A stretch of 27,874 nucleotides of DNA. Origin: a virus (Duplodnaviria; Caudoviricetes). The notes beneath the pieces are model-generated. The model did not search any database. It had not been told where the DNA came from and saw nothing but the letters and a program-made list of their open reading frames with translations. Numbering within the stretch: position 1 is the stretch's first letter; each line of letters starts with the position of its first letter. The DNA is taken from positions 1 through 27,874 of IMG/VR virus record IMGVR_UViG_3300044708_000154. One strand, written 5' to 3'. The translations under genes were made by a program, and so were the position numbers. Below, piece by piece: positions 1-27,874 of this stretch.

Positions 1-67
1 TTCTGTAGCTCAGGTCGCAATCGCGAAGCTTGGAGTGCAGGAAGTCGCGCAGGGCTTCGTTTTTCAC
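1..67 (-). CDS. Hypothetical protein, 5' part only (MKNEALRDFLHSKLRDCDLSYR...)
   Basis: GTG overlaps the TGA of the upstream gene (GTGA); frame open to the window edge. Confidence 0.55.
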   Translation of the reverse strand, partial: MKNEALRDFLHSKLRDCDLSYR

Positions 68-390
68 AGCCGCACCTGCTTCAGGGACGCATAGCCAAGC
101 TCATGCCGAAGGTGTTCGACGATTGCGTTCGCGGCGTCGTACCCACAGCCGCCCATCGCAACGCCCTCGTGAACCTTATCGATCGAGTAGCCGCAAGCCT
201 GCGCCACCAGGTACGTAGGCCAGAGTGGCGATCCGTCCACGAAGACGACGGGCGTAATGACACGCCTTAGTCCGGTGCGGCTACGGTGCCGAAGGATTGT
301 GAAGACGGTTCCGCCATCTGGCAGGATACGGCGGAGTTCGGCGATGGCCTCTTGCTTTGCGGCTTCCCGCGCCTTCAGGGACTGACTCAT
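64..390 (-). CDS. Phage early hypothetical protein (108 aa)
   Basis: AAGGAG RBS; TILRHRSRTG...GGCGYD pattern resembles a recurrent phage hypothetical family (recalled, not searched). Confidence 0.85.
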   Translation of the reverse strand: MSQSLKAREAAKQEAIAELRRILPDGGTVFTILRHRSRTGLRRVITPVVFVDGSPLWPTYLVAQACGYSIDKVHEGVAMGGCGYDAANAIVEHLRHELGYASLKQVRL

Positions 391-413
391 GGTCGTCTCT
401 CCTTAGTTTGCCG

Positions 414-478
414 AGCTTGAGCGCTCGCCTCAAGGACGCAACGATGGCGCGTTGTGCCTTGGGGTGAAGGTTCGAGCT
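414..478. other. Long imperfect intergenic hairpin
   Basis: AGCTTGA/TCGAGCT, TCGCCTCAAGG/CCTTGGGGTGA and CGCAACG/CGTTGTG arms. Confidence 0.8.
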
Positions 479-644
479 ACTCAGTGACAACGACCCTTAC
501 GACTCGAGTTAGGGTTTTCGGTTCTTCGCTACGCCTTCGCACGTACTCCGCTCGCGCTTCTTTGAAGGTAGGGAGCCAGGCAACGGGATTCCACACATGA
601 TCCCCGAGGAAGTCTTGCTGTACCTGCCATTCGGTGTATCTCAT
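477..644 (-). CDS. Small hypothetical protein (55 aa, MRYTEWQVQQDFLGDHVWNPVAWLPTFKEARAEY...), below the ORF-track cutoff
   Basis: Translated by hand; fills the gap in the tightly packed minus-strand operon. Confidence 0.8.
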   Translation of the reverse strand: MRYTEWQVQQDFLGDHVWNPVAWLPTFKEARAEYVRRRSEEPKTLTRVVRVVVTE

Positions 645-883
645 GGCTTACCACTTCCAGGAGTCGGGGAGGGCGGAGTAGCGCCGTTCCGCCGTGACTT
701 GGTACCCATTGGCGTGCCGTGCTCGCCGTCCGCCCTATGTAGGATTTCGCGGGCGCGAGCTTCGCAGTAGCCTGATAGGTGCCGCAGCGCTTCGGATGCT
801 TCCAGCAGGCGCTCCGCGCCTTCCGCTCCGCAGGGAGTCTGGATGTTGATGTTCGGGATTGTGAATTCGTCGAGTAAGCTCAT
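641..883 (-). CDS. Hypothetical protein, probably frameshifted near 715-725
   Basis: ATGA overlap with the upstream gene; an alternative frame gives a more protein-like end ...AERRYSALPDSWKW* (TAA 648-650). Confidence 0.7.
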   Translation of the reverse strand: MSLLDEFTIPNINIQTPCGAEGAERLLEASEALRHLSGYCEARAREILHRADGEHGTPMGTKSRRNGATPPSPTPGSGKP

Positions 884-1092
884 GGCTTCCACTCCTTCTT
901 AGTCGTCCAGGTTCCTAGGTAGACCGCGCCATCCGCGACCCTGAACACTTCGAAGCCTGGACCACGGTTTCTAGCGATTCGCAAGGCGGACTCAAGAGAC
1001 ACACATGGGCATACCAGGATCGGATTGGTGCGCTTACTCCCCATCCCGTCCGTGGTCTGTCGCACTTCGTATGGGTAGACGGAGCGCCCCAT
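880..1092 (-). CDS. Hypothetical protein (70 aa, MGRSVYPYEV...)
   Basis: Operon packing: starts 2 nt after the upstream stop. Confidence 0.75.
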   Translation of the reverse strand: MGRSVYPYEVRQTTDGMGSKRTNPILVCPCVSLESALRIARNRGPGFEVFRVADGAVYLGTWTTKKEWKP

Positions 1093-1094
1093 GG

Positions 1095-1280
1095 CTATCG
1101 CCCTATCGCTATCGCCGCAAGCCTCAGTGCGTCCTCTTTCGACCACGCCATGCCGGACCAAACGACCTTCTGAAACTCATGTTGTACGCGGTAGTCGTTC
1201 ATTTCCGACGCCAGCGCAGACAGGACGGGCGGCTGTGGCACTATGCATCCTCGAAATTCCCAGACCGTGAACGGGCGCAT
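1095..1280 (-). CDS. Hypothetical protein (61 aa, MRPFTVWEF...)
   Basis: GGGAGG RBS; 2 nt after the upstream stop. Confidence 0.75.
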   Translation of the reverse strand: MRPFTVWEFRGCIVPQPPVLSALASEMNDYRVQHEFQKVVWSGMAWSKEDALRLAAIAIGR

Positions 1281-1282
1281 GG

Positions 1283-1510
1283 CTAGGCTCCTCCCTTGGA
1301 CGCACAATCCGGGCAGAGTCCGCCGTTGGCTCGCCCCGCCGCCTCGATTGCGTCCCGATCCTGCCCGAGGGTATGAACCGGCAGCCGGTACAGCGTGCGG
1401 TGACCGCAGACGTAGGTCACTTCGAAGGGCATAGTTGCGGGCGTGCGGGGCGACTTGCGGCGCTTGCCGAAGTGTCCCCAAGGGTGCGTGTACTCTCCGA
1501 TGCTTGGCAT
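1283..1510 (-). CDS. Small Zn-ribbon protein (CGH...CPDC)
   Basis: GGAGGAG RBS; metal-ligand pairs. Confidence 0.8.
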   Translation of the reverse strand: MPSIGEYTHPWGHFGKRRKSPRTPATMPFEVTYVCGHRTLYRLPVHTLGQDRDAIEAAGRANGGLCPDCASKGGA

Positions 1511-1512
1511 GA

Positions 1513-1716
1513 CTACTCCTCCCCTTCGTCGTTGTCGAATCCATTGAAGCTGCGCCAGCATGCTTCATCGCAGAAGGTCTGTAGCGGCTCCTCTGGCGAG
1601 AACTCGCTGCCACAGTTACGGCACTCCCTAGTACGTGTGCGCCAGGCTTCGGGACAGCCGGTTTCGTGGCACAGGAGGCCGTTGATTGCGATCGGGTTGC
1701 AGCCGTTGCAGAGCAT
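1513..1716 (-). CDS. Cys-rich Zn-finger protein
   Basis: CxxC, INGxxCHExGCP, CxxC and CxxxC motifs; AAGGA RBS. Confidence 0.85.
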   Translation of the reverse strand: MLCNGCNPIAINGLLCHETGCPEAWRTRTRECRNCGSEFSPEEPLQTFCDEACWRSFNGFDNDEGEE

Positions 1717-1717
1717 G

Positions 1718-1906
1718 TCAGGATTCCTTTCCGTACGACTGACTGCGAATGCGTGAGAATCGTGTGCGCTCCTCAGCTTCCGCCGCTTGCTTGGCGCGCC
1801 TTGCCAGGATCTCGGGCGGCACGTTGCCGCTCGCGGGACATCCAGGGTTGACGCAGTGAGCGCCAGTGATCGGGCAACTACACTCAGTGCAGATATGTAG
1901 GTTCAT
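1718..1906 (-). CDS. Small Zn-finger protein
   Basis: CTEC...CVNPGC; GGGGAG RBS. Confidence 0.8.
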   Translation of the reverse strand: MNLHICTECSCPITGAHCVNPGCPASGNVPPEILARRAKQAAEAEERTRFSRIRSQSYGKES

Positions 1907-1915
1907 TGTTCTCCC

Positions 1916-2011
1916 CTATTGGCTCGCCAATTGGGCGAAGCTGAAAATCACTACGGCGATTAGTACGACGACTAGGGCACAATCTAGGGTGTCGCGGCGG
2001 TGAGGGGACAT
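1916..2011 (-). CDS. 31-aa single-pass membrane peptide (MSPHRRDTLDCALVVVLIAVVIFSFAQLASQ)
   Basis: Translated by hand; fills the gap; hydrophobic stretch. Confidence 0.6.
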   Translation of the reverse strand: MSPHRRDTLDCALVVVLIAVVIFSFAQLASQ

Positions 2012-2014
2012 GGA

Positions 2015-2236
2015 CTAGCCCTTGGTCTCGAATTCGGCAATCACTTCTCGCCTTCCTTGGCCATTCGAGCCGTCAGTCTTGATGACCAGGAAGTAGTCCT
2101 TGCCGTTGTAATGCGAGACGCTGACGTGGACTCCGCCATTCCATCCATCAGCAGCCACCTGGAGACCGGAAGCCTTACTGCCGAGCCGCGAAGCGCTACC
2201 ACGCTGACCGCTGATTACCGCCCGAAACTGTGCCAT
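2015..2236 (-). CDS. Phage hypothetical protein (73 aa, MAQFRAVISGQRGSASRLG...)
   Basis: GGAGG/GAGG RBS; GxRGxASRLG...GW pattern recalled from phage early proteins. Confidence 0.85.
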   Translation of the reverse strand: MAQFRAVISGQRGSASRLGSKASGLQVAADGWNGGVHVSVSHYNGKDYFLVIKTDGSNGQGRREVIAEFETKG

Positions 2237-2261
2237 GACCTCTTCCTCCGAGTTAGGTTTT

Positions 2262-2313
2262 CCTGCGTCCAGTCCTGGCCACGTCCTGAGATATGGCCAG
2301 GGGTTGAGGCAGG
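2262..2313. other. Long imperfect intergenic hairpin
   Basis: CCTGC/GCAGG and CCTGGCCA/TGGCCAGG arms. Confidence 0.75.
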
Positions 2314-2388
2314 CTAGGCGGTCGTTTCGGCTTGCATCCTGCCGAGCTTTTCCAACAGCTCTCTCCTCCGGCGCATTGACTGGCGGTC

Positions 2389-2583
2389 TCAGCGCTGCGT
2401 ACGGTTCAAGCTCTCCCAAGTTTGCAGGGCGCGGCGAGCCTGCGACCAAGCCTCCTCGCGCACCTCGCTCTCAAGCCATGCGCCACACCCCTGAGGGATG
2501 CCTTCGTTCTGCGCGAGCTGCTGGGAGACGATTGCGGTGTACAGCTGAAAGTGACGGGTCTTGCGGGTGACAATTCCGAACAT
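2389..2583 (-). CDS. First gene of the leftward operon, hypothetical; may extend through TGA to TAG at 2314
   Basis: GGGGAG RBS; frame stays open for 24 codons after the TGA. Confidence 0.7.
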   Translation of the reverse strand: MFGIVTRKTRHFQLYTAIVSQQLAQNEGIPQGCGAWLESEVREEAWSQARRALQTWESLNRTQR

Positions 2584-2654
2584 GATGCACTCCCCTTCGT
2601 GCTGCCCTGCGTTTCCACCCCTCCCAGGGCTACTTACCCGCCTTCAGTGAACAT

Positions 2655-2690
2655 AGATTAGCACAGCGTACCAGGATGTCAAGGGGTTAG
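2655..2690 (-). promoter_or_regulatory. Strong leftward sigma70-type promoter
   Basis: TTGACA (2682-2677), 16 nt spacer, TGnTAATCT extended -10 (2660-2655). Confidence 0.85.
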
Positions 2691-2776
2691 GCGAAGAAAG
2701 TTTAGGGAGGTTGATGCGGAGGTAAGTGCGGGGAGGAATGGGGGTTAGGCGGGTTTGACGCCACCAGGTAGGGGGA

Positions 2777-2974
2777 TTACGAGATGTCGTGAGGAAGCTT
2801 TATCGGCTCAAGCGGGCGCTCATAGACAGCCCGCAATCCCTCCTCTAGCACCTCAGCGAAGGGGCGAGACAGAGACGCCTCGAACGCTTCCGCTTGAGCC
2901 GCATCGAGGGGGAGGCTAAGCAGGTAGTGGTAGCCGCTGCCAGGCAGAACTTGGCTTGGTTCGTCGTCGCACAT
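2777..2974 (-). CDS. Hypothetical protein (65 aa)
   Basis: GGAGG RBS upstream. Confidence 0.6.
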   Translation of the reverse strand: MCDDEPSQVLPGSGYHYLLSLPLDAAQAEAFEASLSRPFAEVLEEGLRAVYERPLEPIKLPHDIS

Positions 2975-3006
2975 GACTAAGGCTTCCTCCGAGATCTCGT
3001 AATGTG

Positions 3007-3228
3007 CTAGGTACCCTCAGACACCCACGGTCCGCCCTGCGGATGACGGCAGAGAGGAATCCAGAATGGCGGGATGTCCCAAGTCCACGAAGTCACCCTG
3101 CCATCAGGGCGCGTACCGACATGGCAATTGGTCTCGCACGCGCATGTCTTCCAGAGCGCCTTGCAGGTAGCGCAGCGCTCGTCGGTATGCCTTGACTCCT
3201 GGCGGATCGACTCTAGGTAGGTGCGCAT
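3007..3228 (-). CDS. Cys-rich hypothetical protein (73 aa)
   Basis: CATC/CAC motifs; TACCAT -10-like box 8 nt before ATG. Confidence 0.5.
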   Translation of the reverse strand: MRTYLESIRQESRHTDERCATCKALWKTCACETNCHVGTRPDGRVTSWTWDIPPFWIPLCRHPQGGPWVSEGT

Positions 3229-3369
3229 GGCTAGGGATGGTAACCTATTGACATGGGTAAGGGAAAGAACCGAAACAAGTCCGTCCGCTCCCCAGAGGAG
3301 CACCGAAGGATCACTGCGCACATGGCGACTCGCTCCGAGGTTCAAATCGGCCCGTCAGGCGGTGAGCCA

Positions 3370-3627
3370 ATGAATCCGGCCGAGTGCCGCCTCTTCCTGC
3401 GACTCATTGGCTATCGGAACTACCAGGACTACCTCTATTCGCCGCTCTGGTTCGAGATCCGCACCAAGGTAATGAAGAAGGCCGGAAAGCGCTGCGAATA
3501 CTGCGGCTGTCGAGCCGTCCAGGTTCACCATGAAATCTACACGCGCGAGAACCTGTATGGAGTGACGCTATTCGGTCTGTACGCCGTTTGCGTCCATTGC
3601 CACGAGTTGCGGCACGGCCTGACCTAG
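3370..3627 (+). CDS. HNH endonuclease (alternative start 3253)
   Basis: YxxYLxSxxW...R...CxxCG...VHH..Y...L..VCxxCH...H signature. Confidence 0.9.
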   Translation: MNPAECRLFLRLIGYRNYQDYLYSPLWFEIRTKVMKKAGKRCEYCGCRAVQVHHEIYTRENLYGVTLFGLYAVCVHCHELRHGLT

Positions 3628-3950
3628 GTCCGCTTTCTCCGCCAGTCGATTAGGTGCCTTGGTACGCCCCTGGCCAGCTCGGCGGCTCGCCTCTCGCGTT
3701 GCATGCGCTCAGACAGGGCAACGTGTGGGTTCCCCTCAGTTTCGCGGCGCATGGTCGCCCGCGCCTCTCGTACCGCCAGATGCTGCTCCGCCGGTAGGCA
3801 CCTCTCCCAGTCCGCCATGGGGCGAATCGAGTCGTCGTCAGGGGTCGGCTCCTGAACGGCCGAGGGGCTGTCTTTCGCGCGCCTGAGTGCCTTACGGAGC
3901 GCTTGGTAGTTCTGGACGTTCCTAGAGGGATCGGAGACGAAATCAGACAT
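3624..3950 (-). CDS. Hypothetical protein (108 aa)
   Basis: Lies downstream of the leftward promoter at 4034-4063; helical, charged composition. Confidence 0.6.
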   Translation of the reverse strand: MSDFVSDPSRNVQNYQALRKALRRAKDSPSAVQEPTPDDDSIRPMADWERCLPAEQHLAVREARATMRRETEGNPHVALSERMQRERRAAELARGVPRHLIDWRRKRT

Positions 3951-4033
3951 GAAGGACTAGAACTAGAAATGAAAGAAGAAGGGAGGGCATGGTTCGATTT
4001 CGGATGCTGTCACGCTAACCAACCAGGAAGCGG

Positions 4034-4063
4034 AAGCTATCGAAACTACCTAGGTAATGTCAA
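4034..4063 (-). promoter_or_regulatory. Leftward promoter with palindrome TACCTAGGTA in its spacer
   Basis: TTGACA-18 nt-TAGCTT; palindrome at 4047-4056. Confidence 0.6.
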
Positions 4064-4363
4064 ATGGCCTAATGAGGCGTAAGTCTAGGTTGGGGAGGGA
4101 GGGTGTAGCTAACCCTCTCCGCCCGCCGTGTCGCCATCCTGCCGAAATGCCCCGAAGCCCACGGGGTGCAACTTTCCAGCGGCATGTGTCACTCCAGCCA
4201 CACCTAGCCATCTACAGGAGCGAATGTAGCCTCAGGGCGCCACATGAATTCCTCTATCTGCAATGCCTCCCCGCCATGTGCTACCAACCGTATCCCCCGA
4301 TAATGCAACGTGCTCTGTAAGCCACCACTACAACTGCTTGATTCCACGTGACTTACAGGTTTC

Positions 4364-4391
4364 ACCGCCGATAACGGCCATTATGTTGCGT
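4364..4391 (+). other. dif-like XerC/XerD recombination site
   Basis: ACCGCCGATAA-CGGCCA-TTATGTTGCGT compared with E. coli dif GGTGCGCATAA-TGTATA-TTATGTTAAAT. Confidence 0.65.
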
Positions 4392-4420
4392 TTGAAAGTG
4401 GCATCTCACCTACCAGCGGA

Positions 4421-4651
4421 ATGGACCGAGTCGCCGACCACTTCGCTACCTAGGTAGGGTAGCCAGCATGTGACCTAAACTGTTAGGAGTTAAGGAGGAA
4501 GGACGTATGCACCACTAACTCATTCATTCTACAGGCCGGCCGCCTCACATGTTAAGGTGACAAGGTGGTCACGTGTCTGGCCACCCACCCGGTCTGAAAG
4601 CGAAGCGGCGACTCGGTAACGTAGCCTCCCCTCCGAAGTGGTCCATTTTTT
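4421..4651 (+). ncRNA. Candidate structured ncRNA or single-strand DNA element (strand uncertain)
   Basis: 12-bp perfect outer IR, five inner stems, ends in a T6 run. Confidence 0.5.
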
Positions 4652-4710
4652 CCATCACCAAACCCCTCGACTGACTGGACCAATTGCAGGAATCCGGTCG
4701 TTCGGCATGC

Positions 4711-4748
4711 ACAACCTCTTGACATCCGACCATTCAGCCGTTCATTCT
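4711..4748 (+). promoter_or_regulatory. Promoter for leaderless mRNA
   Basis: AACCTC-TTGACA-18-CATTCT-7 nt-ATG. Confidence 0.75.
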
Positions 4749-4755
4749 CTTGTCC

Positions 4756-5040
4756 ATGCCTACCGACAACCCCAATCCCCGCACGCACGTAGTCGCCCCA
4801 TTGACCTTGGTCCTCGACACGGTGAATGAGATGTCCCTCGTGGACGCGGCTCTAGCCTGGGTAACCAAGGAAATGGAACTCTTCAAGGAACAGCACCCAG
4901 ACTTCCTGGACCCCGATCGCGACGCAGCCGTGGCCAGCCTCAAGGAAAAGTGGGCAAAAGAGGACCGGCGCATCACTGACGCCCTCAACGGCGCCGGGGT
5001 GGCGAAGGGAGACAAGGTAGTCTTCGCCCCCGTGGACTAG
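4756..5040 (+). CDS. Hypothetical protein (94 aa), leaderless
   Basis: High-GC3 codon bias; promoter immediately upstream. Confidence 0.85.
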   Translation: MPTDNPNPRTHVVAPLTLVLDTVNEMSLVDAALAWVTKEMELFKEQHPDFLDPDRDAAVASLKEKWAKEDRRITDALNGAGVAKGDKVVFAPVD

Positions 5041-5051
5041 TCGACGGCCGT

Positions 5052-5089
5052 CTAACCACTTGACATCCACCCCTCCCTCCAACCAGACT
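5052..5089 (+). promoter_or_regulatory. Promoter for leaderless mRNA
   Basis: AACCAC-TTGACA-18-CAGACT-6 nt-ATG. Confidence 0.8.
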
Positions 5090-5095
5090 CCCTCC

Positions 5096-5431
5096 ATGCT
5101 CAAGACCAAGTGGCAGTCCGCCAACGTCGAGGTCACGGTAGCCGTCCAGTGCAACCTGTGCGGAGAGGAGTTCCCCGTCGAGGCGGACGACGGGTTGCGA
5201 GCCCAGGAGGTCCATCTCCTGGAGGCCGAGGGAGGGTTCGCCGGGGTCTTTCCGCCCGACCTGATCCGCTTCCGCTGGCACTGCTGCGGTCCGTGCCTAC
5301 GCAAATGGCTGCATGCCTGCGCGGTTCCTCCGGAGTCGTTCGAGCGCTCACTGTCGATCGGCAACACCCTCAGGCCGATCTCATACGACACGTGGTTCGG
5401 GCCACAATCCACTGGCAACCCAACCCCTTGA
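5096..5431 (+). CDS. Zn-binding hypothetical protein, leaderless
   Basis: CNLCG...CGPC motifs. Confidence 0.85.
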   Translation: MLKTKWQSANVEVTVAVQCNLCGEEFPVEADDGLRAQEVHLLEAEGGFAGVFPPDLIRFRWHCCGPCLRKWLHACAVPPESFERSLSIGNTLRPISYDTWFGPQSTGNPTP

Positions 5432-5457
5432 CAACCAATCCACCCCGCCGGCATACT
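5420..5457 (+). promoter_or_regulatory. Promoter for leaderless mRNA and probably the downstream RNA cluster
   Basis: AACCCC-TTGACA-18-CATACT-6 nt-ATG. Confidence 0.8.
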
Positions 5458-5463
5458 CGGGCC

Positions 5464-5619
5464 ATGAGTGAGCCCGACCGCACGATCCTCTTCACGACTT
5501 GTGGGGCGCTGCTGATCGGAACTCTCGGCGCGTACCTGCTCGGTAACATCGGCGGTCTCTGCGGTTCGGTCATCGGTGCGATCCTTGGGTGCTGCTGCTC
5601 GGATTGCTTCACTGGGTGA
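5464..5619 (+). CDS. 51-aa membrane protein with glycine-zipper pattern
   Basis: GxxxGxxxG hydrophobic helices; leaderless start. Confidence 0.75.
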   Translation: MSEPDRTILFTTCGALLIGTLGAYLLGNIGGLCGSVIGAILGCCCSDCFTG

Positions 5620-5705
5620 GGAGACGCGGCGCCTCAGCTCTCCCGGTAGCGCCTCTACCTTGGCGAAATATGGCAAACCGGGGACTACTACTTGAAGCCC
5701 AGCAG

Positions 5706-5805
5706 TGGTCGCAGGAAGCGCGAGGAAATGCCGCCGGGAGGCACAACATCCTGGGTTGACGAAGGCGGGCGAGCGCCTTGGCGTCCTGGCAGCATCCTGC
5801 GACCA
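5706..5805 (+). ncRNA. Candidate tRNA-like four-way-junction RNA on an extended stem
   Basis: 11-bp perfect terminal IR TGGTCGCAGGA/TCCTGCGACCA enclosing three hairpins. Confidence 0.6.
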
Positions 5806-5820
5806 ACTAGTGGACTTCAC

Positions 5821-5897
5821 GGGCGAGTAGTTCAACCGGAAAGAACGTGAGTTTCCTAAACTCATGGATGGGAGTTCGAACCTCTCCTCGCCCTCCA
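5821..5897 (+). tRNA. tRNA-Arg (anticodon CCT)
   Basis: Acceptor GGGCGAG/CTCGCCC, D arm GTTC/GAAC, anticodon arm TGAGT-TTCCTAA-ACTCA, T arm GGGAG-TTCGAAC-CTCTC, encoded CCA. Confidence 0.95.
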
Positions 5898-5911
5898 ACC
5901 GACAGGACCCC

Positions 5912-6217
5912 ATGATCGACTACCTCCCAGACCCCGACAACCCAAACCGCCGCTTCAGCCTCTCCTACCAGGATCTCCGGGCCGAGCACGGGCGCATGGT
6001 CGCCCTGGACGACACCGCCTTCCTGGCCGACCTCCCTGCCGCCGCGCACCTGGCCTGCATCATCGCGTGGCTGAAGGAACTCGGGCCGAACGCCACGATC
6101 GGTGATTGCGGGATCGTCCATGAGCTGGTCCACCTCATCCACATGGGGCCGGACGGATCGACGACCTCGCTCGCCGAGATCCGGCAGTCCTTCGCGCACC
6201 TGCTGAGATTGGCTTAA
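5912..6217 (+). CDS. Hypothetical protein with HExxH motif (HELVH)
   Basis: AGGA RBS; codon bias; the ORF-track start at 5864 falls inside the tRNA. Confidence 0.85.
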   Translation: MIDYLPDPDNPNRRFSLSYQDLRAEHGRMVALDDTAFLADLPAAAHLACIIAWLKELGPNATIGDCGIVHELVHLIHMGPDGSTTSLAEIRQSFAHLLRLA

Positions 6218-6250
6218 CCCCTTGACAAACTCCTCGTCCTGGTTCAACCT
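6214..6250 (+). promoter_or_regulatory. Promoter for leaderless mRNA
   Basis: AACCCC-TTGACA-17-CAACCT-6 nt-ATG. Confidence 0.7.
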
Positions 6251-6256
6251 CTTGAC

Positions 6257-6793
6257 ATGAGCGAAGAGACCAATCCGAACGACGATGCGAGGAAGTACGA
6301 CCCGTTCACCCTCAGCCCGATTCTGAATCACCTCGTATCTCGTGCGGACAGAATCCTCCTGAAGATCCTGATCGAGAAGGGAGTACTCGATGAGTGGCGG
6401 GTCGAGAGGGCCTACACGGAGGCGACCTATCCAAGGGCTCAGCGGAGCGTGGCACGCCCTGGCGGCGCGGGTAGCTTTGGGCTCGGCTCGGATATCCAGA
6501 TCTCAAGGGCGATGGAGGCCGCAGGCTTCGCCGGCAACGATTACGCCTTTCTAGCCATGGGCGGCAAGGTCCACTTCCTTACCTACGCCGTATCGTTCCC
6601 TGGTGACGATCCGCTGACGGAGAAGGGGAACCGAGACTGGTCCCCCGAGATGCTCTCGCTGGCTAACGTCCTGCGAGCCAAAAAGCGCCTGAAGCGCTTG
6701 GCCGAGAAGGCGAACGCTGACCTGGAGAAGTTCGACAACGAGAACGAGGCTGAACTGGCGGTCATCGATCGGCTGTTGAAGGAGTCGGAGTGA
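6257..6793 (+). CDS. Hypothetical protein (178 aa), C-terminal coiled coil
   Basis: ORF length and codon bias. Confidence 0.85.
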   Translation: MSEETNPNDDARKYDPFTLSPILNHLVSRADRILLKILIEKGVLDEWRVERAYTEATYPRAQRSVARPGGAGSFGLGSDIQISRAMEAAGFAGNDYAFLAMGGKVHFLTYAVSFPGDDPLTEKGNRDWSPEMLSLANVLRAKKRLKRLAEKANADLEKFDNENEAELAVIDRLLKESE

Positions 6794-7035
6794 GCTTCTT
6801 CTCCATCCGGAACGCAAAGGCGGCCGGTTTCCCGACCTACATGATCGCCGAGATGGAGGCCCTGCTGCCCGAGCTGGACCAGGACCGCTGTCGGCATTGT
6901 GGCGCTGGCCTGAATCGGCAAGAGGTTCGAGACCCCTGGCACTTCACGGTGAGCACCTGGTGCGGCTCCTGCCGCGCCTTCGGGTGGACGAAGTCAGTGC
7001 GGAATCCGGCGCTGTTGGATAAGGAGGTTGCATGA
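6790..7035 (+). CDS. Zn-ribbon protein
   Basis: CRHCG...CGSC; GTGA overlap; GGAG RBS. Confidence 0.8.
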   Translation: MSFFSIRNAKAAGFPTYMIAEMEALLPELDQDRCRHCGAGLNRQEVRDPWHFTVSTWCGSCRAFGWTKSVRNPALLDKEVA

Positions 7036-7226
7036 CTGACCCCGCCCTCCAGTCCGAAATCCTCTCACTCCGCCAGCGCGGCCTGAATTACTCCGCCATC
7101 TCGCGCATCCTGCGGCGCAGCTTTCCGCCAGGTAGGCGTCCATTCAACATCTCCAGCACGGCGGTCCGGAAGATGTGTGAGGAGCCGGCGAGAGATTGCC
7201 GGCCGCAGGGAGGACGAGATGACTGA
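7032..7226 (+). CDS. Small HTH DNA-binding protein
   Basis: EILSLRQRGLNYSAISRIL...ISSTAVRK pattern; AAGGAGG RBS. Confidence 0.75.
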   Translation: MTDPALQSEILSLRQRGLNYSAISRILRRSFPPGRRPFNISSTAVRKMCEEPARDCRPQGGRDD

Positions 7227-7392
7227 GAACGAGCGCGACGAGCTGATCGGCTACTGGTGCGTCAAGTGTGGCGCTGCCGCCAAGTCTGTCAAGTTGATCT
7301 TGCACGACAAGGACTGCCCGGCCGATTCCTTCTTCAGGGCCGGCGTTCGGACAGTCAAATTGCAGGCCGCCCGGCTGGAGAGCGAGCCATGA
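7219..7392 (+). CDS. Small Zn-binding protein
   Basis: CVKCG...HxxxCP; GGAGG RBS. Confidence 0.75.
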   Translation: MTENERDELIGYWCVKCGAAAKSVKLILHDKDCPADSFFRAGVRTVKLQAARLESEP

Positions 7393-7679
7393 CTGCGACG
7401 ATCTATGGGCCGGAAGGGGAGGCCCTGTTCTCTGGTCTGGTTGTCCGCCCAACCGGCAGCTCAACCTTCTGGGGAATTGAAATTCGCTCCACGTCCACTG
7501 GGAATCCACCGGATAGAATCGGCGTCCAGCAGGCTAACGGCGTTGATGCTCTGTGGGCGAGAACCATTCGTGATGGGGTGCCAGGCCCGTGGCGCGGAAT
7601 CAAGGCCCACAGAAAACTGGGCCGAGCTGTTTCTCATGCCTTTGATTCTCTTGATCCAGTCGATCAGGAGCAGTCATGA
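7389..7679 (+). CDS. Hypothetical protein (96 aa)
   Basis: ATGA overlaps at both ends. Confidence 0.75.
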   Translation: MTATIYGPEGEALFSGLVVRPTGSSTFWGIEIRSTSTGNPPDRIGVQQANGVDALWARTIRDGVPGPWRGIKAHRKLGRAVSHAFDSLDPVDQEQS

Positions 7680-7822
7680 CGACCGACTCAATCGACCCGG
7701 CCACTCCCTACCCGGTCTACATCCGCGTCTTCGGCCGCGATCATCTCGACCGCGAGGTGGCCTTCAAGGTCCCGATCCCGGTCGAATGGTTCTGGGCGCA
7801 CCTGTATCGAGGGTGGTGGTAA
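7676..7822 (+). CDS. 48-aa hypothetical protein (MTTDSIDPATPYPVYIRVFG...)
   Basis: Translated by hand; AGGAG RBS; ATGA and TAATG coupling. Confidence 0.7.
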   Translation: MTTDSIDPATPYPVYIRVFGRDHLDREVAFKVPIPVEWFWAHLYRGWW

Positions 7823-8130
7823 TGAAACCCATCTCCCGCGAGTTCGAAGGCAAGCTCTGCGTTGATTTGACGGGCCTTCGTAGCGAGCCGAGGGATCGCG
7901 AGTACGTTCGCATTCTTTGGGAGAGAGAAGCGAGGAAAGACCTACTGCGCGGCAAGTTTCTCTTCGTTCTGAACAGGGGAAGTGTGGACCCAGACTTTGA
8001 TGGTTCGGAAATGGGGACCGTCAGTAAATTCACCGACACCGCGCTGACCGCTCTGGAGAGTGGAAACTTCTTCGTGGCCAAGAGGTACCTTGAGATGCTT
8101 TGGAACTACTGCACTACGAGGCGTCAATGA
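7822..8130 (+). CDS. Hypothetical protein (102 aa)
   Basis: TAATG coupling; 3' part of the 7405-8130 ORF. Confidence 0.75.
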   Translation: MKPISREFEGKLCVDLTGLRSEPRDREYVRILWEREARKDLLRGKFLFVLNRGSVDPDFDGSEMGTVSKFTDTALTALESGNFFVAKRYLEMLWNYCTTRRQ

Positions 8131-8297
8131 TCGACTCCCTAAGAAACGACGAGATCCCAGACGGTACCCGCCTGCTCTGCGACGACTGCGGGCACCTGAC
8201 CACGGTTGAGCTGGCCGAACTGGCCGCTGACGAGCTTGGCGAGCGCGGCGACTGGTGCTGTCCAGCCTGCTGGTTCTGCAATATGGAGCTGGTGTGA
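8127..8297 (+). CDS. Zn-ribbon microprotein
   Basis: CDDCG...CPAC; ATGA overlap. Confidence 0.8.
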   Translation: MIDSLRNDEIPDGTRLLCDDCGHLTTVELAELAADELGERGDWCCPACWFCNMELV

Positions 8298-8398
8298 GGG
8301 GCCATCTCGGCGCCATGCTCGTGGCAGTTGGGTGCGGAGCGATCATGGGCATACTCTTGTGCATCGCCTACGTCCTCCTGCGGACGGCCTTCGCCTAA
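8294..8398 (+). CDS. 34-aa membrane peptide (MRGHLGAMLVAVGCGAIMGILLCIAYVLLRTAFA)
   Basis: Translated by hand; GTGA and TAATG coupling. Confidence 0.65.
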   Translation: MRGHLGAMLVAVGCGAIMGILLCIAYVLLRTAFA

Positions 8399-8631
8399 TG
8401 TCCGGACCGCCGCCAGGCCCGAACTACTCCGAGGCCGTCGACCTGCGCAAGCGGTACGCCCTCACCTACCGTGAGATCGCTGAGCATCTCGGAATCACCT
8501 ACTCGCGGGTCGGTCAGATCATGAAAAACGCCGTTGCTCGCGGAGACCTGCCCCAGGACTTCCTTCGGAAGAAAAGATCGGCCTCGGAACTACTTGACAA
8601 GATGCCTGGATACCGGCAGACTCCGGGCTAG
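8398..8631 (+). CDS. Sigma70 region-4-like HTH protein
   Basis: LTYREIAEHLGITYSRVGQI. Confidence 0.85.
   Translation: MSGPPPGPNYSEAVDLRKRYALTYREIAEHLGITYSRVGQIMKNAVARGDLPQDFLRKKRSASELLDKMPGYRQTPG
8594..8622 (+). promoter_or_regulatory. Internal promoter in the 3' end of the HTH gene
   Basis: TTGACA-17-CAGACT. Confidence 0.65.
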
Positions 8632-8640
8632 GAGGGGTTC

Positions 8641-8856
8641 ATGTCCACGAAATACTACTGTGATCGCTGCGGGAAGGAGCCAGAGGGAGGCTCGGGGCGG
8701 CATCTGGTCATCTCGAAGTACCTTCTGGGCCTCGGAGAGGACGCCGGGAAGGTCGAAAAAGACCTCTGTGGGGACTGTTTGATGATCTTCTCGGCTGTTT
8801 TCGAGAGAATTCCAGAAAATCAGCTCCGAACCGCAGAAAAGACAGTTAAATCGTAG
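8641..8856 (+). CDS. Zn-finger protein
   Basis: YYCDRCGK...DLCGDC; AGGAGG RBS. Confidence 0.85.
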   Translation: MSTKYYCDRCGKEPEGGSGRHLVISKYLLGLGEDAGKVEKDLCGDCLMIFSAVFERIPENQLRTAEKTVKS

Positions 8857-8945
8857 AAACCATGGACTTCTCCGCAAAAAGTTGGAAAAATCAGCTTCGA
8901 AACGCCCATTCCGGGCGATTTTCGAGCCCTGTAGCGGAGAAAACA

Positions 8946-9404
8946 GTGCGAAACACATCGATTTATGCAGTCCTGGCAACCCTCCTCGCCTTCTCAAGTG
9001 CAGTTCATGCCGACCAGGCGTCTGTAGGCCCGGTCATTGGGGTCGCGACGGTCACAATCATCGAACAGGAGTGCGTTTCTCCGGGAAACTGCGACATCCA
9101 CGCCTTCCTGACGCAGAAATTGGTCCTGAACGGGTCTACGTTCACTCGCGAGACGAAGTGCACCGGCTTTCAGGGTGCCACGGATGCCTACAACTCGTCC
9201 TGCGGGCCGGCGCAGTGGCTGGGGAACTGCACGAAGACCGCCGTGCCGTACAGCTCGCGGGGAAAGTCGGGAACGGTGAACGGGACCGTGTACTACTGCA
9301 ACAACGATCACACGGGGAATTGTCAGTCGGTAACCGGCCACTTCGACCCGCTCGGTCGCGTCCTGATGGACTCGATCAGCTCTACCGGCGGCTGTCAGTA
9401 CTAA
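8946..9404 (+). CDS. Secreted Cys-rich protein (alternative start 8862)
   Basis: GGAG RBS before GTG; Sec signal peptide ending AVHA; 8 Cys in the mature part. Confidence 0.8.
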   Translation: MRNTSIYAVLATLLAFSSAVHADQASVGPVIGVATVTIIEQECVSPGNCDIHAFLTQKLVLNGSTFTRETKCTGFQGATDAYNSSCGPAQWLGNCTKTAVPYSSRGKSGTVNGTVYYCNNDHTGNCQSVTGHFDPLGRVLMDSISSTGGCQY

Positions 9405-9415
9405 GGAGTTAGGAG

Positions 9416-9787
9416 ATGCCCATGGGGATCAACGAAGAATCCGCATCAGCCCCGGTCTCCATGGGTGAACCTCTCTTCTGGCCGGAATTCCGGGCCAGAG
9501 TCATAGAGCTTCTTGACGTAGAGGGTGAGAAGCTGCAAGCGGGTGTTGATGTCGGCCCCTATGAATACAGGACTTGGTGGGGTTACCCCGCCACTATTCG
9601 CCTAGAATTCCCGATGGGTATCCTTCTCAATGTGGTTGGACCGCTTACCCTGCGAAGGGAGTCGCGCGTCGAGGCTAGCGACGGCAGTGACGCCGACCCC
9701 CTCCCGGTTGGCGTTGGTCGTCACAAATACCTCGATGGCGAGGAGCTTAGGAAGATTGCAGTCGACGCGGAGGCCCCTGATGTCTAG
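9416..9787 (+). CDS. Hypothetical protein (123 aa)
   Basis: AGGAG RBS. Confidence 0.75.
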   Translation: MPMGINEESASAPVSMGEPLFWPEFRARVIELLDVEGEKLQAGVDVGPYEYRTWWGYPATIRLEFPMGILLNVVGPLTLRRESRVEASDGSDADPLPVGVGRHKYLDGEELRKIAVDAEAPDV

Positions 9788-10214
9788 AACCTGCACCCTC
9801 TGCGGCGAGTCCTACTTCGATGAGGAATTGGACAACCAGGACCCGTTCGACGTCCTCAAGAAGGCGTGCCCTCGCTGCGACGAGAAGGATATCGAGTCGT
9901 TCTGGCAGGCTGACGGAGATCTCTCCTTCTCCGGCCTGAGCGACAAGAGGGTGTTCATTGCCGGTTGCCGCAGTGCGAGAGAGCGCGTCCGGCAGCGAAT
10001 GGTGGATCTAGAGAGTCGATTCGACGAAGCCCAGCAGTCTGAACAGGAAGCGCAGAGTCAACCCTCCCCCGGTGCCTCCCCCATCGGTGCTGACTCTCCG
10101 TCGCACGCCTGTTCAGAACTGGTCGGCTCCGGGAACGACAGAAGTCCGGGTGTGCCGGGCCAACAGCCATCTTCCTCCTTTCTTGCTCACGGAGCCGACC
10201 TCAGGGAGGGTTGA
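9780..10214 (+). CDS. Zn-ribbon protein with low-complexity tail
   Basis: CTLCG...CPRC; GGAGG RBS. Confidence 0.75.
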   Translation: MSRTCTLCGESYFDEELDNQDPFDVLKKACPRCDEKDIESFWQADGDLSFSGLSDKRVFIAGCRSARERVRQRMVDLESRFDEAQQSEQEAQSQPSPGASPIGADSPSHACSELVGSGNDRSPGVPGQQPSSSFLAHGADLREG

Positions 10215-10215
10215 C

Positions 10216-10572
10216 ATGGACAAGGTAATCGGTAGCTGCTCGAACTGTGGCGGGTATGTCGTTGCGCATGATGGTCCGTGGCATGCGGTGGTTCCGCCTC
10301 CTCCGCCTCGGTGCGTGAAGTGCGGAGCGACGACGCCTCGTAACGTGATCCAGATGGGGCCTCCTGCGCATCCGTGGGACAGTCGAACGGGCAATGCGCA
10401 GTCGGTTGGGCAGGGAACCGGGCAAGGGAGCGCATTCCTGACCGGCATGCAGGTTCTCTCCGAAACGAGAAAGCCAGAGACCGAGTACGATCGAGGCTAT
10501 CGGGACGGAGTGAAGTCCGCGAAGCTCGAAGCTGCGAGCATCCCCATGGCGGGTTGGCAGAATCCAGAATGA
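10216..10572 (+). CDS. Zn-ribbon protein
   Basis: CSNCGG...CVKCG; YDRGYRDG motif; GGAGG RBS. Confidence 0.8.
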   Translation: MDKVIGSCSNCGGYVVAHDGPWHAVVPPPPPRCVKCGATTPRNVIQMGPPAHPWDSRTGNAQSVGQGTGQGSAFLTGMQVLSETRKPETEYDRGYRDGVKSAKLEAASIPMAGWQNPE

Positions 10573-10697
10573 CCACTCCCGACACTGTCTCTGGTTCCGT
10601 AAGTTACGGCGAAACAACTCTCGGCATGGTCGTGGCGGAGATCGTTCTTTTCGCCTGCCTATTTGCCTACATCCTGGCCGGGTGCCTATTCTCATGA
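10569..10697 (+). CDS. 42-aa membrane peptide
   Basis: ATGA overlaps; hydrophobic C-terminal half. Confidence 0.6.
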   Translation: MTTPDTVSGSVSYGETTLGMVVAEIVLFACLFAYILAGCLFS

Positions 10698-11083
10698 CCC
10701 TCCCCGAGGCCATCGAGCAGCGCGGATGCGGATGCGGCCTGTCCGTACCGAGCGGCACTCATCATCCTTGGTGCCCGATCCAGATCGCCGCCGACATCCG
10801 CAGCGGAGCCCTGGGCGAAGACCTCGAAGACGAGTCGCCGCTGATCTACCGCGCCCGTGGTGAGGAGCGGGAGCACTGGTGCGTGATTGCGCACAGGGCC
10901 GGCAACTGGAAGGCTCTTCAGCCGCTCATCGTGCCACTCAGCCCGACGCGCTTCCCGGTCTGCGGCAACTACGAAGAGGTCCAGGAGAGGGTGCGGCTCA
11001 TGCTGACCGATGCGACCTTCAGGAACCGCTGGAAGGGGTACTACATCACCGGGGTCCGGGTGGACGGGCAGGTGATGGCGTGA
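10694..11083 (+). CDS. Hypothetical protein (129 aa)
   Basis: ATGA overlap; CxC...HxxxC. Confidence 0.75.
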   Translation: MTLPEAIEQRGCGCGLSVPSGTHHPWCPIQIAADIRSGALGEDLEDESPLIYRARGEEREHWCVIAHRAGNWKALQPLIVPLSPTRFPVCGNYEEVQERVRLMLTDATFRNRWKGYYITGVRVDGQVMA

Positions 11084-11286
11084 AGACCGTTCACCCGTAC
11101 CGTTGCGCGCACTGCGACTCGTGCATCGGGTTCAGCATCCGTGAACTGGAGAAGTGCCGATTCGTCTCCATAGAGCACTACGAAACGAAAGTGGTTCGTC
11201 CGTGTAATTGCGGCGGCTTCTTTGTCTCTGAAGACACCAGGGCCATGGCGAGTCGGATGACCCTTCGCTCCACTCTGCACCCATGA
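11080..11286 (+). CDS. Zn-finger protein, Mu Com-like spacing
   Basis: YRCAHCDS...CNCG; GTGA overlap. Confidence 0.7.
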   Translation: MKTVHPYRCAHCDSCIGFSIRELEKCRFVSIEHYETKVVRPCNCGGFFVSEDTRAMASRMTLRSTLHP

Positions 11287-11819
11287 GCGCCCCCTCCCTC
11301 TTCCAGTACCTGACCCAGGCCGAGTGGAAGCTCTGCTTCTCGATCGCATTTTTGGAGGCCAGTGACGAGTTCGCAGGCGCCTACCCGCTAGGCCACTACG
11401 CGACTCCGGGCCTTGAGGGGCGTGCGACGCACTACGGCGAGCTGTTCAAGCGCGCCATCAGGTTTCTGGCGATGGCCCATGACTACAAGTTCAAAGGCAT
11501 GGAGGTTGGCGACGGCGGGAGCATCGTTGGCCGGAATCTCGTGCAGCCGGAGAACTTCTCGTACGTGGCGCTACTGAACGGCAGCCTTCCAGACTTGCCC
11601 CTGGCGATCGACACGGCCATCTCCATGGCCAAGCGGGAGATCCCGTCGCTCAATCTCGACCCGCTTCACGGCATGCTGGCCAAGGTGACCGAGGACAAGA
11701 AGCGCCTGGCGGACTGGCAGAAGGAGGCCGATCCGGATGGGCGCGTGGAGAAGGAGCTTGAAAGGCTTCGCGAAGAAGGCATGCGGACGGCCGGGATGTC
11801 TAAGGTTGTAGTCAACTGA
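11283..11819 (+). CDS. Hypothetical protein (178 aa)
   Basis: ATGA overlap; codon bias. Confidence 0.85.
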   Translation: MSAPSLFQYLTQAEWKLCFSIAFLEASDEFAGAYPLGHYATPGLEGRATHYGELFKRAIRFLAMAHDYKFKGMEVGDGGSIVGRNLVQPENFSYVALLNGSLPDLPLAIDTAISMAKREIPSLNLDPLHGMLAKVTEDKKRLADWQKEADPDGRVEKELERLREEGMRTAGMSKVVVN

Positions 11820-11829
11820 GGAGAAGAAG

Positions 11830-12021
11830 ATGTACTGCGACATTCTGGGATTTCTTCGTGAAGCAAGAGCCGCCGCGCAGATAGAGTCGGAGAAGTCTCG
11901 CAGCCGAGAGCTATCGCTGGTCTTGACGAAAATCGATGAGGCGCTTCTTTGGCGACAAGAAGACATGAGACTTAAGGCCCCGATCGTGAACGAATGCGGC
12001 ATCGACCCGGCGGAGTCTTGA
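11830..12021 (+). CDS. Acb2/Tad1-like helical-hairpin protein (candidate anti-defence sponge)
   Basis: SRELSLVLTKIDEALLW matches the RExSLAxTKLEEAxMW motif; GAGGAG RBS. Confidence 0.65.
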   Translation: MYCDILGFLREARAAAQIESEKSRSRELSLVLTKIDEALLWRQEDMRLKAPIVNECGIDPAES

Positions 12022-12782
12022 TGGCGCTCGAAGATCAGCTAGAACCAACGAAGGCGCTCCTGATCGTCAAGGAGGACCCACGGAGCGACATCATCGCCGC
12101 CCTGGGGGATGGGCGCACCCTCATTCGCCCCGAGATCTCTGGCGACCGCCAGCGCATCCGCAGCGGCAAGGTGATCAAGAAGGGTCCGCAGGGTAAGTAC
12201 AACCCCGGCACGCGGGTTCTCTTCAAGGCGTACGCGGCCACTCTGGTTGACAGCGGCAGCGGTCCGCTACTGTTCATCGACTCAGGGGACGTGGACGGCT
12301 ACCTGGACGGCGAGGAAGACCCAGATAGCGAGCCTGGACCGGACTGGGTTGAGCACATCATTCCGCCTCCGGGAGAGATCCTGGTGCGTCGCAGTGAGAA
12401 GCCGCTCATGTACGGGCGCATCCACAAGCCGGCTACGTCGAGTCATCTGGCCACCCGCTGCATGGAGGCGGAGGTGGTTGCGACCGACCCGCTGGACGAG
12501 GAGATGGTGAAGGCCTTCCCGGACGATGCTCACGTCCTTCTCTCCCCTGACGTCTGCCGAACGATCCAGCTCGACGTGCGCGGCGAGCATCTCCTGTCCC
12601 GCCTCGATCCGGACCAGATCATGGCGCACATCAAGGGCGACCCGACCGAGCTGCCGATCGAGATCACCCGCGACTACACCGGCGTGGCCGAGGATCTCCA
12701 GGGCTATGCCGACATCGACGAGCGTTTCGACGAAGGCGACCCTGCTGGGCCGCTCGGTGTCCCGAAGTATGCGGAGGCGTGA
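12021..12782 (+). CDS. Co-chaperonin with two tandem GroES (Cpn10)-like domains
   Basis: LEPTKALLIVK...GKVIKKGP...GTRVLFKAYA...LLFIDSGDV and IIPPPGEILVRR...GRIHKP...AEVVAT...DQIMAHI. Confidence 0.8.
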   Translation: MALEDQLEPTKALLIVKEDPRSDIIAALGDGRTLIRPEISGDRQRIRSGKVIKKGPQGKYNPGTRVLFKAYAATLVDSGSGPLLFIDSGDVDGYLDGEEDPDSEPGPDWVEHIIPPPGEILVRRSEKPLMYGRIHKPATSSHLATRCMEAEVVATDPLDEEMVKAFPDDAHVLLSPDVCRTIQLDVRGEHLLSRLDPDQIMAHIKGDPTELPIEITRDYTGVAEDLQGYADIDERFDEGDPAGPLGVPKYAEA

Positions 12783-13093
12783 TGAAGATGATCAAGAGGT
12801 TCATGGCCAAGGTGTTTCCGAAGAGTCCGTTCCACAAGCCGCAGTTCGGTCTCATTCACTGGGCTCGCCTGCACCAGCACTGCCAGCAAAAGGGCCATCA
12901 CTTGCTTAGCGAGGTGGCGAGGGAGGCGGGGAGCAAGAAGAGGTGGCGCTGGTGCAAGGAATGCCACAAGCTGGAATGGGGTACGGCCAACGTTGCCACT
13001 GGATCAGATGTCCATGCCTCGGAGATGCTCCTTGCCGGAGTCAGGCATAAGGGCATCGCCTCTGGCATTGCCTCAGTGAATATCGATGCCTAG
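12782..13093 (+). CDS. Hypothetical protein
   Basis: TGATG coupling; CxxxGH...CKEC. Confidence 0.7.
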   Translation: MKMIKRFMAKVFPKSPFHKPQFGLIHWARLHQHCQQKGHHLLSEVAREAGSKKRWRWCKECHKLEWGTANVATGSDVHASEMLLAGVRHKGIASGIASVNIDA

Positions 13094-13895
13094 TCCTAAG
13101 CCAGAAGGTGGTCTCGGCGCGCGCGTCAACGGACACTATGTCTACGGCAAGGTGTTCAACGCGCTCGAAGAGATCATCCTGCGCAATCCGGATGTCGAGC
13201 AGGTATGCGTGGTCCCGCACGGCACTACGAAGGCCGGCCGCTGGCTCTATGCGCTCGTCCTGTCGAAACCAGGCATTCTGGCTGGCGAGCGCCTCATGAA
13301 GGATCTGAGGGCCGCTGTCGAGGCCGAGGAGCGTTTCGAGGAGTGGGAGATCCCGAACCGCTGGCGGGCGGTGCGCTTCCTGCCGGAATACAAGACGCGG
13401 GAGGAGCGTCGTGCGCGCCTGAAGACGCACAAGTCCTTCTCGAAGTTCTACTACCCCGGCAAGCAGGCGCCTCTGCGCGGCGAGCGAGACTGGGAGAGCA
13501 ACACCTACTCGATCCGCCTGGTCGACCCGATCAACAGCGTCCAGTTCGAGGGTGCCCTGTGCAGGGTCAAGCACAAGAAGCTTTACAACATGCCCAAACT
13601 TGAGTTCGACCTGCGTCACCACCAGCGCCATGACTCGGCCACCGGCCAGTCCACCTGGAGGAAGAGCGCGGTCTGTCGCTTCTGGACGATAGACAAGAAG
13701 CTGATGGACAAGATCGACAAGATCGAGCGTGGCGCTCACGTCGTGGCGCGCGGTCGGGCGAACAACATCCAGCTCGGAGGCGTCGGCAAGGGAGCCCTGC
13801 ACACCGCCGTTCAGTGCCTGGAGTTCGAGGTGCTCAGCGACTTCCGGCGCGTTCCCCTGCACGACACCGATACGGTCTTCGAGAGGGCGCTCTAG
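13086..13895 (+). CDS. Fusion of AMP-binding-enzyme C-terminal-like domain and PriB/SSB-like OB fold
   Basis: Residues 13-100 and 149-251 match the two families by eye. Confidence 0.7.
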   Translation: MPSPKPEGGLGARVNGHYVYGKVFNALEEIILRNPDVEQVCVVPHGTTKAGRWLYALVLSKPGILAGERLMKDLRAAVEAEERFEEWEIPNRWRAVRFLPEYKTREERRARLKTHKSFSKFYYPGKQAPLRGERDWESNTYSIRLVDPINSVQFEGALCRVKHKKLYNMPKLEFDLRHHQRHDSATGQSTWRKSAVCRFWTIDKKLMDKIDKIERGAHVVARGRANNIQLGGVGKGALHTAVQCLEFEVLSDFRRVPLHDTDTVFERAL

Positions 13896-14578
13896 TGGCT
13901 CGCCGAGGCCGTCCGCCGAAGAAGCAGCACCCGGACCGGATCAACGGACGTCCGGAGGGCGAGGGCGACATGCTCGCTATCCTGGGCGACGACCGGGCCG
14001 AGATGGAGCTGGCCAGGCTGGTCAGAGACATGGTCCCGTACCAGGGCTTCCTGCTGATCCGCCCCCCGCTAGAGGTGCGCGTGTACCGCAGCCTGCGCAA
14101 CCTGGCCATCCTGGAGTGCCTGTTCCACCTGGAGGACGAGGATATCTGCCGGCGCCTCACCATGACTCAGGCCGCCATTGACCGCCTGCGTGAGAACCCG
14201 CACCACGAGATGATGCGGGGCAAGGTGGTTGAGGTCGTGGAACGGCTGGCGAATCCGCGCAAGATGGAGGAGTGGGCTGCGGACAACGAGGATCGCCTGT
14301 CCTTGGAACTGGTTAAGACGGCCCTGTACGACGGCAGTACCCGCGACCGCACCCAGGCCATGAATTCGCTCCTGGATCGCGTCTCGGCAAAGAAGGGGCG
14401 CGAGGACGGCCAGAGCGACTCCGGCATGCCTCACTTCCCTGCGGACGTCCTGAAGATGATGGAGATGGCGGCCTCAGTGACTGCCGTAGCCACCAGGGCG
14501 GCCATGCGCGGCGAGATCGACGGCTCAGTCCTCAACGTACCCAGGTACATAGGTAGCGGCGATACGCACGAGGAATGA
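13895..14578 (+). CDS. Putative terminase small subunit
   Basis: Directly upstream of TerL with ATGA overlap; N-terminal RRGRPPK, HTH-like segment and QAMNSLLDR motif. Confidence 0.65.
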   Translation: MARRGRPPKKQHPDRINGRPEGEGDMLAILGDDRAEMELARLVRDMVPYQGFLLIRPPLEVRVYRSLRNLAILECLFHLEDEDICRRLTMTQAAIDRLRENPHHEMMRGKVVEVVERLANPRKMEEWAADNEDRLSLELVKTALYDGSTRDRTQAMNSLLDRVSAKKGREDGQSDSGMPHFPADVLKMMEMAASVTAVATRAAMRGEIDGSVLNVPRYIGSGDTHEE

Positions 14579-16404
14579 GCAACATAATCCTGCCGGGCGC
14601 TCCATATGAGGCCCCTCCGCATCAGCTCCTCCCTCCGGACGCCAGGGAGTGGACGGAGAAGTACCGTCTAGGGGAGAGGGCCAAGGCGAGAGCGTCACTG
14701 CTCTACTTTCAGGTCGGCATCTGCGGACTCATCCCCACCGGCCCGCGAGGCGAGTCGCAGCTCTCGTCCTACCACGCCGATCAGTGCTCGTTCCTGGAAG
14801 GTCGCGACCCGCATCACCCCTGGCTGAGGGCGATGATGTGCTGCTTCCGAGGCGGCTCGAAGTCGGTCTCTGCTCGCGTGTACACCCTCTGGCGGTGCCT
14901 GGAGATCGTCAATCTCTCGGCCTACTTGGTCAGCAACTCAGACGACAACGCGAAGAAATTGCACTTCGAGAAGATCGTCCACCTCCTGGACAACAGCGAG
15001 AGGTCGGAGTACATACGCTGGATCTACAAGGACAGAATTCCGCCCAACCTAGTCGGGACCAACAAGGAGCGCCTGGAGCTGGTTAAGACTGACACCCAGG
15101 CCGATCCTGCCTTCACCTACGGCGGGATCTCGACCAGCAGGCGCGGTAAGCACCCCGACATCGTCCTGGCCGACGACCTTGAGGGCGCTGACGATCCGAA
15201 GTCTGGGGTCCAGTCCGAGGATGCCTACGCGGCCTATCAGTCCCTAATTCCCCTCATGCGGCACCTGGGCCACTCCCAGATCCTGGTTGTGGCCACCCCG
15301 ACCGAGGGTGACGACTTCTCGCTGGTCTGGCGCCTGCGGGAGAAGTCGTCGAAGGAGGTTCTCGACGCTACCGGCCACCCCTGGAACGGGGACGAGGACA
15401 ACGAACACTGTAGCCTGAAGATATTCTGGCGCCCGATCGTCGATGCGAACGGGAAGAGCGCTTGGCCGGAGCGGTTCCCAAAGCGAGAGATCGACCAGCT
15501 ACTTACGGAGCCGATCGCGAAAACTCAGTACCTCTTGAAGCGTGCGACCAGCGGCCTGTCCATCTTCGACATGGCCGCGATCACCAAGGGCTTCTACCGC
15601 TTCACGGAAGGCTCCAGGGACTCGATCTCCTACAGGGGCTTCCGCTTCGACCGAGACCGCGTGACGGACGAGGGGTACGTCCTGCCGGAGCCGTCGAATG
15701 CGGTCGTGAAGCTGAAGGCGCTGCGATACTTCCTGCACTTCGATCCGCTGCACAAGTCTAAGTCTCAGCGCAAGTCCGCCATGCGCCACCAGAGGCCGGC
15801 CAAGGCGGCAGCGGTTGTCGTCGGAGTCGCGCCGGATTCGCACGCGTTCGTGCTCGATTACTGGATCGGATCGGAAGAGATCGGGGAGCAGGCCAGTCAG
15901 GTTTTTCGCCTGTACCGCAAGTGGCAGCCGCACGTGGTCACGTCCGAGGCCATCGGTGCGCAGGTCTGGTTTAAGGCGTTCATCGAGTCGCGGGAGATGG
16001 GGGACCCGAACTGGTCCAGGCCCATGAGCGCCGGGTTCCTGAGTCCGTCCATCGCCATGCCGCGCCTGTCGTCCCGGCTCCAGGAGGCGGAGAAGGGTAT
16101 CGAGTCGAAGGAAGCGATCTTTCGCGAATCCTTAAGTCCGTGGTTCAACGTGGGCAGCCTGCACATCCGGGAGGATCAGCGCGAGCTGGTTTCGCAGCTT
16201 CAGGAGGCCGCCAACGAGGAGCACGAGATTGACCTGGTGGATGCCCTGGCGCAGGGCACTAGCGTATGGAAGCCGCCAACCGGCGACCTACTGGCCAGGG
16301 AGTGGGCCGAGCGCAGAGCCTTCCACGAGGCGTTCAAGCAGCAGAAGGGCGGCTCGACACTCAGCCGTACCGGCTTCAAGTCCTCCGGCTGGTCTTCTAC
16401 CTAA
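14575..16404 (+). CDS. terL: Terminase large subunit
   Basis: Walker A FRGGSKS, Walker B GKHPDIVLADDLE, VVATP, WPERF, nuclease residues HFDP and DLVDALA. Confidence 0.95.
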   Translation: MSNIILPGAPYEAPPHQLLPPDAREWTEKYRLGERAKARASLLYFQVGICGLIPTGPRGESQLSSYHADQCSFLEGRDPHHPWLRAMMCCFRGGSKSVSARVYTLWRCLEIVNLSAYLVSNSDDNAKKLHFEKIVHLLDNSERSEYIRWIYKDRIPPNLVGTNKERLELVKTDTQADPAFTYGGISTSRRGKHPDIVLADDLEGADDPKSGVQSEDAYAAYQSLIPLMRHLGHSQILVVATPTEGDDFSLVWRLREKSSKEVLDATGHPWNGDEDNEHCSLKIFWRPIVDANGKSAWPERFPKREIDQLLTEPIAKTQYLLKRATSGLSIFDMAAITKGFYRFTEGSRDSISYRGFRFDRDRVTDEGYVLPEPSNAVVKLKALRYFLHFDPLHKSKSQRKSAMRHQRPAKAAAVVVGVAPDSHAFVLDYWIGSEEIGEQASQVFRLYRKWQPHVVTSEAIGAQVWFKAFIESREMGDPNWSRPMSAGFLSPSIAMPRLSSRLQEAEKGIESKEAIFRESLSPWFNVGSLHIREDQRELVSQLQEAANEEHEIDLVDALAQGTSVWKPPTGDLLAREWAERRAFHEAFKQQKGGSTLSRTGFKSSGWSST

Positions 16405-16675
16405 GAATCGACAGGAACAGGGCATTCACGTCCAGGTCCAGGACGCGAGCCACGGCAACGATCTTCGGTACGTCTGAATCCATAACGCTGGTCGATTCCA
16501 TCTCCCTCATCCGCAACCAGTCTTCGTCGATGTCCGGAGCGGACTCTCCGTAGAGCTTCCCGGCGACGTCCGAAGCCTTATCCACAACCCCCCTGCGGCT
16601 CCATGCACCAGGATTCCTTGACTTCTTGGCTATTCTGGCTGCTTTGATGGTCAATCCTAGGGTTCTGACGCTCAA
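16397..16675 (-). CDS. XRE/Cro-like HTH regulator
   Basis: LGLTIKAAR...WSRRGVV...IVAVARVLDLDVNALF; own promoter; AGGGA before TTG. Confidence 0.7.
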   Translation of the reverse strand: MSVRTLGLTIKAARIAKKSRNPGAWSRRGVVDKASDVAGKLYGESAPDIDEDWLRMREMESTSVMDSDVPKIVAVARVLDLDVNALFLSILR

Positions 16676-16705
16676 TTAAGTCCCTTTCCGGGAAGTGTTA
16701 TGGGG

Positions 16706-16756
16706 AATGTACCATTTCTCATGAAGGCGGTGCAATAGCCCTCCCATACTCCGGTC
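16706..16756. promoter_or_regulatory. Overlapping divergent promoters for the HTH gene and the portal operon
   Basis: Minus: TTGCAC-18-TACATT with TG extension; plus: CATACT 6 nt before the portal GTG. Confidence 0.6.
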
Positions 16757-18973
16757 GTGGAACCTCTCCGCCCGGAACAGGCACCTACGGACCCGTTTAA
16801 CGCTCTGAATTCCTTTCAGGATCAGGGCGGTGACGTTTCCGGATTCCTCGGTGACCTAAATCAGGCCGACCAGCTCCCCGACGAAGGTACTCGACCTGGC
16901 GCACTAGTAGCTGGTCAGAGCCCAGAACTGCTCATCACCCTCGACGAGGACGCGAGCAATCTTCTGGCGCATGACCTCTGCATGGCCTGCGACGAGTACG
17001 ACATGGCCCACAAGGACAAGTGGGCCACTGAGGAAGAGATCCGCGACGCCTACGCGATGAAGCCGGACGTGTCCCAATCGGGAAACTTCCCCGGCGCGGC
17101 GCAGATGTGCAGCGAGATGGTCCTCACGATGTGCGATCAGACCTTCGCCAGAATCTGGGGGGCGATCGAGGGCGCCAAGCCGCTCATTCGAGTCGACGCG
17201 ATCCAGGGTGCCTATTACGGCGTCGAGGAGTCGGCTCAGTTCGCCGCGAAGACCGAGAGCTTCATCAATCCTTACACGTTCGAGGAGATGGACTTCAAGC
17301 ACATCCTGCCTGCCGCCGTGCAGCGGGCGTGCAAGGTCGGTACGGCGGTCTTCCGCATCGCCTGGTGCGAGGAAGAGGAGACGGTCTGGGAGTTCCCGGT
17401 GGCTGGCGGACCGGCCCAGGAGGTCGTGATATCGAAGGGGCGGGTCGATGCCCAGCTCGTCGACAACCGACTCGTCAAGCTCTGGCCCCCCTACATCACC
17501 AACTGGCAGAGGGGGTACTCCTTCATCGGCCACGAGAGGGTCATGCTGCCTTCGGAGTGGAAGGCGGAGATCGCCAGACTCAAGGTCCCAGAAGAGCTGG
17601 CGAAGCGCATCGAGTCCGGCAGCAGCGCCGACGCCCTGGCGAAGGAAGTGGCCAAAGAGGGCGAGCGTCGCGGCATCCGGGCGGACCAGCTCAACGACGA
17701 GAAGCTCCTCAAGCCGCAGACCCTCACCGAACTGTGGTGCGACATGGTTCTGCCGGGTGACTCGAAGGCCACCAAGTTCCAGGTCATCCTGCACCGTGAA
17801 ACGAAGAGCATCCTCTGGATCGGCAAGAACGCTCACCACAGCCGTAAGCATCCCTACTTCCCGTTGCGGTACAAGACTTCCGACAACCATGGCTGGGGTA
17901 GCGGTGTAGGCGACGAGATCCTTCAGATGTGGGCCGCCGATACGGCCATGTTCAACCTGATGCTGGACAGTCTTTATGCCGGTGGCTACTTCGCCATCCT
18001 GCGCAGGGCCGGATCGATCTACAACACGCAGAGCGACAGCCCACGCCCAGGCATGCAGATCGCCGTGGACGACGTCGAAAAAGACTTCAAGCCGATCAAG
18101 CTGGGCGGCGAGGTCCCTGAGCTGGAGTCGGCTCGCGCGGATAACTACCAGCGCGCCCGCACGGCTTCCGGCATCAGTTCCGTGGCGGCTGGCAGCGGTG
18201 ATCCGGTCATGAAGTCGGGGGCCGGTACCGGCAGCACGCAGGCCCTGATCGATCAGGCCGGCATCAAGATGGGCATGGTCGATTCGAACATGCGCCTGGA
18301 CCTGTCCGAGGCGTACCTGCACATCCTGGAGACGATCCAGCAGTACGGGCAGGAGGGCATCCTGACCAAGTGGGCGACGTCCGAGGATGCCGCCGCCCTC
18401 CAGGAGCTGCTCTACCAGCCACCGCGTGGCCAGATCAGCAAGCTCTTCCGGGTGCGAGTTGAGGCGCCGAGCGCCAACAACACCAACGACGCGCGGCAGA
18501 AGACGTCCATGATGATCTGGACCTTCGCGCAGCAGCATGTGCAGACGGTCGACGCGATCGTTCAGGGCCTATTGCAACAGCAGAATCCCGCCGCCATCCC
18601 CCGCTGGATGGAGTCCTGCGCGCAGTACCTGACCGCCATTGCGCAGAAGGTGGCCGACACCGCCGATCTCCCCGGCATTGCGGAGATGGTCCCGCAGATC
18701 CCGCCGGAGATGCCGCCGGATCAGGTCATCAACCAGCTTCAGCAGAGCAACGGCACCCTCCAGCAGCAGCTTGGTCAGGCGCAGCAGATGCTCGCCACGC
18801 TTGCGCAGCAGGGCGCCGACATGTGCCAGTTCCAGGACCCGACGCAGATGACGCAGGCTGAGCCCGATCAGGATGATGTTTCGCAGCAGGGCATGGACCC
18901 GTCTCAGATGGACCCCTCCATGATGCAGGACCCGAGCCAGATGATGGGAGATCAGGGTGTCCCTCCTTCGTAA
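16757..18973 (+). CDS. Portal protein (738 aa)
   Basis: Position after TerL; GTAVFRIAW, HPYF...GWGSGVG, ASGIS...G and Q-rich tail typical of P22/T7-like portals. Confidence 0.92.
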   Translation: MEPLRPEQAPTDPFNALNSFQDQGGDVSGFLGDLNQADQLPDEGTRPGALVAGQSPELLITLDEDASNLLAHDLCMACDEYDMAHKDKWATEEEIRDAYAMKPDVSQSGNFPGAAQMCSEMVLTMCDQTFARIWGAIEGAKPLIRVDAIQGAYYGVEESAQFAAKTESFINPYTFEEMDFKHILPAAVQRACKVGTAVFRIAWCEEEETVWEFPVAGGPAQEVVISKGRVDAQLVDNRLVKLWPPYITNWQRGYSFIGHERVMLPSEWKAEIARLKVPEELAKRIESGSSADALAKEVAKEGERRGIRADQLNDEKLLKPQTLTELWCDMVLPGDSKATKFQVILHRETKSILWIGKNAHHSRKHPYFPLRYKTSDNHGWGSGVGDEILQMWAADTAMFNLMLDSLYAGGYFAILRRAGSIYNTQSDSPRPGMQIAVDDVEKDFKPIKLGGEVPELESARADNYQRARTASGISSVAAGSGDPVMKSGAGTGSTQALIDQAGIKMGMVDSNMRLDLSEAYLHILETIQQYGQEGILTKWATSEDAAALQELLYQPPRGQISKLFRVRVEAPSANNTNDARQKTSMMIWTFAQQHVQTVDAIVQGLLQQQNPAAIPRWMESCAQYLTAIAQKVADTADLPGIAEMVPQIPPEMPPDQVINQLQQSNGTLQQQLGQAQQMLATLAQQGADMCQFQDPTQMTQAEPDQDDVSQQGMDPSQMDPSMMQDPSQMMGDQGVPPS

Positions 18974-19298
18974 CCTGACCGATCGGCACTCGGCCAAGGT
19001 GGCGGAGCCTCGTCGCGCCCTTTGCGAGGCAGCGCGCCTGCTCTCGAACATCGACTTCATCAACCTGTACGGCGACGACCAGAGTCCTGTGGTCGCGCGC
19101 ATCAACGATCTTGAGCGGCTGGTGCGCGACATGTCGGTCACGGACCCGGCCCAGATGATTGCCTACAAGGCAGAGCTTCATGGTTTGAACTTCGTCCGCG
19201 CCGCATTGGTCACCCTGGCCGAGCGGCAGGCGGCGGAGCTAGGTACGGCACCAGCGGCGGAGCCTCGACAAGGACTCCTTCCCGTGAGGCCGAGCTGA
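18957..19298 (+). CDS. Small helical head-module protein
   Basis: Typical position between portal and scaffold. Confidence 0.75.
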   Translation: MSLLRNLTDRHSAKVAEPRRALCEAARLLSNIDFINLYGDDQSPVVARINDLERLVRDMSVTDPAQMIAYKAELHGLNFVRAALVTLAERQAAELGTAPAAEPRQGLLPVRPS

Positions 19299-19335
19299 TG
19301 GCCTTCCCCGATTTCGGGCGGCCAACTAGGAGACG

Positions 19336-20193
19336 ATGATGGACCCACTTGTACAGGACAGCGCGCTCGAAGAGGCGCTTCCACCCGACGCCGGAGGTGA
19401 GGCCGAGTTTGCACCCGAACTCGATCCCGAAACCCTTGCGGCAGAACTGGCCGAACTGCGTTCGGCCAACGAGAACTACGCGCAGCGACTTCGGGACACC
19501 CAGCACTGGGGGCACCAGCGTGACCAGGCGGCCCAGCGCGCACAAGCCGCCCTGGAGCAGGTTGCGGTCAACACCTCGCAGCCCCAGCGTCAGCAGCCTG
19601 CCGACCAGCCGTGGCGTCCGCCGCAGCTCTCGGATGAGGAGGCGGAAGCGTGGGCTCTCGATCCGAAGCGGATCAACAACGCCATCTGGCAGGCCAGTGC
19701 CTTCGCTGCTCAGCAGGCTACCAACGCTGTGCGCCAGACGTACGAGCCGGTGATTCAGGGGCTCGTCGGCCAGGTCAACTCCCTCAACTCGCAGCTACCG
19801 GCCGCCATCGAGCCGGCCGCCATCGAGGCCGCCAATCGCGGGGCTTCGATCGTCGAGTCGACTCTCGGGATCACTCGCGAGCAGTACGTGAACAGTCTCG
19901 GCGCCGCAACCGACACCCTCTGGCGGTCCAGTAACGGCGACATGGCCATGTTCAACAAGATGCGTACCGATCCGCGGATCGTCGCGCACGCGGTCATCGA
20001 CGTCCACATGAATTCCGGCCAGGTAGCCCCGCCGCCTCGGCCACCGGTTCCTCCCTCGATCGGAACGTCGCCTCGCACTGCCGCTCCGGCGCCCCGTCCG
20101 TCTTCCGTTCCCGCTGGAGTCAGCGGGATCGGTGATGCATTCGGGATCAAATTCACCCCCGAGCAGCTTCGGGAAATCGCGCAGGCGAGGTAG
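19336..20193 (+). CDS. Putative scaffolding protein
   Basis: Acidic N-terminus, coiled coil, Pro-rich linker, short C-terminal helix; AGGAG RBS; gene order. Confidence 0.75.
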   Translation: MMDPLVQDSALEEALPPDAGGEAEFAPELDPETLAAELAELRSANENYAQRLRDTQHWGHQRDQAAQRAQAALEQVAVNTSQPQRQQPADQPWRPPQLSDEEAEAWALDPKRINNAIWQASAFAAQQATNAVRQTYEPVIQGLVGQVNSLNSQLPAAIEPAAIEAANRGASIVESTLGITREQYVNSLGAATDTLWRSSNGDMAMFNKMRTDPRIVAHAVIDVHMNSGQVAPPPRPPVPPSIGTSPRTAAPAPRPSSVPAGVSGIGDAFGIKFTPEQLREIAQAR

Positions 20194-20195
20194 CC

Positions 20196-20699
20196 ATGGG
20201 ACGACCACCGAAGAACCGCGCAGCCGCAGAACAGAAGATCGCCGTGACGGAAGCGCCCATCAAGCGCGATCTAGCCCATATTCCGGAGGAGCTTCAGCGC
20301 TTCTTTGCCGCTACCGGCAAGCGCGTGTCGCTGGCCTCCTGGGACCCCATCGCTGTCGCAAAGCACAGTCAGAACTCGCGGTTTCCGATCCGCCTGAAGG
20401 ATCTCGGAGAGCGAGAGGAAGACCTCACAGACCTCCTCACGGGGGAGAACGGTTTCCACATCCGAAACGGCAACTTCTGCAAGGGCGATTGCTATCTCTA
20501 CCAACAGAGCATGGCCGCATTCGAGGACCAGCTCAACGAGGGTAGGGAGATCAATGAGCAGCAGTACGGCGAGGCCGGCTTCCTGACGGATCTCGGAGTC
20601 ATCGACGATCTGGTCCGGAAGAGCACCCAGAACACCGGGCGCGTCGACCCGAAGTACAGCGAGATCCGTCAGATGGGTCAGCTCGCGCAGCCTACGTAG
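20196..20699 (+). CDS. Head-module hypothetical protein
   Basis: GAGG RBS; position between scaffold and capsid genes. Confidence 0.8.
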   Translation: MGRPPKNRAAAEQKIAVTEAPIKRDLAHIPEELQRFFAATGKRVSLASWDPIAVAKHSQNSRFPIRLKDLGEREEDLTDLLTGENGFHIRNGNFCKGDCYLYQQSMAAFEDQLNEGREINEQQYGEAGFLTDLGVIDDLVRKSTQNTGRVDPKYSEIRQMGQLAQPT

Positions 20700-20708
20700 A
20701 AGGAACGC

Positions 20709-20733
20709 TCGGTCAGGAAATCGGTCAGGAAAT
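20709..20733 (+). repeat. Tandem 12-bp repeat TCGGTCAGGAAA x2
   Basis: Exact duplication abutting the RBS of the next gene. Confidence 0.9.
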
Positions 20734-20744
20734 AGGAGAAAACG

Positions 20745-21284
20745 ATGCCGGTAAGGACTTGGCCCAAGCGTGCGAGCTACCCGACTGTACCGTCGAACTC
20801 GTACATTTCACTGATCGAGCGCAACAACGGCCTCATGGGGACGTCGCAGACGTTTCCGGCCGGCGCCCCGCTGAGCTTCTCCAGCGGCCTCTTGGTGGTG
20901 TTCGTGAACCCGACCACGGCCAAGATCGCTGCCTGGGCCTCTGAGGCAGCTACGGGGGTCATCAACAACCGCCTGAAGTACATCCTGGCGACTCCCGAGG
21001 TCGAGATCGAGGCGAACCTACTTGGCTCGTCTGCGGCCAACTACGTGCTCCTGGCTACCGACCTGGGCACCGCCCTCGACTTGGCAGCCAACGCGAACCT
21101 GGAAGGCACTGGCCTGGCCGGCTGGTATATCCAGAAAACGACCTCGGACCCGGCCGTGACGGTCTGCGAGTTCTTCAGCGACGACGTCGTTCCGAGCACC
21201 GCTGCGCCCACCTTCCCTGCCGCTGGCGACACGAACGCCAGGGTCCGTGCCCGGATCACTCCTGGCAAGGGCATCTTCACCTAA
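20745..21284 (+). CDS. Putative capsid decoration/cement protein
   Basis: Ala/Thr/Gly-rich beta protein directly upstream of the major capsid gene. Confidence 0.7.
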   Translation: MPVRTWPKRASYPTVPSNSYISLIERNNGLMGTSQTFPAGAPLSFSSGLLVVFVNPTTAKIAAWASEAATGVINNRLKYILATPEVEIEANLLGSSAANYVLLATDLGTALDLAANANLEGTGLAGWYIQKTTSDPAVTVCEFFSDDVVPSTAAPTFPAAGDTNARVRARITPGKGIFT

Positions 21285-21293
21285 GGAGTGACC

Positions 21294-22217
21294 ATGGCCG
21301 CCACGCAAAACAACATCACCTTTGCCCAGAATGCTCGGGCCTTCCAGCTCGGGCTTTCCACCGTATACGAGGACACCCTCAAGGTCATCCCGCAGAGCTA
21401 CAAGGAGTGGCTGCGCGAGGAGCCGGCGAAGGTGTTCTTCAAGACTGACTGGGCCTACAGCGGCCTGGGCACCATGGGGGAGAAGCAGATCGGCGCCGCA
21501 CCGGGGAAGGACAAGATCTTCTTCGGAACGCCGAAGACCTTCACCATGAAGACGTACGGGATGAGCCTCGTCATCCAGTACGAGGTCATCCGCTGGGACC
21601 TCTACGGCATCTTCAAGGATGTCGCGTCCCAGTTGGCGAAGACCGCCGTCACGAGATACGACATCGAGGCCTACCAGGTCTTCAACATGGCGTTCTCGAC
21701 GAGCGACAGCGTCTTCACCGACCACATGGGCGAGGCCCTCTGCTCGGTGGCGCACACCCGCATGGATGGTGGCGTCTTCAAGAACCGGCCGAGCAGCGAC
21801 ATCGGACTCTCGATGACCGCCATGCAGACCGCCACCACCGATATCCGGCGCATGGTCAACGAGCGCGGCAAGCTGGCTAGCCTTAAGCCGCAGAAGCTCG
21901 TGACCACCGTCGAGAACCAGTGGCTCGCGGACACCCTGCTCAACAGCAAGACGAACCCCGAGAACGCCAACAGCCAGAAGAACGTGCTGTCGACCTACGG
22001 CCTCGATCTCCTCATCGGCGACTACATCACCACGCAGACCAACTGGTTCGTCCTGGCGGACAAGGACTCTTACGAGATTCGCCTGGCGACCGGTGATAGC
22101 CCGGACCTCGTGACGGACACGGAGCCCGGCACTCGCAACAAGATGTTCAACAGCTACTGCTCCTTCAGAATCGAAGTCTACCGGGGCCGTGGCATCTACG
22201 GGTCCGTGGGGGCGTAA
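21294..22217 (+). CDS. Major capsid protein (Mu gpT-like, HK97 fold)
   Basis: SGLG...K..G, DGxALCSxAH-like segment, PQKLV, NxxN, WFV and RGIYGS C-terminus; AGGAG RBS. Confidence 0.92.
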   Translation: MAATQNNITFAQNARAFQLGLSTVYEDTLKVIPQSYKEWLREEPAKVFFKTDWAYSGLGTMGEKQIGAAPGKDKIFFGTPKTFTMKTYGMSLVIQYEVIRWDLYGIFKDVASQLAKTAVTRYDIEAYQVFNMAFSTSDSVFTDHMGEALCSVAHTRMDGGVFKNRPSSDIGLSMTAMQTATTDIRRMVNERGKLASLKPQKLVTTVENQWLADTLLNSKTNPENANSQKNVLSTYGLDLLIGDYITTQTNWFVLADKDSYEIRLATGDSPDLVTDTEPGTRNKMFNSYCSFRIEVYRGRGIYGSVGA

Positions 22218-22219
22218 CC

Positions 22220-23200
22220 ATGGCCTACAGTCCCACGGGAGCCACCGTACTGGAGCGTCAGGTGACGTTCCATCCGAACCAGGAGTTCAGCTCCAAGAGG
22301 TTTGCCGGCGGGACGATCGCTGCACAGCGCTTCGTGACCGTCGACTCTACTGGGGCACCTACTCAAGGGACCGCTAACTCGGCGCGTATCGTCGGGATCA
22401 GCGGCGACAACGCCAAGACGGTTGGCCAGGAGATGCAGATGCGTCTCTTCTGGGGCACCGTGACCGCCGATGACGCCATCACCGCCCCGGCCCTCGTCAA
22501 GTGCGGAGATTCGGGTCGCGCGGTCGGCATGGTCGATGCCACGGTTTCGGGAACCACGATCAAGACCACCGGAGCCGGGCTGGCCTTCACGAACCAGCCG
22601 GCGAATGACGGAATCGAAGTGGTTTCGTCGAGCGCTGCCGACACCACGCAGACGGTCACCTTCTACGGCACGACCACCGGCACCAACACGGTCGTGGTTG
22701 AGACGGTTGCCCTGAACGGTACGACCGTGGTTGCTACCACCAAGGTGGACTGGGGCGTGCTCCTGGGTTACGAGCTTTCCGCCTCGTGCGCAGGTACGGT
22801 CACTGTCCGCGAAGCCAGCGGTGATGCCACCATCTCGACGTGCGCCACGACCGTTCTGTCCAAGGGCGTTGAGACCGTCACTGCCGCTGATCAGCAGGCT
22901 TTCAACGTTGCGCCTACCGCTGTGGCCTCCGGCTCCAGCACGAAGCAGATCGGGATCGTCGGAACCAACTCGGCCGGAACGGCCATCTACGACTCGTTCC
23001 CGCTGAACGGAACGACCGCAGTCACCTTCGCGACCGCCTTCAAGCGCGTCACGAAGGTCCTCACGGGAGACGTAGAGGCCACCCGGACCGCCGTCGTCAA
23101 GGTCGGTGCGGCCGAGGATGCTTCCCGCAAGTGCGGCATCGCCACGACCTCGGCCACGGCGCAGGGAGATCGGATCATCGTGATCGGCGTAGGTCTCTAG
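22220..23200 (+). CDS. DUF2190-like capsid decoration protein with a large inserted domain
   Basis: IAAQRFV...IVGIS...AITA...DSGRAV and GIATTSATAQGDRIIV flank a ~180-aa Thr-rich insert. Confidence 0.7.
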   Translation: MAYSPTGATVLERQVTFHPNQEFSSKRFAGGTIAAQRFVTVDSTGAPTQGTANSARIVGISGDNAKTVGQEMQMRLFWGTVTADDAITAPALVKCGDSGRAVGMVDATVSGTTIKTTGAGLAFTNQPANDGIEVVSSSAADTTQTVTFYGTTTGTNTVVVETVALNGTTVVATTKVDWGVLLGYELSASCAGTVTVREASGDATISTCATTVLSKGVETVTAADQQAFNVAPTAVASGSSTKQIGIVGTNSAGTAIYDSFPLNGTTAVTFATAFKRVTKVLTGDVEATRTAVVKVGAAEDASRKCGIATTSATAQGDRIIVIGVGL

Positions 23201-23209
23201 GAGGACGGC

Positions 23210-24064
23210 ATGTCGATCGTCTTTGGTGGACCTGAGTACGGTCGCCCCGATCCGATTGCTTTTTCGGACACGGTCGACAACCTTCGGAACGGTCCTGGTG
23301 GCAGAGCTACAGCTATCCAGAACCGCTCCGAAGAGGCCGTTCGCATCACGGTCGCCTTCGCCGGAACGACGAATGAAACGGACACCCTGAGGGTGCTCTT
23401 CATCCCGTCTGCCGGCGTGATCCGTCAGGGCAGTGCGTGGAAGCGCGTCATGATCACCGGCTCTGCGGGCATCACCGGAACGACCCCCTACGAGACCATC
23501 CTGACCACCGGGGTTGGCCTTGCCTTCACCAACCAACCCGCTAACGATGGGGTTGAAATCGTATCGGCCTCGGCGGCCGACACCACCCAGAGCATTACGC
23601 TCTATGGCACGACCAATGGGTCGGACACTGTAGTCGCCGAGACCGTAGCTCTCAACGGCACGACAGTCGTGTCGACCGTGAAGACGGACTGGGGAGTGAT
23701 CCTCGGGTACACCCTCAGTGCCTCCTGCGCCGGGACCGTGACGGTGCGCGAGGCAAGCGGCAATGCGACCATCTCCACCATCACGACCGGACTCACCTCG
23801 AAGGGGGTGGAGACGGTCGTCCTGACCGCCGCCTACGGCGTTCCGCCGATCGTTGTAGCCAGCGGCTCAACCAGCAAGCAGATAGGCTTGATCGGCACCA
23901 ACGCTGCCGGTGCGACGATCTACGACTCGCAGGCCCTAACGGGCTCCACGGCAGCGGCCATGAACTCCAGCTTCGTCACGGTCACCAATGTCTTGACAGG
24001 AGACCTTGAGGGCACCCTTACCGTTACTGTTTCGAATTCTTCAAATCTCCTGGCTTACTGGTAG
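23210..24064 (+). CDS. Virion structural protein sharing the ~180-aa domain of the upstream gene
   Basis: Alignment by eye; AGGAGG RBS. Confidence 0.85.
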   Translation: MSIVFGGPEYGRPDPIAFSDTVDNLRNGPGGRATAIQNRSEEAVRITVAFAGTTNETDTLRVLFIPSAGVIRQGSAWKRVMITGSAGITGTTPYETILTTGVGLAFTNQPANDGVEIVSASAADTTQSITLYGTTNGSDTVVAETVALNGTTVVSTVKTDWGVILGYTLSASCAGTVTVREASGNATISTITTGLTSKGVETVVLTAAYGVPPIVVASGSTSKQIGLIGTNAAGATIYDSQALTGSTAAAMNSSFVTVTNVLTGDLEGTLTVTVSNSSNLLAYW

Positions 24065-24078
24065 GGGGGGGCAAGGGC

Positions 24079-24975
24079 ATGGCTGTCTTGGGCGGGATTA
24101 CAGAAGGTGGCGGGGCTGCCGCTGGTGGCGGAACGGGCGATGTAACTGGCCCTGTCTCGGCCACCGACAATGCCCTGGCTCGCTTCGACGGAACGACCGG
24201 TAAGATCGTGCAATCCGGGGTGGTTGTGCAGGGTGATTCCGGGGACATCTCTGGCGTCACGAAGATCGACATAGACAATGTGCAGATCGACGGGAACACC
24301 ATCTCGTCGACTGACACCAACGGCAACTTGGTCCTGGACCCCAACGGGACCGGTATGTTGAACGTGTTCGGCGCCACCTCCACCGATCTGGGGCTGACTC
24401 TTGTGGCCAGCTTCGACGGTGGTCCTGCGGTTCGCTTTGTCACGGCGACCTTCTCGGCCGGCTTCGGCCTCCTGGTGCGAGCCATCGGGCTTCCGGATGA
24501 CACGAACCCAGCCATGCTGATGAGTGGCGGCATGCTATCGCTCGGCTCGGCCGGGTCGGTCGTCTTCACCGACACGGGCAACGTGGTCACCGGCACTCGC
24601 GATGTTGGAGCGGTCAGGCTCTCTGCCGGCGTCTGGGACATCACCAACGGCAGCTCTGGCCGTGGCTGCTTGCGTACTGGCGGCTTCCGCACAAACCTGG
24701 TCACCAAGACCAACAACTACACGGTCACGGCTATCGACTGTACCGTCCTCTTTGACACCACGGGAGGCAATCTCACGGCCACGCTCCCGCCGGCTGCGAG
24801 CGTTACGGGCCAGATCTACGTGTTCAAGAACATCGGAACGGGGATCAATTCCCTGACAATCGACGGCGACGGCAGCGAGACCATCGACGGTCTGACCACC
24901 CAGACCCTGGCGCTCCTCGGAGTGCTCCAAATCCAATCAACCGGCACCGCCTGGGTCGTCATCGGCGCCCTCTAG
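24079..24975 (+). CDS. Fibre/spike-like virion protein
   Basis: GDVTGP.SATDNALARFDGTTGK, IDGNTISSTDTNGNL and C-terminal TLPPAA...ETIDG...W modules. Confidence 0.8.
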   Translation: MAVLGGITEGGGAAAGGGTGDVTGPVSATDNALARFDGTTGKIVQSGVVVQGDSGDISGVTKIDIDNVQIDGNTISSTDTNGNLVLDPNGTGMLNVFGATSTDLGLTLVASFDGGPAVRFVTATFSAGFGLLVRAIGLPDDTNPAMLMSGGMLSLGSAGSVVFTDTGNVVTGTRDVGAVRLSAGVWDITNGSSGRGCLRTGGFRTNLVTKTNNYTVTAIDCTVLFDTTGGNLTATLPPAASVTGQIYVFKNIGTGINSLTIDGDGSETIDGLTTQTLALLGVLQIQSTGTAWVVIGAL

Positions 24976-24983
24976 GAGAACCT

Positions 24984-25238
24984 ATGTCCCTTCCCGCCTT
25001 TGCCACTATCGCCGCCTCGCCTGAGGCCGTTGGTCTCTTTCTCGCGCCCACCGAGGTTGAGGGCTGGTTCCGCCTCGGCCTTCGGACCGACAGCGAAGAG
25101 AAGCAGTTCCTGACCGTGACCTTCAACGAGACCGGCATTACGGGCGTCGCCTTCAACAACGTGGTCAGCTCCGTCATCTACAGCACGTCCGACGCCCCGC
25201 CGACCCTCCCCGATGGTCACGTCGTCATCAACTCGTAG
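24984..25238 (+). CDS. Small virion-module hypothetical protein
   Basis: AGGAG RBS. Confidence 0.75.
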   Translation: MSLPAFATIAASPEAVGLFLAPTEVEGWFRLGLRTDSEEKQFLTVTFNETGITGVAFNNVVSSVIYSTSDAPPTLPDGHVVINS

Positions 25239-25246
25239 GGGACCTC

Positions 25247-25432
25247 ATGCCGGCACCGCACCACACCATCAAGGTACAGGTTAGGATCGTCCGGGAAGTC
25301 GACGGCATGGAGACGCTACTCCTGGCTGATCAGTCGACCGCCGGCCCAGAACCGGTCTCGCAAGCGGAGCTGGAGATCCTCCTGTCCGACGCTTCTTCGG
25401 CAGCCGCCGAGGAGTACGGTAACTCGATCTGA
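25247..25432 (+). CDS. Small hypothetical protein
   Basis: GGGGA RBS; TGATG coupling to the next gene. Confidence 0.7.
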   Translation: MPAPHHTIKVQVRIVREVDGMETLLLADQSTAGPEPVSQAELEILLSDASSAAAEEYGNSI

Positions 25433-25725
25433 TGGCCTACCAGCGACCCTCTCATCGCGACACGAACGGCGAACAGCCGGAGGTGTGCATGCTCTGTGGC
25501 AACGTCATCGAGCATACGCGCCTGCGTGTCGCGGAAGTGGAGGGTCTTCAGGGCGTGCGGATGTGCGATCTGCACCCATTCGAGGCGGCCACGATCTTCT
25601 ACCCGAGCCGTAACGACTACCTCCGCATGGCCCCGATTCCTGACGCTCCCGAGGCTGGTCAGCGGTTGTGGCCTATCGGTGCAGACTTCAACGACCTGGG
25701 CTGGATTGACGAGGACATCCCCTGA
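25432..25725 (+). CDS. Virion-module Zn-finger protein
   Basis: CMLCG...GVRMCDLH. Confidence 0.8.
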   Translation: MAYQRPSHRDTNGEQPEVCMLCGNVIEHTRLRVAEVEGLQGVRMCDLHPFEAATIFYPSRNDYLRMAPIPDAPEAGQRLWPIGADFNDLGWIDEDIP

Positions 25726-26153
25726 TGGCTGGACGGATCAGCATCTCCTGCTACGCCTCTCTGGATCTCCCTGGGCAGCCGACCCTTCAGATCGGGCGCA
25801 GGGCGGAGCCGTTGTCGCTGGCGATTGTGGGCACAGTCCACGAGTGGCGCGGAGTGCTTCCGACCGCTACGACCGTGACTCTGTGGGACGCTACCACCTC
25901 CCCTGCGGCCACCTTCGAGTTCATGATCGTCGAGTCGTCGGCCGACCTGCTGATCGAGATCCAAGGGACGACTGTCGCAACCAACCTGGACATCAAGGTT
26001 CGCGCCGGCTTCCGGCAGATCCTGACCACGGACGACATCATGTCCTACGCGGCCGGCGGTTCGTTCGGTGGGTCGGCGCAGGTCATTAAGAAAGTCCTAG
26101 CCCGCCAGACCTCCGGCGCCGACGCCACGGTCGATGCTCGCTTCATCCTGTGA
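25725..26153 (+). CDS. Virion structural protein, hypothetical
   Basis: TGATG coupling; beta-rich composition. Confidence 0.8.
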   Translation: MAGRISISCYASLDLPGQPTLQIGRRAEPLSLAIVGTVHEWRGVLPTATTVTLWDATTSPAATFEFMIVESSADLLIEIQGTTVATNLDIKVRAGFRQILTTDDIMSYAAGGSFGGSAQVIKKVLARQTSGADATVDARFIL

Positions 26154-26156
26154 CCT

Positions 26157-26834
26157 ATGGCAGCCCTAGCCCGCAGGAACTGGCTCGAAAACCAGACTGA
26201 GATCATTCGTCGCCTGGGCGGGATCAACTACACCGGGTTCACGACCCGCGTCCAGTACTGGCTCACGGCCAGTTATCACTACCTCGCTACGTGCTACCAC
26301 CACTTCGAGCTGGACGTCATCGACAGTTCGCTGACCCTGTCGACTACCGTGAACACTCTCGCCCTCCCGGCAGATTGCTACATCCTCATCGCCGTTCGGC
26401 TGAAGGACCCCGCTACCGGGAAGTTTCTAGCGGGCGGGGTCGGCATCGGTGACGCTGCCTCGCGTCTGGTTGAGTTCACAAACGAGATCGGTAAGCCGGA
26501 CACCTATGTTCGTTTCAAGAACACCCTCTACTTCAGCCACATCCCGGACAAGGCGTATCCGGTTGATCTGTTCTACTACAAGCTGCCGGCCAATCCGGAC
26601 TTCACCGGAACTGACGTTCCACTGACCGGGCAGGACTGCGATGAGCACCTTATCGAGGGCGCCATTCGCCTCGGGTGGCCAGCGGTCGCTCGTCCTGACC
26701 TCGGAGACCCAAATCGCCAGCTCTTCACGGAGTGGCTTGCCGAGACCCCGCGACCGTCCAACATCTCGGACCCGCTTCCGTCCTCGCGCGAGAAGCCGGC
26801 GACGAACAAGACGATGGGCGGGCCGCAGGGATGA
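26157..26834 (+). CDS. Head-tail adaptor (tail tubular protein A-like)
   Basis: LPAD...GKPDTY...LYFSHIPDKAYPV..YY..P...LIEGA. Confidence 0.75.
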   Translation: MAALARRNWLENQTEIIRRLGGINYTGFTTRVQYWLTASYHYLATCYHHFELDVIDSSLTLSTTVNTLALPADCYILIAVRLKDPATGKFLAGGVGIGDAASRLVEFTNEIGKPDTYVRFKNTLYFSHIPDKAYPVDLFYYKLPANPDFTGTDVPLTGQDCDEHLIEGAIRLGWPAVARPDLGDPNRQLFTEWLAETPRPSNISDPLPSSREKPATNKTMGGPQG

Positions 26835-27526
26835 TGACCTGGGCTCAGATTCGTCAGCTCTACCTGCAAGTGTGCGGTGACGCGGATGCCGTCAAGAAGG
26901 AAGCCTACGTTCATCTTTCCGAGGCCAACCGCCACATCGGTCTCCTGATCGACCTTCCGGAGCTGAACACCCGCGATCAGGTAACCGTACAGTCCGGTAA
27001 CGACTTCGTCTTCGTCGAGTCGCTCAGCCCGATGTTCGCGTTGCTCGACATGACCAACATCACGGACGGCGTGCCGATGTATCCCGAGGTGGGCGGCATG
27101 ACCGGCCGTCGTCGTTACCTGACGACCACCGGCAAGCCTCTCACGGGTCCAGTCACCCACTACCAGAGGGACGGCAACCGCATCTGGCTGCGGGGCACGG
27201 CGAACGTCGCTACGACCGTCGAGATCCGTCTCCAGAAGCACTTGGACGACCTCGGCGACAGTGACCTGAACGACTCTCCGATCGTTCCGCCGCAGTACCA
27301 CATGGCGGTGGTCTACGCCGCTGCGGAGAAGTACTTCCTGCTGCACCCGATGGTCGACATGGTGGGCGAGATTCCTGTCTCCCGCAGTGAGAAGTACAAG
27401 GCGGCCAAGCTGGAGGCAATCACCTCCCAGAAGGCTGCGACGGTGGAAGAGGACCGTCCGCGCCGGGAGACCATGCGGCTGTCTGGCTACCGTCTATCGG
27501 CCCGCAGTCGTCGAGGTGGTCGATGA
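26831..27526 (+). CDS. Second adaptor-like protein
   Basis: MTWAQIR...TGPVTHY...IWL...DSPIVPPQYHMAVVYAA. Confidence 0.75.
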   Translation: MMTWAQIRQLYLQVCGDADAVKKEAYVHLSEANRHIGLLIDLPELNTRDQVTVQSGNDFVFVESLSPMFALLDMTNITDGVPMYPEVGGMTGRRRYLTTTGKPLTGPVTHYQRDGNRIWLRGTANVATTVEIRLQKHLDDLGDSDLNDSPIVPPQYHMAVVYAAAEKYFLLHPMVDMVGEIPVSRSEKYKAAKLEAITSQKAATVEEDRPRRETMRLSGYRLSARSRRGGR

Positions 27527-27874
27527 GCGACGACGGGACCGTCAGCAAGTACTATCCGTCCCTGGCCCTCGGCCAGATGTCGTCTGCCGTGCCGCGCAGT
27601 CTGGACCCGGAGTCGAATGCGCCCTACATCTGGCGCGACTCGATGAACTTCATGGTCCGTAACAACCGGCTCCAGCGGCGTGGTGGGTTCTCGGCCCTGG
27701 CCTCGCAGCCGACTGCGGCCACACCAACCGGCGGCGCACTGATGAAGGGCGAACTACCGCTGATCATCATGGCGGATACGCTCGGTGCATCGGACTTCAT
27801 CGTGCTGATCACCAGCATGCAGATCCTGGTCTATCCGAACTCGACGACGGGCTGGGTGGCGGCCACTCCTCGCT
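27523..27874 (+). CDS. Putative tail nozzle/stabilisation protein, 5' part only
   Basis: ATGA overlap; MSDDGTVSKYY...N...LQRRGG; frame open to the window end; follows the adaptors. Confidence 0.65.
   Translation, partial: MSDDGTVSKYYPSLALGQMSSAVPRSLDPESNAPYIWRDSMNFMVRNNRLQRRGGFSALASQPTAATPTGGALMKGELPLIIMADTLGASDFIVLITSMQILVYPNSTTGWVAATPR

Follow-up and report, generated by a model that had tools for sequence, protein, structure and literature searches.

A stem with a branched head in the leader of a phage tRNA-Arg(CCT) gene: a candidate processing element

Directly upstream of a phage tRNA-Arg(CCT) gene lies a 127-base imperfect inverted repeat (positions 5693-5819) that is predicted to form a stem of 29 pairs carrying a branched head of 57 bases. 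The stem base ends at 5819, two bases 5' of the tRNA. Directly readable in the sequence are the inverted repeat, the stop of its base next to the tRNA and the head's three arms; the structure is real, probably transcribed and uncatalogued, belongs to a phage pre-tRNA leader and falls outside all families tested. Its function we deduce from position and precedent. As the best explanation, which we advance tentatively, the element may be a stem-loop that serves processing within the pre-tRNA leader and gives rise to a small stable RNA, in analogy to the tRNA region of T4. Being a single sequence for which no homologue was found, it has the standing of a candidate. A preliminary description had taken 5706-5805 for a tRNA mimic acting either as a decoy for anticodon nucleases or as a Y-like RNA; what we retain of it is a non-coding element that has structure and is tied to the tRNA, while the Y RNA reading had to be dropped and the decoy gained no positive support. 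For decades no role has been known for small stable RNAs beside phage tRNAs, such as T4 RNA C and RNA D, and the element represents a compact case with testable predictions, namely its ends, its dependence on RNase III and RNase P and the pairing of loop 1 with loop 2.

Results and discussion

Genomic setting

The window, i.e. the whole 27,874-base viral record, is linear and estimated to be 38% complete. It contains terminase, portal and head genes and one single tRNA gene, that of tRNA-Arg(CCT) at 5821-5897. The element is held in a 200-base gap between a 51-aa ORF and this tRNA, in a region that is non-coding on the plus strand. The features of the locus are listed below.

5428-5457, plus strand: predicted sigma70-like promoter, TTGACA-18-CATACT (1 found, 0.2 expected)
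5464-5619, plus strand: hydrophobic, glycine-rich ORF of 51 aa, from its translation likely the leaderless first gene of the transcript
5641-5646, plus strand: alternative partner of 5678-5683 in constrained folds, its pairing leaving the tRNA free to fold
5678-5692, plus strand: outer arm on the left side, matching tRNA bases 2-19 (5822-5839) in register through 14 complementary pairs, from pair probabilities
5693-5726, plus strand: 5' strand of the irregular 29-pair stem, including the perfect 11-bp segment 5706-5716
5729-5743, plus strand: arm 1, 4 bp, with a 7-nt loop (5733-5739) that has a D-loop-like GG and a final A and is complementary to loop 2
5744-5758, plus strand: arm 2, 4 bp, with a 7-nt loop (5748-5754) that has T and then CCT (5750-5752)
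5762-5779, plus strand: arm 3, 6 bp, with a 6-nt loop lacking a T-loop TTC, formed in both competing folds (pair probabilities 0.8-0.99)
5784-5819, plus strand: 3' strand of the stem, comprising a paired CCA (5803-5805) and tRNA leader positions -2 to -6
5821-5897, plus strand: intact tRNA-Arg(CCT) with encoded CCA (63.1 bits)
5912-6217, plus strand: 101-aa protein of PHROG 7083 (function unknown), likely the last gene before the promoter-like site at 6222

The promoter-like site at 5428-5457 belongs to a repeated family that precedes small genes, and the transcript likely starts near 5464. Copies of the motif (AACCCC or similar, followed by TTGACA) are found at 4719, 5060, 5428, 6222 and 8594 on the plus strand and at 2682 on the minus strand. 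Those at 4719, 5060, 5428 and 6222 are followed by a CANNCT box after 17-18 bases and by an ATG 6-8 bases beyond the box, an arrangement that suggests leaderless early genes. The 51-aa peptide shows repeated GxxxG and is glycine-zipper-like; it has no PHROG match, and its Atlas matches all lie below 0.8, so that each of them is a lead only. The discriminator position of the tRNA (5894) is T, which is unusual among arginine tRNAs. On the minus strand, an open frame of 353 aa (4852-5913) spans both the element and the tRNA. Since no family, cluster or homologue was found for it, a coding role of the element through this frame was rejected; it is likely a shadow frame.

The stem

The perfect 11-bp stem of the preliminary description, formed by 5706-5716 and 5795-5805, and its extensions by GC/GC and AGGA/TCCT are all present in the sequence. 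The CCA end, on the other hand, is no end: because the stem continues past the limits of 5706-5805, running on through 5693-5705 and 5807-5819, the CCA at 5803-5805 is internal and paired with 5706-5708. Pair probabilities along the stem amount to 0.72-1.0, with the exception of one shared A, and its longest unbroken helix is the 11-bp segment, with bulges elsewhere.

The 100 bases from 5706 to 5805 fold with a z score of -5.54, a stability reached by none of 200 shuffles. For 5691-5820 the z score is -5.82, the opposite strand being about equal (-5.44), and in the alignment the mismatches of the stem show no bias towards the RNA strand. Of 1000 shuffles, 40 do as well as the sequence in extending the pairing beyond the 11-bp core up to the beginning of the tRNA, and 1 does as well over the full length into the D loop of the tRNA. 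For the outer pairing (5678-5692) taken alone, 75 to 401 controls out of 2000 reach the same level, the number varying with the type of control (p 0.04-0.2). Among 5555 windows ranked by folding, the element and the stretch 25446-25545 hold ranks 1 and 2; inside a predicted ORF, the latter folds as well as the element (z -5.44 versus -4.82 for the element with the same script). The ORF around this second hairpin extends from 25432 to 25725.

Several of these values bear on the alternative that the element is a decayed inverted duplication, or a palindrome acting at the level of DNA, without RNA function and with middle arms that are partly due to chance. Such an origin is unlikely in our judgement. 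It would fit the similar folding of both strands and the complete lack of G-U pairs in the cloverleaf arms and the 5706-5805 stem, and the left arm can be aligned with the reverse complement of the leader plus the tRNA start such that 41 of 56 columns are identical. Moreover, no homologue was found, neither tRNA nor element is present in any of three terminase relatives, and the head alone folds with a z score of only -0.76. Against a mere palindrome, however, three perfect arms occur in just 0.02-0.3% of shuffles, the stem base halts two bases before the tRNA, and the element sits in the 200-base gap downstream of a promoter-like site. That the element arose by duplicating the upstream gap or the tRNA in tandem was rejected (p 0.2-0.66).

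The head and its competing folds

The three Watson-Crick arms that had been described at 5729-5743, 5744-5758 and 5762-5779 are borne out by our analysis, as are the T followed by CCT (5750-5752) in the middle 7-nt loop and the identity of this triplet with the anticodon of the tRNA-Arg(CCT) 15 nt downstream of 5805. When the 57-nt head is shuffled 5000 times, three perfect arms totalling at least 14 bp turn up in 0.32% of cases, and in 0.02% if the loops are to have 6-8 nt. Energy prediction nevertheless does not favour the cloverleaf composed of these arms: it comes out at -51.5 kcal/mol, whereas a three-way junction that pairs loop 1 with loop 2 reaches -56.7 kcal/mol. The share of the cloverleaf in the ensemble is 7e-5, the pair probability of arm 2 is 0.03, and in the predicted lowest-energy fold the CCU is buried by the pairing of the two loops. 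The nearest-neighbour model cannot score a kiss between loop 1 and loop 2 within the cloverleaf; a contact of this type could stabilise the cloverleaf. The complementarity of the two loops comprises 6 bp and has a chance probability of about 0.01, compared to about 0.02 for the match of CCT to the tRNA, and complementarity to loop 1 may itself be a rival explanation for the CCU in loop 2.

C4 RNAs are cloverleaves whose paired loop targets lie on both sides in the same transcript. An antisense RNA of this C4/CI type, with loops that pair with sites in its own transcript, is an explanation to which we assign a very slight chance. The stretch 5967-5983 of the same predicted transcript is complementary first to loop 2 and then to loop 1, and a complement of loop 1 is found at 5641. 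The former site, however, ranks only 7th of 2084 and is located within coding sequence away from the start codon, the complement of loop 2 occurs 14 times on the contig, a paired upstream target is lacking, and the Rfam C4 model yields no match at E 10.

At 1838-1856, 17 of 19 bases match arm 2 and its 3' flank, which may be chance; the region around this site does not fold (z 0.29).

Comparison with tRNA, Y RNAs and ribozymes

The element is not a canonical tRNA and has no TTCG, as the preliminary description had stated; both ARAGORN and RF00005 find 5821-5897 only. No TTCRA T loop is present on the plus strand of 5678-5820, the one TTCAA on the minus strand lying outside the arm loops, and there is no 7-bp acceptor stem with a free NCCA end, the CCA being paired inside the 29-pair stem. 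Scored over 5620-5820 with a covariance model made from 28 tRNA-Arg(CCT) genes, the sequence does not exceed 1.5 bits, and the element does not resemble the tRNA next to it in sequence (p 0.66). The head further departs from tRNA in having no U8 or A14, an A at 32, a G at 37/38 and an anticodon stem of 4 bp, and arm 3 is followed by 4 unpaired bases before the stem resumes. With a mapping chosen post hoc, 8 of 14 unpaired tRNA invariants are in place (p 0.04-0.05), and the invariants together with the matching CCT reach a joint p of 0.0002-0.001, likewise post hoc. A weak likeness to tRNA remains, and the head may have a distant tRNA origin. Judged by its modelled arms, it would be tRNA-shaped in two dimensions, but without the T loop that is needed for the L shape.

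These data are central to the decoy, according to which a tRNA-derived cloverleaf soaks up, by its U-CCU loop, a host nuclease that attacks the anticodon of tRNA-Arg, while the adjoining tRNA replaces that of the host. If true, a CCU-loop decoy would be a new kind of anti-defence RNA. In its favour, the arms follow each other in the order D, anticodon and T with stem and loop sizes of 4/7, 4/7 and 6/6, the post hoc joint score of invariants and CCT is low, and phage tRNAs have been proposed to counter anticodon nucleases in the available text of PMC10264068. The same text, however, describes resistant tRNAs, and the word decoy is absent from this paper. The missing T-loop TTC, U8 and A14, the A32, the short anticodon stem and the paired CCA speak against the decoy, as do the tRNA-Arg(CCT) model, which scores 1.5 bits or less here, the lack of an RF00005 match and of sequence likeness to the neighbouring tRNA, and the pairing of CCU with loop 1 in the lowest-energy fold. 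A literature search returned no paper combining all terms for a decoy RNA of such kind. Overall, we give the decoy a fairly small chance.

YrlA and YrlB are defined, in the sections available of Chen et al. 2014 (PMC4201824), by the motif GNCGAAN0-1G close to the 5' end, by T and D stem-loops that are conserved and by a Ro60 gene on the same strand and no more than 4 kb away. With the element they share a long stem and a multi-arm head, and this likeness would be in line with a YrlA-like Y RNA binding host Ro60. Using this motif, we found one copy with a single mismatch at 5708-5715 and an exact one at 5758-5765. The exact copy is in the middle of the molecule, however, a T stem-loop is lacking, and no TROVE (Ro60) match is present on the contig, which covers 5.7 kb upstream and 22 kb downstream. 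In addition, the YrlB model gives no match at E 10, and no match of YrlA type was obtained among 4227 Rfam families. As neither the 5' motif nor the T and the D stem-loop nor the Ro60 gene are as in these RNAs, the Y RNA reading is highly improbable. A hammerhead ribozyme in any permutation was also rejected: its core is CUGAnGA with stems I-III according to the accessible part of PMC10085705, and CTGAnGA is found on neither strand of 5620-5900.

The element as a processing module of the pre-tRNA leader

For the processing stem-loop that we tentatively prefer, the following course of events is proposed. A single transcript would run from the promoter-like site at 5428 through the 51-aa ORF, the element and the tRNA to the 101-aa ORF. 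The stem is predicted to engage -2 to -6 of the leader in pairing, a stretch that RNase P requires single-stranded. Access for RNase P would then be provided either by an RNase III-type nuclease that cuts double strands or by the stem base breathing, and the cuts would leave stem and head as a small stable RNA in the manner of RNA C and RNA D of T4.

If the tRNA is folded, the leader is unpaired at -2 to -6 with a probability of at most 0.28, and the opening of -1 to -7 costs about 5 kcal/mol. Compared with other leaders, this masking ranks 7th among 53, and it is thus real but not exceptional. The inverted-repeat score of the leader (47) is the highest of 55 viral tRNA leaders, the next being 33, in windows tuned to this locus. 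Substrates of RNase III comprise about two helical turns of duplex; the element offers 29 pairs interrupted by bulges, of which 11 form the longest run. Precedent for the single steps comes from the parts available of three papers, according to which E. coli RNase III participates in the maturation of T4 tRNAs (PMC4810235), the T4 tRNA region gives rise to two small RNAs of unknown roles (PMC3014915), and a designed hairpin over the tRNA leader blocks RNase P (PMC7897497). Against a processing module, both strands fold alike, the mismatches favour neither strand, the masking of the leader is not exceptional, no unbroken helix exceeds 11 bp, the stretch 25446-25545 within an ORF folds as strongly, and no homologue that might show covariation was found.

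The closest parallel in phage T4 is provided by rnaC (species 1) and rnaD (species 2), which, like the element, are non-coding RNAs of 120-140 bases adjoining a phage tRNA-Arg gene, as seen from the T4 annotation, and have no known role. Like the element, rnaC is a strongly folding multi-arm RNA (z -4.57). In contrast to the element, rnaC and rnaD are located downstream of the tRNA, rnaC has a true T arm, and neither is matched by the model of the element, whose best hit (E 0.79) is elsewhere in the T4 stretch. In the RNase III stems of rRNA operons and phage transcripts (PMC4810235 for rRNA operons and T4 tRNAs), a structured RNA beside a tRNA is likewise looped out by a long and irregular duplex; in the element, however, the longest helix is 11 bp, the head belongs to no known family and the cleavage is putative.

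The pairing of the outer left arm leads to a related explanation, to which we attach a small chance: a two-state switch that gates tRNA maturation, in which 5678-5692 pairs either with tRNA bases 2-19 (off) or, through its first bases, with 5641-5646 (on), while the head senses a protein, an RNA or a ligand. In line with this, the two states are only about 3 kcal/mol apart (-115.3 versus -112.4), the acceptor stem is formed in about 10% of the ensemble, the outer pairing continues in register with the stem, and the head itself has two folds. A designed version works, as reported in the available text of Ender et al. 2021 (PMC7897497); in this RNase P riboswitch, as in the element, the 3' strand of a hairpin is the masked 5' leader of the tRNA. 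The designed riboswitch is synthetic and short and uses a known aptamer, whereas the element has 29 pairs and no known aptamer and its switching is hypothetical. Apart from this, the outer pairing lacks significance when taken by itself (75-401 of 2000 controls), and for 3 of the 54 other leaders, including that of T4 tRNA-Gln, prediction pairs an equal number of tRNA bases. No path connects the head, over 29 pairs, with the base of the stem, and the Rfam scan revealed no ligand or aptamer family. If the stem does gate tRNA maturation, it would be the natural counterpart of a switch that in the literature searched is found as a design alone. The combination of both ideas, an RNA-only tRNA-defence cassette in which a U-CCU decoy cloverleaf sits on a stem that keeps the replacement tRNA-Arg unprocessed until it is opened, has a smaller chance still; if true, a naturally occurring RNase P switch would here be joined to an anticodon decoy.

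Homologue searches

The RNA search model R1 was built from this one sequence and has little reach, and the blanks that it draws are therefore only weak evidence of rarity. Searches with blastn in phages and plasmids gave no match covering more than 30% of the query. In viral contigs, the arm pattern occurs at 11 loci (tRNA at 0 of 11, best model E 0.72), the loop pattern at 35 loci (tRNA at 0 of 35, best E 0.064 away from the pattern site) and the stem pattern at 45 loci (tRNA at 0 of 45), the best of the latter, L238, reaching 29.5 bits while being selected by the pattern and having arm 3 broken at 4 pairs. The element is absent from 57 viral tRNA-Arg(CCT) loci (best E 2.3) and from the whole records of the three terminase relatives (best E 1.5). 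At 30 loci of the downstream 101-aa protein there is no blastn likeness and 1 distant tRNA-Cys, the RNA model having been run on 2 of these 30. A prokaryote genome collection contains 0 pattern matches and no terminase relative. Closer relatives exist as proteins: a terminase of 99% identity is encoded on a contig of 53,682 bases, and six proteins from contigs of 1-54 kb are 67-90% identical to ORF 5912-6217.

In a scan of all 4227 Rfam families the tRNA alone was matched. Among sequencing runs, the best match is a soil metagenome, which may be where this DNA comes from; no RNA run is listed as a match, and none of the contigs examined includes a piece that spans the element. The element may be among the candidates of Fremin et al. 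2023 (PMC10690425); in 3 of the 6 text files of its supplements no match was found.

Two further observations were made on the loci collected. In the five viral contigs L217, L233, L235, L245 and L248, around 190-300, a shared long hairpin with a variable interior encloses a Shine-Dalgarno-like AGGAG and the following ATG. At L127, L128, L139, L153, L164, L165 and other viral tRNA-Arg(CCT) loci, a direct copy of the 5' half of the tRNA is located about 115-130 bases upstream, and these copies are possibly remnants of attachment sites.

Follow-up and report, generated by a model that had tools for sequence, protein, structure and literature searches.

A phage protein that joins an adenylate-forming-enzyme lid domain to a predicted SSB/PriB-type OB fold

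Why would a phage take the lid subdomain of an adenylate-forming (ANL) enzyme, known as an acetylation target and as the half that moves in a two-domain enzyme, and carry it at the front of a protein whose other half resembles a single-stranded DNA (ssDNA)-binding fold? The gene that raises this question lies in a linear virus sequence of 27,874 bases, about 38% complete, which we refer to in its whole length as the window (Table 1). The initial annotation knew of no described protein with such an architecture, and we likewise found no description of it, or of phage-borne lid domains, in a search of a paper library with few subscription journals. The architecture appears to be previously undescribed and is conserved, and its function is predicted from sequence comparison and structural models.

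Table 1 Coordinates of the fusion gene, its parts and its downstream neighbours in the window.
Feature	Position	Strand	Description and support
Two-domain fusion ORF	13086..13895	+	ATG start, 269 aa; purifying selection; full-length relatives
ANL/acyl-CoA synthetase small C-terminal subdomain	13137..13424	+	Residues ~18-113; Pfam, NCBIfam, PDB profile, VIA, column comparison
Degenerate A10 site	13383..13403	+	Residues 100-106; Glu replaces the catalytic, acetylated Lys
Linker	13425..13514	+	Residues 114-143; lowest conservation in the protein; pLDDT <50 in the model
SSB/PriB-type OB fold, predicted	13515..13841	+	Residues ~144-252; profile-profile comparison, AF2 model fold searches
Conserved C-terminal tail	13842..13892	+	17 residues, acidic and hydrophobic; predicted helix 261-268
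Putative terS, by position	13895..14578	+	227-residue ORF; start overlaps fusion stop by 1 base
Terminase large subunit (terL)	14575..16404	+	phrog_38, E 5.3e-30

The fusion is real, old and conserved. The initial annotation had named a failure of either half to match its family, or an assembly chimera, as grounds for rejecting it; each half matches its family, and assemblies made independently contain the fusion as well. At 90% identity the protein clusters with a one-residue variant encoded on a 53,682-base contig and with a 91% variant from another source, giving three members including the record's own. In run X3, which comes from a different study of a soil metagenome, a 24,695-base contig covers positions 12450-15200 with 195 differences and no gaps, while overlapping pieces in run X4 cover 13095-13883, one of them spanning the linker; runs X2 and X5 yielded short pieces only. 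Across codons 1-178 the X3 contig differs by 36 letters, and the 30 that are listed fall in 28 codons, 27 of which are synonymous; for residues 13-101, 16 of the 17 changed codons among those listed are synonymous. The resulting dN/dS is 0.007-0.062, a range set by six unlisted letters, and the fusion gene is under strong purifying selection. Third-position G+C is alike in the fusion gene (0.84), terL (0.84) and the portal gene (0.83) and therefore gives no hint of recent import. Further upstream, the X3 relative has 214 bases at 12236-12449 swapped for 220 unlike bases.

Members of the family are very rare. When 1,835,955,588 representatives were searched exhaustively with phmmer, four matches emerged, namely the query and three full-length proteins (P0006, P0007 and P0008) of 271-279 residues, with 41, 32 and 26% identity to the query. 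These three are putative phage proteins; the contig that carries P0006 has 72,307 bases, which is near the genome size expected from a record that is 38% complete and is a hint only. Together with the two rows of the record's clade they form the five-member family used below. Between distant pairs the lid domain is as well conserved (23-47% identity) as the OB domain (24-43%). Word-based homologue searches recovered the query alone with the full fusion protein and no match with its N half, and with the family profile they recovered three proteins among 8000 scored candidates of similar length; since P0006 was missed, this type of search under-reports the family. The fusion locus was not found in viral, metagenome or genome contig collections, nor in cultured phages. 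This rarity, and the fact that P0006, P0007 and P0008 are each a single-member cluster from one source, would suit a chimeric assembly or a neutral accident of recent date. That explanation is ruled out, with negligible residual probability, by an independent contig that spans the gene without gaps, by the 91% variant from another source, by three co-linear relatives of the same length at 26-41% identity and by the low dN/dS.

The N half carries an ANL small C-terminal domain, as had been proposed, and the domain extends to about residue 113, beyond the earlier boundary at 100, so as to include A10 (A8-A10 being motif labels for ANL enzymes). Pfam PF13193 (AMP-binding_C) matches residues 27-101 with E 3.7e-8, and all five family members exceed its 24.5-bit cut-off (34.6 for the record's protein, then 33.8, 39.4, 24.7 and 24.7 bits), two of them barely. 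NCBIfam models of fatty-acid CoA ligases match the N half with their C-terminal end. Against PDB sequences, the family profile retrieved 72 sequences at E up to 10; 59 of the best 60 are adenylate-forming enzymes matched in this region, led by acetyl-CoA synthetase (Acs) at E 3.9e-7. The VIA fold search aligns model residues 18-119 with ANL small domains at Z 8.1-8.2. The likeness to known small subdomains (PF13193; Acs 7MMZ and 2P2F, and the isolated Acs C-domain 4U5Y chain D) covers the entire A8-to-A10 segment and includes the structural Gly, Glu, Pro and Leu-Pro, here G21, E28, P90 and L99-P100. In a comparison of the five members with nine E. coli K-12 enzymes that have an AMP-binding_C domain, all from this one species, G21, P90 and P100 are kept in 14 of 14 sequences and E28 in 13.

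What the fusion protein lacks is the enzyme. In the ANL enzymes the lid follows a large domain of about 400 residues with the ATP and substrate site, whereas here the lid is N-terminal, starting at about residue 18, and no such domain is present in the 269-residue ORF. The A10 lysine occurs in nine of nine E. coli ANL enzymes and in none of the family members, which have Glu, Glu, Asp, Arg and Arg, so the reported absence of both the large domain and the catalytic lysine was correct. P0007 and P0008 keep Pro-x4-Gly with Arg in the Lys position, and this Gly-Arg pair confirms the register of the A10 alignment; P0006 and the record's clade have neither the Gly nor the Lys, and constraint persists elsewhere in the domain. 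When the large domain and the lysine are missing, a lid domain is unable to adenylate (PMC4053389). The fusion protein is not an ANL enzyme and, with the A10 lysine absent, it is neither an enzyme nor a substrate of the Pat/CobB acetylation system. The family has in turn acquired four basic positions of its own: His or Arg at position 45 (five of five members, none of eight aligned E. coli enzymes), Arg52 (five of five against one of nine), Arg92 (five of five against one of eight aligned) and Arg or Lys at position 94 (five of five against two of nine). Judging from strand order, these four residues would sit together on the sheet. In the record's clade the lid domain carries a net charge of +1 and -1, like the E. 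coli ANL small domains (-1 to +3); the three distant members alone are higher, at +4 to +6.

The identity of the C half is a prediction from profile-profile comparison and structural models. It has no match in Pfam, PHROG or NCBIfam, none of the five members matches Pfam SSB (PF00436), and a C-half profile searched against PDB sequences gave two weak, unrelated matches. Language-model features (scores 0.90-0.92; 17 of 30 matches in the SSB set) serve as a lead only. When the five C halves are made into a profile, hhalign aligns it co-linearly, along 78 columns, to ten sequences, of which nine are SSBs and one is PriB of E. coli (prob 75.6, E 2.4e-5). The score of 34.1 lies above 60 of 60 column shuffles (maximum 16.6), 60 of 60 block shuffles (maximum 22.0) and the reversed profile (18.1), and thus above all 120 shuffles. 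Single sequences scored with an SSB HMM give a much weaker signal, with four of the five members above at least 297 of 300 decoys and P0006 among the decoys. An AF2 model built from the five family rows without templates has modest confidence (mean pLDDT 52.7, pTM 0.40, most of the OB core 65-89) and shows five strands with a helix between strands 3 and 4; a single-sequence model was uninformative (mean pLDDT 35). Foldseek searches of the PDB with the family model place PriB, SSBs and editosome OB proteins in the top rows, an editosome OB protein ranking first, and the named matches among the best 50 in BFVD are mostly phage SSBs. Among 48,161 chains, VIA ranks Rim1 highest (Z 12.9, rmsd 2.1, 91 aligned), with SsbB at 11.2 and PriB at 10.8; editosome OB proteins, which are protein scaffolds, reach Z 10.3-10.5 and unrelated OB folds about 10, within 3 of the top. 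These comparisons agree with the initial reading of the C half as a PriB/SSB OB fold, which we retain as predicted.

Residues invariant across the family in the OB fold are D147-P148-x-N150, F154-E155-G156, F199-W200 and G216-A217. PMC8509808 names Trp40, Trp54, Phe60 and Trp88 as the stacking aromatics of SSB and describes PriB as binding ssDNA as a dimer without these four aromatics and without a tail. In the hhalign register, W200, invariant in five of five members, aligns with E. coli SSB Phe60, while the positions of Trp40, Trp54 and Trp88 are not aromatic in the record's protein, which keeps one aromatic of four. The fusion protein is thus like SSBs (PF00436; Rim1 6CQK, B. subtilis SsbB 3VDY, E. 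coli SSB) in that its predicted five-stranded OB superposes at Z 11-13 and that three sequence features line up: the Asn..Gly pattern of the first strand, the aromatic residue equivalent to Phe60 and a Gly preceding strand 4. It is unlike them in the Pfam result and in the three missing tryptophans, in carrying an N-terminal extension of 140 residues that includes a foreign, folded domain, and in having no disordered linker with a DDIPF-type tip. The acidic tail is indeed absent, as the initial annotation had noted; the protein instead has a tail with a predicted helix, which ends in a hydrophobic residue or Gly and is partly conserved (12-59% identity between distant pairs). Leu258 and Val264 are invariant in this tail, which also has several acidic residues; it may take the place of the SSB tip or pack against one of the domains. 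With PriB (E. coli 2CCZ), a dimer that works with PriA and DnaT in restart, the fusion protein shares a tail-less OB fold without SSB's aromatic set, but its gene is phage-encoded and fused, whereas the E. coli PriB gene lies between rpsF and rpsR, and the family profile does not separate PriB (4.8 bits) from the nine SSBs (-0.1 to 8.3 bits). DUF35 proteins, which are OB-fold partners of acyl-CoA enzymes, offer another likeness, an OB fold tied to acyl-CoA metabolism. In contrast to them, the OB fold of the fusion protein ranks with SSB/PriB and its context is a phage head operon; no DUF35-titled structure is among the best 50 VIA fold matches, and no thiolase or ligase neighbour was recognised with Pfam among 17 queries scanned.

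The fusion gene precedes the head genes, with the putative terS, terL, portal and major capsid genes downstream, and is not among recognisable replication genes. The proposed coupling to terS holds as far as the one-base overlap of stop and start codons, but the identity of the next gene found no terS support in Pfam, PHROG, NCBIfam or PDB searches; it may be a divergent small terminase. Moreover, between 11830 and terL there are five overlapping junctions in a row (28, 4, 8, 1 and 4 bases), so the coupling of the fusion gene to its neighbour is not special. The gene order is also seen in the X3 relative, which is 93% identical. Scans with terminase, capsid and portal recovered one further head-module relative, an IMG/VR contig that at positions 1772-7340 shares the arrangement portal-scaffold-capsid (50% identity in the portal, 62% in the capsid) and stops short of the terminase region; with this single relative of the head module, the lineage is thinly sampled. 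The closest terL from a cultured phage has 24% identity, across one third of its length. A scan of the 338 open stretches of this 38%-complete record found no second SSB-like protein, although the scan is weak, detecting the fusion gene itself only at E 0.2. Among the other genes, an HNH endonuclease gene lies at 3253-3627 (+; phrog_5200, E 1.1e-8) and a tRNA-Arg(CCT) gene, the sole Rfam match in the record, at 5821-5897 (+). Three genes upstream of the fusion, a 63-residue ORF (11830-12021, +) has a weak Pfam match to the Acb2/Tad1 hairpin (E 5.9e-4, 20.4 bits, cut-off 27) and also matches phrog_15810; it is a possible anti-defence nucleotide sponge. The 262-residue ORF at 11994-12782 (+) resembles two GroES repeats by eye, but we rejected it as a tandem GroES, as it has no Pfam or PDB support and 6 and 14 of 40 shuffles equalled its single-sequence hhalign scores.

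How might such a protein work? The reading to which we give an even chance is an SSB/PriB-like ssDNA binder whose non-catalytic lid adds a basic DNA-binding or docking surface; it upholds, as the leading view, the initial proposal that an ssDNA-binding protein had captured a domain. By analogy with SSB and PriB, subunits would pair via the conserved first strand and ssDNA would stack on W200. The weakest step is that the basic positions would form one patch, standing in for the acidic tail and offsetting the three missing aromatics or binding a phage partner. This role for the lid is suggested because the lid is under selection with invariant arginines of its own, while the OB fold has lost most aromatics and the acidic tip; the equal conservation of lid and OB domains also speaks for it. 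The protein is likely to work like SSB or PriB, yet it fails on the SSB Pfam score, the aromatics and the tail. Against an SSB-like function stand the lack of a Pfam SSB match, the single retained aromatic, the net acidic C halves of P0007 (16 basic to 18 acidic residues) and P0008 (13 to 17), the closeness in Z of editosome and unrelated OB folds, the modest model and the place of the gene ahead of the head genes, and against a basic surface stands the lid charge in the record's clade, which is like that of the E. coli ANL domains.

Much of the same evidence could be turned towards an OB fold that does not bind ssDNA but acts as an oligomeric scaffold or RNA-binding module, making the protein an adaptor. 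The three missing aromatics, the two acidic C halves and the ranking of editosome OB proteins would fit such a role, and SSB-like OB proteins are reported to serve as relaxosome accessories (PMC12614216). We regard this as unlikely, since the best Z scores and the profile match go to true SSBs, W200 is invariant and the record's own C half is net basic (22 to 15). Genomic position instead invites a packaging accessory, an ssDNA binder at replication or recombination intermediates that docks on the terminase via its lid or tail. The placement directly before the putative terS and the head genes, the overlapping stop and start, and the repeated order in the close relative are in its favour; yet the overlap is one of five, the next gene is only putatively terS, and a single relative at 93% identity adds little. 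The link between replication and packaging suggested by the initial annotation is thus unsupported, and we consider a packaging role quite unlikely.

Host factors enter in two further readings. The lid could shield the OB fold from host defences that sense SSBs, or alter its surface to escape them. Phage SSBs trigger DRT4 through direct protein contact (10.64898/2026.10.21.760695), Retron-Eco8, Hna and DARNA are reported to respond to phage SSBs as well, and the Acb2/Tad1-like gene, though below cut-off, lies close by. However, nothing in the analysis ties the fusion protein to a defence system, strong purifying selection suits a housekeeping role better than an arms race, and the low-confidence linker shows no sign of packing on the OB fold, which together make a shield very unlikely. 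The other host-directed reading concerns acetylation. The initial annotation had considered a decoy, and PX4GK is the acetylation motif of Pat/CobB-regulated substrates (PMC11619455). This motif is absent in all five members, the record's own protein having Pro-x4-Arg-Glu, which weakens the decoy idea, and a substrate-type decoy is excluded by the missing lysine. A version survives in which the lid is a non-acetylatable pseudo-substrate that tethers or inhibits a host Pat-type acetyltransferase or an acyl-CoA ligase large domain, because an isolated Acs C-domain suffices for acetylation by Pat (PMC4053389) and because two members, the ones to which this version mainly applies, carry Arg in place of Lys after Pro-x4-Gly; the best PDB matches of the family profile are also Acs. 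Recognition needs the residues just before the Lys (PMC11619455), a loop that has drifted in the record's clade; this clade and P0006 have lost both Gly and Lys while the rest of the domain is constrained, and the invariant residues are the new basic ones rather than those of the A10 loop. We therefore hold this reading to be highly improbable. The same slender chance attaches to its more specific form, in which the lysine-less pseudo-substrate, tethered to phage ssDNA through the SSB-like half, captures the host acetyltransferase for acyl-CoA ligases, or a ligase large domain, at the replicating genome; if true, phage DNA metabolism would for the first time be seen coupled directly to the control of acetyl-CoA in the host.

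The fusion protein is small and open to direct testing. The weight of the finding is limited by rarity, with four clusters in all, and by the record coming from an uncultured phage. A new architecture would be added to the phage SSB-like proteins, a group that is sensed by several defence systems. The lid survives alone, without its lysine and with invariant residues of its own, in members that are only 23-31% identical, which suggests that part of an enzyme was exapted for a task other than catalysis.
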